A stretch of DNA of 64,000 nt from IMG/VR virus record IMGVR_UViG_3300020473_000013, positions 62,001 to 126,000 of that record. One strand, 5' to 3'. A program made the position numbers and the translations under genes. Below are positions 1-64,000 of this stretch, in pieces. The notes beneath the pieces are model-generated. The model ran no database searches. It was not told the origin of the DNA and saw nothing but the letters and a program-made list of their open reading frames with translations. The stretch's first letter is position 1. Each line of letters opens with the position of its first letter.

Positions 1-2
1 AA

Positions 3-500
3 TCACCGGTTGTAGGCGATTGTGGCTAGGCTCCGAGAAACGTCAGGACCTTTAAGGAATACGTGATTGTCGATGCGACCGACAACATCGTATGCGTAGT
101 ACCAATTCGGAAGCGTGTTTAGCTTGTCCGGATTCAGGTAATGGGTAGAACCGGCGACGGGAGTCGAAGGCAGACCGTTGTACAAATAGGAATACACAAC
201 CTGCGCAGCTTCGAGGATTTCCTGTTCGGTGGGAGGGTCAATGAAGTCCATAGCACCGGGGTTTGTCCAAGAGAACTGCGCGGGGTCATGCACCACACCG
301 CACACCGTATCAGGGTAATCGGAGCGCGATACTCGCTCCATAGTGACCTCTATGACAGCCAGCTTTCCTTCAGGAGATTCGCCGCGAGCCTCGTACACCA
401 CGTTGTCGATAAGACAGTCGTGGGCTCGATACTGCATCGGTGATTCGTACAGGTCTACTACAACGGCCATCGGGATCAAAAGGCTAGCAATCGCGCTCAT
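3..500 (-). CDS. SleB-type cell wall hydrolase (Hydrolase_2 family)
   Basis: Motifs EARGE..GKLAV..V..R....YP.TVCGVV....QFSW and GSTHYLNP; N-terminal hydrophobic segment; RBS GGAG upstream. Confidence 0.85.
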   Translation of the reverse strand: MSAIASLLIPMAVVVDLYESPMQYRAHDCLIDNVVYEARGESPEGKLAVIEVTMERVSRSDYPDTVCGVVHDPAQFSWTNPGAMDFIDPPTEQEILEAAQVVYSYLYNGLPSTPVAGSTHYLNPDKLNTLPNWYYAYDVVGRIDNHVFLKGPDVSRSLATIAYNR

Positions 501-515
501 ACAATGTACTCCAGT

Positions 516-581
516 TAAACATCATCTATGACCGTTACCAACTTTAGTAACGGTCGCTCTGCTCTTACGACCAGTATATCA
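516..581 (-). promoter_or_regulatory. Promoter/leader cassette (divergent copy): TGaTATACT, 32 bp, TGGTAACGG-N7-TGATGTTTA
   Basis: Read directly; matches the 8-copy element; upstream of the hydrolase gene. Confidence 0.55.
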
Positions 582-592
582 CATCTTGGCGC

Positions 593-2125
593 CTAGTGCA
601 TGTCGCTTAGGGCTTCGATGAGGCTGCGCTTGAACTCGTCGTCTGGCACTGTGATGATGTCACCGAAGGAGGCGACAACAATGTTGGCGTATCGGTCGAA
701 GTCGATTCGACCTTGAAAGGACTCCTTGTCATACCCGTGAGCAATGTATCGGACAGCACGTTCTCCGTCCAACCTCTCCTTCAACATCACCTTACGCATA
801 CGTTTGAAGGTAGGGCTAGTTATCAGGTGTCGGTCTTGAATGTCGGACCAATAGTCGTGTGCGAACTTGCGCTCATCCGCAGTCAGCAAGGTCTCCGACT
901 GCCTTACGGAATCCCGAATCGCGGCATGGTCCTTGTCGGATAGTAGGCCAGCAAGCACCAGTATTGCGCCCATAAACCTATCGTAAGGTTGGTCAATGAT
1001 AGTTGTGCTAGTGTGGACAGCGGATTCCACCGAGCTGCGCACATCACCGTGAACTTGGCGCAGGTCCTCCTGCTTTGCGATCTTGATGTCTGACAGTATA
1101 GAATTTACAACTTTGTCATTCTTCGGGAACGCAAACAGGCGTTTGGATTTAGGTAGGGACTTTTTGGCCGTCAACCGATTGCCACGATATGCGTAAGAGC
1201 TGGTCGTCTTTCCGTAGGTATACCCCTGAACGGAAATGCGGTACCTGACTCGTATACTCTCCAGAAGCTCAGGGACCTGAGGCTTGAACGGGTGCGCCGA
1301 ATGAAGTATCACGTACCGATCCTGCGGCATTTCGACAAGGAGGACATACTCAGGTTGAGCGAGTGTCGCCTCCTTAATGTCGTTCTCCGTTACGTCAATG
1401 TTGTATCCAAACTTGTTAAGGCGGTGCATGTCTTCCAAGAACAGAGGACCGTGATCCGCGTTCGCGTACCTGCGGTCCTGATCCTCAAAGAGACGCTTGT
1501 GGTGCTTAATGTGGATCATTTCGTGGAGCACGATGGAACAGATGCGCGGTATATCCGTCAATGCTCGCTTGCTAATCCGCAGCTTGTATTCCACATTGAC
1601 GGGCGAATGAGCGCGAGTGACGGCTTGTCCAGAAAGACGAGTAGATTCCGACAACTGGACGGTGAGTTTTGACGGAAGCTCATTATCGAAATGGAGCTTG
1701 TTGAAGTAGTGATACAGGCGAAGGATGTCAGCCTTCTTAGGAGGCATCGGTATGCTTGGAAAGTATTTGGAAGGCTTAGCCTGAGGCTGTCCTTCGGGTA
1801 CGTGCGTGCGTGTCTTGCGCGCAGGCTTTTTCTTGTCCAAACCACCGACCCCAGGAGTCAGCTTCACACCACGAATGGTTGCCTTGTAGCCCGTCGAGCG
1901 ACGAACGACTTTAGCGACTTCCTTCTCCGTGAGGGTGAAGTTGACCTTGGGGTTGGTAATGTCGATCAGTTTGTACTGACCTCGATACTTCCGAATGCCG
2001 AATCGGTCGTTATACTGGAGCTCCAGATCATGTGTCCTATTATGATCGTTGAACTCCAGATGCTTTTTCGACTTGAACCTGTACCATTCGTATTTGTCCA
2101 ATGAGGCAGACAGTGACACGTACAT
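593..2125 (-). CDS. SprT-like zinc metalloprotease domain protein
   Basis: LYHYFNKLHFDNELP, IVLHEMIH (HExxH) and HGPLF motifs; N-terminal ~85 aa resemble those of ORF 9274..10071. Confidence 0.8.
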   Translation of the reverse strand: MYVSLSASLDKYEWYRFKSKKHLEFNDHNRTHDLELQYNDRFGIRKYRGQYKLIDITNPKVNFTLTEKEVAKVVRRSTGYKATIRGVKLTPGVGGLDKKKPARKTRTHVPEGQPQAKPSKYFPSIPMPPKKADILRLYHYFNKLHFDNELPSKLTVQLSESTRLSGQAVTRAHSPVNVEYKLRISKRALTDIPRICSIVLHEMIHIKHHKRLFEDQDRRYANADHGPLFLEDMHRLNKFGYNIDVTENDIKEATLAQPEYVLLVEMPQDRYVILHSAHPFKPQVPELLESIRVRYRISVQGYTYGKTTSSYAYRGNRLTAKKSLPKSKRLFAFPKNDKVVNSILSDIKIAKQEDLRQVHGDVRSSVESAVHTSTTIIDQPYDRFMGAILVLAGLLSDKDHAAIRDSVRQSETLLTADERKFAHDYWSDIQDRHLITSPTFKRMRKVMLKERLDGERAVRYIAHGYDKESFQGRIDFDRYANIVVASFGDIITVPDDEFKRSLIEALSDMH

Positions 2126-2137
2126 GGGTAGGTACCT

Positions 2138-2545
2138 TTAGAAGAAGACGATGTTGGCGAAGCCGGCCTGAGGACTGACGAACGTTACGGTGATGGTATT
2201 CTCCTCGATCACCAGATCATCGCACAGGATTTCCCGCATGTCAGTGTCCAACAAAGTGACGACTGCGTTAGTGCTGCCTTTCCCGTGTTCGATGGTCCAC
2301 GTAGCCGCAGGAGTGTTCGCTGCGAAGGAGTACCCGTTAGCGCCTCCGGAACCGGACGGAGCAGGGACGCTTGTGAGCTTCCCGTTTACCATCATCGGGA
2401 TATGACCTTCGGCTAAGCTCAAGCCTCCTAATTGACGAGGACCCGCACCACGGCGCAAGATGACGGACTCCTGCGGAACGTCTTCGGCCATGTACGGACG
2501 TTTGGGCAGCTCCAACTGGATGAAGTTTTCAAAGCTGTTAGCCAT
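2138..2545 (-). CDS. Putative virion structural protein
   Basis: Start moved to MANSFENF (RBS AGGAGAG); C-terminal TWTIEHGKG..AVVTLLD....NTITVTF..PQAGFA pattern seen in phage virion proteins. Confidence 0.55.
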   Translation of the reverse strand: MANSFENFIQLELPKRPYMAEDVPQESVILRRGAGPRQLGGLSLAEGHIPMMVNGKLTSVPAPSGSGGANGYSFAANTPAATWTIEHGKGSTNAVVTLLDTDMREILCDDLVIEENTITVTFVSPQAGFANIVFF

Positions 2546-2546
2546 G

Positions 2547-4586
2547 TCAGAGACTCTCCTCAATATCAACCTGGAGGGTGCCCGAGGTGTTGGCAGAGGC
2601 AAAGGCATCATCGCTCAACCAAAGATGCGTTCCACCCGACGGAGCGTAGTTGCCTTCGGAGTCAACGATGGAGTATGCGCCCACCGCATCCCGAGTATCG
2701 GTACGGAGTTCAAGCATGGAATCCGACCCGGTGTAGTTCGCGCTAGTGTTGATGGCATTGTACACTTCGACTCCGATAGGAGCCAGACGTGCGAATGCCG
2801 GGAACGTCACGGTGCGTAGCTCGAAGCCTGCCACAGCGTAGTCGCCCAGACCGCTAAAGTCCGTTGTCTCCAAATTGGCGATGTTGGTAGCGGAGAAGTT
2901 GGAGAGCGCAGCAGGGCCGCGGGCGTCAGAGTTGGTCACGCGCAGGGTACGCGCCCAGGTCACCGAGTCCATCTGCTCCCAGTCGTCTACCCAAGAGCCG
3001 ATCTCAGGGTCCAGAACAGGAGCGTTCTCGATAATCTGGTCGAACTCTACGATCACTGGATATTCTGAGCCTGTTTCAGACGTGGCAATATGCGGAATCT
3101 GATCGCCGGTCCCTACAGGAAGTCCGGGATTCTGGAACGACACCTGATGCGGAGCAATCACACCGCTGGAGTCCGTACGGTACACGTACCAGTCTACATC
3201 ATCCTTGCGAACAATGAGAGGACCATACGTATTACCCACAGACCCGTCCTCGGGCCATGTAGCGCCCTCCCAACCGCCGGAAATACCAGAGGAAAGATCG
3301 ACGAAAGACGCTTCGCCCAAGGCCGCAGGATACGCAAAGAACCCGTACATGGGATCAGGAGCTTCGAGCATGAAGTCTTGGTTGTCAGTGCTGTCGAACT
3401 GGTTGGTCAGAAGGTCGATGTCTTCCGCAGTCTCCACGCGGGTCTGGGCGAGCGCACCGAAGCGCGGGTAGTCTGACACCTCGCGGGTGTTCTTACCGAG
3501 AATGGAGCCGACGATCTCCACGCTAACGACGGATGCCGCAACGCTGGCAATTTTCAGATCATAGGTCTTCTCGACAAATGAACCATTGGCCGTGCGCGAA
3601 GCTGTCACAGTGACGCCGCCTTCGAGGCTGTACGCGCCTTGGGTGACTGTAAGGAGACGGGTATTAAGGACCTCCGTCTCACCTCCGCTAGCGTCTCCAT
3701 AGTCGAACGCAAAGGTCATCGCGTCCTGATTGGAGAACGTAACGTTGGCGGTCACGGTATCACCCATGCCGAGAGCGTCAGTGCCTGTGCTGTAGCCGGT
3801 AAACGTAACATCGATTGACGGGTACGTCTGGTCCAGCGTGAGAGCAGAGGTCTCAGCCGGAGCGCCGATAGTCCCTAGTTGGTTCACACCTGCCACACGG
3901 ATGGGAAAAGACCCTACCCGATCAGAGATAACGACTGTGCCGGAGAACGTGCGAAGACCTGCTCCTCCGCTGTCGGCCGCACCGAGGACGAAAGAACCAG
4001 ACTCTCCAGCACCAGAGCCAAGAACGATCAGGTCCACGGCGACATTATCGACAGTGCCGGACACCTGCACTTCGTCCCCTTGTTTCACTGAGGTCTGACC
4101 TGCAGGGGTACTGTCTATACTAATAGTGCCGGCAGGAGGACCTAGCGCATCTACGGTGATGTCGATAGTAGAGCTACCGCCAGCGGATGACGTTACCTCT
4201 ACCTCACCGCTAACAGCAAGGGAAACGTCGGCATAACCGTAGAACAGACGCCGATCGCCTTCGACCTCTTGCAGTTCGGCTTGTACGCCGTCCACCTGCA
4301 CGGTCGGGTTGTAGAATGAGGACCCGCCCTCTGCCAGAAAGTGGATACGCAGCTCCGCGGTATCACTTACACAACTCAAGAGAACTTGGTCGGCAGGGAT
4401 GGTATCCGCATATACGCGATTGCCGACGTTACCACTTCCGACAGGTTCCACACCTGTGATGAACACAGGACGAGCACCCGAAGTCGCAAGCGATTCAAGA
4501 TCGCCTAGACGCACAGGGTGCTGCGGATCAGTCGGAGAACGGGTCAGCTTTACCTCGCCCAGAATTTCAAGGTCATGTGCTTTCAC
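2547..4586 (-). CDS. Large beta-rich virion structural protein (Ig-like or fibre-associated)
   Basis: 679 aa, G/T/S/V/D-rich; GTG start with RBS GGAGG; adjacent to other structural genes. Confidence 0.55.
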   Translation of the reverse strand: MKAHDLEILGEVKLTRSPTDPQHPVRLGDLESLATSGARPVFITGVEPVGSGNVGNRVYADTIPADQVLLSCVSDTAELRIHFLAEGGSSFYNPTVQVDGVQAELQEVEGDRRLFYGYADVSLAVSGEVEVTSSAGGSSTIDITVDALGPPAGTISIDSTPAGQTSVKQGDEVQVSGTVDNVAVDLIVLGSGAGESGSFVLGAADSGGAGLRTFSGTVVISDRVGSFPIRVAGVNQLGTIGAPAETSALTLDQTYPSIDVTFTGYSTGTDALGMGDTVTANVTFSNQDAMTFAFDYGDASGGETEVLNTRLLTVTQGAYSLEGGVTVTASRTANGSFVEKTYDLKIASVAASVVSVEIVGSILGKNTREVSDYPRFGALAQTRVETAEDIDLLTNQFDSTDNQDFMLEAPDPMYGFFAYPAALGEASFVDLSSGISGGWEGATWPEDGSVGNTYGPLIVRKDDVDWYVYRTDSSGVIAPHQVSFQNPGLPVGTGDQIPHIATSETGSEYPVIVEFDQIIENAPVLDPEIGSWVDDWEQMDSVTWARTLRVTNSDARGPAALSNFSATNIANLETTDFSGLGDYAVAGFELRTVTFPAFARLAPIGVEVYNAINTSANYTGSDSMLELRTDTRDAVGAYSIVDSEGNYAPSGGTHLWLSDDAFASANTSGTLQVDIEESL

Positions 4587-4600
4587 CTGATCCTCCTATA

Positions 4601-4634
4601 GAAAACAAGAAGGGGCCCAAAAGGCCCCCTTCTA
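4601..4634 (-). terminator. Rho-independent terminator
   Basis: AGAAGGGGCC/GGCCCCCTTCT inverted repeat followed by a T-rich tract on the minus strand. Confidence 0.7.
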
Positions 4635-4910
4635 CTAGGAAATTTCTAACGCATGGCGGAACAGATCGTTGTAGGTATCGCAAACAAGGACCTGCTCACC
4701 GTTGGTAACCGCAGCCTTCACGGCCGACTTGGCATTTTTGCACTTGTACCGATAATCGGCGTCGTGTTGGAGAGGCGCGAACATGGCTGAGTTCTTGGGG
4801 CCAGAAGCCAAGACATAAACATGCCTCTCGGTGACGAAAGCTACGATCCGACGTGAGATTTTCACTTCGTCCAGGTTGCTGCTTGTTAAATTAGTTACCA
4901 TTGGGAGCAC
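4635..4910 (-). CDS. Hypothetical protein
   Basis: ORF in operon, RBS AGGAG. Confidence 0.6.
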   Translation of the reverse strand: MLPMVTNLTSSNLDEVKISRRIVAFVTERHVYVLASGPKNSAMFAPLQHDADYRYKCKNAKSAVKAAVTNGEQVLVCDTYNDLFRHALEIS

Positions 4911-4919
4911 TTCTCCTTA

Positions 4920-5282
4920 TCAGCGCATTGATACCTTGAACACGATGTTGCCCTCACGCAGGGAGTGAGGGTACTTGTTGAGGAGTTCCGACTCGCGGGC
5001 CTCCAGTTCATCCATCCGGTCGAAAAACGGCTGCTTCTCGTCGGACGAAATAGAGTCGTCGTTGATCTTCGGCTTGAGGCGGTCCATCTGCTGGCGAACA
5101 TGGACCAGTTGCTTTTCCCGCTCGTTCAGGTAGTTAGGGAATACCTGAGCCGCGTTGGCGTGAGCCAAGCACGCCTTGAGTTCACTCGGCGTCAGAGCGA
5201 TGTGGGATACACGACTGTCTTTCTTGCACTGATCGATTAGGCCCTGGAGTTCCTCCAGAACATCATGATATACGAGACGCAT
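4920..5282 (-). CDS. Hypothetical coiled-coil protein
   Basis: ORF in operon, RBS GAGG. Confidence 0.65.
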   Translation of the reverse strand: MRLVYHDVLEELQGLIDQCKKDSRVSHIALTPSELKACLAHANAAQVFPNYLNEREKQLVHVRQQMDRLKPKINDDSISSDEKQPFFDRMDELEARESELLNKYPHSLREGNIVFKVSMR

Positions 5283-5290
5283 CGGTCACC

Positions 5291-5488
5291 TCATGTAAGG
5301 TAGGTTGCAGGAACAGGTGACAAGAACCGGGAAGTGGGAGGCTTGGGCCACACCTTGAATCCCTTGTATACGTTCCTGTCAAACATAGGGTCAACCGACT
5401 TGATGTTGTCGGTCATAGCAGGGTCATGCTGGCGGGCTCCCCAAATCGTAAACGTGTTGAGGTACGCCCGCTCCTCCAAGAGTTTCAA
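5291..5488 (-). CDS. Small hypothetical protein downstream of the spike gene
   Basis: RBS GGAG; tight packing. Confidence 0.55.
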   Translation of the reverse strand: MKLLEERAYLNTFTIWGARQHDPAMTDNIKSVDPMFDRNVYKGFKVWPKPPTSRFLSPVPATYLT

Positions 5489-5497
5489 ATTAGTCTC

Positions 5498-6310
5498 CTA
5501 TCCGTTCGTCTCGGAACGAGTGCATTGAATCCTATGGAGAAGGTCGATAGTCTCCAAGCGGTTGCGCTGCACACGGAGAATGTCGTTACCTTCGATCACG
5601 GTCATCCTGTTCCCACGAATATGAGTGGTCTGATCACCTTTAACAAAGGTATGCTGATTGCCCGCGAAGCTCTTGGACATCAGGCCCTTGAAAGGAATGC
5701 GCTTCGCGGGTTTGGCTCGCAGATCACTCAAGACCGTCTCGGGGGCGTTCAGCAGGTACCCTGGAATGTCGTTCTTGCTGTCGGTGACGGTGAGCTGTTG
5801 GTTGCCCACGATATACTGATTAACGTCCCCAAGTACCGTCATATCCACATCGCCCGGATTGTTGAGGAATATCTCATTGGTCCGAGTGTCGATGATCATG
5901 TAACAACCGTTGGAGAACTTGAAGACTGCACGATCAGGGTAATTGACGTCCTGATGTTCAGGAAGGGCGACCTGTTCGTCTACCGTATAGCTAGTCCAGA
6001 CAGGGCGGTGTGGGTCTCCAGTAGGAAATTTGATTCCCACCTTGTGACCTTTCTTCGGCACCCATGCCATACCGCTGCGGTCTGTCGCGTTACCGCCTTC
6101 ATTGTACGCTCCGTCGGGGTGTCCAAATTCGGGAATGCTCCACGGAAGGTCATTATCCGGGATGCCGTCGAACACACCTTCGATGCGTGCTTGGATACGG
6201 CAGAGCTTACGCTGATCGTAGTTGTTCACCACCTCAGCTTCGTACACCATCTTAGGGTCCAAGCCCTGCCGCTGTAGATGCTTAGTAGCGTTAATCGTTC
6301 CGCCGGCCAT
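5498..6310 (-). CDS. Baseplate central spike protein, gp5/VgrG-like (OB-fold plus beta-helix repeats)
   Basis: YEAEVVNNYD..KLCRIQARI..V....LPW, P.G..V...F..GDP..PV motifs; C-terminal 8-residue VxG-type repeats. Confidence 0.75.
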   Translation of the reverse strand: MAGGTINATKHLQRQGLDPKMVYEAEVVNNYDQRKLCRIQARIEGVFDGIPDNDLPWSIPEFGHPDGAYNEGGNATDRSGMAWVPKKGHKVGIKFPTGDPHRPVWTSYTVDEQVALPEHQDVNYPDRAVFKFSNGCYMIIDTRTNEIFLNNPGDVDMTVLGDVNQYIVGNQQLTVTDSKNDIPGYLLNAPETVLSDLRAKPAKRIPFKGLMSKSFAGNQHTFVKGDQTTHIRGNRMTVIEGNDILRVQRNRLETIDLLHRIQCTRSETNG

Positions 6311-6313
6311 AGG

Positions 6314-6529
6314 TCACTCCATGAGTGTTTCAACCAGCTCCTTCAGGTCTTGGTACTCCTCCTCGCTGACGTAGTGTTCGCGTAGGTTGAGCAGGAAGTC
6401 TCTGGAGCCTTCTGAGTCGAATCGGTTTACAATCTCCATAGCCACGACCGTATGCTGTCCCGCAGCACACAGGTTGGCTAGGCGTCGTGTGTCCTCCAAG
6501 GTGTTGAAAGCCTCGCGTGCGTTGCTCAC
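6314..6529 (-). CDS. Hypothetical protein
   Basis: Probable GTG start overlapping the upstream TGA (GTGA). Confidence 0.55.
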   Translation of the reverse strand: MSNAREAFNTLEDTRRLANLCAAGQHTVVAMEIVNRFDSEGSRDFLLNLREHYVSEEEYQDLKELVETLME

Positions 6530-6900
6530 ACTTCCTCGCCTCGGATCGTCCAGTACAAGCATTTGGCGCGCACGTTAACGGACAGCAGCAGTACCGCCTT
6601 GTAGAACTTCTGGGCCGTATCAGGGTGCTGCACCTCCTCGTCGGTCATACCGCTGTACGCCAGCACGCTAGCTTCGGACAGGCAGTTCTTGAGGTAGAGA
6701 TCGACCTTGCCGCCCAATTGGGACTCGCACTGGCAGACCAGATTGGCATCCACAGCCAGATCGGGGTGGATGTCATCGACAACCTCGTCGCCGTGCATGA
6801 ACGGGTCTGCGTTGCTTGCGCCAAACATGTGGAGCCAAGCGGCGCGCTCGTTCTCCTCCATCAGGTCCCAGTTCTGCGAACGGAATTCGGACGGGGTCAT
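6526..6900 (-). CDS. Hypothetical protein
   Basis: ATGA overlap with upstream gene. Confidence 0.65.
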   Translation of the reverse strand: MTPSEFRSQNWDLMEENERAAWLHMFGASNADPFMHGDEVVDDIHPDLAVDANLVCQCESQLGGKVDLYLKNCLSEASVLAYSGMTDEEVQHPDTAQKFYKAVLLLSVNVRAKCLYWTIRGEEV

Positions 6901-7280
6901 AGCTCGTTCTCCTTGCTGTGGCGACGGAAGCCCTCTTCCTTCAACACTAGGTCGAGGTCATCGTCTGATGTCATAGCATGGTCGATGGTGTTGCGCACAT
7001 GGTACAGCAGGAAGACCTCATCTGAGACCATGTACTGCATTTCGATACGGCGGAGTTGGCCATCCACGTATCTAAGGACGGACACCTCCCATTCAAGATC
7101 GAGGTGCTCGCCTTCCACGGTGCTCATGGGCTTGATGCCTACGAGGGCGCCTTCCGTTTGAAAAGTGCCGGTGTAGTCGTCGAGGATGGCCTGCTGGTGC
7201 TCAGGGTTATCGACCTGGGGAACACCATCTCGGACGATAACCCCTTCGTTGAATTTGCGGAGTAGCTGCTTGTACAGCAT
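6897..7280 (-). CDS. Hypothetical protein
   Basis: ORF in operon after portal. Confidence 0.65.
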   Translation of the reverse strand: MLYKQLLRKFNEGVIVRDGVPQVDNPEHQQAILDDYTGTFQTEGALVGIKPMSTVEGEHLDLEWEVSVLRYVDGQLRRIEMQYMVSDEVFLLYHVRNTIDHAMTSDDDLDLVLKEEGFRRHSKENEL

Positions 7281-7290
7281 GATGTCCCCC

Positions 7291-9213
7291 TCAGAAAGTG
7301 CGCGTATTGGGATTCTCTTTCTTCGGCGTAACCGACTTGTGCGTCAGAGGAGTCTTGCCTTTCTTGGTGACCTCACCGAGCGCGCGGGCAATCTCACGGT
7401 TAGCACGTTCGTTGGCACGCTTCTGATCGTGGATGTATTGCTTCTTACCGGTCTTGGTGCGACCTACGATCTCTTCCTGCTCGCCAAAGTCACGCTGAGC
7501 GAGCGACGGGCGACGACCGTTGCCTTGAGCCAGAACGGATGAGCGGCCGCCTTGTGCGTAGTCAAGCAGACCGTTCAGGTTATCGTTACCGCCGGAGGCG
7601 AAGGCACTGCCGTCGTCACCCTCCTGCTTGGGGCCGTACTTGGACTTGATCTCGCCGACCTGCTTGCTGTACTCAGACACACGTTTCAACAGGTCCAGAT
7701 CGTCATCGGAGTCTGCAAGCAGGCTGTCCAGGTTGAAACCACCTGCTGCGGCCATGGCGCGAAGCGGTACTGGTATTCCCTTGTCGGTGAGCTGCTGGAG
7801 CATGTCCAGGTACTGGCTGTCGCCTTCGGGCTTGAGCTGTTTCGACCAGTGGACGTTGGGGATCAGCAGGCGGGTACCGTTCGCCATCTTGTCCAGATTC
7901 GCCGACATGTTGTCGCTGTCGAGCAGGCCTTCCTTACGGATCAGCTTGCCTCGATCGTTCACGGTGAAGCCGTTGACGAGACTAACCAGCGGGAAAATCT
8001 TATTGTAGAACAGCTTGCGGGTAATCATGTCGCGATACGCGCGGATGCTTTCGATGAACACCGTCAGGCTGCTGTCCGCCGTGGCATAGTTGGCGTCACC
8101 ACTAAGGAACGACTCGCTGATACCCATGGCGCGGAGCTTGAACGTAGCGGTGCTGTCCCAGGTGTCGGTCACCTTCCAGAAGTCACCACCCTGGCGAATC
8201 TCCTCAGAGGTCACACCGAGACGAGTAGCGATGATGGCACCGAGAGGGTCGGCGTCAGCGTTCATAAACAGCTCGGTCATGAACTCCATATCGGCCACGG
8301 TCGGCTCCCACTGGTCACCGTCGCCCAAACTCAGATGTAGGATACCACGCTGACGACGGCTGGACTCAACTAGCGTACCACGGAACAGATTCTTCTCGAT
8401 CAAGTAAATCGGGAGAATGCGTCGGAAGAACGAGACACCTTCACCTGTTGTGAATGTCTTGCGCGGAATGTAGACCGTGGTCAGAGGGTCCAGCTCCAGG
8501 GCATCCTGAGTCAGGAGACCAATGATGTCCTCACCAAGGCGCTCCTTCAAGCTCTCGACACGAGAGCTTGAACCAGTGAGCGTTGCGCGAACCTCCTCAG
8601 GAATGGCAACTGTGATAATCGGGTCCTGTCCGTAGAACGGCAGGCTGTCGATCTTCGCGTTGTCATGACGGTGAGGCATGATGTCGAAGAACCGCTTAGA
8701 CGTGCGGTTGAACAACATGCTGCCGATGAACGCTCCATCCACGAGGTGATCCGTACTCAGGTGAGGCAGGATCGTGCGCACGCCGAGACGGTCGATAGTC
8801 TCCTGGAACGTGCGCAGGGCCCGCTTATCAGACACACCGCCTAGTGTGAAGTCCGAGAACGGTAGAGTGGAGAGCATGTCCACCGCAGAGCCACACACCG
8901 AGTCATTGTAGTAGATGTCCCGGTAGAGACGGTTGACCAGCTTCTTTTGCTCCAAGTCCTCAGAGAACACGATGTCCTTGAGGAGCGGATCAATGTCGAT
9001 CTCCAGAGGCATCTGGCCAACGCTGGTGTTCGTCATACTGGTCGCCGAGGCTTGGGCGCGCCAGTCATTGCCCGTCGTGCCTTTCGGCTGCGCAGGCTGC
9101 GACTTGTGAGAGTTGGCGCTATTCGTGCCTAGCCCACTCCCGTCGCTTGGTTTTCCCACTCTCCGTGAGTCCACCTGATCGGTGTTCACGGAGGGGCGCT
9201 TGAATTTCATCAT
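7291..9213 (-). CDS. Portal protein (putative)
   Basis: 640 aa, near terL; YRDIYYND...AVD..S.LPF motif and overall organisation like jumbo-myovirus portals. Confidence 0.7.
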   Translation of the reverse strand: MMKFKRPSVNTDQVDSRRVGKPSDGSGLGTNSANSHKSQPAQPKGTTGNDWRAQASATSMTNTSVGQMPLEIDIDPLLKDIVFSEDLEQKKLVNRLYRDIYYNDSVCGSAVDMLSTLPFSDFTLGGVSDKRALRTFQETIDRLGVRTILPHLSTDHLVDGAFIGSMLFNRTSKRFFDIMPHRHDNAKIDSLPFYGQDPIITVAIPEEVRATLTGSSSRVESLKERLGEDIIGLLTQDALELDPLTTVYIPRKTFTTGEGVSFFRRILPIYLIEKNLFRGTLVESSRRQRGILHLSLGDGDQWEPTVADMEFMTELFMNADADPLGAIIATRLGVTSEEIRQGGDFWKVTDTWDSTATFKLRAMGISESFLSGDANYATADSSLTVFIESIRAYRDMITRKLFYNKIFPLVSLVNGFTVNDRGKLIRKEGLLDSDNMSANLDKMANGTRLLIPNVHWSKQLKPEGDSQYLDMLQQLTDKGIPVPLRAMAAAGGFNLDSLLADSDDDLDLLKRVSEYSKQVGEIKSKYGPKQEGDDGSAFASGGNDNLNGLLDYAQGGRSSVLAQGNGRRPSLAQRDFGEQEEIVGRTKTGKKQYIHDQKRANERANREIARALGEVTKKGKTPLTHKSVTPKKENPNTRTF

Positions 9214-9257
9214 GGGTACAATTTACCTTGAACAGTGAGTTTACCGCTTCTGGTATG

Positions 9258-9266
9258 TATTTACAC
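9258..9266 (-). promoter_or_regulatory. Putative phage-specific promoter GTGTAAATA
   Basis: Recurrent (S)TGTAAA(T/G)A motif, 45 bp upstream of the portal start. Confidence 0.55.
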
Positions 9267-9273
9267 CGTTGAA

Positions 9274-10071
9274 TCAGGAGTCGAGCTGGCGCGCCCAGTA
9301 GCCGGGGTCGGTCTTGTCGGGTTCTTCTCCGCCGCTGGACTTATCGCGATTGTCGAACTTCACGAGGACGGTCTTGCCGTTAGGGTTGGTGACGTAGACG
9401 CCGTACTCCTTATCAGAGTCCCTGAGGCGAAACGGGCGATTGAGTCGGACTCCTTCCCCTTCGTGCTCCCCAACCGTGCTACCCGACAAGGACTCGAAAC
9501 CTTTAGGTAAACGGCTAAGCCGCGTCTCGGGTTTGACACCCTTAATACGGCGATTGAACCAGCGGCCTTGTGAAGCGGCTCGCTCAAGGGCTCGGGCCTC
9601 CTTCAATGTAACTTCGTCGTATTCCCACAGAGCACCGTTACGGAACTTGACGTAGAGCTTGTTCTCTTTGGAGTCGTGGTACAACTCAGAAAACATGGAG
9701 CTATCCGTGATAAGATGCTTGCGGCCTTTGCTATCCCGTCGGCGCGCTCGCATTTCTTTCTTGTCCTTACCTCCGTCGTACGGAAGGACCTTGTAGCGTC
9801 CGATCTTGCCTTCGTATCCTTTCGAGTTCTCGATGATTCGCTTGGCGTCAGCGGGCTTGAGCTTAAACTGGACAGAGCGCTCGTCCTCGTGAAGGACATA
9901 GACGTGCCCGCGGTGAGACTTGATTCCGAACTTCTCACCCTTGAGGAACTCTACCTCGTACTCCTCCTTGTCGGACCCGGTCAGGTGAAGGGTGGCCTTG
10001 CGACCACCATATTCCAACCAGCGATACTTTCTCGGGTCGCGCTTCGTTGCTGCTGAGATTCCGATATACAT
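9274..10071 (-). CDS. Multi-domain KTSC-domain protein
   Basis: Central SSMFSELYHD..ENKLYVKFRNGALWEY.EV....A..L..A.SQGRWFN..IK is KTSC; N-terminus resembles the SprT protein; C-terminal RLNRPFR...YGVYV.NP.G..V.V.F motif. Confidence 0.7.
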   Translation of the reverse strand: MYIGISAATKRDPRKYRWLEYGGRKATLHLTGSDKEEYEVEFLKGEKFGIKSHRGHVYVLHEDERSVQFKLKPADAKRIIENSKGYEGKIGRYKVLPYDGGKDKKEMRARRRDSKGRKHLITDSSMFSELYHDSKENKLYVKFRNGALWEYDEVTLKEARALERAASQGRWFNRRIKGVKPETRLSRLPKGFESLSGSTVGEHEGEGVRLNRPFRLRDSDKEYGVYVTNPNGKTVLVKFDNRDKSSGGEEPDKTDPGYWARQLDS

Positions 10072-10110
10072 GGCTGCGTCCTCTTTGTGTTTGAGAGCGT
10101 TGGACCAAAA

Positions 10111-12321
10111 TTATCGACCGCGGCGAATGACTCCGAGATTGCCCTCGAAAGACGTACCGTTGCCACCGCCTAACGCACGCCCGCCTCCAGAACCTAGCTT
10201 GGATACAGCGAATGCTTGAGGCCGGAAACGCTCATCCTCCTCATCGGCTTCGGGTAGCATCATGAACTCGTCGTATTTCTCGTTGGTTAGACCCCACACC
10301 AACAAGCACAGCGCACGCCACAGATCATCCGTCAGACCGTCGCCCTTGTTTACCTGGGTACCTGTATCCTGAACGGTGAGGGCTTGGAGTACGAAATGCT
10401 CCATCGGGTAGCCCTTATAGCAGTGTGGGTATACGTCCGCATCGAAGTGCATGGCATCATCGACGCTCTTGGTCTCCTTGCTCATGCGAGGGAGCTTGAG
10501 CGATCCTGCCTCGAGGAATGAGCGTGTCAGGCCGATGTCTTTGTACTTGAGGGAATACTGCTCGGCCACGATGTCCAGACCTTGCTCGATGTCCTGCAGA
10601 ATCTTGACGCTGTTCCAACGGTCAGCCAGCACAACCTGAGTGTTCTGGAAGGACATTACCTCTTCCAGCACCTCCTCCATGATCATCGTGTAGTTGAGAG
10701 GAATGCCTTGCTCAGGCATGATTTCAAACATCAGGTTGATCTGGACCTCACCCATGTCGTTAAGGCGGCCAACCACACACGCGAAGCTATTGTTGGTATA
10801 GCCTGCGTCGATGGCGAGCATGGTAGGCTTGCGACACTTGCCGACCTTCTCGACCTCGGCCCACTTGGTAGCGCTACCCTTACGCTTGCGATTCTTCACC
10901 TTGTCGCGGAGCTTGATCTTGTTTGGCTTATCGCCCAGAGCCTTGGCCAGCCAGTCCTTGTTCGTGATATAAGGGTTGGCAGACAGAGGAGGGTTAGCGC
11001 CGTAGTCGCGCTCAGCGTCAAGCGGGTTCTTCTGGTACTCCGACGTGATGACCTTACTGGTCTTAGGCAGCGTCGGGTTCACCTCCCATGTAGGACGCAG
11101 GATGCCATACATGGTATCACTGTCCATGGACTGGCGAACCAGCTCACATATCTTGTCGCGTTGACTGGAGGGCGACGAGACATTCATGGAGTAGCCCGTG
11201 AGGATGTTATCGAAGCCGCTGTTAATCAGACGGTCGGCGGCGCCACGAACGGTCAGCAGGGAGCGATCCAGCGCCGTGTATACCTCTCGGGCACTCGTCT
11301 TCACCTTCTTACTGTCGGCGGCGTTATCGAACCAACCGATCTCATCGATGCCTGCAAAGATTCGAGTACGACCACGAAGAACACGCTTGTCAGGCCCTGC
11401 CGGATAGAACATCAGGGAGCGCGGACGATACACCACGAAGGTGTCATTAAACTTAAGGAGAGACTGCCCGTACTGCTCCTCGTAGTACCGCAACATGCCG
11501 TGATAGCCCTTGAACCACTCGGACTCGCACAGAGTACCGTAGTAGAACTCCCAAAGCGTCTCCTTGGCCTGCGCGTAGGTGAGGGCCACGAACGTGCCGT
11601 GCAGCATAGTCGAGCCTGCGATCCCGTACACGTCGTTAGGCTTCTGCATCTTGAGTACGCGGTGGGTCAGATATGGCGTGAGCATGCCTCCTGTCGCCGC
11701 AGACTTACCAGAACGCTGCCCAGCACACACCGCCAGCTCCTGATAGAACGGCATTTCACCGCTGCGCACCATGTCGGACTTCTTAGCATGGCACGACGGG
11801 CAGACACCATGCTCCAGCAAACAGATTTTCTTCTCGAAGTGGGCGAAAGTATCGTTGGCCAGGTGTGTCTCAAACAGGTAGGTGTTGTCGCTACATCGAG
11901 GACACCACTCCCCATATACCACGATTCCCCAGATCAACTGCTCAAGGAAAGGCGTCATGACGGTGCCGGCGAAGTGGTCCTTCATTACCCACTCATAGAA
12001 GTTCTTGGCGAGCGGGAAATCACCGTCGTCGATCTTCACATCCTTCGGCACCAGCGAGTTCTCATCGAGGACACTGCGTACCATGGACGATATATCCACC
12101 TCCCGTGATAACATGTCGGCATCGAACGAACCGATGGAGCGGGATGCCCCTCCGGCTCCTAGCGTGGAAGGATCGAAGTCATCGCCTTTAGAGTCAGGCT
12201 TGTTCTTCAATCCCCGTAGGAAGTCGAAAGGGTCTCCGTTATGGTCAACCAGCAGGTTGTCATAGTCGAGCGGTTCGGGAACCGTAGCGACCTCTCGCTT
12301 TTTCCGGTCTTTGATTTTCAT
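10111..12321 (-). CDS. terL: Terminase large subunit
   Basis: Walker A AGQRSGKS, Walker B FAGIDEIG, nuclease LAIDAG; two CxxC motifs near the N-terminus; start at MKIKDR (RBS GAGG). Confidence 0.88.
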   Translation of the reverse strand: MKIKDRKKREVATVPEPLDYDNLLVDHNGDPFDFLRGLKNKPDSKGDDFDPSTLGAGGASRSIGSFDADMLSREVDISSMVRSVLDENSLVPKDVKIDDGDFPLAKNFYEWVMKDHFAGTVMTPFLEQLIWGIVVYGEWCPRCSDNTYLFETHLANDTFAHFEKKICLLEHGVCPSCHAKKSDMVRSGEMPFYQELAVCAGQRSGKSAATGGMLTPYLTHRVLKMQKPNDVYGIAGSTMLHGTFVALTYAQAKETLWEFYYGTLCESEWFKGYHGMLRYYEEQYGQSLLKFNDTFVVYRPRSLMFYPAGPDKRVLRGRTRIFAGIDEIGWFDNAADSKKVKTSAREVYTALDRSLLTVRGAADRLINSGFDNILTGYSMNVSSPSSQRDKICELVRQSMDSDTMYGILRPTWEVNPTLPKTSKVITSEYQKNPLDAERDYGANPPLSANPYITNKDWLAKALGDKPNKIKLRDKVKNRKRKGSATKWAEVEKVGKCRKPTMLAIDAGYTNNSFACVVGRLNDMGEVQINLMFEIMPEQGIPLNYTMIMEEVLEEVMSFQNTQVVLADRWNSVKILQDIEQGLDIVAEQYSLKYKDIGLTRSFLEAGSLKLPRMSKETKSVDDAMHFDADVYPHCYKGYPMEHFVLQALTVQDTGTQVNKGDGLTDDLWRALCLLVWGLTNEKYDEFMMLPEADEEDERFRPQAFAVSKLGSGGGRALGGGNGTSFEGNLGVIRRGR

Positions 12322-12347
12322 ACGAACCTCTAAAATGGAATACAAAC

Positions 12348-12373
12348 GCAAAAACCCGGCGCGGAGGCCGGGT
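12348..12373 (-). terminator. Rho-independent terminator
   Basis: ACCCGGC/GCCGGGT stem plus T5 on the minus strand. Confidence 0.7.
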
Positions 12374-12385
12374 CAATGGTGCTGA

Positions 12386-13333
12386 TTACAAATTGTCAGT
12401 GCGGACTCCGGCGTCCTGCCTCTCGTTGAAGGCGTGCTGGTCATCCACTTTATCGCTCGTAGGCGGGCTCACGCCTCCACCGCTTGACCGCTTACGAACA
12501 ACACCAAGCTGACCAGCCAAGTCAGGTTGCGCGGCTGGTGCCGGATTTTCTTCCGACCCTCCTTTCATACGTGCCTGAAGGTTCTTCAACACCGAGTTAT
12601 ACTTCTCGCTGGTGAGCGCCTTGTTGATTGAGGTGTGAGCATCCTCTGCCAGTTTCTCCGTCAGCACTCGCATGAACCGGGACTTAATAGGTTCGGGCAA
12701 CGACATCCGATCCATGTACTCGGAGATCATGTTGAGGCGCATCATGTGAGAAATAACCTCAGACACTGAGGCGTCAATCTCCACAGTTATTCCAAGCCCA
12801 TCGCGAAGGATGGCCTCGACATTGGAACTGGCGTCGTCATAGGACATGAGCAACGCCGCACCTTCGCGCAACATCTTGTCCTGCACCGCGGCAGTCGTCT
12901 CGTTGCTAGCGGAGGTTACCTTGTCGAGGTCTTCCTGGCTATAGGTCACAAGGTTCTCGATGTTGAATCGACCTTCCGCATCACGCTCGGGAGAAGCCTC
13001 ATCATTGAACACGATGTCGGGATTGATGCCGAACAACGGGTGTCTCCGAGGTCCGTCCCCGTCAGGAATCTCAGTGAACGTGTGGTAGTCGTTCTCCGGC
13101 TCAGGCTGACGTATAGGAGAGGGCGCTTTAACGGCGAACGGAAGAGGGTTGGTCTTCCTGTTCGTGTGCTTTGCCGTCTCACGCGAAAAGCGGCGATGAT
13201 CGCCGCTTGTCTCAACACGTTTAAAAGGCCTGTATCTCACCGGCTTACTAGCTGTAGGTACAACGTCGTCCGGCATGGGAGCCGTATTGCCGAAGATGTA
13301 CTCTGGCCCATCAGGCTCTTGATCTCCAAACAT
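12386..13333 (-). CDS. Hypothetical protein (position compatible with terminase small subunit, unproven)
   Basis: Start at MFGDQE (RBS GAGGAG); between helicase and terL. Confidence 0.6.
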   Translation of the reverse strand: MFGDQEPDGPEYIFGNTAPMPDDVVPTASKPVRYRPFKRVETSGDHRRFSRETAKHTNRKTNPLPFAVKAPSPIRQPEPENDYHTFTEIPDGDGPRRHPLFGINPDIVFNDEASPERDAEGRFNIENLVTYSQEDLDKVTSASNETTAAVQDKMLREGAALLMSYDDASSNVEAILRDGLGITVEIDASVSEVISHMMRLNMISEYMDRMSLPEPIKSRFMRVLTEKLAEDAHTSINKALTSEKYNSVLKNLQARMKGGSEENPAPAAQPDLAGQLGVVRKRSSGGGVSPPTSDKVDDQHAFNERQDAGVRTDNL

Positions 13334-13343
13334 TAGGCTCTCC

Positions 13344-14717
13344 TCAGGACAGTGCGTAGTCGTCTTCGTCTTCGGCAGCCTCTGAATCATCTTCGGCATT
13401 CAGGTCGATGTCGTCTCCAGACTCATCATCGTCATCACCGTACCCTGAATCACCTTCGATGTTCTCGGCCATCATGATGTCGAAGCGCTCACCAAGCTCG
13501 AATGTGAACAGCTCACCATCACGTGCCTTGTCCACGTTTATGGGCAGGATACGGATTTCCCGCTGCTCCTTCTTCGAGTAGTTCCACGACCACATAACAT
13601 CAGCGTGCTCCTTCATACCGCGGGAGTACCTGATCTTGTCCGTGTCGGCATCAAGCTGACACAGGATGATGACCAAACACTTGTTCTCACGGCTGAACAC
13701 CTTGGCTTCACGCACGATGGAGCTGAGGATTCGCCACTGGTTATCTTCGTCCACACCTTCCAAGAGTGAAACGTAGTCGATACCCACGACGTCCAGACCG
13801 TATGGCTTGACGATGCGCAACGCCTCGTCGATCCGAATACCGCGTGTCGGACTGACGGAGGTGAACACGCAGTCGTTGTCCTCCCCGTGTTGCTTGAACT
13901 TGTCGTAGGCCTTCTTGATGCGTTGCTTTTCTTTGGGGCTGAGCTTCTGCTGTTTGATCTTCCAGAATGGGACCTTGGAAAGGCGGGAAAGCATACGCTG
14001 CATTTCCTGCTCGTCACCCATTTCCAGGGAGATACGACCGACCCGCTTATTAGACTCCAGGTAGAGGTTCACCAGCAGGTTCATCAGAACAGTAGACTTA
14101 CCGCCTGACGTGGTGGCGGCTATGATCATTACGCCTTCGTCAGGCAGGCCGCCGTTCCGTGTGTCGTATTTCGTGAAACCAGTCTTGATCATCTGGTCCA
14201 CGACTTTGTTGAGGACATTATGCACTAGGTCGTCGGCGTTGTTGTTCTTACCGATGACGACGAACTGATCCTCCTCGTTGATGTCGCGGCGTGCCTTCGT
14301 CAATCGGTCAGCGATTGTGTCCAACAGGCCGTTGATGTCAACGGAATCCCCTTCAATCTTTTCCAAGGCCGAATTGGCCGTGTCATATACAATACGAATC
14401 TTGCGGTACTCGTCGAGCTGGCCAACCATGCGTTCGATGGCTTTCTTGTTCTTGCAGGACTTCATGTCCGTATCCCGCAAGATGTCCCGAAAGTCCTCTT
14501 CCAGCGCAGGGTCTTCCATCAGGTCAGAGAAGTCTACAATCTCGAACCGCTTCCGAGCGATAACGTCGATTCGATTGAATGCAGCGGCGCACGGAGGATA
14601 GTGGAAATACTCCTTGTTCAACTTGCCTAGCAACGTGCTCCTGACAGTCTCCGGAATCTTGGAGTTGGTCAGCGTCACTATGCAGCGCATTTCCATATCT
14701 TGTGAGTAAAGCTGCAT
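13344..14717 (-). CDS. dnaB: DnaB-like replicative helicase
   Basis: Walker A ATTSGGKST, ISLEM, VVGIDYVSLL, ILCQL, RYSRGMKEHAD. Confidence 0.9.
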   Translation of the reverse strand: MQLYSQDMEMRCIVTLTNSKIPETVRSTLLGKLNKEYFHYPPCAAAFNRIDVIARKRFEIVDFSDLMEDPALEEDFRDILRDTDMKSCKNKKAIERMVGQLDEYRKIRIVYDTANSALEKIEGDSVDINGLLDTIADRLTKARRDINEEDQFVVIGKNNNADDLVHNVLNKVVDQMIKTGFTKYDTRNGGLPDEGVMIIAATTSGGKSTVLMNLLVNLYLESNKRVGRISLEMGDEQEMQRMLSRLSKVPFWKIKQQKLSPKEKQRIKKAYDKFKQHGEDNDCVFTSVSPTRGIRIDEALRIVKPYGLDVVGIDYVSLLEGVDEDNQWRILSSIVREAKVFSRENKCLVIILCQLDADTDKIRYSRGMKEHADVMWSWNYSKKEQREIRILPINVDKARDGELFTFELGERFDIMMAENIEGDSGYGDDDDESGDDIDLNAEDDSEAAEDEDDYALS

Positions 14718-14731
14718 CTTCGGCGCTCCAG

Positions 14732-15148
14732 TTAGGCATTACCTGTGTTGATTTCCGCCAGTTCCGGGCAGTCATTGGAAACGTAGTCTGACCAAGCGCC
14801 GATTACGTCCTGCTTGTTCTTGCGGAGGCGGAGATGGATGATCTGGCGATTCGACTCCTGTTGAGGACGATTGCGCAGATGGTATTTGGAAACAGCACCG
14901 AAGATGCGACGGTTCGCCAGAGCGTTAACTGCGATCTCCACGTCTTCGGGCTTCAAGGAGAACTCGTTGTCGAGACGCCACTGGAGCTTATTTGTGGTGA
15001 TGCCGCTGTTCTCCTTGATTGTGGTGTACACCACGTAGAGAAGAAAGCGACGAAACTTCTCGGTGTTCTCCGAGGGAAACATGTTGAAGTAGAGTTGCTC
15101 CGCGGTGTGGACCCGCGAAGCGATCTCCTGGGCGGCTTGAACGTCCAT
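14732..15148 (-). CDS. Hypothetical protein (possible winged helix)
   Basis: ORF in operon; helical pattern. Confidence 0.6.
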   Translation of the reverse strand: MDVQAAQEIASRVHTAEQLYFNMFPSENTEKFRRFLLYVVYTTIKENSGITTNKLQWRLDNEFSLKPEDVEIAVNALANRRIFGAVSKYHLRNRPQQESNRQIIHLRLRKNKQDVIGAWSDYVSNDCPELAEINTGNA

Positions 15149-16299
15149 TATTTTGACTCCGAAAATTTTTCAGGGTAAGCGACTCGGGCGATATACTTCA
15201 TGAAATTACGAGCGCGATTCTCCGCGAGGCTCAGGAAGTCGCACACCTCTTTTAGGTATCCGTCCTCTCCTGCAATCTCCCCAAAGTCCACGTTGTCTTG
15301 GTCCGGGGCGATCTTATCCTTCTCGCGGAGGAATGCGGTAAACTCCGAGTGCTCTTGCAAGGCGATCAACATGATGAATACCTTGCGTTTCTGGGTCTTT
15401 CCGAATCGTTGCAACAACATCTGGAACGTCATATCGGACTCTTGCCTCGTCGTTTCCTCGGAAGCGGAATCCGAACTGCGCATCGTCTCATAGCTGGCGT
15501 TGTCCAATCCAAAGGTTTTGAACAACTGGTTCTCGGACATCACGGGTATCTCGTAGTGGTGTCCTCCAAACCCATCCGACGCACCTTGCACCATGCGCTG
15601 CCTCTTCTGCGTGGTGTAAGACTTGATCATATTGGTGGTGTGATTGCTCACGGACGAACGCAGGTAGTTAGCTATGTGCAACTCCGTCTTATCCGTCGGC
15701 ACCATCTTGATATACGTCTGGAGTGCCTTGCACATCAGCTCCATGTGGAGGTCATAGAACTCCATGTTGGAGCTAACGCTTACGAACCGCAGCTTGGTAT
15801 AGGTACGGTTCTTGATATGCTTCATGAGCGATGGATAGATATTGTCGAACGTGCGGAACACTCCTTTGAATGCACGCTTGTCGATCTGGTCCTTCTCGAT
15901 CTTGGATAACCTGTCGGAATTCCGAAGCTCGGTACGCAGGCCTCGCTGTTGGAACACCTTCTTTAAGAGGACAACATCGTTCCGAAGAATCCCGAAGTCC
16001 TCTTTAAACTTGGTCAGGTTGTTCCGTGTCATGCCGCGCTTGATCACGTTCAAGCAAAAGAACTTGATGTTCAAATGCAGGTAAGACGTGTCCGACAAAT
16101 AGAGGCGGAACCTCTGAGGGCTCGACCCCACAGCGTGGAAGTCGAAGGCTTCCTTGAACCGCCGCTGGCAAGCGTAAGCATCATCGACGCCGATAACGTA
16201 ACGCACGATGGTAGTGGCGAGACTGAGGAGTTCAGGGCTGTTCGGCGTTAAGCCCAACTCGGTCAAAGTCTCGTATAGCGATTGTGTTGGCTCAGACAT
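15148..16299 (-). CDS. Hypothetical protein, weak sigma region-2-like segment
   Basis: DLHMELMCKALQTY....ELHIANYLRSSVSNHTTNMIK loosely parallels sigma region 2. Confidence 0.55.
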   Translation of the reverse strand: MSEPTQSLYETLTELGLTPNSPELLSLATTIVRYVIGVDDAYACQRRFKEAFDFHAVGSSPQRFRLYLSDTSYLHLNIKFFCLNVIKRGMTRNNLTKFKEDFGILRNDVVLLKKVFQQRGLRTELRNSDRLSKIEKDQIDKRAFKGVFRTFDNIYPSLMKHIKNRTYTKLRFVSVSSNMEFYDLHMELMCKALQTYIKMVPTDKTELHIANYLRSSVSNHTTNMIKSYTTQKRQRMVQGASDGFGGHHYEIPVMSENQLFKTFGLDNASYETMRSSDSASEETTRQESDMTFQMLLQRFGKTQKRKVFIMLIALQEHSEFTAFLREKDKIAPDQDNVDFGEIAGEDGYLKEVCDFLSLAENRARNFMKYIARVAYPEKFSESK

Positions 16300-16352
16300 T
16301 TCATCCTCTGGTAGTCATGCAATGAGAGTGGCGGTCCGGACTACCAGTCGGA

Positions 16353-17186
16353 TTAGGAAACGTCTATCTCGCTCACGCCACCTTTCTGACGCTTGGTCGA
16401 GGTCTTCTTGGCCTTCTTCTTTTTCTTCTTGCTGCCGGAGACCTCGTAACCACTTTCGATTGCACTGACAATGCTGACCAGATCGTTGGGGCCTGAGGCC
16501 TTAGACTTTTTCACCTTGTTGGACTTGAAGACCTTGTCGATGGTGGGAATTTCACCCACGTCGATCTGATCGGTAAGCCCAAGCTCGTACTCCTCCAGGC
16601 AACGAAGGTGCTTGCTCACATGCTTCTGGACATCAGGGTCCGTGTACCTAGCCTTCTTGATCATCCGTTCGCGGATAGGCTCGAACTGCTCGTCGGTGTG
16701 GACGGCCTCTCGTGCCTTTCCTGCGAAAGTCATGGTCAACTTACCATCACGACTGGTGACACGGATGACATCACGATCTGCGTACATGATGTACGCGGAC
16801 ATGAAGTTGGACAGGTAGTTGGAACGAGCCAAGCCCCTGTACCGAACATACACTTTCATGCCCATCTGGAAACCAGCGGCGCGTGTCTGTTTCTCGCGCA
16901 TGATCAAGGCACCGAGCTTACGCAACTGGTTATCATCGACGGAGGCGACCATACGGCTAATGCCGATGAAGGTTTCCTCGTCCTCGACGATAGATGACAA
17001 CTCGTTGGTGTTGGGCACAAACTGCTGGCACGGCTTTTGTGATTCGATGACTCCGCGTTCAGAGCACAGCTTTTTATCCCGTACTATCTCGCAATCGAAA
17101 CCGACGCAATCACCACAGGTCGGACGTTGATTTTTTAGGGAGTCTACGACCTTTGCTTCGATTTGGTTCTTCATGGTGCCCATCAA
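16353..17186 (-). CDS. Hypothetical protein with Cys-rich N-terminus and Lys-rich tail
   Basis: CGDC..C...C...C cluster. Confidence 0.65.
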   Translation of the reverse strand: MMGTMKNQIEAKVVDSLKNQRPTCGDCVGFDCEIVRDKKLCSERGVIESQKPCQQFVPNTNELSSIVEDEETFIGISRMVASVDDNQLRKLGALIMREKQTRAAGFQMGMKVYVRYRGLARSNYLSNFMSAYIMYADRDVIRVTSRDGKLTMTFAGKAREAVHTDEQFEPIRERMIKKARYTDPDVQKHVSKHLRCLEEYELGLTDQIDVGEIPTIDKVFKSNKVKKSKASGPNDLVSIVSAIESGYEVSGSKKKKKKAKKTSTKRQKGGVSEIDVS

Positions 17187-17622
17187 TCAATCCCCTAGCT
17201 TTGAGCGTTTCCGCTATACAATACAAAACGGTATCCTGCAGATTGGTCACGCCGTCCAAGTCCTGCTTCAGGAGCTTGAGGGCTTTGTGCATCTGTCCCG
17301 GAACCTCAACATGTAGTTTGTATCCTTTATCATCCCCTTCAACGGGAGGATTCAGGATAGCATCAACCAGAATACTCAGATACGGCTGCGCCCGCTCCGC
17401 GTTCTCTGGTGAACTCCAGTACCGACGGCGTATGGGCCTGCCGGTACGTACTTTGGCAACGACGGCCTCGGCGTGCGCGTGAAGCACATTGTGGCAGTCG
17501 GAGCATAGAGGTATCTGTAAGCTGTCTTGTCCTCCCAAGGCTTGGGGCACGGTATGGTGCCAGTGTAACAGGGAAAAGTATTCGGTGCAAATCGAACAGT
17601 GCCCGCTCTTGTACTTCTCCAT
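17110..17622 (-). CDS. HNH endonuclease family protein
   Basis: CSIC...HWHHTVP.ALGG......LCSDCHNVLH. Confidence 0.8.
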   Translation of the reverse strand: MEKYKSGHCSICTEYFSLLHWHHTVPQALGGQDSLQIPLCSDCHNVLHAHAEAVVAKVRTGRPIRRRYWSSPENAERAQPYLSILVDAILNPPVEGDDKGYKLHVEVPGQMHKALKLLKQDLDGVTNLQDTVLYCIAETLKARGLIDGHHEEPNRSKGRRLPKKSTSDLW

Positions 17623-17634
17623 GTGCAGGCACCC

Positions 17635-18696
17635 TCATAGCACGGCCGCCGCTTCGCGTGACCACGGGAAACCCCACTGGAAGTTCGACAGGTTACCTGT
17701 GCGCTCGAACATCTTGTAGGTGTTGCGTGGCATGATCCATGCGAAGGCGATCTTACCGTTTTGAGGGTTACCCTCGAAGTGCGAGGACACGAGGACGTAA
17801 TCCTCATCGGACATGCCGTTGATCTGATCCACGACCTCGAGAACGAACTGCTCCTGCATAGTCTGGTGCTTGGCTCTACGCTTGCGCGCCTTGAGTCCTT
17901 GAACCCTGACAGCATCTTCGCCCGTCTTCCGGCCTTTATATTCGGTGGCCTTGACAAGATCGAACGCCAACAGGTATTGCTTTTCGAGTACAGGGAACGA
18001 GTCGTCGATGTAGCTGAACTCGATGCCAGTCTTCCTAAGGAAGGAGGGAGTCATAAGACGGAAGTCTACGAACGGCACAACCGGCATCTGCACCAGTTGG
18101 AATAGACGACCTTTGAGCGAGGTGGGAAGCTTGGTCTTGTGCTTCAGGTAACCCTTCATGGCTTTCTGAGCCTCAGGGTCAGGACCGTGGTTCGCGGAAT
18201 CTTCGGCTTCCTCAGCGCGCTTGCCTGCGCCTTTGAGGATTTTCGCCGCGTCGCGACTACCCTTGGTCTGGGACAGGTGCCTCGCTTCTCGTTCGAGGTC
18301 TTCCTCAGTCATACCAGACGGATAGAAGGTCTGAGCAATTTCGACCAGCTTGTCTTTGGAGGGCTTGATGTGGGAACGAACCAGATTCCGGAACTTGGTG
18401 AGGTTCAGCTCACCGTTGTCGATTCCTGATTCGATGGCGTCGATGTTACGGAGTAGCTCACGCATCGGCTTCTTGAGGCCTGCCATTGCTTTGGCGGATG
18501 CGGCGCTTGCCGGGGAAGTGGATCGACGCTGTAATGTGTCCATGAAGCCTTTGGTGGCTTCGCGTTGTTTCTGGAGCTCCGCACGGATCGCAGAGATTTT
18601 CCGAAGCTCGTTCTTACCGACGGCGGTGACAAACTTTGCCAGACCGTTGATCTGATCGACCATGCGGTCGAAGAGGTACTTCTCAACTTCTCTCAT
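17635..18696 (-). CDS. Hypothetical protein
   Basis: 353 aa ORF, phage-like codon usage. Confidence 0.7.
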   Translation of the reverse strand: MREVEKYLFDRMVDQINGLAKFVTAVGKNELRKISAIRAELQKQREATKGFMDTLQRRSTSPASAASAKAMAGLKKPMRELLRNIDAIESGIDNGELNLTKFRNLVRSHIKPSKDKLVEIAQTFYPSGMTEEDLEREARHLSQTKGSRDAAKILKGAGKRAEEAEDSANHGPDPEAQKAMKGYLKHKTKLPTSLKGRLFQLVQMPVVPFVDFRLMTPSFLRKTGIEFSYIDDSFPVLEKQYLLAFDLVKATEYKGRKTGEDAVRVQGLKARKRRAKHQTMQEQFVLEVVDQINGMSDEDYVLVSSHFEGNPQNGKIAFAWIMPRNTYKMFERTGNLSNFQWGFPWSREAAAVL

Positions 18697-18780
18697 TGTC
18701 GCACCTATATGATGATACGCCGAAACGTATGGATGACACCTGATAAATTAGCATAGCGAACTGCTAAATTATAAGCGTGA

Positions 18781-18895
18781 TAGAGCCCGCGAGGGCTAGG
18801 GCGCTGAGCGCCGCTTAAAAAGGACCCCGACTGTCAGGGCGCTTCACGCTTCCTGCAAGGAGAAACAGTAGCGTGCAGAACAGTCCGGGGCCAAG
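18781..18895. ncRNA. Candidate structured RNA or complex terminator
   Basis: Intergenic; hairpins AGCCC-GCGA-GGGCT and GGCGC-TGA-GCGCC; multibranch stem CCCCGACTGT/ACAGTCCGGGG enclosing CACGCT/AGCGTG and TCCT/AGGA. Confidence 0.35.
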
Positions 18896-18905
18896 GATCG
18901 AACCG

Positions 18906-19523
18906 CTAGCTAGCGGTCTTCGTTACGCGGATGGGTTGAGTGCGTGACACTTTGCCTTTCACCCCGGCCACAGCTCCAAAGTCGAACGGAGGAGCATCCG
19001 TAGATCGACGACGGGGGTGGTTCCGCGAGTCCTGCTCGCTGCCGTTGATGACGGTGCCTTCAATGTACGGTTTGACGGAGTCGTCATAATCCGTGGCACG
19101 GCGTCTCCTGTGTTCGGGCCTGGACCGAATAACAGGAAGGGCAGCTTCGGGTTCGACTTCAGGATGATCGACCAGAGCAGGCACACGGCCGTTCTCCAAA
19201 TCGCCGATCAAGTCGTACAGGTCGTAACCCATGATTGTTGCGGGCATGAGAATATCCAACATCGCGCTACCCAGGCGGCGGCGCAAGTGGACTCCGTCTA
19301 ACAACAAGGATAAAAAAGAAGACAGGGTTCCATCGAAAGGCATGTCGCCTTCTGCGGTGAACACTTCATCGAACACCGTGATGGTAACCTGCTCTAAATC
19401 AAGTCCGTCCTCTGCGCATCGTTTGAGGAACGAGATTAGGACTTGCTCAAACACCACATCAGTTCCCTGCTTAGTAGGAATGTTTTTGAATTTATCGCTT
19501 GAGACTGACAGTGTATGTTTCAT
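18906..19523 (-). CDS. Hypothetical protein with two RRRxTD motifs
   Basis: ORF, RBS AGGAG. Confidence 0.65.
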   Translation of the reverse strand: MKHTLSVSSDKFKNIPTKQGTDVVFEQVLISFLKRCAEDGLDLEQVTITVFDEVFTAEGDMPFDGTLSSFLSLLLDGVHLRRRLGSAMLDILMPATIMGYDLYDLIGDLENGRVPALVDHPEVEPEAALPVIRSRPEHRRRRATDYDDSVKPYIEGTVINGSEQDSRNHPRRRSTDAPPFDFGAVAGVKGKVSRTQPIRVTKTAS

Positions 19524-19587
19524 AACCATTCTCCTGAACGGTAACAGTTTCCTTGTGCTGCCCTTTGAAAGCTATCTCCTCTGTTGC

Positions 19588-20061
19588 TCACCACGCTTTC
19601 TGGGCGTACTCGGTGAATCTCAGAATGAAGTCGTCCATCAGAGGTCGGCAAACCTCGGTCTCCGTAGACACTTCGCGGAGTACGGGCTCGCCTAGATCAT
19701 CAGGATCGTCATCCGTCGGATCGGGCGGAAGGAAAAGGATTTGAACGTCACCAACAACGTTGCCTTTGTTGACCACACGGTAGATTGTCGGACTCTGCTC
19801 CAGCAAGACGAAGCCGTGGTCATGTGCTCCGCCATGCAAGAACGAGAGGAAGTGACGCTGGAAGTGCTCCATGGAAATGTGATCGCACGGGATGTCGTCG
19901 AGGTCCAATGCGTACATATCCACAAAGTATTGCACGCCACCCGGATTCGGCATCGAGCGACGCAGCCGTTCACCCTTCGCAGCAGCGGTGAAAGGACTGG
20001 TGAAGAACTTGCCGTAGTAAGAGCCGCTATGCTCGCGTAACAGCCACACTTTATCCGTCAT
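19588..20061 (-). CDS. Hypothetical protein
   Basis: RBS AGGAGG; GTGTAAATA at 20090-20098. Confidence 0.65.
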   Translation of the reverse strand: MTDKVWLLREHSGSYYGKFFTSPFTAAAKGERLRRSMPNPGGVQYFVDMYALDLDDIPCDHISMEHFQRHFLSFLHGGAHDHGFVLLEQSPTIYRVVNKGNVVGDVQILFLPPDPTDDDPDDLGEPVLREVSTETEVCRPLMDDFILRFTEYAQKAW

Positions 20062-20103
20062 GGAAATCCTCCTGTGAGTCGTTACGCTATATTTACACTT
20101 TCG

Positions 20104-20352
20104 CTATTTGAGCTTCTCAAACTCTTTGACTGGCCGGATGTTCTCCATGAACCACTGGCCTTGAGAGTCCGCTTTGGAGAACTCGATGAACTCATCCAGA
20201 GACACGTCCTCGTAGGCATACTTGGTGCCGTTACGAAACTTGATCAGGAGTTTCTCCTTCTCGAAATTGTAGGACGCCTTGTCGATGTTGGACGACACTA
20301 CGTCCAGATGCCAGACGGGTCTGGTGCGGCTCGGCTGTTTCTTCTTTGCCAT
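20104..20352 (-). CDS. KTSC domain protein
   Basis: VVSSNIDKASYN...LLIKFRNGTKYAYEDV....F.EF.KADSQGQWF..NIR. Confidence 0.85.
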   Translation of the reverse strand: MAKKKQPSRTRPVWHLDVVSSNIDKASYNFEKEKLLIKFRNGTKYAYEDVSLDEFIEFSKADSQGQWFMENIRPVKEFEKLK

Positions 20353-20360
20353 AGGTCACC

Positions 20361-20810
20361 TCAAAAGTCGATGTTGTAGCTAGGCGATTCCTCCCACGGG
20401 ATCAAGGTGTTCAACCAATGAGGAGGGTTGGACACGATCTGAGCGTAGGTCCGAGAATCCCGCGACTTGATTACGGATTGATCCTTCATATTCACGATGT
20501 CCGACGCGGAAAACGCGAACTGCATAGGCAAAGCCGGCGAAAACTTCCCGGTCAGGTCGTTGTAACCGTTAGCCACTGCCCAGACGGTGTCTCCTTTCCA
20601 GTACCACCAGCAGTTTGTTTTGGTACAGCGCAGGTTGTGACGATCTGCATTATGCCAAGCGCGACGAAAGCTGCGCATATCGAAGCGAAGCAGGAAAGTG
20701 CCGCTAGCTGGCAGTGCGGACGGAGCGGACCCGAACGCTATAGCGGGTGCGGCAGCGGTCACTGCGGCTGCAACGGACCCTTTGAGGAATGTGCGGCGTG
20801 TGATGTTCAT
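20361..20810 (-). CDS. Protein with twin-arginine (Tat) signal peptide
   Basis: MNITRRTFLKGSVAAAVTAAAPAIA fits the S/T-R-R-x-F-L-K consensus plus h-region and AxA. Confidence 0.7.
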   Translation of the reverse strand: MNITRRTFLKGSVAAAVTAAAPAIAFGSAPSALPASGTFLLRFDMRSFRRAWHNADRHNLRCTKTNCWWYWKGDTVWAVANGYNDLTGKFSPALPMQFAFSASDIVNMKDQSVIKSRDSRTYAQIVSNPPHWLNTLIPWEESPSYNIDF

Positions 20811-21355
20811 GCGATTCTCCTTATGCGGCAGTATAGAGGCCGTTTTCTCAGGCGGCGTTGTCTGAGCGTGTCGGGCCTAGTCTCGGAGGAAGGCCACCAA
20901 TCAGGCGGAGGCCGTCTCGTCCATCGGGCGAACGTCTTATCGCCCAGATAGAAATTGCGATAGCTCTTTACAGCATTCGCGTCCTTGAACTCGTCAGGCA
21001 TGCCCAGATACGGGCGGGTAAGACCAATGTCTTCCAAGGCACTGGGCGGCTCTCGCAGCACGCTAGCCAACAGCAAACTTTCATGGACTCTACCGTAGCG
21101 GTATTCGTACTCGTCACACAGCGCTATGTATAGGCGGAACAACCATCGGTAGTTGGCGCGGCTCTCCCGTACCCATTTGGTGCACCCGTGATTCGGGTTG
21201 TAGCGTTCGCAGATGCCCTCCGGAGGAACCGATGCCAGAACGTGGTGCGTATCACTCAACATCTGGGTACTCTCAATAGGCATCTTGATCACATGCTGAT
21301 CGCACTGCATACGAGCGGCTATCGTAGGATTCCTGTGGAGGACAAAGATGTTCAC
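20807..21355 (-). CDS. Pyrimidine-dimer DNA glycosylase (DenV/endonuclease V)-like protein
   Basis: MNIF.L...P..AA.MQCDQHVIKMPIESTQMLS..H, NHGCTKWVRES..NY.WL, AVKSYRNFY..DK. Confidence 0.7.
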   Translation of the reverse strand: MNIFVLHRNPTIAARMQCDQHVIKMPIESTQMLSDTHHVLASVPPEGICERYNPNHGCTKWVRESRANYRWLFRLYIALCDEYEYRYGRVHESLLLASVLREPPSALEDIGLTRPYLGMPDEFKDANAVKSYRNFYLGDKTFARWTRRPPPDWWPSSETRPDTLRQRRLRKRPLYCRIRRIA

Positions 21356-21359
21356 GCCG

Positions 21360-21593
21360 TCACAGGTTCCGGAAGTCGTGAACGATCGGAGTCTGAGCCG
21401 CTTTATCCCGCAGGAGCTGAGCGTTCAACTCCTCCAAGAGTCTATCCTCGGCGATTGTCTTGGGTGACCGCTCGGACCGATCAAACCGATCCTTGAGTGT
21501 CGCCTCCGTTCCTTGCATAGGCATGGCTTCCATCAACCGCGCCATGAACTCATTGTCACCCATATCCTTCACTGACTTGTTACCGTTACTCAT
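21360..21593 (-). CDS. Hypothetical protein
   Basis: RBS AGGAG. Confidence 0.55.
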   Translation of the reverse strand: MSNGNKSVKDMGDNEFMARLMEAMPMQGTEATLKDRFDRSERSPKTIAEDRLLEELNAQLLRDKAAQTPIVHDFRNL

Positions 21594-21778
21594 TGATTAT
21601 CTCCTTTACGCTCATCGAGAAATACTTGACCGCAGGTGCAGGAGATATGGTGCTCTCCTGTACTCAGGGTAACTGACATGATCTGGTGGGGTGTGCGTAG
21701 GAAAATCTCGTGTGTACGCACCAGACCGTGAATGTTTGCGCGGAAGCTCGCCTTGAATCGTTGACCCAGCTTATTCAT
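21590..21778 (-). CDS. Hypothetical protein (HxxCxC motif)
   Basis: Overlapping start/stop packing. Confidence 0.5.
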   Translation of the reverse strand: MNKLGQRFKASFRANIHGLVRTHEIFLRTPHQIMSVTLSTGEHHISCTCGQVFLDERKGDNQ

Positions 21779-22439
21779 CGTAGCTCTCCTCGCGGGCTGC
21801 CTTGCGATGTTCGCGGCGCTTCACCAACTCACCTGCGTACCGAGACTTGTGATGGAAGACCAGCTTGGTCATGTCGGCGAGCACGTCATCGAAGGAGTCT
21901 ACGACTATCAGCACCACGGCACCGAGTGTCGAGACTTTGATGGCCGTCGCAATCGCATCGACTCCGATGCAGACGCCGATAGAGGCTAGCAGCCAGACGG
22001 TGGCCGCGCTCGTCACGCCGTTAACGCTTCCCTTTTTGGTGAACATGACGCCCGCGCCCAGGAAGCCGATGCCAGATACGATCTGGCCGATGATGCGGCT
22101 CGGGTCGGTGACGATGCGAGCGTCAGCGTCCGGCATGTTGCCTGTCATGTGAATGGACACGGCTACGAAGATGTAGGAGCCAAGGCACACCAGCATCGAG
22201 GTGCGCATACCAATGGGCTTACCCCGCAACTGGCGCTCCCAGCCGAGAATACCTCCACAGAATAAAGCCGCGAACACGCTACGCCAGTTGAGCGGTCCCA
22301 GGTGTGTCGCCTCGTAGATCAAACTTTCCAGCGACTGCTCAGACAACATAAGCAAGGCAACGGCCCCTGCGAACAGAGGCACGATTGCGAGGAACAACGA
22401 CGGCATGCGACGAGGCTTGATTGTAGGGAGGTCCATCAA
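21771..22439 (-). CDS. mgtC: MgtC/SapB family membrane protein
   Basis: GGILGWERQLRGKPIGMRT..LVCLGS, DPSRIIGQIVSGIGFLGAG, GVTSAATVW..ASIG. Confidence 0.9.
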   Translation of the reverse strand: MMDLPTIKPRRMPSLFLAIVPLFAGAVALLMLSEQSLESLIYEATHLGPLNWRSVFAALFCGGILGWERQLRGKPIGMRTSMLVCLGSYIFVAVSIHMTGNMPDADARIVTDPSRIIGQIVSGIGFLGAGVMFTKKGSVNGVTSAATVWLLASIGVCIGVDAIATAIKVSTLGAVVLIVVDSFDDVLADMTKLVFHHKSRYAGELVKRREHRKAAREESYDE

Positions 22440-23089
22440 AAGTTCTCCTCATCTTCCTCATCATCTTCCCCGTCGAGCCAGTCGGTGTAAGCATCGTGAT
22501 TGCGCTTGACTACCCACATGGGCCACTCGCTTGGGACAACCTCATCCACAATACGCTTCGCGATGTCCTCGAAGGACAGCTCGTTGAGGTCTAGCGTCAG
22601 GCGGACCGCCTCTTCCATGTCCTCGAGTTCGAGTCCGTCATCACTCGTAGCGAACGAGCAGGTTAGGTTCAAACATTGAGCTATCGCGGAGGCGCGAGTA
22701 GGATCGCCATACGCCTTGTTCAAGGAGTCCGTTGCGACTTCACGGTTGACGGTGTGGCGCTTCTTGCGCTTAGGGGCGGGAAGCTCATCCTCATCGTCCT
22801 CCTCCAAGGTAACTTCCTGCGCCCCTTCGGTATCTTCCCTATAGTCCAGCTCACCCTTATCCGCAATAACAGGATCGAAAGTGCTGTCTACGTTGGTCAG
22901 GTCAAAGCCTGTGTTTGCCTCGTTCAGAATCGTGCGAGCGCGCAGGCGGTCGATGCCCTGAGAAGCCATGATGCGAACCAACTCGTCCTGGAAGGCATCG
23001 AGCGCGTTCTCGGCATCCACGTCCTGAGAAATCATGACGGTACCCAGTGCGATGTAGAGGGCGCCGTGCTCTTGGTTATTGAGTTCCAT
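22436..23089 (-). CDS. Hypothetical acidic protein
   Basis: First gene after a promoter cassette; RBS AGGAG. Confidence 0.7.
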   Translation of the reverse strand: MELNNQEHGALYIALGTVMISQDVDAENALDAFQDELVRIMASQGIDRLRARTILNEANTGFDLTNVDSTFDPVIADKGELDYREDTEGAQEVTLEEDDEDELPAPKRKKRHTVNREVATDSLNKAYGDPTRASAIAQCLNLTCSFATSDDGLELEDMEEAVRLTLDLNELSFEDIAKRIVDEVVPSEWPMWVVKRNHDAYTDWLDGEDDEEDEENF

Positions 23090-23122
23090 GCCTATCTCCT
23101 TGCGTACTTTTCAATCGTAAAG

Positions 23123-23197
23123 TGAACCTGAGCAATCACCGTTACCACGTTTGTATGTGCTCGCTCAGGTTTTCGTTGCTACACGTCTATTATATCA
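23123..23197 (-). promoter_or_regulatory. Promoter/leader cassette: TGaTATAAT, 41 bp, TGGTAACGG-N7-TCAGGTTCA
   Basis: Read directly; also a 9-bp stem AACCTGAGC/GCTCAGGTT. Confidence 0.75.
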
Positions 23198-23626
23198 CGA
23201 TTTGCCGATGACCAAAACGGGCAGCTTGCGCATTTCGCTCCCCAGATACCGCTTTAGCGTCTTGTCTTCCACGTCGATGTCGCGCTCGCCTTTCCAGAAG
23301 ATGCGGTACGAGTCTGATCCGTAGCGACCAATACCCGGCAGCACCGTCGCGTCCTCTCCGTCCCACGATAGAAACGCGTGGCTCAAACTTTTCAGGCAGC
23401 GCGCTCGCATTTCGTGCAGCCCGCACGGCTGGATGATGCGCTCAATGTCGCGGACGTTGGCGTTCGCCATTGCTTGAGCATCGGGAAACATCACCAGCAA
23501 CTTCGGTAAGACTTGCCTCACCTGAACGTGGGAGGTCTGGTTGAGGAGTACGACTGCAACCATGTGCTCCCACGGTGTATCGCAGTGTTCCTGGACAAGC
23601 TGCTCTTTGGTCATCGGCAGTTTCAT
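23195..23626 (-). CDS. HhH-GPD DNA glycosylase, MBD4-like catalytic domain
   Basis: PWEHMVAVVLLNQT...V..VL.KL...FP.......A....I..II.P.GL...RA, LPGIGRYGSDSYRIF. Confidence 0.8.
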   Translation of the reverse strand: MKLPMTKEQLVQEHCDTPWEHMVAVVLLNQTSHVQVRQVLPKLLVMFPDAQAMANANVRDIERIIQPCGLHEMRARCLKSLSHAFLSWDGEDATVLPGIGRYGSDSYRIFWKGERDIDVEDKTLKRYLGSEMRKLPVLVIGKS

Positions 23627-24174
23627 GGTATGTTCACCTGCGGTAGTTGGGAAAGACGCTTCTGGTTGTAGCGTCGCCGAACGCTATCGAACGGCTTGGT
23701 CGAATCCCACGCCCACTGCAACAATCCCTGCCTCTGGCGCATACGTTTCGACTCGTCCTTCAGGACGCCCGCTTTGACGATCTGGCCTTGGTGCCTCGCG
23801 ACAAACGATACCCAGCGCGCAATCTGCCAATCATCTTCTTCTCCGAGACGGCGGCCGAGGAAGTAACGACAGTACCACTCAAACCACCCGCCCGGGTCCG
23901 TGCGAATCCAGCCTTTCTCTTGCCACGCTCTAAGCGACAAGCGGGACGTAACTCCGAACTTGTTGAGGCCGGGATCGCCCGCCTCACCTGAGCCAACAAC
24001 TTTCTCCTGTTTGTACCACGACTTAGGTAGATCACGAATAGCACGAACATAGGTTCCTTCAAACACTCCCTGCTGTATCATTTCCAACGGCGTGTATGCC
24101 GGTGCAAACTTTTCATTCCATTCTGGATAGCGCTTAGACATAAGCACCTCTGCATTAAGCAGGCGAGGAATCAC
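23623..24174 (-). CDS. Conserved hypothetical protein (Trp-rich family of unknown function)
   Basis: F.P..TP.EM...GVF.GTY, N.FGV....SL..W..KGWI..DP.GWFEWYCRY.LGRR...D..QI.RW; start may be MSKRYP at 24141. Confidence 0.7.
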   Translation of the reverse strand: MIPRLLNAEVLMSKRYPEWNEKFAPAYTPLEMIQQGVFEGTYVRAIRDLPKSWYKQEKVVGSGEAGDPGLNKFGVTSRLSLRAWQEKGWIRTDPGGWFEWYCRYFLGRRLGEEDDWQIARWVSFVARHQGQIVKAGVLKDESKRMRQRQGLLQWAWDSTKPFDSVRRRYNQKRLSQLPQVNIP

Positions 24175-24196
24175 TCCCCGCCTGGCGTGCGCTCTA

Positions 24197-24484
24197 TCAC
24201 CGCGTGTTACGCACCTTTGCTCTCCTATCCTCCACTATGATGTGAAGAGGAGCATCCGTATTATGGTACGCATTACGTATCATATCAAACTGGCTCTCGG
24301 TTATTTCCGAATGACCCATGTGGATAATGCGGGACATACCGCGGCGTATCTCCTCTTCGAGATACTCCGTCGGATGGAAGTTACCGAGAACGACGTTATG
24401 GTGCACGCCGCCTACAAGGAACAAAGCTAAAAAGAACCGCTCATTTGCCGGGTCTTTAGACGCGGCGGTACTGCGATCTGTCAT
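24197..24484 (-). CDS. Hypothetical protein
   Basis: RBS AGGAGG after a promoter cassette. Confidence 0.65.
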   Translation of the reverse strand: MTDRSTAASKDPANERFFLALFLVGGVHHNVVLGNFHPTEYLEEEIRRGMSRIIHMGHSEITESQFDMIRNAYHNTDAPLHIIVEDRRAKVRNTR

Positions 24485-24520
24485 GGCTTGCCTCCTTACC
24501 TACGTGATGTGGTCGGCAGA

Positions 24521-24595
24521 CGAACCTCAGCAATGTCCGTAACCACAGTGATATACGCACATGTAGCCTCTGATAGCTACACTCCCATTATAGCA
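24521..24595 (-). promoter_or_regulatory. Promoter/leader cassette: TGcTATAAT, 41 bp, TGGTTACGG-N7-TGAGGTTCG
   Basis: Read directly; TTGCTC-like -35; 5' hairpin GTGTAGC/GCTACAT. Confidence 0.75.
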
Positions 24596-24604
24596 TATCG
24601 CGAG

Positions 24605-24632
24605 CAAAAGAAAAAGGGCGCCGAAGCGCCCT
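24605..24632 (-). terminator. Rho-independent terminator after recA
   Basis: AGGGCGC-TTCG-GCGCCCT plus T-tract. Confidence 0.8.
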
Positions 24633-24658
24633 CTGTGGGTGGTGTACCAACTGGAATC

Positions 24659-26164
24659 TTACTCGTCGTCGTCATCGTCCGAGACGGCTTCCGCAGCTTT
24701 CTTCCGCTTGCTGGAATTGACAGCACGCTTGGCATCGACCATATACTGGTAAGCCTTGCCTTCGCGAACCTGCTTCTGGAGGAAGTTGCGGAACAAGACA
24801 GGCTTCTTGAGGCCGAGTTCACGGCACAGCTCGCGGATGTCTTCGCGCTCACCCTCGATCAAGGTCTTGAACTGGAACCAGTCGAGCGTGCAGCCTGCCA
24901 GAGGACTCTTGAAGTCTACGTAGACCTCTTTCTCCTTGCCCTTCTTCTTGTCCTTCTTGACGACGTTGAAGCCTTCGAGGAACTTGATCTTCTTCCGTGT
25001 TCCTCCCACCTGACCTGTCAGCTTGAGGTACTGGAAGGCATCCCAAGTGCGGCAGAAACCGGTGGCATCACCCTCAGCATTCTCGACAACGAGGCGCATG
25101 GTGATCGACTGGTTGGGAATACCGCCCAGCTTGTTCTTGTGCGTCCGCATCTTGATGTAGCGGTAGGTGTCGTTACCATCCGCGACGACACTCTCCTCTT
25201 CCTCCAGCATGCCCTTGCCGTGCGGGATACTGACGGACGACATACGGAGGCGGACGTCACTGTAGAACTTGAGCGCATCGCCGCAAGGCTCGGTCTCGGT
25301 AGGACCGTACATGGCCATCGGAACCTTGCGCAACTGATTGACGCCCAGCACCACGATACGCTTGGTGCGCATCATGCCTTTGACGCGCTTGAGGCCGTCG
25401 GAGAACATACGGGCTTGCAGCGCCAGCGACTTGTCACCTTCCTCCTTCTCGTCAGCAATGCCGGGAAGCATAGCCGGGTAGGAGTCGGTGAGCACGATGG
25501 CCTGGATGCTGCCGTCGGGAGCCGGTACGCGGAAGCGGTTGGTCTTGGCAAAATACTTCTTGTCGTACAGGCCCTTGAGCGCCTTCTGGTTCTCGCGGGT
25601 GTTGTCGTACACGAAGTACCACTGGCCGTTCATGCGCACCTTGTCAGGCAGCATCTTGCCGAGCTTGGCCATGTAGTTGAAGAACTTTTCACCTGTATCC
25701 GGAGCGTAGTAACGCACGCGCGGGGCTACCACCCAATCTCCGGTCTCCTCATCACGCACACCGAACACCTTCTCGACATCGGTGTTGACGCCCATGGCGC
25801 CCATGATGTTCTCGATGTAGTCCGCCTGCGAGCTGCCCTCGTAGTCGAAGTAGCTGGCCTTACCGATGAAGTCCTTCTGGGCCATGATGGAGCTGAGAAT
25901 CGTCATAGCTGTGGTAGACTTACACGATTGCTCCCCTCCGAAGCAGGTGTACCAGCCGCCTCCGAGCATTCCGCCTGCCAGAGCAACGTCGAGAGAAAGG
26001 AGACCGGTACTGAACCGAGGCTCATCCTTATCGAACGCCAAGGAGGAGAGTCGAAACTTCTTCTCCATGCCGTCGATCTCTTTGTCGATATGAGCATAGG
26101 GATTAAACTGGGGAACCTCTGCGATCTCCTGGTCCTGCTCGTCTTTCTTCTTACGCTTTGCCAT
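24659..26164 (-). CDS. recA: RecA/UvsX-like recombinase
   Basis: STGLLSLDVALAGG, Walker A GGEQSCKST, FDYEGS, VLTDS, LQARMFS..LK, GVNQLR, PCGDALKFYSDVRL; start MAKRKK (RBS GAGG). Confidence 0.9.
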   Translation of the reverse strand: MAKRKKKDEQDQEIAEVPQFNPYAHIDKEIDGMEKKFRLSSLAFDKDEPRFSTGLLSLDVALAGGMLGGGWYTCFGGEQSCKSTTAMTILSSIMAQKDFIGKASYFDYEGSSQADYIENIMGAMGVNTDVEKVFGVRDEETGDWVVAPRVRYYAPDTGEKFFNYMAKLGKMLPDKVRMNGQWYFVYDNTRENQKALKGLYDKKYFAKTNRFRVPAPDGSIQAIVLTDSYPAMLPGIADEKEEGDKSLALQARMFSDGLKRVKGMMRTKRIVVLGVNQLRKVPMAMYGPTETEPCGDALKFYSDVRLRMSSVSIPHGKGMLEEEESVVADGNDTYRYIKMRTHKNKLGGIPNQSITMRLVVENAEGDATGFCRTWDAFQYLKLTGQVGGTRKKIKFLEGFNVVKKDKKKGKEKEVYVDFKSPLAGCTLDWFQFKTLIEGEREDIRELCRELGLKKPVLFRNFLQKQVREGKAYQYMVDAKRAVNSSKRKKAAEAVSDDDDDE

Positions 26165-26303
26165 GCAAACCTCACTAAGTAAAGGAGCGAGCCACAATGC
26201 TCGCTATACAATGGCCTTGCTTGAGGCATCTAAAAGCAAGCTCTGTGCGAACTCACTTTTGGATGCACCCTACAGTGTCCAGGAAGTAGGGAGGACCGGC
26301 TGT

Positions 26304-26441
26304 TTATGTCGCCGGATGAGGGTTGCTTGCAATGGACAACACTCTTGACCTGAACGATAGTAGGGTACATTCCTGGCGTATTTCTGTCATAGCGCCCGCC
26401 AAGCAAATCGCTCCTACGAAAGCGACCGGTGCGGCGCTCAT
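26304..26441 (-). CDS. Possible small protein
   Basis: ATGA overlap with the 26438..26602 stop; 45 aa. Confidence 0.25.
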   Translation of the reverse strand: MSAAPVAFVGAICLAGAMTEIRQECTLLSFRSRVLSIASNPHPAT

Positions 26442-26602
26442 CCCGTGCGCGTCTTCTGGTCTGGCCAATCGGCCTGCGCTGGCAGATCGAGGTATGCCGC
26501 GGTATCTTGGGCAAATATCTCGAACCCGCGCGTCAACACGAGGAACACTGGCGGTCGTAGGTCCGCCTCCCAGACCAGAAGGCGAATCAAGTGCCAAAGC
26601 AT
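26438..26602 (-). CDS. Small hypothetical protein (54 aa, not in ORF track)
   Basis: Strong RBS AGGAGG before ATG: MLWHLIRLLVWEADLRPP... Confidence 0.45.
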   Translation of the reverse strand: MLWHLIRLLVWEADLRPPVFLVLTRGFEIFAQDTAAYLDLPAQADWPDQKTRTG

Positions 26603-26686
26603 CAACACGCCTCCTGTAAGCAGGGTCGCCCAATCACGTTACCCTGCGTCGCTCGGGTCAAGACACCCGAGAATTGTCAGACGGGA

Positions 26687-27946
26687 TCAGTCATCCCAAT
26701 CGTCGTCGTCATCGTCGAGGGCAGGCTTCGACTTCTTCTTGCCCTTCTTCTTGGTACCGGAAGAGGAAGTCTTCTTCTTGGACTTCTTCTTGGGCGGTGC
26801 GTCGTCATCGTCATCGTCATCATCATCGTCGATGGCTGACTTGGCCTTCTTCTTGGCGGAGGAGGACTTCTTCTTCTTGGACTTGGCCTTCTTCTTGGGA
26901 GGCTCGTCATCATCCTCATCATCGTCGTCATCGTCATCATCGAACGACGGACGCTTCGGCTTGGACTTCTTGGATTTCTTCTTGGACTTGGCCTTCTTCT
27001 TGGGAGGCTCGTCATCATCGTCATCGCCGTCATCGTCGAGGTCGTCGTCATCGTCGAGGGCAGACGCTTTCTTGCCAGACTTCTTCTTGCCCTTCTTCTT
27101 CTTGGAAGAGGAACCGAGGTCGAGGCTGTCGTCGTCGAGGTCGTCGCCATCATCGTCGTCATCGACCTCATCGCCGCCGAAGACTTCCATGCGCTTGAAG
27201 TCCTCCTTGGCTTGCTCCTCACCCATGCGACCCGCCGCGTCGAGAAGCTCAGGATTCAGGTTCCAGACGAGGTACTCCTTCTCCTCATCGGTAAGCGGCG
27301 TACGGCCGTCGACCTTGTCAGCACTGTACTTATCGGTGCCAGCGGCCTTTGGCTTGAACTTAACGTTCACGTCCACGCCGTGCTTCGGGTGAGAAACGTC
27401 GAACGCCTTCTTCTCACCAGACTTCTTGCTCTTGACGATGTTGGTCTCGCCGAGCTCCTGCATACGAGCGACAAGGCTGTTGGTGAGGCGAACAACACGA
27501 ACGGGAGTCCACGACTTCGACTTCATTTCCTTGTAGCCGGTCTTCTTCTCCTTCTTGGTCGGCTCAGCCTTACGGGCTGGCTCGTCCTCCTGGATGTCGC
27601 GAATGATCGCGTTCACCAGATAGAAGTGCTCGTTCCGCATCGTTGCGTCCTGGCCGCCTTCGGTAGACAGGTCGCAGTACGGACAGTGAGCGTCGAGAGG
27701 CTCGTCCTCGTTCTCCGGGTTGAACGACACACAGAAGCGCGGGATGGTTACCAGCTTCTTCTCCTTGCCTGCCATGATCTTCACCCAGTGGCGACGAACC
27801 GGCAGGATATCGGAATCGAGGAAGCGAAGCTGCACCCACTCATCGGGATGGTCTTGGAACTTGAACAATTCGACAAGTTCCTCCAAGCGCAGGGAGTCAT
27901 TCTTCCCAGTCTTGGGTTTCATGTTGGAAAAGCCACGACGGGCCAT
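26687..27946 (-). CDS. Single-stranded DNA-binding protein (gp32-like) with long Asp/Lys-rich tail
   Basis: W..LRFL, C.....HCPYC zinc-site-like, NAIIR, PVRVVRL core; next to recA; acidic C-terminus DDDDDWDD. Confidence 0.65.
   Translation of the reverse strand: MARRGFSNMKPKTGKNDSLRLEELVELFKFQDHPDEWVQLRFLDSDILPVRRHWVKIMAGKEKKLVTIPRFCVSFNPENEDEPLDAHCPYCDLSTEGGQDATMRNEHFYLVNAIIRDIQEDEPARKAEPTKKEKKTGYKEMKSKSWTPVRVVRLTNSLVARMQELGETNIVKSKKSGEKKAFDVSHPKHGVDVNVKFKPKAAGTDKYSADKVDGRTPLTDEEKEYLVWNLNPELLDAAGRMGEEQAKEDFKRMEVFGGDEVDDDDDGDDLDDDSLDLGSSSKKKKGKKKSGKKASALDDDDDLDDDGDDDDDEPPKKKAKSKKKSKKSKPKRPSFDDDDDDDDEDDDEPPKKKAKSKKKKSSSAKKKAKSAIDDDDDDDDDDAPPKKKSKKKTSSSGTKKKGKKKSKPALDDDDDDWDD
26800..27150 (-). 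repeat. Low-complexity repeats encoding poly-D blocks alternating with PPKKKAKSKK
   Basis: Near-identical GACTTGGCCTTCTTCTTGGGAGGCTCGTCATC copies at about 26880 and 26985. Confidence 0.8.
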
Positions 27947-27984
27947 AGTGTTCTCCTCTATACAAACGATGCGCTAACACAATG

Positions 27985-27993
27985 TCTTTACAC
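27985..27993 (-). promoter_or_regulatory. Putative phage-specific promoter GTGTAAAGA
   Basis: Recurrent motif about 40 bp upstream of the SSB start. Confidence 0.5.
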
Positions 27994-29019
27994 TTTTGTC
28001 AGCTCAGGACATTCTTCCTGCGTCTGCTGGCGCATTCTGGAAAGTTCGTCTTGGGTAAAATGTTCGCCTATATCTAACACCAGTCGGGCGCACCCGTTGG
28101 TGTCAGCGTGTTTGGCTAAATACATTACTATATTTTCAGTCTCGCTCCTCTCGAAGTCTTCAAACACGTCAGCCTTACCTCCAATAACGCTGTGGAGGTT
28201 CTTGTTGCCGTCGTCCGTCACCATGTCGTCAAGGCTGACGCTGTAGTTCAGGAAGCCGGTATTCTTCTCGGCGATTTTCTTCCTGTGGGACTGCGGAATG
28301 GTATAGGCGATCCCGTATTCGTGCTCGGACGTTCCACACGTCTGGGCGTTGAGAACCCACCAGTTGATGTAGGAGGTCAAAGCGCCTTTGTTGCTGTCGT
28401 ACTTGTCGATAGCCAAGAGGATACTTTTCAGGATCGACTGGCGAACATCGTGGAAGTCGAAGTTGGACCCGTTAGCCTTGATGTAGATTTTGGCTTGGCG
28501 GGAAGACAGCTTAACGTAGTGGTCGAGCACCTTGGACCGAGATTCGTAAAACTTTTCGAGGTACGCTTCGCCGATCGTGACGATGCGATACAGGCCTTGT
28601 CGGTCCTTACAGCCTGCGAGGTGTGACTCCATGTCCAGCTCATGCTTTATCTGGAAGCGCGTATTCCCGCTGACCATAAGCATCTTGTGGTATCTGCTCA
28701 CGTAAGTGGAATGCTCGCGGAGGAACCTCGAAGCGAAGGCATGTAAGAACGAACGTTCCAACCGGGCCTCACGCAGCAGCCTGAATTTTTCCTCCCTGTT
28801 CTCGGATACTAGAAAGCAACAAAGAAGCTCGATAGTCCTGTCACGCGGAAGGGAACTAGGCTTCCTCTTACGATTGGCAGACACAAGGGCCAGTATATAA
28901 GACACCTGAACGTCGAAGGCATCCGTGTTCAGGATGATCGGCTCAAGTGCCTTATACAGAAAGAGGTCCAGCACTTGTTGTATCTGCTCACCTGTTAAAT
29001 TTTTGTCTGCAAGTGACAT
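27988..29019 (-). CDS. Phage-encoded sigma-70-family factor
   Basis: FHDVRQSILKSILLAIDKYDSNKGALTSYINWWVLNA matches sigma region 2 (DL.QEG..GL..AV.KFD...G..FSTYA.WWI); start moved to MSLADK. Confidence 0.75.
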   Translation of the reverse strand: MSLADKNLTGEQIQQVLDLFLYKALEPIILNTDAFDVQVSYILALVSANRKRKPSSLPRDRTIELLCCFLVSENREEKFRLLREARLERSFLHAFASRFLREHSTYVSRYHKMLMVSGNTRFQIKHELDMESHLAGCKDRQGLYRIVTIGEAYLEKFYESRSKVLDHYVKLSSRQAKIYIKANGSNFDFHDVRQSILKSILLAIDKYDSNKGALTSYINWWVLNAQTCGTSEHEYGIAYTIPQSHRKKIAEKNTGFLNYSVSLDDMVTDDGNKNLHSVIGGKADVFEDFERSETENIVMYLAKHADTNGCARLVLDIGEHFTQDELSRMRQQTQEECPELTKV

Positions 29020-29038
29020 GACACAACCTTGTGTTGGA

Positions 29039-29794
29039 TTAGGATTTGCGGCTAGCCTCCACGAGGCAGTCCACGATGTTGAACTGCGAAGGAACGCGGC
29101 GGGTCTTGTTGCGCTCCTTGTATGCACGAACGATGTGCTCGATGCGGAGAGCGGTACCGGTGGCTTTCTGGAAGCGATGCAGGACTGAATACTTGACCGC
29201 ACGTGTGACTTCCAGATACCACATGAAGGCCTGACGCTGTTCGCCCAGCTCGTCCTGCAGGTCGTAGTTGTGCTCCTGGAGTTGCTTTTCGTTGTGCTTG
29301 ACCGTTGCGAACTTACCGCGCACTTCCTGGAGTGCGGACTCGGACTGATGGAGCTTGGCGCGTACCGGCGTGAACTGCTGCTCCATCTGGGACATGTGCT
29401 CGGCGAGGCGCTTGTTCTCCGCTTCATGGTGCTGGCGCTCGATCTCGCGTTCGGCTCCTTCGTCGATCTCGCGATCCATAAACAGGTCGCGCTGGGCGGT
29501 GACCTTGGCGAGCTTGGCCTCGGTACGTTGAGCATTGGCACCGGATATCTGGAGAGCGTACTCCAACTGCTGGACACGTTCGTTGGCTGCGTTCAGAGAA
29601 GACTCCAAAGCGCTGGTGTGTTCGACGCGCTTGCGCACGTCGTTCTCCAGCAGGATCACCTTGTGCTCGTCCGGAATCTCCGCGTACGGAGGTTGATCCA
29701 TAGGAATGCCCGGAGAAGCCTTGATCTGATCAAAGGGGCTCATGGATTCCTCGGACGGAACGATCTCCGGACGGTGTTGATTATGTTCGGTCAT
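29039..29794 (-). CDS. Coiled-coil hypothetical protein
   Basis: Heptad E/Q/L/A-rich; RBS GGAG. Confidence 0.7.
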   Translation of the reverse strand: MTEHNQHRPEIVPSEESMSPFDQIKASPGIPMDQPPYAEIPDEHKVILLENDVRKRVEHTSALESSLNAANERVQQLEYALQISGANAQRTEAKLAKVTAQRDLFMDREIDEGAEREIERQHHEAENKRLAEHMSQMEQQFTPVRAKLHQSESALQEVRGKFATVKHNEKQLQEHNYDLQDELGEQRQAFMWYLEVTRAVKYSVLHRFQKATGTALRIEHIVRAYKERNKTRRVPSQFNIVDCLVEASRKS

Positions 29795-29804
29795 TGCTGC
29801 TCTC

Positions 29805-30494
29805 CTATACGTCGTTCTTAATGAGGAACGTGGCGGCCGCCACGAGGTGTTTACATAAACCTGGAGCCAGGTCAGGGTTCATGACCACTGGAGGCTCCCC
29901 GTTACTGTACACGATACGGCTAGCACCGTGCGCGGCATTGGCATACTCGAAGGTGAATACGTAGGACTCGCAGTCACAAGATACGATCACCTTCTTGTGT
30001 TTGTTGATGGGCTTGTCGGCAGGGTTGCCTTCCTTGCCGATCTCGGCTCCGATGATGAAGGTCTTGTGCTTCCGGACGACTTTTGTAGGGCGCCACGGAT
30101 CATCGGTAATGGTGACAGCACGAAAAGCAGGCATACCTGAGCGTGTCTTGGTACGTTTCTTCTCCAGAAGTTCCACGTCCCGTGAGTTATTCACCATGAG
30201 GCGAGGTGTACCACGGACCAACTTGCGAAGCGTCATGCCCTTCTTGGATAGCTCGGTCTCCGGAAGCTGTTTCGGAGTCTTCGGGTTAAGTGCAGAGAGG
30301 CGATAAGAGTAAGGCTTACCTCCGAACTGCAACTTCTTAGGCTTGCTAGCCTTGCTGCCGACTCCCATGCCGCTGGAAGGCTTGCGTGCCTTCTTGCGCT
30401 TGGCTTCACCCTCTCGCTTGGCTTTACTTGCCTTACCGCTGGTGTTGCCGCGCGACACGGGGAGAGGCTTGTAGCCTTTCTTGCGCTTCTTCAT
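29805..30494 (-). CDS. SWIM zinc-finger protein
   Basis: VSCDCESY...PGLCKHLVAA (CxC-xn-CxH); basic N-terminus. Confidence 0.75.
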   Translation of the reverse strand: MKKRKKGYKPLPVSRGNTSGKASKAKREGEAKRKKARKPSSGMGVGSKASKPKKLQFGGKPYSYRLSALNPKTPKQLPETELSKKGMTLRKLVRGTPRLMVNNSRDVELLEKKRTKTRSGMPAFRAVTITDDPWRPTKVVRKHKTFIIGAEIGKEGNPADKPINKHKKVIVSCDCESYVFTFEYANAAHGASRIVYSNGEPPVVMNPDLAPGLCKHLVAAATFLIKNDV

Positions 30495-30558
30495 AAAATC
30501 CTCCGGATGTGGACTGAGGAAATTACCGACGAGGGAGACGGAAAGTCAGGCGCTCGCG

Positions 30559-30828
30559 TTACATGTCCTCATCGTCGGTGTCATCATCATCATCATCATA
30601 ATCGTCGTCGTCGATGTCATCATGCGGGCCGCATCCAAGTCGATCGGGGTCTCCCTCCACAACGATCTTGTAGTTATCGTAGGAGACGAGGCGGCTTCCT
30701 TCTCCTGCGACGATAGACAAACCCTTCATGATGCGGGAGAATCGCTCAAGGTCGATACCCTCAAGATCGGCACCTTCGACCTGGAGGGTCAGGCGCATCT
30801 GCTTGGTGTTCTCAGTTTCGTGGCTCAT
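30559..30828 (-). CDS. Small acidic-tailed protein
   Basis: RBS AGGAG before MSHET; poly-D tail. Confidence 0.6.
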   Translation of the reverse strand: MSHETENTKQMRLTLQVEGADLEGIDLERFSRIMKGLSIVAGEGSRLVSYDNYKIVVEGDPDRLGCGPHDDIDDDDYDDDDDDTDDEDM

Positions 30829-31714
30829 GGATTCGCTCCTCATTCACTGATACGATCTTGTCGAATACTTCTTCCTGATTTGAGTCGAGCCACACGTAGG
30901 GCTCCAGACCCATGGACTCGTTCTCTTTCTCATAGTACCACTCCAGAGGAACCTGCTTTTTATGCGGAGTGCGACCGGTCACCGCTGTCGTCACCCAATA
31001 CCATCCGGGCTTGCGGTGAGTGCGCAGGAAGCAACGAGAATCAGGACCTGGCTGAGAGACGGACACATACGAGGTGAGGAACTTGGGCGCCATCTCGCTA
31101 TATAGTGCTTTGGCTCCCTCCTTACCTAAGAACAACTGGAACATAGAGAGCGAGTGCGGCTCACACTTGAATACCACAGCAGGGCCTTCCCCATAGACAG
31201 GATCGACAGTCTCGATGATTGCGCTGTCGCTGAGGAACTTGGCGCCGAGTTTCTCCAGAACATGGGAAACAGGGTAAGGCTCAGACGAGATTGCGTTCTG
31301 GAGAAGCGTCAGAACCACGGCGACTTCCTGTATAGTCAGGTGCCGGTCTTGACTAGGGTGAGGATACGTTGTGGTATATCCCCAGATATGCAAAGCATAC
31401 CCGTACTGGGGAAGACTGTGCAGAGGAATCATACCTGCTTTCACTGCACGGTCTCGCTCCTGCTCGGAGAGTGCGTTCTCCTTCGCATTCTTTACACCAT
31501 CCAATGTTACAGGATAGTGCATTCCAGCAGGACGAGGCTCCATCCTGGCCAAGTGGTTCTTTATACCACGAGTGATTTCCTCAAGCTCCTTTGCGCCTTC
31601 CTCTGTAGCGGTAAGGTCTTTGTGTCCTGTATGGAACACCAGGCCCGGGACCTTCTTGCGAAGTTTGCGCACGGCGCCTGATGTTGTGATGAACTTGTCG
31701 GGATAGACGATCAT
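30812..31714 (-). CDS. Hypothetical protein
   Basis: 300 aa ORF, somewhat lower GC than neighbours. Confidence 0.65.
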   Translation of the reverse strand: MIVYPDKFITTSGAVRKLRKKVPGLVFHTGHKDLTATEEGAKELEEITRGIKNHLARMEPRPAGMHYPVTLDGVKNAKENALSEQERDRAVKAGMIPLHSLPQYGYALHIWGYTTTYPHPSQDRHLTIQEVAVVLTLLQNAISSEPYPVSHVLEKLGAKFLSDSAIIETVDPVYGEGPAVVFKCEPHSLSMFQLFLGKEGAKALYSEMAPKFLTSYVSVSQPGPDSRCFLRTHRKPGWYWVTTAVTGRTPHKKQVPLEWYYEKENESMGLEPYVWLDSNQEEVFDKIVSVNEERIHEPRN

Positions 31715-31715
31715 G

Positions 31716-32177
31716 CTATGTCCTTACCAAGTTAGGGAATTGTTCCATAAGTTCTTCTCGGATTTCCATGAGGATGATACCGAGCCAGTTCTTACCTTTA
31801 CCTCGACAGACTCCCCAGAACGTGTCGTTCCACGTATTACCCTCGACGAGGCGGGCAGGATACGTAGCGATCAGGCGGTGAATCAGGGCCGGGTTCTGTA
31901 AGAACTTTTGGCGCACGATGTTCCGCATGATCTTGACCTTCACCTTCTCCCAATCAGGTCGTAACTGAACAGCGTTCCCTACCTCCTTTGCTTCGCGAGC
32001 CTTGCGTAAGGCGGCTATCATCTGCTTCTCTGCACGCGACCGTGTCTTGGCTGCTTGGAAGGCATGCTCGACCGTCATGTATCTGACACCACGGCGCTCG
32101 ATCAGACTGAAGGAGAAGTTGCTAAGGAAGGCATACTGTCCTCGAAAGTCGTCGATCACTTTCTGGGGATCATACAT
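31716..32177 (-). CDS. NADAR (YbiA-like) family hydrolase
   Basis: YAFLSNF, Y.TVEHAFQAAK, LRPDWEKVK..IM...V.QKF.QN, LVEGN.WNDTFWG....G.NWLG.ILMEIR; start MYDPQK. Confidence 0.9.
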   Translation of the reverse strand: MYDPQKVIDDFRGQYAFLSNFSFSLIERRGVRYMTVEHAFQAAKTRSRAEKQMIAALRKAREAKEVGNAVQLRPDWEKVKVKIMRNIVRQKFLQNPALIHRLIATYPARLVEGNTWNDTFWGVCRGKGKNWLGIILMEIREELMEQFPNLVRT

Positions 32178-32187
32178 AGGGCGGCTC

Positions 32188-32430
32188 CTACTGCGTAGCG
32201 ACGAACGCCAGAGCTGGTGACGCATTGGGATGAGGAGGGAGAGGACCGTAACCCAGCTCCTTAGCCTTACCCAGACACCAAGAGCGTGTGACTTTAGAGG
32301 CGCAGCTCGGACATACGGGCATGACGCCATCGGCCCACCAGTATAAGGTTTGCACGTCGCAACGAACACACTTCTCGATACCGTAACGGAGGAGTTCCGG
32401 ATCGGTCTCTTTCATTACCTGTACGCTCAT
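32188..32430 (-). CDS. Hypothetical protein (CxxC...CxxC)
   Basis: ORF in operon. Confidence 0.55.
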   Translation of the reverse strand: MSVQVMKETDPELLRYGIEKCVRCDVQTLYWWADGVMPVCPSCASKVTRSWCLGKAKELGYGPLPPHPNASPALAFVATQ

Positions 32431-32440
32431 GGTGTTGTCC

Positions 32441-32833
32441 TTATTTCTTGCGACCCAGATCGCTTGGATCGGTCTCGTCAGTAATAAACATCGTCGGGCC
32501 CTTGTTGTACGCAGGAGCCACGCGCTGTTTCTTGCGTTCCGTCTCCATACGCGCCTTCATTTCACGTAGGGCCATATCGCCTTCGTACTTCTCGTCCCGC
32601 TTCTGGTACGTGTGATGTCCGCGGAAGTCAGAGGTGCCAGTTGCTTTACGCTGTTCTCGATCCTGATGCCAGCGGTCAGGCATGTTAGGCCTCAGCTCTC
32701 GCTCAAACTGCCTTTCGCGTTGCCTCTTCTTGTGGTTGCGCTCCTTCTTTACCTTGTTGCGTTTGTGAGCACGTTGAACCTCCTGCCTACGTTCCTCCTC
32801 GATAGGCTTAGGCTTCTTCCTCTTGTCCCACAT
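32441..32833 (-). CDS. Basic phage protein with VAPAYNKG motif
   Basis: Start MWDKRK (RBS GAGG); the C-terminal APAYNKG...D..DLGRK motif recurs in myoviruses. Confidence 0.6.
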   Translation of the reverse strand: MWDKRKKPKPIEEERRQEVQRAHKRNKVKKERNHKKRQRERQFERELRPNMPDRWHQDREQRKATGTSDFRGHHTYQKRDEKYEGDMALREMKARMETERKKQRVAPAYNKGPTMFITDETDPSDLGRKK

Positions 32834-33050
32834 CGGACGATCCTCGCTTATAACGATCAACGACGTTGCTAGCGGCACGCGCCGCGTTGCGAATCCGGTC
32901 GGCAGCTTCGTCGCTACCTCCGACCGCTGGCTCGTACACTGCGAAGCCTGCGCGAATAAGCTCCTCGACTAGGGAGACGGGGAGCACGACGTATCCTTCA
33001 GGGATCAGGCCGCTTGCGCGTAGTTCAGCAGCCGTAAGCTGCTCAGCCAT
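32808..33050 (-). CDS. Hypothetical protein
   Basis: Start moved to MAEQLT. Confidence 0.5.
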   Translation of the reverse strand: MAEQLTAAELRASGLIPEGYVVLPVSLVEELIRAGFAVYEPAVGGSDEAADRIRNAARAASNVVDRYKRGSSDVGQEEEA

Positions 33051-33348
33051 TGGTCGGCACTCCGCGCGTCTGAACGTTCTTGATGTTGTGCTTGGCACAC
33101 AGGTCCGTGAGTTCCTTGAGAGCAGGGAGCTCCTCGTTATAGAGGTCCTCGATCTCCTTCTGCGCCTGCTCGATCTGTTGGCTACGCAGCTTAGCGTGCT
33201 CCAAGGCTTCGCGCACGGAATTGAAGGGTCCAGGTGTTGCAGGAGGTCCAATCAGTTCCCCTTTGAGAGTTGCGAGCTGTTTGGAGAGCTGTGTGTACTT
33301 TTCCTCGAGGAGGGAAACCATGCGACGGGCTTGCTGGAGATTACTCAT
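33043..33348 (-). CDS. Hypothetical coiled-coil protein
   Basis: ATGA overlap. Confidence 0.6.
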   Translation of the reverse strand: MSNLQQARRMVSLLEEKYTQLSKQLATLKGELIGPPATPGPFNSVREALEHAKLRSQQIEQAQKEIEDLYNEELPALKELTDLCAKHNIKNVQTRGVPTNG

Positions 33349-34076
33349 GACTTCTTCCTTCCTTTTGCGCGGCGTTTCATAGCTACATACCGCGATGTGT
33401 CGTTGACAATGCCCACCGTCTTGGCTACCTTACGGGCGACCAGAGGGAAGGGGTTGTGGATGCAGGACGTATCCACGATTAGGCCGTCCTGATATATGTC
33501 GATGATGTCCTGAGCGCAACGGCTAGGGTTCACCGAGCTTAGGTCCGCTGTGGAGTGGTGGCTGTTAAAAGCAAACACGACGCAGACCTTGTGGCGCTTC
33601 TGATTGTTCAGGAAGCGATGTTCGTTTGAATCGTCGTCTAACCGCATGATGACCGAAGACTGACTGACTACCTTGAAGCCGGAAAGCATGGCGCTGTACA
33701 CGACAGCTATCAGAGCCGACACCTCGACAAACAGGACGATGTGTCCGTTAGGTCGGAGCACGCGACGGCATGCCGAGAAGTATCTGTCGTTATACGTTCG
33801 GAACGCTGAAGGTTCCAGCAACGTGCGTACCAGAAAATCAAAGTGATCAGGATACGACCAGATGAGGCCGACGGACTCCGGCTTCAATCTACCGAGGCCT
33901 GTGTGAGGATTGTCGTACAGCAAGGCCAGTTTCTTATTCTTGGTAATGAACGATCTGCGATCCTCTTGCATAACGACGTTTCGCGTGGCGGAAACGACAT
34001 TCCCTCCATGCTCCTTGCACGAGGAGATTATAGGAACGTCGTAAGAGGAACACCCGCAACTATAGACGTTCTTCAT
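33345..34076 (-). CDS. Degenerate DNA amino-methyltransferase-like protein
   Basis: LKPESVGLIWSYPD (vs ..SVDLI.TDPPY), CRRVLRPNGHIVLF; catalytic and SAM motifs altered; start MKNVYS. Confidence 0.55.
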   Translation of the reverse strand: MKNVYSCGCSSYDVPIISSCKEHGGNVVSATRNVVMQEDRRSFITKNKKLALLYDNPHTGLGRLKPESVGLIWSYPDHFDFLVRTLLEPSAFRTYNDRYFSACRRVLRPNGHIVLFVEVSALIAVVYSAMLSGFKVVSQSSVIMRLDDDSNEHRFLNNQKRHKVCVVFAFNSHHSTADLSSVNPSRCAQDIIDIYQDGLIVDTSCIHNPFPLVARKVAKTVGIVNDTSRYVAMKRRAKGRKKS

Positions 34077-34086
34077 AGGCCACCTC

Positions 34087-34464
34087 TCAGTTGAGTCTGG
34101 CCTCGTCACCGTCCAGGTTCTCATCAGACGCAGGAGGGTCGAACTCGGAACGGACCTCGGGAATCTTGTCGGTGACGTGCAGAGAGAACGGAAAATCCAT
34201 GGTGCTGTCGTTCTGCCACTGTTCCAGCATATCCACGAATTTGCCGAAGCCAACCAGAACGTCAGCAGGCAAGTCACCCAGCAGCTTGATCTCCACCATG
34301 TTCGCATCAACTACGGTGTAACCCATAGAGTTGTCGGACAGGTCGTAATACGCGATGAACTGGAACCCATCGCTAATCGGATAAAGGACGTAGCAGGTGC
34401 TCTGGATTTCCTGCATCTGCCGTTGAAGGTCCTTGATCTGGCTTTGAACGCTCGCAAACTTCAC
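34087..34464 (-). CDS. Hypothetical protein
   Basis: GTG start overlapping upstream stop. Confidence 0.6.
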   Translation of the reverse strand: MKFASVQSQIKDLQRQMQEIQSTCYVLYPISDGFQFIAYYDLSDNSMGYTVVDANMVEIKLLGDLPADVLVGFGKFVDMLEQWQNDSTMDFPFSLHVTDKIPEVRSEFDPPASDENLDGDEARLN

Positions 34465-35195
34465 TGGCTACCCTCCACACCTTCCTCTACCTGTTCGACC
34501 TTGAAGCTGTTGTCCTGTAGGCGAGGAATATTGTCCGAAGCCAGAACACGGTTCTCATCCATGACGTTCCGATCGAAGATGGCTGCGCGCTCTTTCTCGT
34601 AACGGGCAACCTGCATAAGGACTGTGGTCTTGTCCAGCGTTAAGAAGCGGTCCGTATCCTTTTGGATAGACTCGCGAAGGGCGAGCACTCCGGACATGAG
34701 CACCTGACTGTCCGGGTGCATCTTGAGCATCATCATGTGGTCGGCAGGAATGTGGCCGACGGAGCACAGGTGATTGTAGGACTTCCAGTGAAGATCGCAC
34801 CGCCACTCCAAGCGCTGGCACATCTGGTGCGCGACATAATCAGGCTGCGAAGCGTGGACACGATGGGGTTGGATAATCTCCTTCAACATGCGAAGGAACT
34901 GGAGTTCGCGGCGAGCCTCATCGAGACACGGCTGGGCGACAACTTTACGGGCGCGCTGCTCGTCGATGTTACACTGCGCCAGTAGCTTACCGCTCTTGGA
35001 CTCATTCTCGTCTGCCAGAATGGTCTTGGAGGTTACCACTTTAGCCTGAGCCCTTAGGCTTTCTGCGAATGAGGTGTCGATAGCGAGTACGCGATCCTCT
35101 TCAAGCTCGCAGATGATGCGGTAGGCTTCATCAAAGGTATGGCAGTTGCCGAGGATGATGTAGGCAGTCTCAAATCGGGAATGTTTCCAGTGCAT
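34461..35195 (-). CDS. Hypothetical helical protein
   Basis: Start MHWKHS (RBS GGAG). Confidence 0.65.
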   Translation of the reverse strand: MHWKHSRFETAYIILGNCHTFDEAYRIICELEEDRVLAIDTSFAESLRAQAKVVTSKTILADENESKSGKLLAQCNIDEQRARKVVAQPCLDEARRELQFLRMLKEIIQPHRVHASQPDYVAHQMCQRLEWRCDLHWKSYNHLCSVGHIPADHMMMLKMHPDSQVLMSGVLALRESIQKDTDRFLTLDKTTVLMQVARYEKERAAIFDRNVMDENRVLASDNIPRLQDNSFKVEQVEEGVEGSQ

Positions 35196-35381
35196 TACAA
35201 TCGCTCCAAAACAGAAAACCCGCAATGCGTTAGCGAACCCGAGGCACGGTCTGAGCGTTTGGGCTCTGTGCTGCGGAATCGCCGTACATTGCGGGTCATA
35301 GCGCGGGACGAAGGGTGGTGTCTACGTCCCGCAATTTCTAGGCCGGTGTCAACCTATGCGACGTTGCAGAAGGCGTCCGAC

Positions 35382-35933
35382 TTACAGCTCGTCGTCGAAG
35401 TCGTCGAAGTCGTCAGCGCTCTTGGCAGACTTGCCCTTCTTGCCGCCTTTCTTGCCGCCTTTGGCATCGGCCTTGGCAGCGGCTTTCTTGCCGGCTTTCT
35501 TGCCCTTACCCTTCTTGGCAGGAGCTTCTTCTTCGGCAGCGGCCTTCTTGCCTTTGCCTTTGCCCTTGCCTTTCTTGCCCTTGGCAGGAGCTTCTTCTTC
35601 GGCAGCGGCCTTCTTGCCTTTGCCCTTGCCTTTCTTGCCCTTGGCAGGAGCTTCTTCTTCGGCAGCGGCTTTCTTGCCCTTGGCAGCACCCTTCTTGCCG
35701 CCTGCAGCCTTGCCGCCTTTGGCAGCGCCCTTGCCCTTGGCCGGTGCGGCTTCACCGTCGGTGCCGTTCTCGACGACTTCGATCTGAGCGGTCACGGCTT
35801 CGATCTGCTCGTCGATCTTGGTGGCGCCGGTCTCGATGGACTTCTTGGTGGCTTCGAGAGCCTTGAGCTGCTTCTTCAGGCGAGCGGCTTCACCACGTTG
35901 CGGCAGTTCGATAGTCTTTGCGGCCATTGTCAT
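35382..35933 (-). CDS. Histone H1-like Lys/Ala/Gly-rich protein with acidic tip
   Basis: N-terminal coiled coil, KKAAAEEEAPAKGKKGKG repeats, ends DDFDDFDDEL. Confidence 0.75.
   Translation of the reverse strand: MTMAAKTIELPQRGEAARLKKQLKALEATKKSIETGATKIDEQIEAVTAQIEVVENGTDGEAAPAKGKGAAKGGKAAGGKKGAAKGKKAAAEEEAPAKGKKGKGKGKKAAAEEEAPAKGKKGKGKGKGKKAAAEEEAPAKKGKGKKAGKKAAAKADAKGGKKGGKKGKSAKSADDFDDFDDEL
35510..35690 (-). repeat. Three tandem 60-66 bp repeats
   Basis: GGCAGGAGCTTCTTCTTCGGCAGCGGC unit at about 35517, 35583 and 35643. Confidence 0.85.
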
Positions 35934-36131
35934 GTACTCCGTACAGGTTCGATTTTACAATCGGGATTCAAGTTTGAACGGGACCGTAAGTAGGCCCCTA
36001 GGGGATAATGCCAAATTGTTTGCGCAGGCAAGGGGCGCATCATTTGCGAGGGCTGAATTAACGGCTCAGCCCTCAAGGCCAGGCGACGAACAGTCGATCA
36101 GATAGAGCCGGTGTCGGCGAGTCGGATGGGA

Positions 36132-36524
36132 TTAGTCGTCCCAGTCGTCGTCATCGTCATCGTCCTCGTCCTCGTCCTCATCGTCCTCGTCGTCGTCCTC
36201 TTCATCATCGTCGTCGTCGGAGTCGTCGTCGTCCTCGTCGTCGTCGTCGTCGTCGTCGTCGTCCTCGTCGTCGTCGTCGTCCTCGTCATCATCGTCGTCG
36301 TCGGAGTCGGAATCATCATCCTCGTCCTCGTCGTCCTCGTCGTCCTCGTCGTCCTCGTCTTCGTCGTCCTCCGGCTCCTCATCCTCACCGGACTTCTCAC
36401 TCACGAGGTCGATCAGCGTTTCGAGGGTGTGGTTCTTCTCCTGAGCCTCGACCAGGAAGGTCAGGAAAGCAGTGCCGAAAAGGGCTTCGAGGTCGAGGGG
36501 TTGCGGCTTCTTGGACTTGGCCAT
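36132..36524 (-). CDS. Extremely acidic protein (C-terminal ~80 aa nearly all D/E)
   Basis: Start MAKSKK (RBS AGGA); ends DDDDDDDWDD. Confidence 0.75.
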   Translation of the reverse strand: MAKSKKPQPLDLEALFGTAFLTFLVEAQEKNHTLETLIDLVSEKSGEDEEPEDDEDEDDEDDEDDEDEDDDSDSDDDDDDEDDDDDEDDDDDDDDDEDDDDSDDDDDEEDDDEDDEDEDEDDDDDDDWDD

Positions 36525-36627
36525 TACTGTATATCCTTTCGGTTGTTGCGTAGTGAGGTTGGGGGTGTTGCTAACAGTCGTCTCGTTGCGACTGCTCAAT
36601 CTTTACACTTTCACGAAACTGCTGGCG

Positions 36628-37335
36628 TCAGAGGTCTTCGTCGTCGAGGTCTTCGTCGTCTTCGTCCTCGTCCTCGTCCTCCTCATCTTCATCTTCATCT
36701 TCGTCTTCATCCTCGTCGTCCTCATCCTCATCGGAATCGTCGTCGAGGTCCTCATCTTCGTCCTCGTCCTCGTCCTCGTCTTCGTCGTCGAAGTCCTCAT
36801 CTTCCTCGTCATCGACAGGAGCGGGAGCAGGCTTGGACTTCTTACCCTTCTTACCCTTGGCCGGCTTGGCGGCGCGCTGAGCCTTGTCGTCCTCATCGGC
36901 GAAGACTTCGATCTTGATGGCATCGTTCGGATAAATGCAGGTGATCTCGCCAGTGACGTAATCCTTGATCTTGAGGACGCCGGTTTGAGCATCGCGCTTG
37001 ATGAAGCCTTTGAGGCTGTACATCAGGTCGTCGCGCAGCACGGTGACACTGGAAGGTTCGCCCGGGCGGCCGAATACCTTAACCACGTCGCGAACCATGA
37101 AAGTGCTGAGGCGAGTCTTCTTGGAGCCGTTCGTTTTCTTGTGGCGGAAAACGACGCCGGATTCATCTTGGCTGACCAGAAAGCCATTGAGCGTGACAGG
37201 TACGCGGCTGGCGTAAACATTGACAACGTGCACCGCTTGATCAACCGCCATACCAACGCCAGGCTTGATACCGCGCAGACGACGATTGATCTTGTCGGTC
37301 TGCGACAGGCGTTTGTTGGTCTTCGGCTTGGCCAT
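36628..37335 (-). CDS. Hypothetical protein, basic beta-rich core plus poly-D/E tail
   Basis: RBS GGAG; CTGTAAAGA at 37376-37384. Confidence 0.75.
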   Translation of the reverse strand: MAKPKTNKRLSQTDKINRRLRGIKPGVGMAVDQAVHVVNVYASRVPVTLNGFLVSQDESGVVFRHKKTNGSKKTRLSTFMVRDVVKVFGRPGEPSSVTVLRDDLMYSLKGFIKRDAQTGVLKIKDYVTGEITCIYPNDAIKIEVFADEDDKAQRAAKPAKGKKGKKSKPAPAPVDDEEDEDFDDEDEDEDEDEDEDLDDDSDEDEDDEDEDEDEDEDEEDEDEDEDDEDLDDEDL

Positions 37336-37448
37336 TTGTATCTCCAGATAAAATGCTGCCCGATGTTCTGAGCAATCTTTACAGTTTCAGAGCTGTCTAG
37401 GTGCGGGGCGGCAGAATAACTACCGCCCGTGCTACCCGTTATTTACAG

Positions 37449-38639
37449 TTACAGGAGGAGCAGTGCGTCGCCGCCGTTGGTCAGGAGCATACGCTCGGCA
37501 TCCTGAGCGGTGTTGCCTGCCGGGAACAGGCGATAGAGGTCGTGGCCCAGATCAGTCGCACACTTGCGCAGGTAGGTACCAGACACGATCACCGCTTCAC
37601 TCTCCTCAGTGGCGAAGCTCTGGAAGACGTTCAGGAGCGATTCGTCCAGAATGTCCTCGGTGTTGAAAGCCAGAGACAGGCGGAAGTCGTCGTCACCAAG
37701 GCCGGCTTCGCGGGCGTAGTTGTTGACGATCTTCTGCATAGAGGACAGAGGCTTGAGCATGGACTGCGCGTTGGCCAAGATCGGCATGTTGACATTGACA
37801 GCCACGGTCGGACGCAGGATCACGGTACCATCCTCGCTGTCGGTGTCATACACCGGCCATGTCACCACAGAGAAAGACTGTTCTGCGGGAACAGTGACGA
37901 CGTGAGAGGTCGGACCAGAAACATCGTTCTCGGTTACGCCGATGTCGTCGATGTTCTCGTCCTCGTCAGCTTCTTCCTCCTCTTCCTCTTCCTCTTCAGG
38001 GGCGGAAACGAATGAGAACTTCGGACGGTGCGGGTCATCGAAGACGCCGTACATCAGCTCACGGGCGCGACCGTCGAGGTAGGACATCAGCTCGTTGACG
38101 CGATCCTCGATGCCATCCGCAGGACCGAACAGCATGGCTTCGTCACGGCTGTGACCGACGAAGGATGCCAAGTCGGCGAGACCCGAGCGAAGCAGGCCAT
38201 ACGGGTTGCGCTCGCTGCCGTTACCTTTACGCATCGGGCTTGCGACACTGTAGTGGGAGCCGTTGATTTCCACCACTTCCGGTACGCCGTCGGCGAGAGA
38301 AGGAGTGACGTTCAGCATGATGCGCGGCTCGATGCGAAGACGGACGGCGCCACTACCTGCGAGAAGTTCGCCGAACGTGGGAGCCAGCTCGTTCTCCTCG
38401 ATGGTCTCGTCCTGCTCCTCGGTATCTTCGGACGGCTCATCGTCTTCGACTTCCGGATCGTCAGAAGCGATGGGCTCCTCGCCCATGTCTTCGTCACCCA
38501 TGTCTTGCACGTCTTCGATGTTGGCTTCGGGCTCGCTGGCTTCGTTCTCGCCAACGACGTTACCCTTCTGGACGGTCTGATCGTCGGCTTCGCCGATGAT
38601 GTCGCGAGCAGAACGCGATTCGTGTTCACGATTGGACAT
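37449..38639 (-). CDS. Acidic hypothetical protein
   Basis: Start MSNREH (RBS GGAG/AAGGAA). Confidence 0.7.
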   Translation of the reverse strand: MSNREHESRSARDIIGEADDQTVQKGNVVGENEASEPEANIEDVQDMGDEDMGEEPIASDDPEVEDDEPSEDTEEQDETIEENELAPTFGELLAGSGAVRLRIEPRIMLNVTPSLADGVPEVVEINGSHYSVASPMRKGNGSERNPYGLLRSGLADLASFVGHSRDEAMLFGPADGIEDRVNELMSYLDGRARELMYGVFDDPHRPKFSFVSAPEEEEEEEEEADEDENIDDIGVTENDVSGPTSHVVTVPAEQSFSVVTWPVYDTDSEDGTVILRPTVAVNVNMPILANAQSMLKPLSSMQKIVNNYAREAGLGDDDFRLSLAFNTEDILDESLLNVFQSFATEESEAVIVSGTYLRKCATDLGHDLYRLFPAGNTAQDAERMLLTNGGDALLLL

Positions 38640-38730
38640 TTTCCTTTCTCCTTTACTTTCGCTTTGAGAGATCATCTGCTGGCGGAGCATACCTGAGCGG
38701 CTTACCACTCGGTCACACATGGTACACCTC

Positions 38731-40251
38731 CTAGTTGGCAGCCACTAGATAGACCGGCAACTTCTGAGGCTTCTTTACACTTCCCATTTCCACAGGACGT
38801 GCGATGATGCCGGACACGTTGAAGTCGGGATACTTCTCCGACAGTTTCTTCATTGCCGAACGATAGGTCTTCGGCGTGAAGGCTTTCTTGCCTGAAGGCC
38901 TGAGAACGAAATAATCCCCAAGCAGGCTTGTGTTGGTCACAGTAAAACCAATACCCATAAGGTGCTGGTCGATATGCTGACCCACAGGCACGGGCACGGT
39001 CTTGCCTTTCTTTCCGTAGTAAATGTCGGTAGCGATGAAACGGAAAAGATTCTCAGGATACTTAGCTTCCTGTCGACCGCGATACTGCGCGTTCATGGAC
39101 TCCATGGCCTTGAGGCGCTGTTTGTATGAGGCGATCTGTGTCTCGATAGAGCCTTCGGCGGTGCCTTTCTTGATCTGGGCCCCAAACTTCTTGAGGGCTT
39201 TCAAGTCACTTCGGAGTCGTGCTTTAGTCTCGATGTCGCCTTTACGCTTAGCGCGGCGGAACTCCTTACCTTTGGCGTCGAACTCCTCTTTCAGGAGAGC
39301 ATACTCCGACCCGTCACGTACACGCTCCAGCCGAGCCTTAGCCTCTTTCATGAGGTCGTTTACGGAGTTGTACTCCGGATGGTCTATGACCTTCTTACGT
39401 TCCACATCGAGCGTTTCAAGGAACACGGATAGGAGGTCCGATGTAGTGCGCGCTTCGGGGTGGACCTTACGAACAAACTTTTTCTTGCTATTCGGGACAG
39501 CCAGCGTACCGGCGACCACGAAATAGCTAGGCGGGAACTCGAAGTAATCATCCATGTGCGCAACATAGTTGGGCTGCATGATCTTCTTGTGTTCCGGTTT
39601 CTCGCATCCGTGAGAGCCAATATAGTTCGGCAGGTTCAGCTTGTTGGCAATCTCCAGCGCTACCCTTTCACCGTGAATACCTCCTACGCGAACGTCGTAC
39701 AGGTAACACCGACTTTTATCTCCTACCTGCTTAACGCGATAGATGGCGTACAAGCGAAGCCCTGCAATCAAAGGGGATAGGAGGTAGGTATCGTTCGGTA
39801 CGTCGCCTGGCTCCACTCGACGAAACTTCGGAATCATCGAGTTATAGATGCTCTCCACCTTACCTGGATACGAGTAATCGGAGTCGGGCAGGCGCTTCAG
39901 GTCTTTATCCAGAGCAGCAGTCGCCTGCTCGAAGTCGAGAGGACCTGTCTCCACAAGAGCAAAGTTTGCCCAGGACATGGCGTGAGCCTGATCTTCGGGA
40001 ACACCAAGTCCTACGGTGTACATCATCGACAGCGTGAGCATGTCGTTTAGGTTGCCGCCTTTCGCCCCGGAGGCGATTCGCTTCACCGTGGTGTTGGGGA
40101 TACGCGGCATGATATTCAATGTCTCCTTCCCAGAAGCAAGCTCCAACGGCATATCTAGCACCGTTTCCGGGTACGGCGACTTGACCTTTATGCTGTCCGG
40201 ATACTGCACGAACAGCCTGTTGAACAGAGTGGCAATGGCTTCATTTGGCAT
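38731..40251 (-). CDS. NAD-dependent DNA ligase adenylation-domain-like protein lacking the catalytic KxDG, with a Sel1-like repeat
   Basis: LSPLIAGL (vs EPKIDGL), GGIHGERV, VAGTLAVP, FRFIATDI, LMGIGF, VSGIIAR appear in ligase motif order; LSMMYTVGLGVPEDQAHAMSW is Sel1-like. Confidence 0.5.
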   Translation of the reverse strand: MPNEAIATLFNRLFVQYPDSIKVKSPYPETVLDMPLELASGKETLNIMPRIPNTTVKRIASGAKGGNLNDMLTLSMMYTVGLGVPEDQAHAMSWANFALVETGPLDFEQATAALDKDLKRLPDSDYSYPGKVESIYNSMIPKFRRVEPGDVPNDTYLLSPLIAGLRLYAIYRVKQVGDKSRCYLYDVRVGGIHGERVALEIANKLNLPNYIGSHGCEKPEHKKIMQPNYVAHMDDYFEFPPSYFVVAGTLAVPNSKKKFVRKVHPEARTTSDLLSVFLETLDVERKKVIDHPEYNSVNDLMKEAKARLERVRDGSEYALLKEEFDAKGKEFRRAKRKGDIETKARLRSDLKALKKFGAQIKKGTAEGSIETQIASYKQRLKAMESMNAQYRGRQEAKYPENLFRFIATDIYYGKKGKTVPVPVGQHIDQHLMGIGFTVTNTSLLGDYFVLRPSGKKAFTPKTYRSAMKKLSEKYPDFNVSGIIARPVEMGSVKKPQKLPVYLVAAN

Positions 40252-40651
40252 AAGCGGGTTCTACCGTGGAGAGGAGGTGCTTCACCTGATCTATTGCCGA
40301 CGTGTGCGCACCTTCGATAGAGAGGTTGGCCTCGTCGTCCTTCACCGTCTTCTGGGTGATGCCGAGGAAAAGTTGCGCGTCCATGATGCAGATGTCGCAG
40401 GCCTCAAACATCGTTGTGGGAAACGCGATGACACTAGCTCCAGACTGAATGAGCTTGGTGTTAAGCTCATCGAAGAAAGAGGCCGGAATGTCATCGGCCT
40501 CTACACGACACGTAGGGGCCTCGATAGCGAGGGCGCCCGAAATGAGGATAGGTTGGGGATTATCCTCATCGGTGCGTCCTGCCATTTCTCCATCGGTCAG
40601 AGCCACGTACCGTTTGATGAAGGTGTCGGTGTTGCAAAGGGGCGTCGTCAT
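40241..40651 (-). CDS. Hypothetical protein, possible BRCT-like domain
   Basis: ILISGAL...DELNTKLIQSGASV...CDICIM pattern; start MTTPLC (RBS GGAG). Confidence 0.5.
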   Translation of the reverse strand: MTTPLCNTDTFIKRYVALTDGEMAGRTDEDNPQPILISGALAIEAPTCRVEADDIPASFFDELNTKLIQSGASVIAFPTTMFEACDICIMDAQLFLGITQKTVKDDEANLSIEGAHTSAIDQVKHLLSTVEPAYAK

Positions 40652-40744
40652 ACAATGTCTCCACAGTAGAGCCTCGAAAGGCTGTTTGATCGAAGTTCGA
40701 TGCGGCGAGGGGAACAAGTAGGCTCCCCTCGCGCGGTTCTGCCG

Positions 40745-41260
40745 TTATACCAGTGCAGCGTCCTTGAGCTTCTTCATAGGACGAACCTTGATCTTGGTGG
40801 TGGCGGGCTTCGGCTTGGTGACGATCTCCTTGCCAAAGGACATCTTCGTTTCGCCGCCTTTCTTGGCCGGAATGTGCTTGGTCACGACCTTGAGCAGTCC
40901 CGGAATCATGAACTCGCCGAGACCCTTCTTGCGGATGGACGCGAGCATGGTAGTCTCCAGAGCTTCCATGACCTTCTTGACATCCTTCTTGTCGAGTTCG
41001 GTCTCGTCAGCCAGATGCTGGATGAGCTGAGTCTTGGTCAGCTTCTCCTTCATCGGCTTCGGCAGGTGAGAGGTATCCGGCTTGGCCGCCTTGCCTTTCT
41101 TCGTGCTACCCTTCTTCGCGGAAGCCTTGGCTTTGGTAGCCTTGGTAGCCTTCGAGGCCTTCTTCTCAGACGCCTTGGTCTTGGCAGTCTTCTTGGTGGT
41201 CTTCACGTCCTCGTCCTTCTTGGAACGAGTCTTCTTGGTCTTGGTGGTCTTGGTAGCCAT
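40745..41260 (-). CDS. HU/IHF-family DNA-binding protein with Lys/Thr/Ala-rich N-terminal extension
   Basis: LTKTQLIQHLAD.TEL.KKDV..V..AL.......I......F.IPGL.K......PA..G.......I..K.KPA...IK.RP.K.LKDA. Confidence 0.88.
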   Translation of the reverse strand: MATKTTKTKKTRSKKDEDVKTTKKTAKTKASEKKASKATKATKAKASAKKGSTKKGKAAKPDTSHLPKPMKEKLTKTQLIQHLADETELDKKDVKKVMEALETTMLASIRKKGLGEFMIPGLLKVVTKHIPAKKGGETKMSFGKEIVTKPKPATTKIKVRPMKKLKDAALV

Positions 41261-41304
41261 GATGTTACTCCTGAGGATTCAATAGTACAGTAGCGTACGG
41301 GTTA

Positions 41305-41313
41305 TATTTACAG
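41305..41313 (-). promoter_or_regulatory. Putative phage-specific promoter CTGTAAATA
   Basis: Recurrent motif 45 bp upstream of the HU start. Confidence 0.55.
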
Positions 41314-41320
41314 TGGAAGG

Positions 41321-41476
41321 TTATTCTTCCTCGTCGCCGCCCAGAGGTCGGGCAGCGTGGGTGGCCGAAGCCAGGCACTCGTCGTCACAGTAGACGTTAC
41401 CGTCGTTATCAACCACCAGATCGACTTCGCGGTAATCGCCACAGTTGTTGCAGTAGCCAGAGTCGATGTCATCCAT
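41321..41476 (-). CDS. Small Cys4 zinc-finger-like protein (51 aa, not in ORF track)
   Basis: MDDIDSGYCNNCGDYREVDLVVDNDGNVYCDDECLAS...; coupled to upstream TGA; RBS GGAG. Confidence 0.6.
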   Translation of the reverse strand: MDDIDSGYCNNCGDYREVDLVVDNDGNVYCDDECLASATHAARPLGGDEEE

Positions 41477-41727
41477 CACGGGCACTCCAAACTTTTCACG
41501 ATGTGCCGTACGGCATTCAACGTATCACGCACATAGTGGTCAGTTATGTGAAGTTTGGGAGGGGAGCGAGTAAGCGCTATCAGCGCCTCCTCCAGTCGAG
41601 GTATCTCAGGCTTCAATGCCTTGAGAACGGATACGCGGAGTCGGTGAAGTTTATCCTCATACCTGACACTCAGCGTCTCGCTTCGATCTCGCTCCTGCTC
41701 CAGCAAACATTTCAGGTCGTCTGACAT
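41476..41727 (-). CDS. Hypothetical protein
   Basis: ORF in operon. Confidence 0.55.
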   Translation of the reverse strand: MSDDLKCLLEQERDRSETLSVRYEDKLHRLRVSVLKALKPEIPRLEEALIALTRSPPKLHITDHYVRDTLNAVRHIVKSLECP

Positions 41728-41769
41728 CGAGCCTGCCGCAACAGGCTCGTGGTCGGAAAGGTTCGACTT

Positions 41770-43323
41770 TCAGAGTTCGTCGTCGAAGTCGTCGAAGTCG
41801 TCGTCCTCTTCATCTTCCTCAGAGTCCTCGTCCTCGTCGTCCTCGTCGTCCTCTTCATCTTCCTCAGAGTCATCGTCATCCTCTTCGGAATCGTCGTCCT
41901 CGTCATCCTCCTCAGAGTCATCGTCGTCCTCTTCGGTGTCTTCGAGGTCGTCTTCGTCGTCCTCTTCCTCGTCGAAGTCTTCCTCCTCATCGTCGTCGGA
42001 GTCGTCTTCTTCGGAATCGTCGTCCTCTTCCTCGTCGTCGAAGTCTTCCTCGTCCTCGCCTTCATCACCTTCATCGCTGTCGGCGTCTTCGGGCTCCGGC
42101 TCCTCGTCGTCGAGAATCTCCATGCGGACGACCTTGGCAACGGACACCAGCTTCACGGACTCGCTGTCTGTCAGGTAAAGCATAATCTTGGACTTAGCGT
42201 CGGAGAAGCCGATGACAATAGCTTCCTCTCCCTCGTAGTCCAGCTTGGTGCCGATCTCCACTTCGTCCCCGAGCTTGGGCTCGATGACGGACTCAAAGTT
42301 TGCATCCCAGGCCGCGGTGATTTTCTCCAGCTTGGAATCGCTAACGACGCTTTCGTCCACGAAGTTGCGCAGCATGTCGATGCGAGTCTCGCCACTCGAA
42401 CCCTTGTCGGAGGAGGTGGCCTTCTGCTCGGCGTCCTCCATGTCGGCAGCGTAAGCCTCGATGTCCTCATCGGAAGCGTTAGTCGGGAGCAGGCCGATCT
42501 GCATAGTCAGGCGCTCGTCATTGAACACACCGCCAACGCAAGCTACGGTGAAGTTGTGCCCAGTAGACTTGCGAATGAAGTCGGACACATGCTCACCCAG
42601 AGCAGCCTCGACGGAGCGCGCCAGCTCCTCAGTGATGGACTTGACCGGCTTGGCTTTCACGCTGCCAGATTTCTTGGTCGACTTCTTGCTCTTGGCCGGA
42701 GCTTCTTCCTTCTGAGCAGCAGCCTTCTTACCGCGGCGCGGGACCTTGCTACCTTTCTCGCTAGCGTCTTCGCTGGACTTCTTACCGCGACGCTGACGCT
42801 TCGGCTTGGCTTCTTCCTGCTCAGCCTTCTTGGAGCTGGACTTCTTGGAGCTGGCAGACTTTCCGGTGCTCTTGCCTGTAGACTTCTTACCGGAAGTCTT
42901 CTTGGTGCCTTTCTTGCCGATGTTGTCGACCATCTCGCGGAGTTCGTCGATGCCTACGCCTTTGGCATCGGCACGGACCCGGAAGACTTCGGCGTTGACC
43001 AGTTCAGATACGAGTTCACGACGGCCCATGTTAGCGCTGTTGGTTGCTTTCTTTGCCACGGTGGATGTTCCTTTTTCAGATTGCTTGGAAGTGTTGGACC
43101 CGCGCTTGCGAGTAGTGGAGCTGGTCTTCGGGGTTGCGCCGCTGCCGTCGCCGTCGAGTTCGACGAGGCCGCGTCCCTTCTTACCGATGTTGCTGGGTTT
43201 GATCTTGGTGCCGCCTTCCGTCTTGTAACCAGTCTTCATCACCTTGACGATACGCTCTTTGGTACCGTCCAGGAGGGTGATGCGCTTGCCTTCGAAGGTC
43301 GGGTCGGTTTTGGTGACAGCCAT
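41770..43323 (-). CDS. Large charge-segregated protein (Lys/Ser-rich half, folded middle, poly-D/E tail)
   Basis: RBS AGGAG; ends DDFDDFDDEL; preceded by a promoter cassette. Confidence 0.8.
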   Translation of the reverse strand: MAVTKTDPTFEGKRITLLDGTKERIVKVMKTGYKTEGGTKIKPSNIGKKGRGLVELDGDGSGATPKTSSTTRKRGSNTSKQSEKGTSTVAKKATNSANMGRRELVSELVNAEVFRVRADAKGVGIDELREMVDNIGKKGTKKTSGKKSTGKSTGKSASSKKSSSKKAEQEEAKPKRQRRGKKSSEDASEKGSKVPRRGKKAAAQKEEAPAKSKKSTKKSGSVKAKPVKSITEELARSVEAALGEHVSDFIRKSTGHNFTVACVGGVFNDERLTMQIGLLPTNASDEDIEAYAADMEDAEQKATSSDKGSSGETRIDMLRNFVDESVVSDSKLEKITAAWDANFESVIEPKLGDEVEIGTKLDYEGEEAIVIGFSDAKSKIMLYLTDSESVKLVSVAKVVRMEILDDEEPEPEDADSDEGDEGEDEEDFDDEEEDDDSEEDDSDDDEEEDFDEEEDDEDDLEDTEEDDDDSEEDDEDDDSEEDDDDSEEDEEDDEDDEDEDSEEDEEDDDFDDFDDEL

Positions 43324-43375
43324 GATGTTACTCCTTGAGGATGATCGTGCGTTCGTTCGTTTACGTGCGCTTTAG

Positions 43376-43450
43376 CGAGCCTTATCAACTGCCGTAACCA
43401 AATTGCTTTGAGCTGGCTCTGGCTTTCGCTACCACATCTTCATTATATCA
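43376..43450 (-). promoter_or_regulatory. Promoter/leader cassette: TTGCAC...TGaTATAAT, 41 bp, TGGTTACGG-N7-TAAGGCTCG
   Basis: Read directly. Confidence 0.75.
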
Positions 43451-43527
43451 AAATCTGGTCAGCGTGCAAAGGCTTTTATCTAGCTTGGTCGATTCGCTTT
43501 CGACCGGAAAAGTTTGCAGCGGATGCG

Positions 43528-43632
43528 CTAGCTGAAAAGCGGTGTGTAGTCAGCGCCGGCTAAGATGAACAGGCCGATGATTGCGACCGCTGCTCCAAAC
43601 TCCTTGATACGTGCGCGCATAGGCGGTGTCAT
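43528..43632 (-). CDS. Small single-pass membrane protein (34 aa, not in ORF track)
   Basis: RBS AGGAGG; MTPPMRARIKEFGAAVAIIGLFILAGADYTPLFS; CTGTAAATA at 43659-43667. Confidence 0.55.
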   Translation of the reverse strand: MTPPMRARIKEFGAAVAIIGLFILAGADYTPLFS

Positions 43633-43661
43633 GAGAACCTCCTGTCGTTTGTGCGATATAT

Positions 43662-44429
43662 TTACAGTTTGATCAGGTGGTCGGCAACGATCAGCGCCGA
43701 CTTGCGAAATTCAGGCTTCGTCTCCACGCTACAGGAGAGGGCCTCAAACTTTCTGTGGTGCTGGGGACCGAACGTCTGCCACATGCGGGCGGCGTTATAC
43801 GGCTCACCAACGTCGCGAGCTACGGTAAGGCGTTCGCCCCGCTCCTGTGTACGGGTTAGCTCGATCACCCGCCCATGCTCACCTACTTGGGAGTCCAGTA
43901 TGGTCTCGAACACGGTCAGGCTAACGCGGATATAGTTGAGCCTGCTCTTGTCCTTCATCAGGATAACGGGGACGTCCACGTAGATGCGGCTGACAGGATG
44001 ATCGACCGTCAGGTAGTACGAATCCAAGCGCAGGGGTAACATTACGCCTGGGCGAATCGGGTGTGGGAACCAGCGAATCAGGTGCGCGAAGTATTGGCGC
44101 AAGTTCGCCTTATCTACCAGAGGGTAGAACGCATTTCCTACAGACTTCGATGGTCTGCCTCCAAACGCAGGCTCGAAAAGGAAGGGCCGTGGAGGGCACT
44201 CGATGTTTGGACTATCCAGCGATGCGATGTGAAATCCGTCAGTGGTGAACGCTGGCTTCACCTTACGCGCTTCCATTTCCTTAAGTAGGGTGTGCGCGGC
44301 ACCTTGGGATTGTGTGACGCCTTCAAGATCGTCAAAGATCGACTGCATTTCCTCAAACGATACAAACTTCCTTAGAACGTCCAGGCCGGCGTCTGCGATG
44401 GTGCGTTCAATCTCTCTGGAGATACTCAT
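43662..44429 (-). CDS. Hypothetical protein
   Basis: Start moved to MSISRE. Confidence 0.6.
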   Translation of the reverse strand: MSISREIERTIADAGLDVLRKFVSFEEMQSIFDDLEGVTQSQGAAHTLLKEMEARKVKPAFTTDGFHIASLDSPNIECPPRPFLFEPAFGGRPSKSVGNAFYPLVDKANLRQYFAHLIRWFPHPIRPGVMLPLRLDSYYLTVDHPVSRIYVDVPVILMKDKSRLNYIRVSLTVFETILDSQVGEHGRVIELTRTQERGERLTVARDVGEPYNAARMWQTFGPQHHRKFEALSCSVETKPEFRKSALIVADHLIKL

Positions 44430-44484
44430 GTGTTTCACCCGAAGTCTGGAAGACGGCGCCCGGATTGACGCCGCCTGTGCTGAC

Positions 44485-44769
44485 TTACAAAGAGGGCCGC
44501 TGCGTATCCGGTTGGACCCTAAGATGGCTGTGACGGTTGGGCATAGGGAATTGAATTGACCCCAATACACACTCAACGGTATGGATCGCAATCGAACGAG
44601 TGGCTCCTGTCATGGGGCACCAAACGTCGAGCATCTGGTCTCTGTTGCCCGTAATGTTTACCGACGTTAGGTTAAGTTCGACGGAGTCAGGTATCCCTCT
44701 AATATTCCTGACTTGCAACCATTTGCCCGCAATGAGGCGCTCGTTCTTGCTCGGCAAAGACTCGACCAT
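44485..44769 (-). CDS. Hypothetical protein
   Basis: ATG immediately after upstream stop. Confidence 0.45.
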   Translation of the reverse strand: MVESLPSKNERLIAGKWLQVRNIRGIPDSVELNLTSVNITGNRDQMLDVWCPMTGATRSIAIHTVECVLGSIQFPMPNRHSHLRVQPDTQRPSL

Positions 44770-44770
44770 T

Positions 44771-45358
44771 TCAGCTCTCCTGAGTATTGCGTCGGGGGTC
44801 GGACAATTCTTCCGGGCGTGTTTTATCCGAGAACAACTGACGTTCCATGTCGGAGTAAAGACGCTCCTTGCGAGCCTGAACAGAAAGCTCCAGTTGGCAA
44901 AGTTCGCGATAGTTCATCATACCAACGAGGCGTTCGGCCATTTCGTTCTTGTGCTTGTCCAGCTTCTCATACGCGGAAGTGTTCTCCGCGTTGCGGCGCA
45001 TATTCTCCACATCTGGAATGTCTGTGCGGATCGCCATGCCTACACGGTACCCGTATGCTGCGCGTCCCGTGCTGCAACGCGGGCTGATACGCTTGGTGGT
45101 ACGACGCACCTGATCGAGATTGCGCGAGTAAGAGGTGCTGAGTGCGAGCGACGTTGCGGCGATTACCTCGTTGAGGTCGTCGCGGTCGATCGTGGTCAGG
45201 TCAACGCCGAGCGCGGTAATCATGCGGCTAGCCACGTCGGTGGCGGTAAAGAAAGCGGCGTTGTCGCACGCTACCATGGAACCAAGTGTGGACACGGCGC
45301 GAGCGCGAATGCGGTCGAACAGAGGAGCGAGACGTTGATCTTTAACGCGGTTTGTCAT
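44771..45358 (-). CDS. Hypothetical protein
   Basis: RBS GGAG. Confidence 0.65.
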   Translation of the reverse strand: MTNRVKDQRLAPLFDRIRARAVSTLGSMVACDNAAFFTATDVASRMITALGVDLTTIDRDDLNEVIAATSLALSTSYSRNLDQVRRTTKRISPRCSTGRAAYGYRVGMAIRTDIPDVENMRRNAENTSAYEKLDKHKNEMAERLVGMMNYRELCQLELSVQARKERLYSDMERQLFSDKTRPEELSDPRRNTQES

Positions 45359-45424
45359 TCTTAATCTCCAATAGGCAATGTTTGCAGTTGAGCGGCGGGG
45401 CGATATGCCCCGCCCGCTATCGCG

Positions 45425-45724
45425 CTAGCCGTAAGCGAAACGGTAGCGCTGGCCTTCCTTCTCAAGGGTGATGCCCCGTATCAGGGGACCGAAAGAATCA
45501 CCCTCGATGGTGAACCAGCCGGCTACTGGCTCGTAGCCGTTCTGGCGGAAGATCGGAAGAACCTCTTCCTCCCACTCATCGTAGTCCTTGGTCAACGGAG
45601 GAAGGCCGTTACGCTGGCGCGCCTCGTTGATGTAGGACCGGGCGCTCGGGGTCATGCAGAACCCAGCCTCCTCAGAGGTGGTAAGGCCCGGAACGTCGTC
45701 GATGCCGATTTCCTGAATGCTCAT
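45425..45724 (-). CDS. Hypothetical protein
   Basis: RBS GGGAG after a cassette. Confidence 0.65.
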   Translation of the reverse strand: MSIQEIGIDDVPGLTTSEEAGFCMTPSARSYINEARQRNGLPPLTKDYDEWEEEVLPIFRQNGYEPVAGWFTIEGDSFGPLIRGITLEKEGQRYRFAYG

Positions 45725-45747
45725 GCGCTGATTCTCCCGTCGATTGT

Positions 45748-45822
45748 TGAACCTGAACAGTAGCCGTTACCACATTGTTTCGAGCTGGCTCAGGTCTTCG
45801 CTGCCACAACTTCATTATATCA
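45748..45822 (-). promoter_or_regulatory. Promoter/leader cassette: TGaTATAAT, 41 bp, TGGTAACGG-N7-TCAGGTTCA
   Basis: Read directly; 32 bp (45764-45795) identical to 46265-46296. Confidence 0.8.
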
Positions 45823-45847
45823 AAATTCGGCGATCAGCGCACGGTCT

Positions 45848-46222
45848 TTATTCTGTGCGGCTGCGCACTTTCTTGGCAAAGTTTGCGTCGGGCGTCAACT
45901 CAGCCAAGCGCTTGAGGAGCGCAACGATGTTCGGGTAGTCGCGCCAAGAGGTGCGAGGAGAATCAAACATCAGGTCGAGACTTCCTACCAACTTCTCGGT
46001 ACCTTGCTTGTCTAGGCGGAAGGTCTCGATGTTTAGGCGCCTTCCAGATTTACAAGGTACCGAGTTAAACTCCACCGCGGTGTCAGGAGCCAAGTAGACT
46101 ACGCTGACCATGTCTTCGTTATCCACGTCCTCCAGTTCAAACTTTTCAGCTCCGATCGACTGGAGCCCAAGCTGCATTGCTCCGAAGGCGGTGTTGCGAG
46201 TGTCTGCGTTCTTATCGGTCAT
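45848..46222 (-). CDS. Hypothetical protein flanked by direct-repeat cassettes
   Basis: Start MTDKNA (RBS GAGG). Confidence 0.65.
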   Translation of the reverse strand: MTDKNADTRNTAFGAMQLGLQSIGAEKFELEDVDNEDMVSVVYLAPDTAVEFNSVPCKSGRRLNIETFRLDKQGTEKLVGSLDLMFDSPRTSWRDYPNIVALLKRLAELTPDANFAKKVRSRTE

Positions 46223-46248
46223 GCTTTCGTTCCTCGTGTGCGTGAATG

Positions 46249-46323
46249 CGAGGCTTAACAATCTCCGTTACCACATTGTTTCGAGCTGGCTCAGGTTCTT
46301 GCTGCCTCACGTTCATTATAACA
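46249..46323 (-). promoter_or_regulatory. Promoter/leader cassette: TGtTATAAT, 41 bp, TGGTAACGG-N7-TAAGCCTCG
   Basis: Read directly. Confidence 0.8.
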
Positions 46324-46340
46324 CAATAAGGCGTCCGTCA

Positions 46341-46799
46341 CTAGGCGTCGATATAACGTTTGGTTAGCTCGCTGATTCGCTCAACGACAGCTCCAAACGA
46401 TCCTGCGATAAGCGAGCCAGATACCATGTCGGGAATATCCCCGAGGAATACGCTACCTCCTACTTCTGGACGATCGAGGAAGGCCACAAACTTTCGACCT
46501 GTGAAGGTGATAGAGTTAGGCGCGATAGCGTCGTTTACATCCTCAGGATCAGCGGCATTAACCATGACCAGATGCACGTCACCCATAACCACACTGAACC
46601 CTTCGATGTACGAAGACATGCCACTGGTAATGCGGTCGATACGATCCACAGGAATATCAAAGGTGGCGCTGACTAGGTGGAACAGGGAGGAGTCCTTATC
46701 CGAAGTGTCGGGCTCGTCCAGTTTGTCGAACTCCGCGTAGAAGTCCTGCATTGTTTCAGCAATATGTTGATCGAGTACCATGTTTGTAGTCCTATTCAA
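46341..46799 (-). CDS. Hypothetical protein
   Basis: ORF in operon. Confidence 0.6.
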   Translation of the reverse strand: MNRTTNMVLDQHIAETMQDFYAEFDKLDEPDTSDKDSSLFHLVSATFDIPVDRIDRITSGMSSYIEGFSVVMGDVHLVMVNAADPEDVNDAIAPNSITFTGRKFVAFLDRPEVGGSVFLGDIPDMVSGSLIAGSFGAVVERISELTKRYIDA

Positions 46800-47040
46800 A
46801 GCCTCGGCGGATCAGGTCGTCGAGGGTCACGTTAAAAACCATGTGATCAGGAATCGACGCGATCACATGGGCGTTATTCCAATGAGAAGACGGGAACGGA
46901 AGCGGACGGCACAGTTGATATTGCACATACAGGAAGAAGTGCGGGTACTCTGCCGCGTGGTAGTTCTCAATGTCTCCAGGTACCTCAACGCCGGCATTCT
47001 CTGCAGGCGCTTTGAGCATTTGGACGGAACAGATCATCAA
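46792..47040 (-). CDS. Hypothetical protein
   Basis: ATGA overlap with upstream gene. Confidence 0.55.
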   Translation of the reverse strand: MMICSVQMLKAPAENAGVEVPGDIENYHAAEYPHFFLYVQYQLCRPLPFPSSHWNNAHVIASIPDHMVFNVTLDDLIRRGFE

Positions 47041-47303
47041 TCGTCCTCCATCAAGTCCTCTTCCTCAGCGACCTTGATTGCCTTATCGAGCACCTTGCGG
47101 AACTTGCGGAGTTCCTGAACGGGAATGACCATACCTTTCGCGGTAGGCGCAAACTTTTCCATGCTCTCCTTCTTGTACCACTGCCGTACGTCTAACACAG
47201 CGCGACCGTCGTCAAACTCTTGCAAGATGGCACGAGTTTCGGTGCCTTTGCGACGATTGAGGCGGCCGATCTTGTGCGTCTTTTTCGGTTGCTTGAAAGC
47301 CAT
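47037..47303 (-). CDS. PC4/YdbC-like ssDNA-binding protein
   Basis: LQEFDDGRAVLDVRQWY......APTAKGMVIP..EL..F matches the PC4 fold signature. Confidence 0.8.
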   Translation of the reverse strand: MAFKQPKKTHKIGRLNRRKGTETRAILQEFDDGRAVLDVRQWYKKESMEKFAPTAKGMVIPVQELRKFRKVLDKAIKVAEEEDLMEDD

Positions 47304-47315
47304 GATGTTCTCCTA

Positions 47316-47798
47316 TCAGATACCAGTGAGCTGGAGGATATGAGCGAACGACAGGTCATCGCCGAAGTTGCGTGGCATACTCCACATGCACTGCCCGTTA
47401 CGGTAGACGTTGAAGAATACCAGAGGCGAGTTCATGGGGGACTTGTCGTGCATTCCGACACTGTACCGAATGCACAGGGTTACGCGGAATTGGTCGAGTC
47501 CAATATGCAGCGTTATGGAGTCCCCATCCGTATTGTGGATGGTCGCACCGACTTCACTCCATGGGGTGGCAATGCGAATGTTCAATAAGGCGTTATGTGC
47601 GACCTGCTGCGCCGACGTATGCGCCTCGGCAATCACGGCTTGAAGATTTTCCTGTGTGACATTCCCCATGCCTTCCATATACTCGATGCGACGCTGGTAG
47701 TCCATGAACGTGTTACGGGCTTCGAGGTAAACCTCGGTACCGATAAATACTGCGGCGTTGATCAGACGGTGCTCGGTCATGCTTAGTTGAGGATTCAT
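47316..47798 (-). CDS. Hypothetical protein
   Basis: ORF in operon; start may be 47780. Confidence 0.6.
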   Translation of the reverse strand: MNPQLSMTEHRLINAAVFIGTEVYLEARNTFMDYQRRIEYMEGMGNVTQENLQAVIAEAHTSAQQVAHNALLNIRIATPWSEVGATIHNTDGDSITLHIGLDQFRVTLCIRYSVGMHDKSPMNSPLVFFNVYRNGQCMWSMPRNFGDDLSFAHILQLTGI

Positions 47799-47807
47799 GC
47801 TGGTTCC

Positions 47808-48317
47808 CTAAGTGAAGTGCTTGCGGAAAATCTCCGCGTAGTGCTCTCTTGGTTGGACGGTCTGACCCGTCATTTGATCTCGCTTGATGCAGGCGGCCAC
47901 AAAAGCATCTTCCATGCTGCCAACATAGCGGGAGTGGTATGGACTATACCCATACGTAACAGACACATCGCGCCGGTCTCCTTGAGGACCTTCGCGCCAC
48001 GTGGCTGCAAACTTTCTCAGGTGCTTCTGGTGAGAAACTCCTATCTTACCCGACCGGTTACGCCGGTAGGTCTCCATATATTCCGTGTTGTGCGATGGAG
48101 CCAAGCGCACCAGCCGGTCGATGTTGTCCGACCAAAGCTGTTCTATAAGGACGTCTCGCTGACTTCCCAGTTCTGCTATGGCTTCCGCTTCGGGCTTGCG
48201 AGACTTTATCACTAGGTGGTTACCGTCAGGCAGCGGAAGAAAGAGTATCCACGCCACACGGTCCCGGCCTTCTTTCTTACGCTGGATGAAGTCTCGATCC
48301 GTGAGTCCGTAGGGCAT
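47808..48317 (-). CDS. Hypothetical protein
   Basis: ORF in operon. Confidence 0.6.
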   Translation of the reverse strand: MPYGLTDRDFIQRKKEGRDRVAWILFLPLPDGNHLVIKSRKPEAEAIAELGSQRDVLIEQLWSDNIDRLVRLAPSHNTEYMETYRRNRSGKIGVSHQKHLRKFAATWREGPQGDRRDVSVTYGYSPYHSRYVGSMEDAFVAACIKRDQMTGQTVQPREHYAEIFRKHFT

Positions 48318-48320
48318 ACG

Positions 48321-48707
48321 TCAGTCCAGTTCTTCAAGGAGTTCGTCGATAGCAGCCTCTACCTCGGCGACCATCCTTTCGTAGGCATTATTGCCGTTGG
48401 TTCTCACTTCGCGCCCCTCAATGGAACCATCACCCAGGTGGGCGATAATAAGGGCGAATGCTTGGTCGTCCGATACGATACCTTCGTGTATGAAAGCTGC
48501 AAACTCTAGGCCTTCACCAAGAGCGACAGCGGCAGGAGCAATACGCCTTTCCGCAACGCCTGGCTGCGAGGGGAACGCGGGATTTATCGTCAGCTCTGGG
48601 AAGAACTCAACCTTACCCATGCTGTGAGCTTTGACCGTACGCGAGGTATCCTCGACGATCCTCCACTCGCCCTCCATGTCGGCCTTGAGGTTTACATACT
48701 TTGCCAT
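48321..48707 (-). CDS. Hypothetical protein
   Basis: RBS AGGAG after a cassette. Confidence 0.7.
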   Translation of the reverse strand: MAKYVNLKADMEGEWRIVEDTSRTVKAHSMGKVEFFPELTINPAFPSQPGVAERRIAPAAVALGEGLEFAAFIHEGIVSDDQAFALIIAHLGDGSIEGREVRTNGNNAYERMVAEVEAAIDELLEELD

Positions 48708-48722
48708 CTTGAGTCTCCTAGT

Positions 48723-48787
48723 TGAACCTTACTTACGTCCGTAACCACATTAGTGTGGGATCGTTCTCCCACATCTTCATTATAGCA
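48723..48787 (-). promoter_or_regulatory. Promoter/leader cassette: TGcTATAAT, 31 bp, TGGTTACGG-N7-TAAGGTTCA
   Basis: Read directly; 5' hairpin GTGGGA/TCCCAC. Confidence 0.75.
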
Positions 48788-48865
48788 CAAAACAGGAACG
48801 TGTGCACCACCATAGAAACAGAAAGACCGCACCCTGAGCGTATCAAAGTGCGGTCTCTAGTCGTC

Positions 48866-49156
48866 CTACTGTATCTCCGGCAAAGGCTCTTGGAAGCGCT
48901 CGGCCACACCGTCGTCGCGACGGAACCACGAGGGTTCATACTTTGTGGCCATAGTGCGGGCTTCATGATTACGGCACTTCCCGTTCCAACAGTACCAACG
49001 AGCGCGATGTCGGGACAAGCGATGTGTGTACACAGGCGACGAACACGCAACGCAAGTACCAAGTACGGTCCGCTCGCCCTGACGCATATTACACAGGGCG
49101 TGGTATAGCTCGGACTTTTGGGTGTGGCGAAAGGCTAGGCGCGGAAAGACTGGCAT
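48866..49156 (-). CDS. Hypothetical protein (CxxC...CxxxxC)
   Basis: RBS GAGG. Confidence 0.55.
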   Translation of the reverse strand: MPVFPRLAFRHTQKSELYHALCNMRQGERTVLGTCVACSSPVYTHRLSRHRARWYCWNGKCRNHEARTMATKYEPSWFRRDDGVAERFQEPLPEIQ

Positions 49157-49159
49157 CGG

Positions 49160-49702
49160 TCACCTCATTCTGACTCGTCGGTTGCGCCCACAAGACCGAC
49201 ACGGACGAGGTGAAACGGTCTTGCGTATTACGGCGAAGTTGTGATTGTTGGGCAAGGCGTTAACGTTCTCAGCAGCCTCCTGTCCGTTGATCACACCGTA
49301 GCGATAGCGGACCTCGTCTGGATCGAACATACGAAGATACGGCCACGACTCTTGGCGCTCGTATTCCCATGCAGGAACGTCGATAGCTTCTCCTCGTACG
49401 GACTCGATCAGACCTTGCGGGATCACCTTGTGAAGTTTGCGCCCTCCTGCCTTGATCACCGTGTTGTCCTCTTCCGACATAACGATAGGGGAGGCACCTT
49501 CGACATGAGGGTTAACGCACAGGTAGTGGTTCTTACCGCCAGGGCCGGGAGAGCGGAAACAGGGGACTCGCATCCACGAGTCCTCCATCGGTTCGTCTTC
49601 CTTACCCCACGGCATGTTCCACGCCCGAACGAAAACAAGCAGGTGAGCGTTGAACGTCATGTTGCTCCTGCTGTTGTGGACGTAAACACTCAGGTTTGCC
49701 AT
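49160..49702 (-). CDS. Hypothetical protein
   Basis: RBS GGAGG. Confidence 0.65.
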   Translation of the reverse strand: MANLSVYVHNSRSNMTFNAHLLVFVRAWNMPWGKEDEPMEDSWMRVPCFRSPGPGGKNHYLCVNPHVEGASPIVMSEEDNTVIKAGGRKLHKVIPQGLIESVRGEAIDVPAWEYERQESWPYLRMFDPDEVRYRYGVINGQEAAENVNALPNNHNFAVIRKTVSPRPCRSCGRNRRVRMR

Positions 49703-49712
49703 GGAGAACCTC

Positions 49713-51278
49713 CTAGAAGGTCAGGCCCGACTTCATCTTGTCGGGGTTCTTGAGGTAGGACTTGACGCGGTGCTCAGTGTCGCGAGCAGCACGATCACCA
49801 GGAGCTTCCTTGTCGACCTTGAGTTGCTTGATCTCAGCTTCGATGTCCTTGATCTTTTTCTTCAGGTCGGCAGCTTCCAGCTTGGCGAGCTTACGCACCT
49901 GACGGTTCAGAATGATGGTCGCGTCTTCCTTGGGCATCTTCATGCCTTTGGCGAGAGCAGCATCAGGGTCTTCGGAGACCAGAGCCTTGGGCAGCACCTT
50001 GAGCAGCTTCTCCATGTTCTCGACTGCGAACAGGTAAACTTTCTGGAGGTGCAACTCCTTCTCCGCTTTCTCCAGCAGGTGCTTGATGAGGCGGAGCTCC
50101 AGATTGATGCGATACTTGATCCACGTACGGAAGAACTTCTCGTAGTTCAGGTAGTGGAAGGCGTTCTTGTCGTTCGCCTTACGTACAGTCACGCCGAGGC
50201 GATACCCGACAGAGTTGGTGACCTGCTTTTCGACAGCCTCGTGGATGTCATAGAACTGGTCGGTGTCGAGGTTACGCTGGCACTCGATGATGAACAGAGC
50301 ACCGTAGGGGCCACTACCAACAGACTTCTTACCCTGCTTGCTGTAGCACTTCCGCACGCCGTCAATCTTGCTGATCTTCTCCAGAGTCTTGTCGATCTGG
50401 GCAGTAGATGCTAGGCCGGACGGGACGAAGGACCGCACACGGATCAGGCGCTTGTCGTAGTCCTCTTCGATCTCAGGCGCGTAGATGATACTGCCTTTAC
50501 CCGTCGCGATCATTTCCTCGAAGTCGGACGGATCGGTAACGCTTGTACATCCCCACGGATGCTGAATCTCCAAAACCTTCGCCAACTTCTTGCCAGACAT
50601 TTCCTTGCCCTTGAGCATGGCAATGACGACTTTCGATACGCTGCGGAAGGAGAAGCTCGGGTTACCAGCACGCACACCGTAGGCAGGAGCAGGCGTGTTA
50701 CCATTGAACAGCGCGTACGGCAGCAGGGCCGGCAGGAACAACGGAATGGAATCGTCGCCCGAGAAGTTCGGAACAGTCGGCACCACGTCGAGGTACGAAC
50801 GATCCAGCATGAACATGTGGGCGAACTTGCTCATGCGCGCCTCTGTGTAACGCTGAGCAGCAGCAGGGTTGATGGGCGTGCCCCAGTTACCCTGACCGTC
50901 TACCGCAGGAGGCATCGTGTTGGCGATGGTCACCATAGCACCGTAAGCGGCAGCGTCACCATGAGGGTGATACTTACCGATACAGTCGCCGACGGTACGT
51001 GCCGACTTCTTGTAAGATGAAGTCGGGCGCAGGTTCAGGCCTGCCAGTGACCAGAGCAGCGAACGATGCACGGGCTTGAGGCCGTCACGATAATCAGGAA
51101 CCGCGCGATCCTCAACGACGTATGCGCCGTAGTGGGAAAGAGCGTCGGACGTGAACGCCGACAGCTCGGTATCCTGTATGGTTTCCAGGTTCTGCCCGAG
51201 CATGGGAAACAGGCTGCGCTCGTCGCCCTTGATCGGAGCCGGCTTGCCGTTGCGGGTTGCTTTCTTCTTACGTGCCAT
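49713..51278 (-). CDS. gyrA: Type IIA DNA topoisomerase subunit A (GyrA/ParC-like, no C-terminal pinwheel)
   Basis: RAVPDYRDGLKPVHR, KSARTVG..IGKYHPHGD, GQGNWG, AAQRYTEAR active-site Tyr. Confidence 0.93.
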   Translation of the reverse strand: MARKKKATRNGKPAPIKGDERSLFPMLGQNLETIQDTELSAFTSDALSHYGAYVVEDRAVPDYRDGLKPVHRSLLWSLAGLNLRPTSSYKKSARTVGDCIGKYHPHGDAAAYGAMVTIANTMPPAVDGQGNWGTPINPAAAQRYTEARMSKFAHMFMLDRSYLDVVPTVPNFSGDDSIPLFLPALLPYALFNGNTPAPAYGVRAGNPSFSFRSVSKVVIAMLKGKEMSGKKLAKVLEIQHPWGCTSVTDPSDFEEMIATGKGSIIYAPEIEEDYDKRLIRVRSFVPSGLASTAQIDKTLEKISKIDGVRKCYSKQGKKSVGSGPYGALFIIECQRNLDTDQFYDIHEAVEKQVTNSVGYRLGVTVRKANDKNAFHYLNYEKFFRTWIKYRINLELRLIKHLLEKAEKELHLQKVYLFAVENMEKLLKVLPKALVSEDPDAALAKGMKMPKEDATIILNRQVRKLAKLEAADLKKKIKDIEAEIKQLKVDKEAPGDRAARDTEHRVKSYLKNPDKMKSGLTF

Positions 51279-51282
51279 GAGA

Positions 51283-51732
51283 TTACCTTACTCGACGAAC
51301 AGGGATGAAGATGGTGTTTGTGAAGGTGCCGATACCGTAGAGTTCAATGCACACACCGCCTGGAAGCGAATCGTCTTTGTGCACCGCCCCGTCGCCATCT
51401 TCCCCAGGGTTCAGGATGAGTTCTTTATGTTCGTAGGCGTAGCGATAGATGTCGGCAGGCAGACCATCGACCAGACGGTCCTTGTCGATGCGGACCACGA
51501 TCCCGTTTTCAAACTTCACGGCCTCTTGGTTCCAGTCACCGTTCAGGTCGACATTATACCATGCGGACTCATGGTCGCTCATGTCGTAGTCGAACTCCAG
51601 CGACACCTTCTCGTCAGGCTGATCGGTGCTAGCCCGGACAGCATCCACAAACTCTGCTAGCTCCTGGAACGTGGTGCCAGAGCGGTCCGTCTGAACGGAG
51701 AGCGTAACTTTGCCTTCGCGATTGCGTACCAT
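51283..51732 (-). CDS. Hypothetical acidic protein between topoisomerase subunits
   Basis: Tightly packed between gyrB and gyrA. Confidence 0.65.
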   Translation of the reverse strand: MVRNREGKVTLSVQTDRSGTTFQELAEFVDAVRASTDQPDEKVSLEFDYDMSDHESAWYNVDLNGDWNQEAVKFENGIVVRIDKDRLVDGLPADIYRYAYEHKELILNPGEDGDGAVHKDDSLPGGVCIELYGIGTFTNTIFIPVRRVR

Positions 51733-51734
51733 GA

Positions 51735-53783
51735 TCAGTCCTCCAGGCCAAGAAGCTGCCGGCGGTACATGGCGTTCTCTGCCACGACGCCGCGGAAGAA
51801 GCGCTCCTTCTCCGCACTCTCGAACGGATTGATGCGGATGAGGCGACGGGTGCTGGGCTTGAACGCGATGGGTTCGAGGAACGTCTCGTCTACCTCACCC
51901 CAACCCTTGATGCGCACGATCTCGCCGTCTTTCACTTTCTTGGGCGACTCCTTACGGCAAGCGTCGAACGTCATGCCTCCGTAAAGTTCGCCGTCCTTCA
52001 CTGCCGCGTACAGAGGTGCGTCGATGCACCACACGCGACCTTCCTTGTACAGGTCGGGCAACAGCCGGTAGATAGCGGCGAGGTACAGCACTGCGATGTG
52101 GCCCCCGTCAGGGTCAGGGTCGACCAACAGGATAACGTTCGCCGTGCGCAGCTTGCCTGTATCCAACGTCGGGTTCTCAGCCTTCGGGTCAAGCGTCTTC
52201 ACGTCGGCACCGAGGGCAGTCAACATCTTCTGAATTTCGGCGTGACCCAACACCTTGGACAGCGGAGCCTTGAGTGCGTTGAGTGGCTTACCGCCAGCAG
52301 GCAGCACTTCCTGGTAGTCAGAGTTGCGTGCGTCGATGGCGGTACCAGCGGCAGAGTCACCCTCCACGATGAACAGCTCGCGTTCGTGCGGCTTGGCCTT
52401 GTCGGCTACAGCCAGCTCGCCCGGCAGTGCGCTCCCCTTGGTCTTCTTCTTCACGTCAGCCATGGACTTGACGACAGCAGCCAGGTCCTCTCGTCCTTTA
52501 CCTACAGCCTGCGCACGCTTGATGATGTCGCGTGCCACCTTTTTGTTCTTGGAGAAATACTCCTCGAACGCAGGGAGCAACTCCTCGTAAACTTCTCGGT
52601 CGACCTTGGACGCCAGCTTGTCCTTCACCTGAGAAGTGTAGGCCGCGCCGTGCATACGGTAGTCGAACAGGCCTGTTAGACCGACGAGCAGATCACTACC
52701 CTTGAAGCCGAGAGACCGGCCCTTGCCTTTGCCCTTCGCTTTGGGCATGTAAGGCTTGACTGCTTGTACCAGAGCGTCGGTAAAGCCTTTGACGTGCCAA
52801 CCACCGTCAGCGGTCGGGCTGGTATTGACGAAACTGACGAAGTTGTCGGAGTCGGGATGATCAGACCAAACGACGGCGAGGCTGATGTGGTCGGACTTGT
52901 GCGTGAACGGCTTGCCCATAGGCTTGAGTTCGCGAGAATCGCACATGGTCTTGGGAATCCAAGCCAGGTCCTTCTTGTTATGGAAGGTGGCACCTTTCGT
53001 CTTGCCTTTGCGCACGACGGACAGCTTGATGACCAGGCCAGGGTTCAGGTTCGCCATGTACTTCAACCACTCAGCCACTTTCTTGGCATCGGGCTCAGCC
53101 TTGACGAAGTTCTTGGGCAGCTTGCGACCACGGCGTGATGACTCGGACACGACGGTCTGGTCGAGCTTGGACGCGATGATGGTACCGTACTTCTGAATCT
53201 TCTTATGGCTCAGCAACGCCGTCACGTCGCTGTCCACCTTCTTGACCTTTACTGGGTGGGGCCCCTTGGTCGCGATCTCGCCGCGCTCGAAGCGCTGGAA
53301 TGCGAGGCCGCCGTTGTACGTGGACCAGACGCGCATTTCCTCGCTCACCGCGTTAGCGGCAGCGACACCAACACCGTGTGTACCGGCACTGGTCTTGTAC
53401 GCCTTGTCGTTGAACTTGCCGCCTGCGTGTGTCTTGGTCAGGGCGGCTGTCATAATGGTGATCTTCTCCCCAGACTTCAACTTTTTGAAGTCGGTCGGAA
53501 TACCGCCGGCACCGTCAGCCACCACCATCAGGTCGTTGTCGTAGTCGAGCACCACCTCGATCAGGTTGTTGCGTCCAGCGACGTGCTCATCGTAGGAGTT
53601 ATCGACCTTCTCCTTTAGATGGCGGCGTGCCATTTCCTCACCCAGCTCGCCGAGGTACATGGAGGGATTGGCGCGCACACCATCCAAATTCTCTAGGATG
53701 GCAAATGAATCCTGAGCAAATGACTTCTTCTTACCTTTCTTACCAGAAGTCACGTCAACTTCCTTCACACCTTTTCTAGCCAT
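51735..53783 (-). CDS. gyrB: Type IIA DNA topoisomerase subunit B (GyrB/ParE-like)
   Basis: VR..P.MY.G, EKVDNSYDE, D.A.GIP, HAGGKF, GTHGVG, FIVEGDSA, LVDPDPDG, IKGWGE. Confidence 0.93.
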   Translation of the reverse strand: MARKGVKEVDVTSGKKGKKKSFAQDSFAILENLDGVRANPSMYLGELGEEMARRHLKEKVDNSYDEHVAGRNNLIEVVLDYDNDLMVVADGAGGIPTDFKKLKSGEKITIMTAALTKTHAGGKFNDKAYKTSAGTHGVGVAAANAVSEEMRVWSTYNGGLAFQRFERGEIATKGPHPVKVKKVDSDVTALLSHKKIQKYGTIIASKLDQTVVSESSRRGRKLPKNFVKAEPDAKKVAEWLKYMANLNPGLVIKLSVVRKGKTKGATFHNKKDLAWIPKTMCDSRELKPMGKPFTHKSDHISLAVVWSDHPDSDNFVSFVNTSPTADGGWHVKGFTDALVQAVKPYMPKAKGKGKGRSLGFKGSDLLVGLTGLFDYRMHGAAYTSQVKDKLASKVDREVYEELLPAFEEYFSKNKKVARDIIKRAQAVGKGREDLAAVVKSMADVKKKTKGSALPGELAVADKAKPHERELFIVEGDSAAGTAIDARNSDYQEVLPAGGKPLNALKAPLSKVLGHAEIQKMLTALGADVKTLDPKAENPTLDTGKLRTANVILLVDPDPDGGHIAVLYLAAIYRLLPDLYKEGRVWCIDAPLYAAVKDGELYGGMTFDACRKESPKKVKDGEIVRIKGWGEVDETFLEPIAFKPSTRRLIRINPFESAEKERFFRGVVAENAMYRRQLLGLED

Positions 53784-54850
53784 TATCCGGCCTCCAACTT
53801 AAAGTCACTTTTATTTACAGAGTTCTTCAATTCTTTCAGGGTCATCCAAGAAGCGACACCCTTCATACGATTGGTTCTGTCAGGCAGTACCTGTAAATTG
53901 CAAGGGTGCACCATAAAGCGGACGGGAATCACGGAAGGTCTGCGTTCGTACTCCATAGTATCGCGGTTCAGCCTAAAGTAGGCATCATGAACACTAACTA
54001 TGTGGTCGATGGACTCTCCGGGTCCTACATTAAGCACATGGGCGTAATGCGCAGGAAACCTCTTCATAGCGGAACGGGTCACCGTACTTATCAACCGGCG
54101 GTATTCCTTATACGTAAGGAGCGATGGGTCCAGGCTCAACTTATACGTCCAGGATTGCCGCGCGGCGTTTCTGTTCTGATTCACCTCACACGTTCTTCCC
54201 TTCGCTCGATTATCCTCTAGTAGGCTTACGGCTTCTTCGTGTGTACGAACACGGACACCATTAGCTCGGAGAAAATCTTTTAACGCACCTGAAGTTATGC
54301 GCATGTGAGGAAATTTTTTCCGAATGCCGTCAACGATATAAGAGGCGCTTCGCTTATCCTCGACGTACATACGACAGATGGAACTCTTGTTCCTGCGCAA
54401 AAAGGCTTGCTTCACCTGAGAACGCGACATCAAAGGAGTGCCGGCTCGATTACATGCAGTCTTAAAAGCCCAAACGCACATGTCGGTCGAATGTTTATGA
54501 GCTAGGCGTGAAGCCATTTTACCAGGGGAGACGAGCTTCTTATTCCATTCGATAATGGTGTCGCGCTCAGAAACAACGATGTCTATATGAGAGGCAGCCT
54601 TTTTCTTTTTACTGCGCATTAGATCGAAGTGGTGGAGGAGCTTTTGGAGGCTCCCGTGAGGTATTCCTGTCTCATTGGACAGTTCCCGCATGTTCAACCC
54701 CTTCACTTGGTAAAGGGATTTGAGCCAGTCGCGTATCTGAGGCGTGGGTTTGATTTGCCACTTACCGTTTTTCCGCTTTACGTAGGTGACGCCATCGACA
54801 AACTTTTCAGTCCCTGTTTTGGCGTCTTCTTTTATGTGTGTGTATCGCAC
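53783..54850 (-). CDS. Free-standing HNH homing endonuclease with N-terminal HTH-like repeats
   Basis: C-terminal ESIDHIVS...HPCNLQVL....NRMKG; HTH-like SLYQVKGLNMRELSNETGIPHGSLQKLL; atypical composition. Confidence 0.75.
   Translation of the reverse strand: MRYTHIKEDAKTGTEKFVDGVTYVKRKNGKWQIKPTPQIRDWLKSLYQVKGLNMRELSNETGIPHGSLQKLLHHFDLMRSKKKKAASHIDIVVSERDTIIEWNKKLVSPGKMASRLAHKHSTDMCVWAFKTACNRAGTPLMSRSQVKQAFLRRNKSSICRMYVEDKRSASYIVDGIRKKFPHMRITSGALKDFLRANGVRVRTHEEAVSLLEDNRAKGRTCEVNQNRNAARQSWTYKLSLDPSLLTYKEYRRLISTVTRSAMKRFPAHYAHVLNVGPGESIDHIVSVHDAYFRLNRDTMEYERRPSVIPVRFMVHPCNLQVLPDRTNRMKGVASWMTLKELKNSVNKSDFKLEAG
53812..53820 (-). promoter_or_regulatory. Putative phage-specific promoter CTGTAAATA inside the HNH gene 3' end
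   Basis: 29 bp upstream of the gyrB ATG. Confidence 0.55.
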
Positions 54851-54857
54851 GATGATC

Positions 54858-54903
54858 TCCCAGATACATAGCTTCGATATTCTAAATTAGTATGTATCTA
54901 GGA
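54858..54903 (-). promoter_or_regulatory. RBS-sequestering hairpin of the HNH gene
   Basis: 13-bp stem TCCTAGATACATA/TATGTATCTGGGA (one G-U) covering GGGA of the SD before the GTG at 54850. Confidence 0.65.
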
Positions 54904-54910
54904 TTTGTAC

Positions 54911-55018
54911 CTAGGCAAGTCCTTCCATAATCTCGAAGCCGTCCTGCCGTGCAGACTTCTTGCGTTTTTTCTTCGGGGCGGAAGACACGTCCACCTCGGT
55001 CACCTTCTTCTTTGCCAT
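54911..55018 (-). pseudogene. Stranded 5' fragment of gyrB (35 aa)
   Basis: MAKKKVTEVDVSSAPKKKRKKSARQDGFEIMEGLA* aligns with GyrB MARKGVKEVDVTSGKKGKKKSFAQDSFAILENL; has own RBS GGAGG and GTGTAAATA (55052-55060). Confidence 0.8.
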
Positions 55019-55077
55019 GATCGTGTAGCCTGTGTTGGAGGTATCAGTGACTATTTACACAATACCTTCTCGGTACA

Positions 55078-55106
55078 ATAAACAAAGACGGGGGCCGGAG
55101 CCCCCA
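55078..55106 (-). terminator. Rho-independent terminator
   Basis: GGGGGC-TCCG-GCCCCC then GTCTTTGTTT. Confidence 0.65.
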
Positions 55107-55112
55107 TCGGAT

Positions 55113-55427
55113 TCAAACTTTTTCGATGCCATCGAAGTACATGGTCAGCAATTCCTCTGCGCCGACCATATAATGGTATTCAAGATACCGACGCAAGACT
55201 TCTTCCTCACCATAAAGGGTGATGTTAGAGTTGCCTCCCGCGGGACCGATAAACTCGTTCATTTCCAGACCGATACCATGACTGAGGAGAATATCGTAAA
55301 GCTCTTTGGCGTCAGCGTTGGACAGGTCGAACGACCCATCTTCTGCCATGCCGTCCACAGCGAAGTCGATATCGGAAAGTTTGCACGGGCCGCGAACGTC
55401 GAGAGTAGCGAAAGTCATGTTGGTCAC
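55113..55427 (-). CDS. Hypothetical protein
   Basis: ORF with RBS AAGG. Confidence 0.6.
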   Translation of the reverse strand: MTNMTFATLDVRGPCKLSDIDFAVDGMAEDGSFDLSNADAKELYDILLSHGIGLEMNEFIGPAGGNSNITLYGEEEVLRRYLEYHYMVGAEELLTMYFDGIEKV

Positions 55428-55491
55428 CTTGTAGATCGTGTTGGAAGTCGGAGATAAAGATGGAGGGCCCGAAGACCCTCCCTGCCGTCAG

Positions 55492-55863
55492 TTACTCGCA
55501 GTACGTCTTGAGAAGTTCGACGAAGTTGGCGAGCGTTTCGTCAGGCAAGCCTCTCTGGTCATAAGCGTTGAACCATTGCTCAGCCAGCTCGCCAAACTTT
55601 TTGTTGACGACTTCCTCAGATTCCTCGTCCAGAATGAACGGGTCGATCGAGGTGCCCGTCTGCTTTGCAATGTCAGGGAAGATCACATCCTCCACAAACT
55701 CTCGGATGAAGCGGTACGCGGCTTTGGGCGCTTCGCCCGTGCAGATGATCTTACTATCCGAAAGGGCCAGCGCGATGATGGCCGGTTCTTTGTAGGCATC
55801 CCCTTCGAGCAGGGCGAACAGATTTTCTCGGGTAGCAAACTTTTGATTAGGGAAACGCGGCAT
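55492..55863 (-). CDS. Hypothetical protein
   Basis: Start moved to MPRFPN (RBS AAGGA) downstream of a cassette. Confidence 0.6.
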   Translation of the reverse strand: MPRFPNQKFATRENLFALLEGDAYKEPAIIALALSDSKIICTGEAPKAAYRFIREFVEDVIFPDIAKQTGTSIDPFILDEESEEVVNKKFGELAEQWFNAYDQRGLPDETLANFVELLKTYCE

Positions 55864-55909
55864 GATGTGATTCCTTACAGTGAGCGCGATTGCGCTAGTT
55901 GAATGATGG

Positions 55910-55984
55910 CGAACGTTATCAATCTCCGTCACCACATTGTCGAACGCTCGTTTCGGATCGCTAGCGTTCATCTTCATTATATCA
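55910..55984 (-). promoter_or_regulatory. Promoter/leader cassette: TGaTATAAT, 41 bp, TGGTGACGG-N7-TAACGTTCG
   Basis: Read directly. Confidence 0.75.
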
Positions 55985-56021
55985 CACCACGGCACGGCGA
56001 ACAAGGTAGGTCTCTATCTGG

Positions 56022-56606
56022 TCACCGCTCGATGTCGAACGTCTCACCAGCGTATGCTGCGTAGGATGCAAACTTTGCCAGATTGAGTTGCGCCAGCAGA
56101 TCGGTCAGCTTTACCCAGTTCCCCTCAGAACCGCCTATAACGATGTCTGCTAACCAGCGACCGTACTTACCGCTTCCGTTCTTACGGGTTAGAAGGATGA
56201 CCTCGCGATCCGTCAGGAGTGTCCGAACAAACCGTGAGGCCATAACACCGTGAGCTTCCTCGGCAGAGTTCTCTGCTCGCCACGTCGGCTCTGGAGTGTC
56301 GAAAGCCAGTAAGCGGAACGTCACGTTGACCGTCACGTTGAAGCCCAACTCGACGGCAGCCTCAAAGGTATCGCCGTCGATCACCCGTGTGACCTCAGCG
56401 CGGTAGATATAAAGTTGGTCTGTATCGAAGCTAAGAGTATCGCTGATCCTGCTGAACTCCAGCTCACTGGACTCGTACCACATATTGAGAATCTGGTCGC
56501 GAGTATAGGAGGTGGAGCACTGCCCGCACGTCTGAGTGTCGGCGGGCAGCGGGAACCAAGCGATGTCCTCTCCGCAGTTGGCACAGGGAGATTTCATCTT
56601 GTCCAT
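56022..56606 (-). CDS. Thermonuclease (SNase-like) with N-terminal zinc ribbon
   Basis: YRAEVTRVIDGDT, RLLAFDTPE, GKYGRWLADI; CxxC...CxxC N-terminus. Confidence 0.85.
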   Translation of the reverse strand: MDKMKSPCANCGEDIAWFPLPADTQTCGQCSTSYTRDQILNMWYESSELEFSRISDTLSFDTDQLYIYRAEVTRVIDGDTFEAAVELGFNVTVNVTFRLLAFDTPEPTWRAENSAEEAHGVMASRFVRTLLTDREVILLTRKNGSGKYGRWLADIVIGGSEGNWVKLTDLLAQLNLAKFASYAAYAGETFDIER

Positions 56607-56630
56607 AGGTTATGCCTTTATGGAATAGGA

Positions 56631-57059
56631 TTAGCGGACGTTCTGAGCCTGATCCGTCAGGAACTTCCGCACGTTATCCACGTACTTGGCGGAGGTGCTG
56701 GGAAGGTGGGCAACCTTGAGGAAAGTCTTGACGTGGCGATCCTCGATGGGGACGTCCAAGCCTACGGTGCCTTCCTCACTCCAGACGACTTTCTGGAAAC
56801 GTTTCCAGATAACGTCGCGGAAGAAGCGTTGGACAGCCTCTTGGAATTTCTTGTTCTTCTCCAGGACTTGGTAGCTGCGGCCCACAAAGTCGAGAAGGTC
56901 GGGAGCCCGTTTCGGCTCCAGAGTGTTTGCAGCCATGTCCAGCAGAAGCTCGCGATCATCGACGGATGAACACTGAGCGATGAAGTCAGGAAGTTGGTCG
57001 GGATTCCTGCTGGCCTGAATGTGGTGGGTTTTCGCGTTGGGGTCGATCTTGATTTCCAT
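56631..57059 (-). CDS. Hypothetical protein
   Basis: ORF in operon. Confidence 0.65.
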   Translation of the reverse strand: MEIKIDPNAKTHHIQASRNPDQLPDFIAQCSSVDDRELLLDMAANTLEPKRAPDLLDFVGRSYQVLEKNKKFQEAVQRFFRDVIWKRFQKVVWSEEGTVGLDVPIEDRHVKTFLKVAHLPSTSAKYVDNVRKFLTDQAQNVR

Positions 57060-57083
57060 TACAGAAGTCCTTGTCAGGATGGG

Positions 57084-57563
57084 TTAGGAGTCGTCTTCAT
57101 CGGAGTCAGCATCGGCGTCATCATCGGCGTCTGCGTCATCGCCAGAAGACTCATCATCGGAATCAGGGTCGGCATCATCGCCGTCACCATCATCGGAATC
57201 ATCAGAGGCATCATCGGTGCCAGTATCGGAGCCATCGTCATCACCTTCGTCTGAGGCATTGTCGTCAGAATCATCGCCGCCGTCTTCGGAGGAATCTTCA
57301 TCAGAACTATCCTCGTCCGAGGAGTCATCGGACGAGTCTTCGCTGTCCTCAGAATCGCCGTCGTCCGAGGAGTCTTTCTTGGCCTTTTTCTTGGCCTTTT
57401 CTTCCTTCTCCTTGCGCTCCTCCTCCCGTTCTTCCTTCTTCTCCTCTTCCTCTTCCGCATCGGAAGGCTGAGTCTGAGGGACGGTGCCTTGGTCCATGAA
57501 ACCATAAAAGCTGGCGAGAGCCTTATCGCTATCACTCACCATGGTTAGATCAATCTCGATCAT
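57084..57563 (-). CDS. Acidic D/S/E-rich low-complexity protein
   Basis: RBS GGAGG; E/K block followed by a long D/S tail. Confidence 0.65.
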   Translation of the reverse strand: MIEIDLTMVSDSDKALASFYGFMDQGTVPQTQPSDAEEEEEKKEEREEERKEKEEKAKKKAKKDSSDDGDSEDSEDSSDDSSDEDSSDEDSSEDGGDDSDDNASDEGDDDGSDTGTDDASDDSDDGDGDDADPDSDDESSGDDADADDDADADSDEDDS

Positions 57564-57573
57564 GGCCTGCCTC

Positions 57574-58644
57574 CTAGTTGATATTGATTGCGTCGATGAG
57601 GTGCTGGCGGTCCTGCTCGTCCGAGGGAAAGTCCTTGGTATGTTTCTTCAACGCCTTTCGGAGTTTCTTCTCGTTAAAGCATACATCCAACATCGGGCAT
57701 TCCGTGTAATACGCAATCTCCTTCTCGTAGAAGGCCAGCGTCTTGCACGGCTTATACTTGATCGCCTCCGCAGGGTTCATCTTGGCGAAGCTGTTAACTC
57801 CTGCCTTGAACTTGAGGCGTTCGTTGGCGACCATCTCCTTACAACGGCGATCCCAGTTCTTGGTCCAAGTCTCCGCGTGTTCGTAGTAGTTGAACGGGTT
57901 ATCGCGGCTGAAATACAGGAGGCTAAATCCAGCAATCTCCATCTTGTACTTCTTCTTCAGGACCCAGCAGTAGGACGGCAACTGTTTGAGGTGAGACTTT
58001 TGCGGGAGCTTGTTGCTATCGATCTTGGTTTTGGTGCAGGTCTTGTAGTCCGCAACCCAGTACCGACCGTCAGGCAGCTCAATAATACAGTCGATATGGC
58101 CTTTGAGGCCTTTGTAGTTGATCTCCTTCTCCACATACTCCATAGCATTACCGCACTTGGGGCATGTGTTGTTCGTCGTATTCTTTCGGGTTAGCTTACC
58201 TTCCCGGACCAGTTCGCCATTCGCGTCGTACAAATCGAGAGCGCGTTGGCCCTTCCGACACGCACGGTCGAGGCACTTCCAGTCGCCGAAAATCTTACCA
58301 GAGAAGCCCATGTGATACTGAATGTTCTCGTGGGCTGTTGTGCCGACAGAGGTGAAATAGTCACCTGCCGCGGAACGCTCGTTCTCAAAATAGCCGAGCG
58401 ATGCTCCCCGTACCAGCTTCATGTAGACCAGAACGCTACACAACGGGAACGAGGAGGGCCTGTATTCGGGGCGGCGACCTTTCTGACTTTTGAACTTGTT
58501 TTCCATGGCCTGCTCGTAGAGCTTACCAGCGATGGAGGCCGCTTTCGATTTTCTAGGAGGAAAGCCACCCTTGCGGAAGGTCTGCTTCCGCGGTACGTTT
58601 CCGAAGCCTGCCATAGGGTGCATCCTTTGTTCAGTATGTGGCAT
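57574..58644 (-). CDS. Cas4/RecB-like PD-(D/E)xK exonuclease
   Basis: RPSSFPLC, GTTAH, GHIDCI...VADYKT, QLPSY, C-terminal C..C..C Fe-S-type cysteines; true start may be 58623 or 58614. Confidence 0.75.
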   Translation of the reverse strand: MPHTEQRMHPMAGFGNVPRKQTFRKGGFPPRKSKAASIAGKLYEQAMENKFKSQKGRRPEYRPSSFPLCSVLVYMKLVRGASLGYFENERSAAGDYFTSVGTTAHENIQYHMGFSGKIFGDWKCLDRACRKGQRALDLYDANGELVREGKLTRKNTTNNTCPKCGNAMEYVEKEINYKGLKGHIDCIIELPDGRYWVADYKTCTKTKIDSNKLPQKSHLKQLPSYCWVLKKKYKMEIAGFSLLYFSRDNPFNYYEHAETWTKNWDRRCKEMVANERLKFKAGVNSFAKMNPAEAIKYKPCKTLAFYEKEIAYYTECPMLDVCFNEKKLRKALKKHTKDFPSDEQDRQHLIDAININ

Positions 58645-58679
58645 ATTTACACCGACTTATATACGCGGCAGTGTAAATA
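58644..58679. promoter_or_regulatory. Divergent pair of GTGTAAATA motifs
   Basis: Minus-strand copy 58644-58652 toward the exonuclease, plus-strand copy 58671-58679 toward the primase. Confidence 0.6.
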
Positions 58680-58723
58680 TGCACTAGACAACGTTGGTAA
58701 ATTACAACGCCATAGGACATTCC

Positions 58724-59707
58724 ATGAGCGACGCAAGGCAGATCATATTTGAGGAGATAACCTCCAAGATTCCAGGCAACAAAAAGTTGTCAGGCGACTC
58801 GTACATGATCCAGTGCCCGTACCATGATGACCGCAGCCCGTCCGGAGGTATCAACCTAGCGGTGGACTCTGGAGTACCGCTAGGTTTCTTTCACTGCTTC
58901 GGCTGCGGAGCCAAGGCGCACTGGAACTCGTTAGCTAAGAAGATGGACCTGCACCAGTTCAAAGACTGGGAGCTGGGTTTCTCTGGGAACGGGTCAAAAC
59001 GAGAAAACAAGAAACGGACGGTCGTCACATACGAATCGCGAAGCCAAGAGCTAAAGCGATCCCTCAATACGATGGAGACGATCCAGTGGCCGATCCACAT
59101 GTCGTGGCGCGGTTACCCGGGCAAGCTGCTTCGTAAGCTGGGAGGGCTGTTCTACAACGACCCTCTGACAGACGAGGTTATGCTGTTCTTCCCTGTATCG
59201 GTAAACGGAAGGTACAAAGGCGGGGTCCGTGCCTATTTAGAGAAGCAGGTGCACGGGGCCAGCTACCTAACGACGAAGGGCCAGTGGGTCAAGGACGTGG
59301 GCCTGCTAGGATATGAGTACGTAAAGAGGATCGTGCGCAAGAAGGGATATCGGTCTATAGTGCTAGTGGAAGGGCCGCGCGATATGCTACGCCTTGTGAA
59401 CAACAGCATTCCCTGCCTAGCGATCCTAGGTTCCGAGAACTTCACGGAGAAGAAGCTACTCCGTATTCTGGCGATGAGCACGAAACTGGAAACGATCTAT
59501 GTCATGCCGGATAACGACAAGGCCGGTACCCAGATGTTCAAGCGAATCAAGGCGGCGTGCGAAGGATACATACAGGTTAAGCACCTGCGTCTGCCTAAGG
59601 AGAAGGACGAGGAAGGCAAGCTAATCAAGATGGACCCGGACGACTGCCCTATCGAGATCATCCAGGAAGTTAAGGCAATGGTCGAGAAGGAGAGGAAGGG
59701 TAAGTGA
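58724..59707 (+). CDS. dnaG: DnaG-like DNA primase (CHC2 zinc finger plus TOPRIM)
   Basis: CPYHDDRSPS...HCFGCG, LVEGPRD, MPDND.AG, DPDD; start MSDARQ. Confidence 0.88.
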   Translation: MSDARQIIFEEITSKIPGNKKLSGDSYMIQCPYHDDRSPSGGINLAVDSGVPLGFFHCFGCGAKAHWNSLAKKMDLHQFKDWELGFSGNGSKRENKKRTVVTYESRSQELKRSLNTMETIQWPIHMSWRGYPGKLLRKLGGLFYNDPLTDEVMLFFPVSVNGRYKGGVRAYLEKQVHGASYLTTKGQWVKDVGLLGYEYVKRIVRKKGYRSIVLVEGPRDMLRLVNNSIPCLAILGSENFTEKKLLRILAMSTKLETIYVMPDNDKAGTQMFKRIKAACEGYIQVKHLRLPKEKDEEGKLIKMDPDDCPIEIIQEVKAMVEKERKGK

Positions 59708-59723
59708 AGAATGGAATAATTGA

Positions 59724-59750
59724 AGGGTCGTCTACAGGGCGACCTTTTTT
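59724..59750 (+). terminator. Rho-independent terminator after primase
   Basis: GGTCGTC-TACA-GGCGACC plus T6. Confidence 0.7.
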
Positions 59751-59819
59751 GTGTCTATGGACCACGAGTATAAAGCTAGAGTCGCACGGGATCGCCGAGT
59801 CGATGCGGAGCGGAGACAT

Positions 59820-59845
59820 AAAAAAGGGTCAGCCGAAGCTGACCC
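59820..59845 (-). terminator. Rho-independent terminator
   Basis: GGGTCAGC-TTCG-GCTGACCC plus T6 on the minus strand. Confidence 0.8.
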
Positions 59846-59877
59846 ACAAGATACCGGCGGTGGCTGCCGGTGTTCGA

Positions 59878-60480
59878 TCATTCGTCTTCGAGTGCTTCCA
59901 TGGCCTCGGCGCACCACTCCTTGAGCTGGGCGCTGGAGGTGTTGTCGCGCAGGTAGTTGATGTCCTGCACGCTCATGGTGTCGAGCTTCGCTTCCAGCTC
60001 CACGATCAGATCGTCGGCGCTGTCGTCGGTGCGGAGCAGGATGTTCTGCACGAACTGGCTGACCTGCTGTTCAGCTTCAGGCGGAGCGGCGTTCACCTGC
60101 TCATCGACCGGCGCCTGGAAGTTGCCCAGGTCGTAGTCGTCGTTCAGCACGTCGAAGATGCGGTTGTGCTCCTTCTGGGCTCGCTCGTCCTGCAGGAACT
60201 CCTCAGCACTCTCGCTGCTGACGATGTGGACGAAACCACGAGCGACCAGACGACGGAAGTTCGGGTTGCGCAGAACGTCGGCCTTGGTGGCGAAGGTGGA
60301 CAGGTCCACAGGAATGAACGTCACAGGAACCTGCACGGACACCTTCTGCTGACCGGAATCGACGACCACGAAGTTGACGTTGCCACGCGGGTTGCTCTTG
60401 TTCAGGACGAACAGTTGGGAATCGTCCGCCTTCTCAGCCTGCGTAACAGTCAGGCGCTGGAGTTTCACTTTGATCGGCAT
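59878..60480 (-). CDS. Hypothetical protein (possibly virion-associated)
   Basis: Highly biased codons; RBS GGAG; CTGTAAAGA upstream. Confidence 0.7.
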   Translation of the reverse strand: MPIKVKLQRLTVTQAEKADDSQLFVLNKSNPRGNVNFVVVDSGQQKVSVQVPVTFIPVDLSTFATKADVLRNPNFRRLVARGFVHIVSSESAEEFLQDERAQKEHNRIFDVLNDDYDLGNFQAPVDEQVNAAPPEAEQQVSQFVQNILLRTDDSADDLIVELEAKLDTMSVQDINYLRDNTSSAQLKEWCAEAMEALEDE

Positions 60481-60511
60481 TTTGCCTCTCCGTTTTGGTT
60501 AATGTGTCCTA

Positions 60512-61075
60512 CTACAGGACGCTATCGAATAGTGTATTACCTGAGCCAAGTATCTTTACAGCTTTGGTCAGGGCCGAGAAGTCCTTGGTCTTCAACCGAA
60601 GGGCGTCTTTGAGCTTGAACTTGCTGCCTGCTATAGGTTCGACAACCTTTTCGTCGAACAGCAAAGACAGCATCCAAGGCTCGAAGTCCAATCTCTCCAG
60701 CGACAGAGGTTCGGAGTTCAGGACGTCATCCACAATCTTGGACTTACCTTCAACATAGTCGAGGCCGGCATCAGGACTGTAACGCTCGCGCAGGACCTGA
60801 ATGACATGGTGAAGCATGATCAATGCCTTGACCTGATCCACTGACTTCTTCCTGACGCGAGACACGTCCTTTACCGATAGCTCCTGCCCGGAGAACTTGT
60901 AGCGCAACAACTCAGCATCGGAGAACGGCTTGTCCTCAGCGGAGAACCGAATGTCCATACCAAGGCAGCGGTTGCGCGTTACCGGTGAATGGAACTTGCA
61001 AGTCTCGACGCAACACTGCGTCCGAAACCTGTAGGATTCCACCAACGGACATTGCTTCACTTCATCTGAGGACAC
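60512..61075 (-). CDS. Hypothetical protein with Cys-rich N-terminus
   Basis: GTG start, RBS GGAGG. Confidence 0.6.
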   Translation of the reverse strand: MSSDEVKQCPLVESYRFRTQCCVETCKFHSPVTRNRCLGMDIRFSAEDKPFSDAELLRYKFSGQELSVKDVSRVRKKSVDQVKALIMLHHVIQVLRERYSPDAGLDYVEGKSKIVDDVLNSEPLSLERLDFEPWMLSLLFDEKVVEPIAGSKFKLKDALRLKTKDFSALTKAVKILGSGNTLFDSVL

Positions 61076-61115
61076 GTAAAAACCTCCGTTCCTGTTTCAG
61101 GATTCTGGAGTGTAT

Positions 61116-61694
61116 TTACAGTCTTGGTCGGGATTCGATATGGTTCAGGAACGCTTCAAGGCGTCCGCCGGACAGGCACTCGAACGGATCGTACTCCAGC
61201 TCCTTGCAAGCATGGTAGATGCCCATAAGGGAGCAGTCGAGTTCGTGTACAGTAAGACGTTCGGCCTTAGGCGTAGGCTTGGTCAGCTCCTTCAGGTCTT
61301 CGTACAACTCCTTGAGTGCGTTGGAGTTCTCAAACTTCCTGTTGAAGCTATTTTTCCAAGTTGATGCCGTGTAGATCGTGAGCTGCGGATAGGTTACAGC
61401 CAGGGCACCGAGCATCATATTTATTGCTTCGATTGTCGTGCCCTTGAGACCTCTGGATTGAAAACGTTCCGCCACGACGAGATCGAACGGACCGTACAGG
61501 TGCTCCAGATGGCGAATCTCCGAAATATACGCGCGGGACTCAGGAACTAGATCAGCGGGCACCTTGATCGTGTTCTCCACGAGGCGGGTTCCCACCACCC
61601 TTACCTTCAGCTTTTCGCCTGAAGGTGCGATCTTCAATATGGACGCGGCGTAGTTCGTGGTGCCGGGGTCCATTGAAAGTACAGTGATGGCCAT
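61116..61694 (-). CDS. ruvC: RuvC-like Holliday junction resolvase
   Basis: VLSMDPGTTN, VVAERFQ, HELDC RNase H-fold acidic residues; start MAITVL (RBS GGAGG). Confidence 0.75.
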   Translation of the reverse strand: MAITVLSMDPGTTNYAASILKIAPSGEKLKVRVVGTRLVENTIKVPADLVPESRAYISEIRHLEHLYGPFDLVVAERFQSRGLKGTTIEAINMMLGALAVTYPQLTIYTASTWKNSFNRKFENSNALKELYEDLKELTKPTPKAERLTVHELDCSLMGIYHACKELEYDPFECLSGGRLEAFLNHIESRPRL

Positions 61695-61778
61695 AAGGCC
61701 TCCGAGATACAATGTGCGATACGGCAAATTACTATCGAGATGGTCGATAATTTACCTCAACCAGTCTAGGAGGCCAAA

Positions 61779-62252
61779 ATGCTCGAAATTCATGTAAGCG
61801 TAGCCAGTTCGACCCTCACCAACTTGCTCGGCCCGACGCCGACCGTGTTCGTAGAGGATACCGATATTCCCATCAAGCTCGAAAAGCTGAGGAGTAAAGG
61901 ATGGGTCATTATGGTGTGCCAGCGTCCTATCACAGGAACAGACGGGAACGTCGCGATCGGAAACAATGCGCATGGCAGACATTGGGCGGCCATGAACCCA
62001 ATGGACGAGTTCTTCGAGGAGAACCTACGAAGCAACGAAAAGCTGGATGCTCGCGTCGCTGTGGTTCTGACGGGTGAACAGTTAGTGCGGATGGCTCTGA
62101 TCGGAAATAGATATGCTGACAAATACAGGGAAATGGAGCTCGATAACGCACTCAAGCTCCTGAAGCCAAAGATCGACAAGCTGGAAGGGAAGAAATATAG
62201 CGAGGTGATGGAGCTCCTGAAACAAGCGGAGGCCGGCTATGGCAAGGGTTAA
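61779..62252 (+). CDS. Hypothetical protein
   Basis: RBS GGAGG. Confidence 0.65.
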   Translation: MLEIHVSVASSTLTNLLGPTPTVFVEDTDIPIKLEKLRSKGWVIMVCQRPITGTDGNVAIGNNAHGRHWAAMNPMDEFFEENLRSNEKLDARVAVVLTGEQLVRMALIGNRYADKYREMELDNALKLLKPKIDKLEGKKYSEVMELLKQAEAGYGKG

Positions 62253-63393
62253 GCGCGGTACGGGAACAATCAAACGGAAGAACGCCCGTAACTATACACA
62301 CAAGCAGGCTCAAGCCCGATTGCAGGAAACTGTCGAACCGTTCAACCAGCAGGTGCTCAACTCCCTGTACGTGGACAGCGTTGAGGTGGACTACTATCAG
62401 GCGCAAGCGCGTATAGGTAAGACGTGCACCTGCGAGAAGGTGGAGGTTCGTCCTGAACACAACTCTATCACAGGCCATGAGAACGATTACCATGTTGAAC
62501 CTGTGGTGCCGACTGTTGACGAAGACAGCAGCTCGGAACTGGGAGTCCGCCTGCAAGACGACAACCTGTTCGGCGATAGCCCTGCGGAAAAGCTGTACGG
62601 CGAAAACGTCATGGACGTCAGTGGGTATGACGACATGGCGGATGACGACATTCCTGAGGAGCTGTATCGGGACGTTACCGCTAAGGAAGGAGACGTTGCT
62701 TTCACCGAGACCACCATGTTTGGCTCTAATGCCAACTGCGGTATCTGCTACAAGACGGGCTTCCAGCCGGGATACAAGGCGTACGGCAAACAGCGCCATG
62801 TGTTGACGACGTGGGACATCGAGCGGATCAGCGGGTACACGGTGGTAACGACGAACGCTCCAAACTCCATGCGGCGCCAAGGTCCTATCGAGCCCTACAA
62901 CTTCGTCGAGTTCGCGATCAACGTTCCCAAATACTTCCAGTCGGTGACGTACAGCCTGCGAAACAATACGCAGGTCCTGACGGGCGAGAAATTCATGATA
63001 GACTGGGAACCCGCATCACTGCGCAAACTCAAGGAGTACGCAGGGAAGACAGCCGTTCTTCAGGTTCAGGCGAAGGAGTTCACGCATCTGGTGCTGGAGT
63101 TCGATCTTGGCATGGACAAGGTACGCGCCAACCTAGGACCTGAGAGCCGTGCGCTGGATTACAGCAAGATGGACGCGCTGTCCAACTTCCCAATCGTGCT
63201 TCCGCCAAATATACATGAGGTTAGCACAGGAGACATCGTTGTGGTGCGCGACCGGCGCCTCGTCCTGAAAGTCATGGACATGGAGAGGAAGATCACCGCA
63301 GACAAGAGGCAACTCGAATGGATGGTTCAGACGAGGCTCGTCCAGAGAACGGAACCGTTAAGAGAAATAGCGAAAGGCCTGAAACTCCTCTAG
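62239..63393 (+). CDS. Putative virion structural or head-tail joining protein
   Basis: CTC...CGICYKTGF..GY motif; 384 aa; start of a plus-strand gene block. Confidence 0.5.
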   Translation: MARVKRGTGTIKRKNARNYTHKQAQARLQETVEPFNQQVLNSLYVDSVEVDYYQAQARIGKTCTCEKVEVRPEHNSITGHENDYHVEPVVPTVDEDSSSELGVRLQDDNLFGDSPAEKLYGENVMDVSGYDDMADDDIPEELYRDVTAKEGDVAFTETTMFGSNANCGICYKTGFQPGYKAYGKQRHVLTTWDIERISGYTVVTTNAPNSMRRQGPIEPYNFVEFAINVPKYFQSVTYSLRNNTQVLTGEKFMIDWEPASLRKLKEYAGKTAVLQVQAKEFTHLVLEFDLGMDKVRANLGPESRALDYSKMDALSNFPIVLPPNIHEVSTGDIVVVRDRRLVLKVMDMERKITADKRQLEWMVQTRLVQRTEPLREIAKGLKLL

Positions 63394-63537
63394 CCTAACG
63401 CTTCGACGTAACGACGAAGCGTAGCAGGCCGCCTACGCCTTAATTAAGCGGAATGGAGAGTGGGAACGAATCAAAGGGCTGCACGTCCATCACGATAACG
63501 CCGTGAAAACGGTATACGGAAACGAGAGGGTAACCTA

Positions 63538-64000
63538 ATGGATCGTAATCAAGCAATAGCAGGTAACATGATCGCGCTGGCGCGCCGCAAGAAAAAGAAG
63601 GGAAGCTCCCGCTCCCAGATGCTGCGCATGGTAATGCCGATGCTGAGCAGGGAACACGGAGAGAAGCTGGCGGCGGCTATCAAGGACAAGAACGTCACAA
63701 AGCTGCGCCATGTGTGGGACCAGATCAAGAATGATCTGTCTGACAAGCTGGCTGCCGAAGCGAGCGCTATCAACAAGGAAGCCTCGTTCGAGGAAGCGAT
63801 AACTAAAATCTTCGACGACTTGTTCGCGGACCTTGAGACCGCTCAGGCCTCCAACCGTGACCTGTCCAGCCTGTTCGTGGGAAGCTCCGTGATTCCCCGT
63901 CGTAGTCGGGAGCTGGTGGCCAACGGCCGGATCGAGCTTACAGACTACAAAGGCGACACGTTGAATGTTCGCCTGGCCTCGATCAAGGTGAAACAATCCG
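63538..64000 (+). CDS. Hypothetical protein, 5' part (runs off window)
   Basis: Open frame MDRNQAIAGNMIALARRKKK... to the window end; RBS GAGAGG. Confidence 0.6.
   Translation, partial: MDRNQAIAGNMIALARRKKKKGSSRSQMLRMVMPMLSREHGEKLAAAIKDKNVTKLRHVWDQIKNDLSDKLAAEASAINKEASFEEAITKIFDDLFADLETAQASNRDLSSLFVGSSVIPRRSRELVANGRIELTDYKGDTLNVRLASIKVKQS

What the first reader, a model, noticed from the sequence alone, without database searches (positions are those of the whole stretch)
53685..55060. HNH cassette that displaced the gyrB start and supplied a replacement N-terminus
Seen: a 35-codon orphan at 54911..55018 (MAKKKVTEVDVSSAPKKKRKKSARQDGFEIMEGLA*) has its own promoter motif and RBS. It aligns with the first 33 residues of GyrB (MARKGVKEVDVTSGKKGKKKSFAQDSFAILENL) and is separated from gyrB by a 355-aa HNH gene. 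The orphan uses genome-typical codons (AAG, GTG, GAC). The current gyrB start uses AT-rich codons (TCA TTT GCT...CTA GAG AAT TTG) like the HNH gene, and a promoter motif (53812-53820) sits inside the HNH 3' end. Established: phage topoisomerase genes are HEG targets (T4 mobA between genes 39 and 60). Inference: intron-less invasion of a coding sequence made harmless by carrying a recoded, cleavage-resistant gene start. Alternative: the junctions ...GGACTT| and ...TTG|GAT fit group I U/omega-G rules and would splice in frame, but no intron core is visible.
Basis: partly seen in the sequence, partly recalled or inferred. Interest (0 to 1): 0.8.

Follow-up and report, generated by a model that had tools for sequence, protein, structure and literature searches.

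The report
Homing-endonuclease cassette that replaces gyrB's start
A mobile endonuclease gene has landed inside the 5' end of a marine jumbo phage's topoisomerase (gyrB-like) gene and keeps it working by bringing its own promoter, ribosome-binding site and first 38 codons; an otherwise identical phage allele without the insert shows exactly what was replaced.

Summary

**Layout on the minus strand**
- A 35-codon orphan lies at 55018..54911.
- A 355-aa HTH + HNH-like ORF lies at 54850..53783.
- An intact 682-aa gyrB-like gene lies at 53783..51735.

**Decisive evidence**
- An endonuclease-free allele of the same phage exists (contig L040, protein P0072, 683 aa; also a contig in DNA run X7).
- It is 100% identical to the window over 3,469 nt downstream and has only 2 mismatches in 449 nt upstream.
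- In it the orphan is simply the start of gyrB (…EIMEGLAGVRHNPSMYLG…).
- So 1,247 nt (54917..53671) replaced 15 nt.

**Cassette contents**
- A hairpin that covers the endonuclease's ribosome-binding site.
- The endonuclease ORF.
- A TGTAAATA promoter motif inside that ORF's 3' end.
- A GGAGG ribosome-binding site.
- Diverged gyrB codons 1-38, with GC3 0.42 against 0.76 for the rest of the gene.

**Endonuclease family**
- It is unannotated.
- It abuts a gyrB start in all eight independent contexts examined.
- It is absent from most relatives.

- The right junction lies 14 nt further into gyrB than stated.
- Pfam does not recognise the HNH domain.
- Nothing supports an intron.

Cleavage, and resistance of the new start to cleavage, are inferred. 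The closest precedent is the T4-type MobA element in the same gene family. I rate this a new variant of a known kind.

The parts
55087..55108 (-). Intrinsic-terminator-like hairpin plus T-run that ends the upstream 104-aa gene. It marks the start of the native gyrB transcription unit.
   Evidence: The same sequence is present in the HEG-free allele L040.
55052..55059 (-). Native gyrB promoter motif TGTAAATA. It now drives the orphan and probably the endonuclease gene.
   Evidence: 10 copies against 0.38 expected, mostly at a consistent distance from start codons. The same motif lies upstream of gyrB in the HEG-free L040 and L002.
54911..55018 (-). Orphan ORF: native gyrB codons 1-34, then one codon and a TAG stop supplied at the cassette's left edge.
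   Evidence: It is identical to the start of the HEG-free GyrB P0072 on L040 except for 2 synonymous changes at 54923 and 54917. GC3 is 0.72.
53671..54917 (-). The 1,247-nt tract that is absent from the HEG-free allele, where 15 nt (GGCGGGCGTCCGTCA on the gene strand) stand instead. This is the mobile cassette plus the co-converted gyrB 5' end.
   Evidence: a contig in run X7 skips 53671-54917 with 15 letters between; L040 alignment.
54859..54915 (-). Hairpin at the cassette's left end. The 5' arms CCTAGGTAC (54915..54907) and CCTAGATAC (54902..54894) pair with GTATCTGGG (54867..54859). The 3' arm ends 8 nt before the GTG start and covers the GGG of the GGGAG ribosome-binding site.
   Evidence: -20.2 kcal/mol, z -2.5; 9/9 pairs in 7 loci, with 4 different arm sequences that change on both sides.
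53783..54850 (-). 355-aa putative homing endonuclease: N-terminal HTH repeats plus a C-terminal HNH-like (beta-beta-alpha-metal) domain, with D282, H283, H315, N318, N327 and K330 invariant in the family.
53812..53819 (-). TGTAAATA promoter motif embedded in the 3' end of the endonuclease ORF, 28 nt upstream of the gyrB ATG.
   Evidence: The tail of the ORF that encodes it is conserved in homologue P0002.
53791..53795 (-). GGAGG ribosome-binding site for the replacement gyrB start.
   Evidence: Read directly from the sequence.
53671..53783 (-). Cassette-borne replacement gyrB codons 1-38 (MARKGVKEVDVTSGKKGKKKSFAQDSFAILENLDGVRA).
   Evidence: GC3 0.42. 59% amino-acid and 58% nucleotide identity to the native start. 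It shares SFxILENLDGVRANP with the HNH-linked gyrB of L035/L039.
51735..53670 (-). Resident part of the gyrB-like topoisomerase II large-subunit gene (codon 39 to the stop), 100% identical to the HEG-free allele.

Best explanation
**What it is.** A free-standing homing-endonuclease element sits inside the 5' end of the phage's gyrB-like gene. It carries everything needed to restart that gene.

**What is shown.**
1. Two alleles of one marine jumbo phage exist, and they differ only here.
2. The empty allele has one continuous gyrB that begins with the 'orphan' sequence.
3. The filled allele has 1,247 nt in place of 15 nt at codons 34-39.
4. The insert holds, in order:
   - a stop codon;
   - a conserved hairpin over the endonuclease's ribosome-binding site;
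   - the HTH + HNH-like ORF;
   - a phage promoter motif inside that ORF's 3' end;
   - a strong ribosome-binding site;
   - a diverged copy of gyrB codons 1-38, fused in frame to the resident gene.
5. The endonuclease family sits at the start of a gyrB in every context seen.
6. It is absent from most related phages.

**What is inferred.**
1. In a mixed infection, the enzyme cuts or nicks endonuclease-free gyrB near codons 34-39. This is the conserved …EGLxGxRxNP… stretch of the N-terminal arm.
2. Repair copies the cassette from the donor.
   - The right crossover falls just after codon 38.
   - The left crossover falls inside the orphan.
   - The only two upstream differences lie within 7 nt of the cassette edge. 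This implies the donor already carried the orphan-plus-cassette arrangement.
3. The filled allele is immune for two reasons.
   - The old site is broken in two.
   - The new copy differs at many positions (SFAQDSFAILENLDGVRA against SARQDGFEIMEGLAGVRH).
4. The old gyrB promoter now transcribes the orphan and the endonuclease gene, whose translation the hairpin limits. GyrB is made from the cassette's own promoter and start.
For: **HEG-free allele**
- a contig in DNA run X7 joins 54918 to 53670 through 15 other letters. X7 depth is zero over 53706-54911 while the flanks are covered.
- P0072 (683 aa) on L040.
- 3,469 nt downstream at 100% identity, and 449 nt upstream with 2 mismatches, both in the last 7 nt.

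**Foreign composition**
-.

**Single N-terminus in HEG-free relatives**
- L002, and 26 of 28 other IMG/VR gyrB loci, lack the HNH gene.

**Family always at a gyrB start**
- Window.
- L031.
- L035, L036, L037.
- L039.
- BcepSaruman_171.
- L042-44.
- L008.

**Catalytic motif and model**
- Motif invariant across 28 and 23 sequences.
- High-confidence beta-beta-alpha model.
- The best PDB fold hits are Cas9 HNH domains.

**Regulatory features**
- Hairpin with changes on both sides of the stem.
- Promoter motif statistics.

**Precedents**
- PMC2988022: promoters embedded in seg/mob ORFs, co-conversion.
- bioRxiv 10.1101/2022.08.31.505936: the MobA element deletes part of the topoisomerase gene and carries a homologous replacement region.
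Against: - No enzymatic evidence exists. Pfam HNH models do not hit, and PDB fold hits are not significant (E 0.36-5).
- The cleavage site and the immunity of the new start are inferred only.
- 'ILENL' also occurs in a HEG-free gyrB (L038). So not every unusual residue need be an immunity change.
- The HEG-free allele rests on one assembled contig plus one Logan contig, which may come from the same sample.
- RNA-library contigs cannot prove which start is used. They may contain DNA.
- The strict linkage to gyrB could also fit a non-mobile accessory gene.
Confidence: 0.8

Rival explanations
1. The 1.2-kb insert is a self-splicing (group I) intron with an HNH ORF. The orphan is exon 1 and is spliced in frame to GAT at codon 34.
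For: - The junctions …CTT| and …TTG| would join in frame.
- Differences in flanking exons next to an insertion are also typical of intron homing (PMC2988022).
Against: - No Rfam family matches, even at E up to 10.
- Only about 64 nt 5' and about 100 nt 3' of the insert lie outside the ORF.
- The 3' part is a promoter motif, a GGAGG site, an ATG and 33 codons homologous to gyrB.
- The same endonuclease family sits upstream of an uninterrupted gyrB, with no exon-1 remnant, in L031, L037, L039, L008 and BcepSaruman.
- RNA-library contigs cross both junctions unspliced, and no joint is seen in the RNA runs.
Confidence: 0.03
2. The HTH + HNH-like protein is not a mobile endonuclease. It is a dedicated accessory or regulatory partner of the phage topoisomerase. 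The presence/absence polymorphism arose by ordinary recombination between phages.
For: - It is always adjacent to gyrB and translationally overlaps it.
- Pfam finds no HNH domain.
- No cleavage data exist.
Against: - Its distribution is patchy: it is absent from 26 of 28 related gyrB loci and from all but one of 50,697 phage records.
- The filled and empty alleles have identical flanks and short conversion tracts.
- The invariant residues match the catalytic D-H…N triad of HNH nucleases.
- The composition is foreign.
- Insertion into a coding sequence at the cost of an orphan is not what an accessory gene would be expected to do.
Confidence: 0.1
3. A local tandem duplication of the gyrB 5' end arose in this genome, and an endonuclease gene later inserted between the two copies. 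Alternatively, the empty allele arose from the filled one by deletion.
For: Two homologous 5' ends lie in direct orientation.
Against: - The two copies are only 58% identical in DNA, with GC3 of 0.42 against 0.72, while the flanks of the two alleles are identical.
- The empty allele's GCG GGC GTC CGT CAC cannot be assembled from either copy in the filled allele. Deletion by recombination between the copies is therefore excluded.
Confidence: 0.04

Closest known systems
MobA element of T4-type phages (HNH homing endonuclease plus gene 60 bypass cassette in the topoisomerase II large-subunit gene)
   Same: - It targets the same gene family (phage type IIA topoisomerase large subunit).
- It is an HNH-type free-standing endonuclease inserted inside the ORF without an intron or intein.
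- Insertion deletes a few tens of nt of the target and replaces them with a diverged homologous region carried by the element.
- Near-identical genomes exist with and without the element.
- The element protects the filled allele from re-cutting.
- Sources: bioRxiv 10.1101/2022.08.31.505936; PMC2988022.
   Different: - MobA inserts in the Toprim domain and splits the protein into two functional polypeptides with added tails and a 50-nt translational bypass. Here the insertion is at codons 34-39.
- Here the upstream piece is discarded as a 35-codon orphan, and the element supplies a promoter, ribosome-binding site, start codon and the whole N-terminal arm.
- Domain order differs: MobA has an N-terminal HNH domain, while this protein has N-terminal HTH repeats and a C-terminal HNH-like domain. 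The MobA order is from PMC2988022. The two sequences were not compared directly.
Intron-less homing of T4 seg/mob endonucleases (SegF, SegG, MobE)
   Same: - A free-standing endonuclease gene lies next to the conserved gene it targets.
- Flanking sequence is co-converted.
- Promoters for the downstream gene are embedded in the endonuclease ORF.
- Endonuclease translation is limited by RNA structure or overlap.
- Source: PMC2988022.
   Different: Those elements normally lie between genes. Here the element lies within the coding sequence and leaves a truncated remnant of the gene start.
mobE insertion that splits nrdA in Aeromonas phage Aeh1
   Same: An HNH endonuclease gene is inserted inside an essential ORF without a splicing element, and the gene stays functional (PMC2988022).
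   Different: In Aeh1 both fragments are needed and assemble into the enzyme. Here the 5' fragment is made redundant by a duplicate.
Group I intron or intein homing
   Same: Insertion at a conserved site inside a gene disrupts the recognition site, so the filled allele is immune.
   Different: There is no splicing at the RNA or protein level. Function is restored by re-initiating transcription and translation.

Membership tests
HNH (beta-beta-alpha-metal) nuclease superfamily | Conserved His (often D-H) at the end of strand 1, Asn at strand 2, and a metal-binding His or Asn on the following helix | tested here: met
   - D282-H283, H315-P-x-N318-L and N327-x-x-K330 are invariant in 28 and 23 homologues.
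- In the model (pLDDT 95.8) DH ends a strand, N318 starts the next strand and N327 lies on the following helix.
HNH (beta-beta-alpha-metal) nuclease superfamily | Significant match to curated HNH profiles or to solved HNH structures | tested here: inconclusive
   - Pfam gives no hit at its threshold. HNH_3 (E 0.36) and HNH (E 1.7) each match one member only.
- PHROG 'endonuclease VII' and 'HNH endonuclease' match at E about 1e-3.
- Five of the eight best PDB Foldseek hits are Cas9 HNH domains, but E is 0.36-4.2 and TM below 0.3.
- BFVD gives DUF7487 and uncharacterised phage proteins at E of 2e-4 to 1e-2, and HNHc proteins at E of 0.03 or above.
Free-standing homing endonuclease gene (mobile element) | Presence/absence polymorphism at one site between otherwise near-identical genomes | tested here: met
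   L040 against the window: 100% identity over 3,469 nt and 99.6% over 449 nt on either side of the 1,247-nt difference. The X7 contig shows the same junction.
Free-standing homing endonuclease gene (mobile element) | Co-conversion of flanking target sequence with the endonuclease gene | tested here: met
   - Right side: codons 1-38 are replaced by donor-type sequence up to 53671.
- Left side: the only two upstream mismatches lie 2 and 8 nt from the cassette edge.
Free-standing homing endonuclease gene (mobile element) | Patchy distribution among relatives and a constant genomic target | tested here: met
   The gene is present at a gyrB start in 8 independent contexts. It is absent from 26 of 28 other gyrB loci and from all cultured phages except BcepSaruman.
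Free-standing homing endonuclease gene (mobile element) | Site-specific cleavage of the empty allele, resistance of the filled allele, and biased inheritance in mixed infection | not testable with these tools
   Needs protein expression with cleavage mapping, or phage crosses.
Group I intron | Conserved catalytic RNA core (P3-P9) and spliced transcripts | tested here: not met
   - There is no Rfam match at E up to 10.
- The sequence outside the ORF is too short and is homologous to the gyrB promoter and start.
- No joint is seen in the RNA-library contigs. Contig-level data are weak evidence for absence.
MobA-type topoisomerase element | Insertion in the Toprim domain, conserved C- and N-terminal extensions and a translational bypass cassette | tested here: not met
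   The insertion is at codons 34-39, far from Toprim (residues 469-585). Both ORFs read normally and there is no bypass. It works like MobA in carrying a homologous replacement region, but it is not a member.

The most novel reading that the evidence does not exclude
This is a distinct, recurrent way for a homing endonuclease to live inside an essential gene, alongside introns, inteins, split-gene tails and translational bypass. I call it a 'gene-start replacement' module. It carries a promoter, a ribosome-binding site and a diverged N-terminal arm that is immune to cleavage. It takes over the displaced native promoter for its own hairpin-limited expression. It spreads as a unit among marine and soil jumbo phages, with L036 apparently a second intragenic case at another codon. 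A further possibility is that swapping the GyrB N-terminal arm, which in bacterial GyrB contacts the partner's ATP site (my own knowledge), changes enzyme properties and is itself selected.
Probability: 0.45. Interest if true: 0.7.

Novelty: new variant of a known kind. Interest (0 to 1): 0.62.

Why it matters
- **A different solution to a known problem.** An endonuclease gene that lands in an essential ORF must keep that ORF working. Here it neither splices nor splits the protein. It discards the old start and brings a new one, complete with a promoter.
- **A clean natural experiment.** The filled and empty alleles are otherwise identical. They define the element's ends, the conversion tracts and a 15-nt window for the cleavage site. 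The enzyme's target can therefore be tested directly.
- **A new family to annotate.** The work identifies an unannotated endonuclease family (HTH repeats plus a divergent HNH-like domain) that is specific to the gyrB 5' end of jumbo phages. It includes BcepSaruman_171, currently 'hypothetical protein'.
- **A caution for annotators.** Short orphan ORFs with good promoters next to mobile endonuclease genes can be relics of displaced gene starts.

Tried and rejected
- **Rfam scan** of 53300-55400 at E up to 10 gave only chance-level hits and no intron family.
- **Pfam** on the whole protein, on 28 family members and on 23 C-terminal domains found HTH families in the N-terminal half but no significant HNH match.
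- **Foldseek with the full-length model** against PDB was meaningless, because the model is an elongated multi-domain protein with pTM 0.56. I repeated it with the C-terminal domain alone.
- **Metagenome-contig scan** with the endonuclease alignment returned only the source phage.
- **Viral-contig scan for the endonuclease** returned only the source contig.
- **Exact search for the empty-allele junction** in viral contigs found nothing. The empty allele was found instead through the 90%-identity protein cluster of GyrB.
- **Search for the donor of the new N-terminus** in the 5.8-billion-protein set found no close match. The nearest sequences were L038 (no HNH) and L039 (HNH-linked), so the donor stays unknown.
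- **'ILENL' as a pure immunity signature** was rejected as a strict rule, because HEG-free L038 also has VLENL.
- **The L036 upstream ORF as a second orphan** is only suggestive. Its last 18-23 residues resemble gyrB Lys-rich tails at about 61% identity, but E is about 4.


Full report
**1. What is in the sequence**

On the minus strand the region reads as follows.
- A terminator-like hairpin at 55108..55087.
- TGTAAATA at 55059..55052.
- A 35-codon ORF at 55018..54911 (MAKKKVTEVDVSSAPKKKRKKSARQDGFEIMEGLA*).
- A 60-nt spacer.
- A 355-aa ORF at 54850..53783 with a GTG start.
- A 682-aa ORF at 53783..51735, overlapping the previous ORF as TAATG.

The neighbouring genes are these.
- The 682-aa protein has Pfam DNA_gyraseB and Toprim domains. 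The gene after next (51278..49713) has the GyrA/ParC domain. This is a phage type IIA topoisomerase.
- A 149-aa ORF lies between the two subunit genes.

The source is a 224,853-bp IMG/VR contig from a Tara Oceans marine metagenome. It is distantly related to the PaBG, Lu11 and Erwinia jumbo phages.

**2.

- The orphan and the first 33-38 GyrB residues align at 59% protein and 58% DNA identity.
- GC3 values are as follows.
  - Orphan: 0.72.
  - gyrB codons 1-33: 0.42.
  - Rest of gyrB: 0.76.
  - gyrA: 0.73.
  - Endonuclease ORF: 0.54.
  - No other 33-codon block in gyrB or gyrA falls below 0.55.
- GC content dips to 0.40-0.50 between about 53700 and 55000.
- TGTAAATA behaves as a real phage promoter-type motif.
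  - It occurs 10 times in the window against 0.38 expected.
  - Nine copies are on the minus strand.
  - Eight of the ten lie 26-44 nt upstream of a start codon.
- One copy precedes the orphan. Another lies inside the 3' end of the endonuclease ORF, 28 nt before the gyrB ATG, which also has a GGAGG ribosome-binding site.

**3. The decisive evidence: an empty allele**

- *First sighting.* I laid public runs on 52500-56500.
  - A contig in DNA run X7 runs from 55131 to 54918, then has 15 other letters, then continues at 53670.
  - X7 has no depth over 53706-54911, although its flanks are covered.
- *Assembled contig.* The 90%-identity cluster of the window's GyrB contains a 683-aa member, P0072. 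It lies on a 3,930-bp Tara contig, L040.
- *Alignment*.
  - L040 462-3930 matches window 53670..50202 with no mismatch in 3,469 nt.
  - L040 1-449 matches window 55363..54915 with two mismatches, at 54923 and 54917.
- *Reading frame.*
  - The empty allele reads …GAG ATT ATG GAG GGA CTG GCG GGC GTC CGT CAC AAT CCC…, which is …EIMEGLAGVRHNPSMYLG….
  - The orphan is therefore the true original start of gyrB.
  - The filled allele has 1,247 nt (54917..53671) where the empty one has 15 nt.
- *Direction of the event.* The empty allele cannot be derived from the filled one by deletion. Its GCG GGC GTC CGT CAC differs from both copies in the filled allele.
- *Caveat.* X7 and L040 may come from the same sample, so I count them as one observation seen in two assemblies.

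**4. Boundaries**

- *Right.*
- Donor-type sequence runs through codon 38 (…ENL DGVRA).
  - Everything downstream is identical between the two alleles.
- *Left.*
  - The cassette proper begins with CCTAGGTAC at 54915. This is a motif found at the left end of all related cassettes (see section 6).
- *The donor already had the orphan.*
  - The only two upstream differences between the alleles are synonymous (GAG to GAA, CTG to CTT). They lie 8 and 2 nt from that edge.
  - By my arithmetic the chance of both falling in the last 9 of 449 nt is about 4e-4.
  - I read this as a short left-hand conversion tract.
  - It implies that the donor already carried a gyrB remnant (…GAA GGA CTT G) next to the cassette. 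So the orphan-plus-cassette arrangement was copied in by two-sided homologous repair and was not created in this genome.

**5. The endonuclease**

- *Size of the family.*
  - Sequence searches find few relatives. Two are close (57% and 54% identity).
  - A profile search of 1.84 billion representatives gives 67 proteins at E up to 1e-3.
- *Domains.*
  - Pfam does not recognise an HNH domain.
  - The N-terminal two-thirds consists of helix-turn-helix repeats.
  - The C-terminal domain has invariant D-H, H-P-x-N-L and N-x-x-K.
- *Structure.*
  - A high-confidence model (pLDDT 95.8) puts DH at the end of a strand, the first Asn at the next strand and the second Asn on the following helix. This is the beta-beta-alpha-metal layout.
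  - The best PDB fold matches are Cas9 HNH domains, but they are not significant.
  - In BFVD the domain matches the BcepSaruman homologue, DUF7487 proteins and, more weakly, HNHc proteins.
- *Verdict.* I call it a probable divergent HNH-superfamily nuclease. All invariant residues are intact in the window's copy.

**6. The family is tied to the start of gyrB and is patchy**

In every locus where neighbouring sequence is available, the ORF ends at or overlaps the start codon of a gyrB-like gene.

| Context |
|---|
| Window |
| L031 |
| L035 / L039 |
| L036 |
| L037 |
| L008 |
| L042-44 |
| Burkholderia phage BcepSaruman, gene 171, annotated 'hypothetical protein' |

- *Distribution.*
  - The gene is missing from 26 of 28 other gyrB loci retrieved from IMG/VR, including the closest relative L002 at 81% GyrB identity.
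  - It is also missing from all but one of 50,697 deposited phage genomes.
- *Position in other lineages.*
  - In L031, L037, L039, L008 and BcepSaruman the gene lies upstream of an intact gyrB with no orphan.
  - The intergenic position therefore appears to be the usual one, and the window's intragenic position a derived one.
  - L036 may be a second intragenic case. The ORF upstream of the endonuclease ends …KKETKAKKKSAS*, and gyrB restarts VAVKKSASQDGF with different codons. The statistical support is weak.
- *Sequence that travels with the endonuclease.*
  - The HNH-linked gyrB genes of the window and of L035/L039 share SFxILENLDGVRANP, although their endonucleases are only about 36% identical.
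  - HEG-free genes mostly have DGFxIxEGL.
  - This fits a 5' segment that moves with the endonuclease.
  - HEG-free L038 has VLENL, so this signature is not exclusive.

**7. Regulatory anatomy**

- *Hairpin.*
  - All cassettes begin with a stem CCYARRTAC … GTAYYTRGG.
  - It forms 9 of 9 pairs in seven loci, with four different arm sequences, including changes on both sides.
  - The 3' arm ends 6-8 nt before the start codon in six of the seven loci. In L037 it is an inner stem, 21 nt upstream. It covers the G-rich ribosome-binding site.
  - Folding energies beat shuffled controls, with z from -2.5 to -4.7.
- *Precedents from T4* (PMC2988022).
  - Occlusion of the ribosome-binding site.
  - Promoters for the downstream gene embedded in the endonuclease ORF.
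  - GUG starts.
- *Inferred consequences here.*
  - The displaced native promoter transcribes the orphan and the endonuclease.
  - The hairpin limits endonuclease translation.
  - gyrB is expressed from the cassette's internal promoter and GGAGG site, and possibly also by coupling at TAATG.

**8. Mechanism**

- *Shown.* The structure, the two alleles, the conversion tracts and the family's site specificity.
- *Inferred.* This is homing by double-strand-break repair.
  - The enzyme cuts or nicks empty gyrB near codons 34-39. In bacterial GyrB this stretch is part of the conserved N-terminal arm preceding G-x-R-x-x-P-x-M-Y-L/I-G (my own knowledge, not tested here).
  - The 15-nt gap and the flanking tracts mark resection and repair from a filled donor.
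  - The filled allele escapes re-cutting because the old site is interrupted and the new copy differs at many positions.
- *Origin of the first composite.* It probably arose when an intergenic cassette moved into a phage whose upstream region lacked homology, so the left end was joined illegitimately inside gyrB.
- *Donor.*
  - The first 21 codons of the replacement start resemble those of L002 (MARKGVKEVDVT against MARKKGVQEVDVT). This places the donor in the same clade.
  - The donor itself was not found.

**9. Rival explanations**

- *Group I intron.*
  - There is no RNA-family match.
  - Too little of the insert lies outside the ORF, and what there is consists of a promoter plus a homologous coding start.
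  - The family occurs upstream of uninterrupted genes.
  - RNA-library contigs cross both junctions without joints. Contigs are weak evidence for absence.
- *Accessory gene rather than mobile element.* This is not formally excluded without biochemistry. It fits poorly with the patchy distribution, the identical flanks and the foreign composition.
- *Local duplication, or deletion of the cassette.* Both are excluded by the divergence of the two copies and by the sequence of the empty allele.

**10. Comparison with what is known**

- *Closest precedent.* The MobA element of T4-type phages (bioRxiv 10.1101/2022.08.31.505936; PMC2988022).
  - It also sits inside the topoisomerase II large-subunit gene.
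  - It deletes 55-75 nt and carries a diverged homologous replacement region.
  - It occurs next to near-identical empty genomes.
- *Differences.*
  - MobA splits the protein into two working halves and needs a 50-nt translational bypass.
  - The present element makes the 5' fragment redundant by supplying a complete new transcription and translation start and N-terminal arm.
  - It uses a different endonuclease architecture.
  - It fails the MobA membership features of Toprim insertion site, terminal extensions and bypass.
- *Verdict.* This is a new variant of a known kind: intron-less homing into a coding sequence. It involves a previously unannotated endonuclease family, and the filled and empty alleles are unusually cleanly resolved.

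Noticed in passing
window 51283-51732 (-): A 149-aa ORF with no Pfam or PHROG match lies between gyrB and gyrA in the window and in the HEG-free allele L040. In L002, L038 and BcepSaruman gyrB is followed directly by gyrA. This looks like another lineage-specific insert between the topoisomerase subunit genes.
   Followed up: partly
window, 10 sites (9258, 20090, 37440, 41305, 43659, 53812, 55052, 58644, 58672, 61113): TGTAAATA occurs 10 times against 0.38 expected, 9 times on the minus strand, and mostly 26-44 nt upstream of start codons. A divergent pair lies at 58644-58679. It is probably this phage's promoter consensus. The motif also stands upstream of gyrB in L002 and L038.
   Followed up: partly
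window 54158: A contig from RNA-library run X3 (record 12, depth 8.2) lacks one G inside the endonuclease ORF. That would shift the frame ahead of the catalytic domain. It is either a decaying endonuclease variant in that sample or an assembly error.
   Followed up: no
window 56022-56606 (-): A 194-aa protein has a staphylococcal-nuclease-like domain (PHROG 452 'endonuclease', E 4e-23; faint Pfam SNase) preceded by CxxC pairs. It is conserved in L002.
   Followed up: no
window 57084-57563 (-): A 159-aa ORF is extremely rich in Asp, Glu and Ser (long runs of SDD/EE). Overlapping ORFs in other frames come from the same repetitive DNA.
   Followed up: no
L031 721-736 and 1785-1800: The 16-mer ACTGTAAAGCATAGTA occurs twice in L031. 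One copy is in the hairpin loop upstream of the endonuclease gene. The other is inside its 3' end, upstream of gyrB. This suggests that a host-specific promoter flanks the cassette on both sides.
   Followed up: no
L036 200-345 and 1297-1340: The ORF upstream of the endonuclease ends …KKETKAKKKSAS*, and gyrB restarts at GTG as VAVKKSASQDGF with different codons for KKSAS. This is probably a second intragenic insertion with a duplicated, recoded segment, at a codon about 13 upstream of the window's site. The contig is too short to be sure.
   Followed up: partly
L045 (MK552140.1 98193-99101): Burkholderia phage BcepSaruman gene 171, annotated 'hypothetical protein', belongs to this endonuclease family and overlaps the start of its GyrB-like gene. 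It is a culturable system in which homing could be tested.
   Followed up: partly
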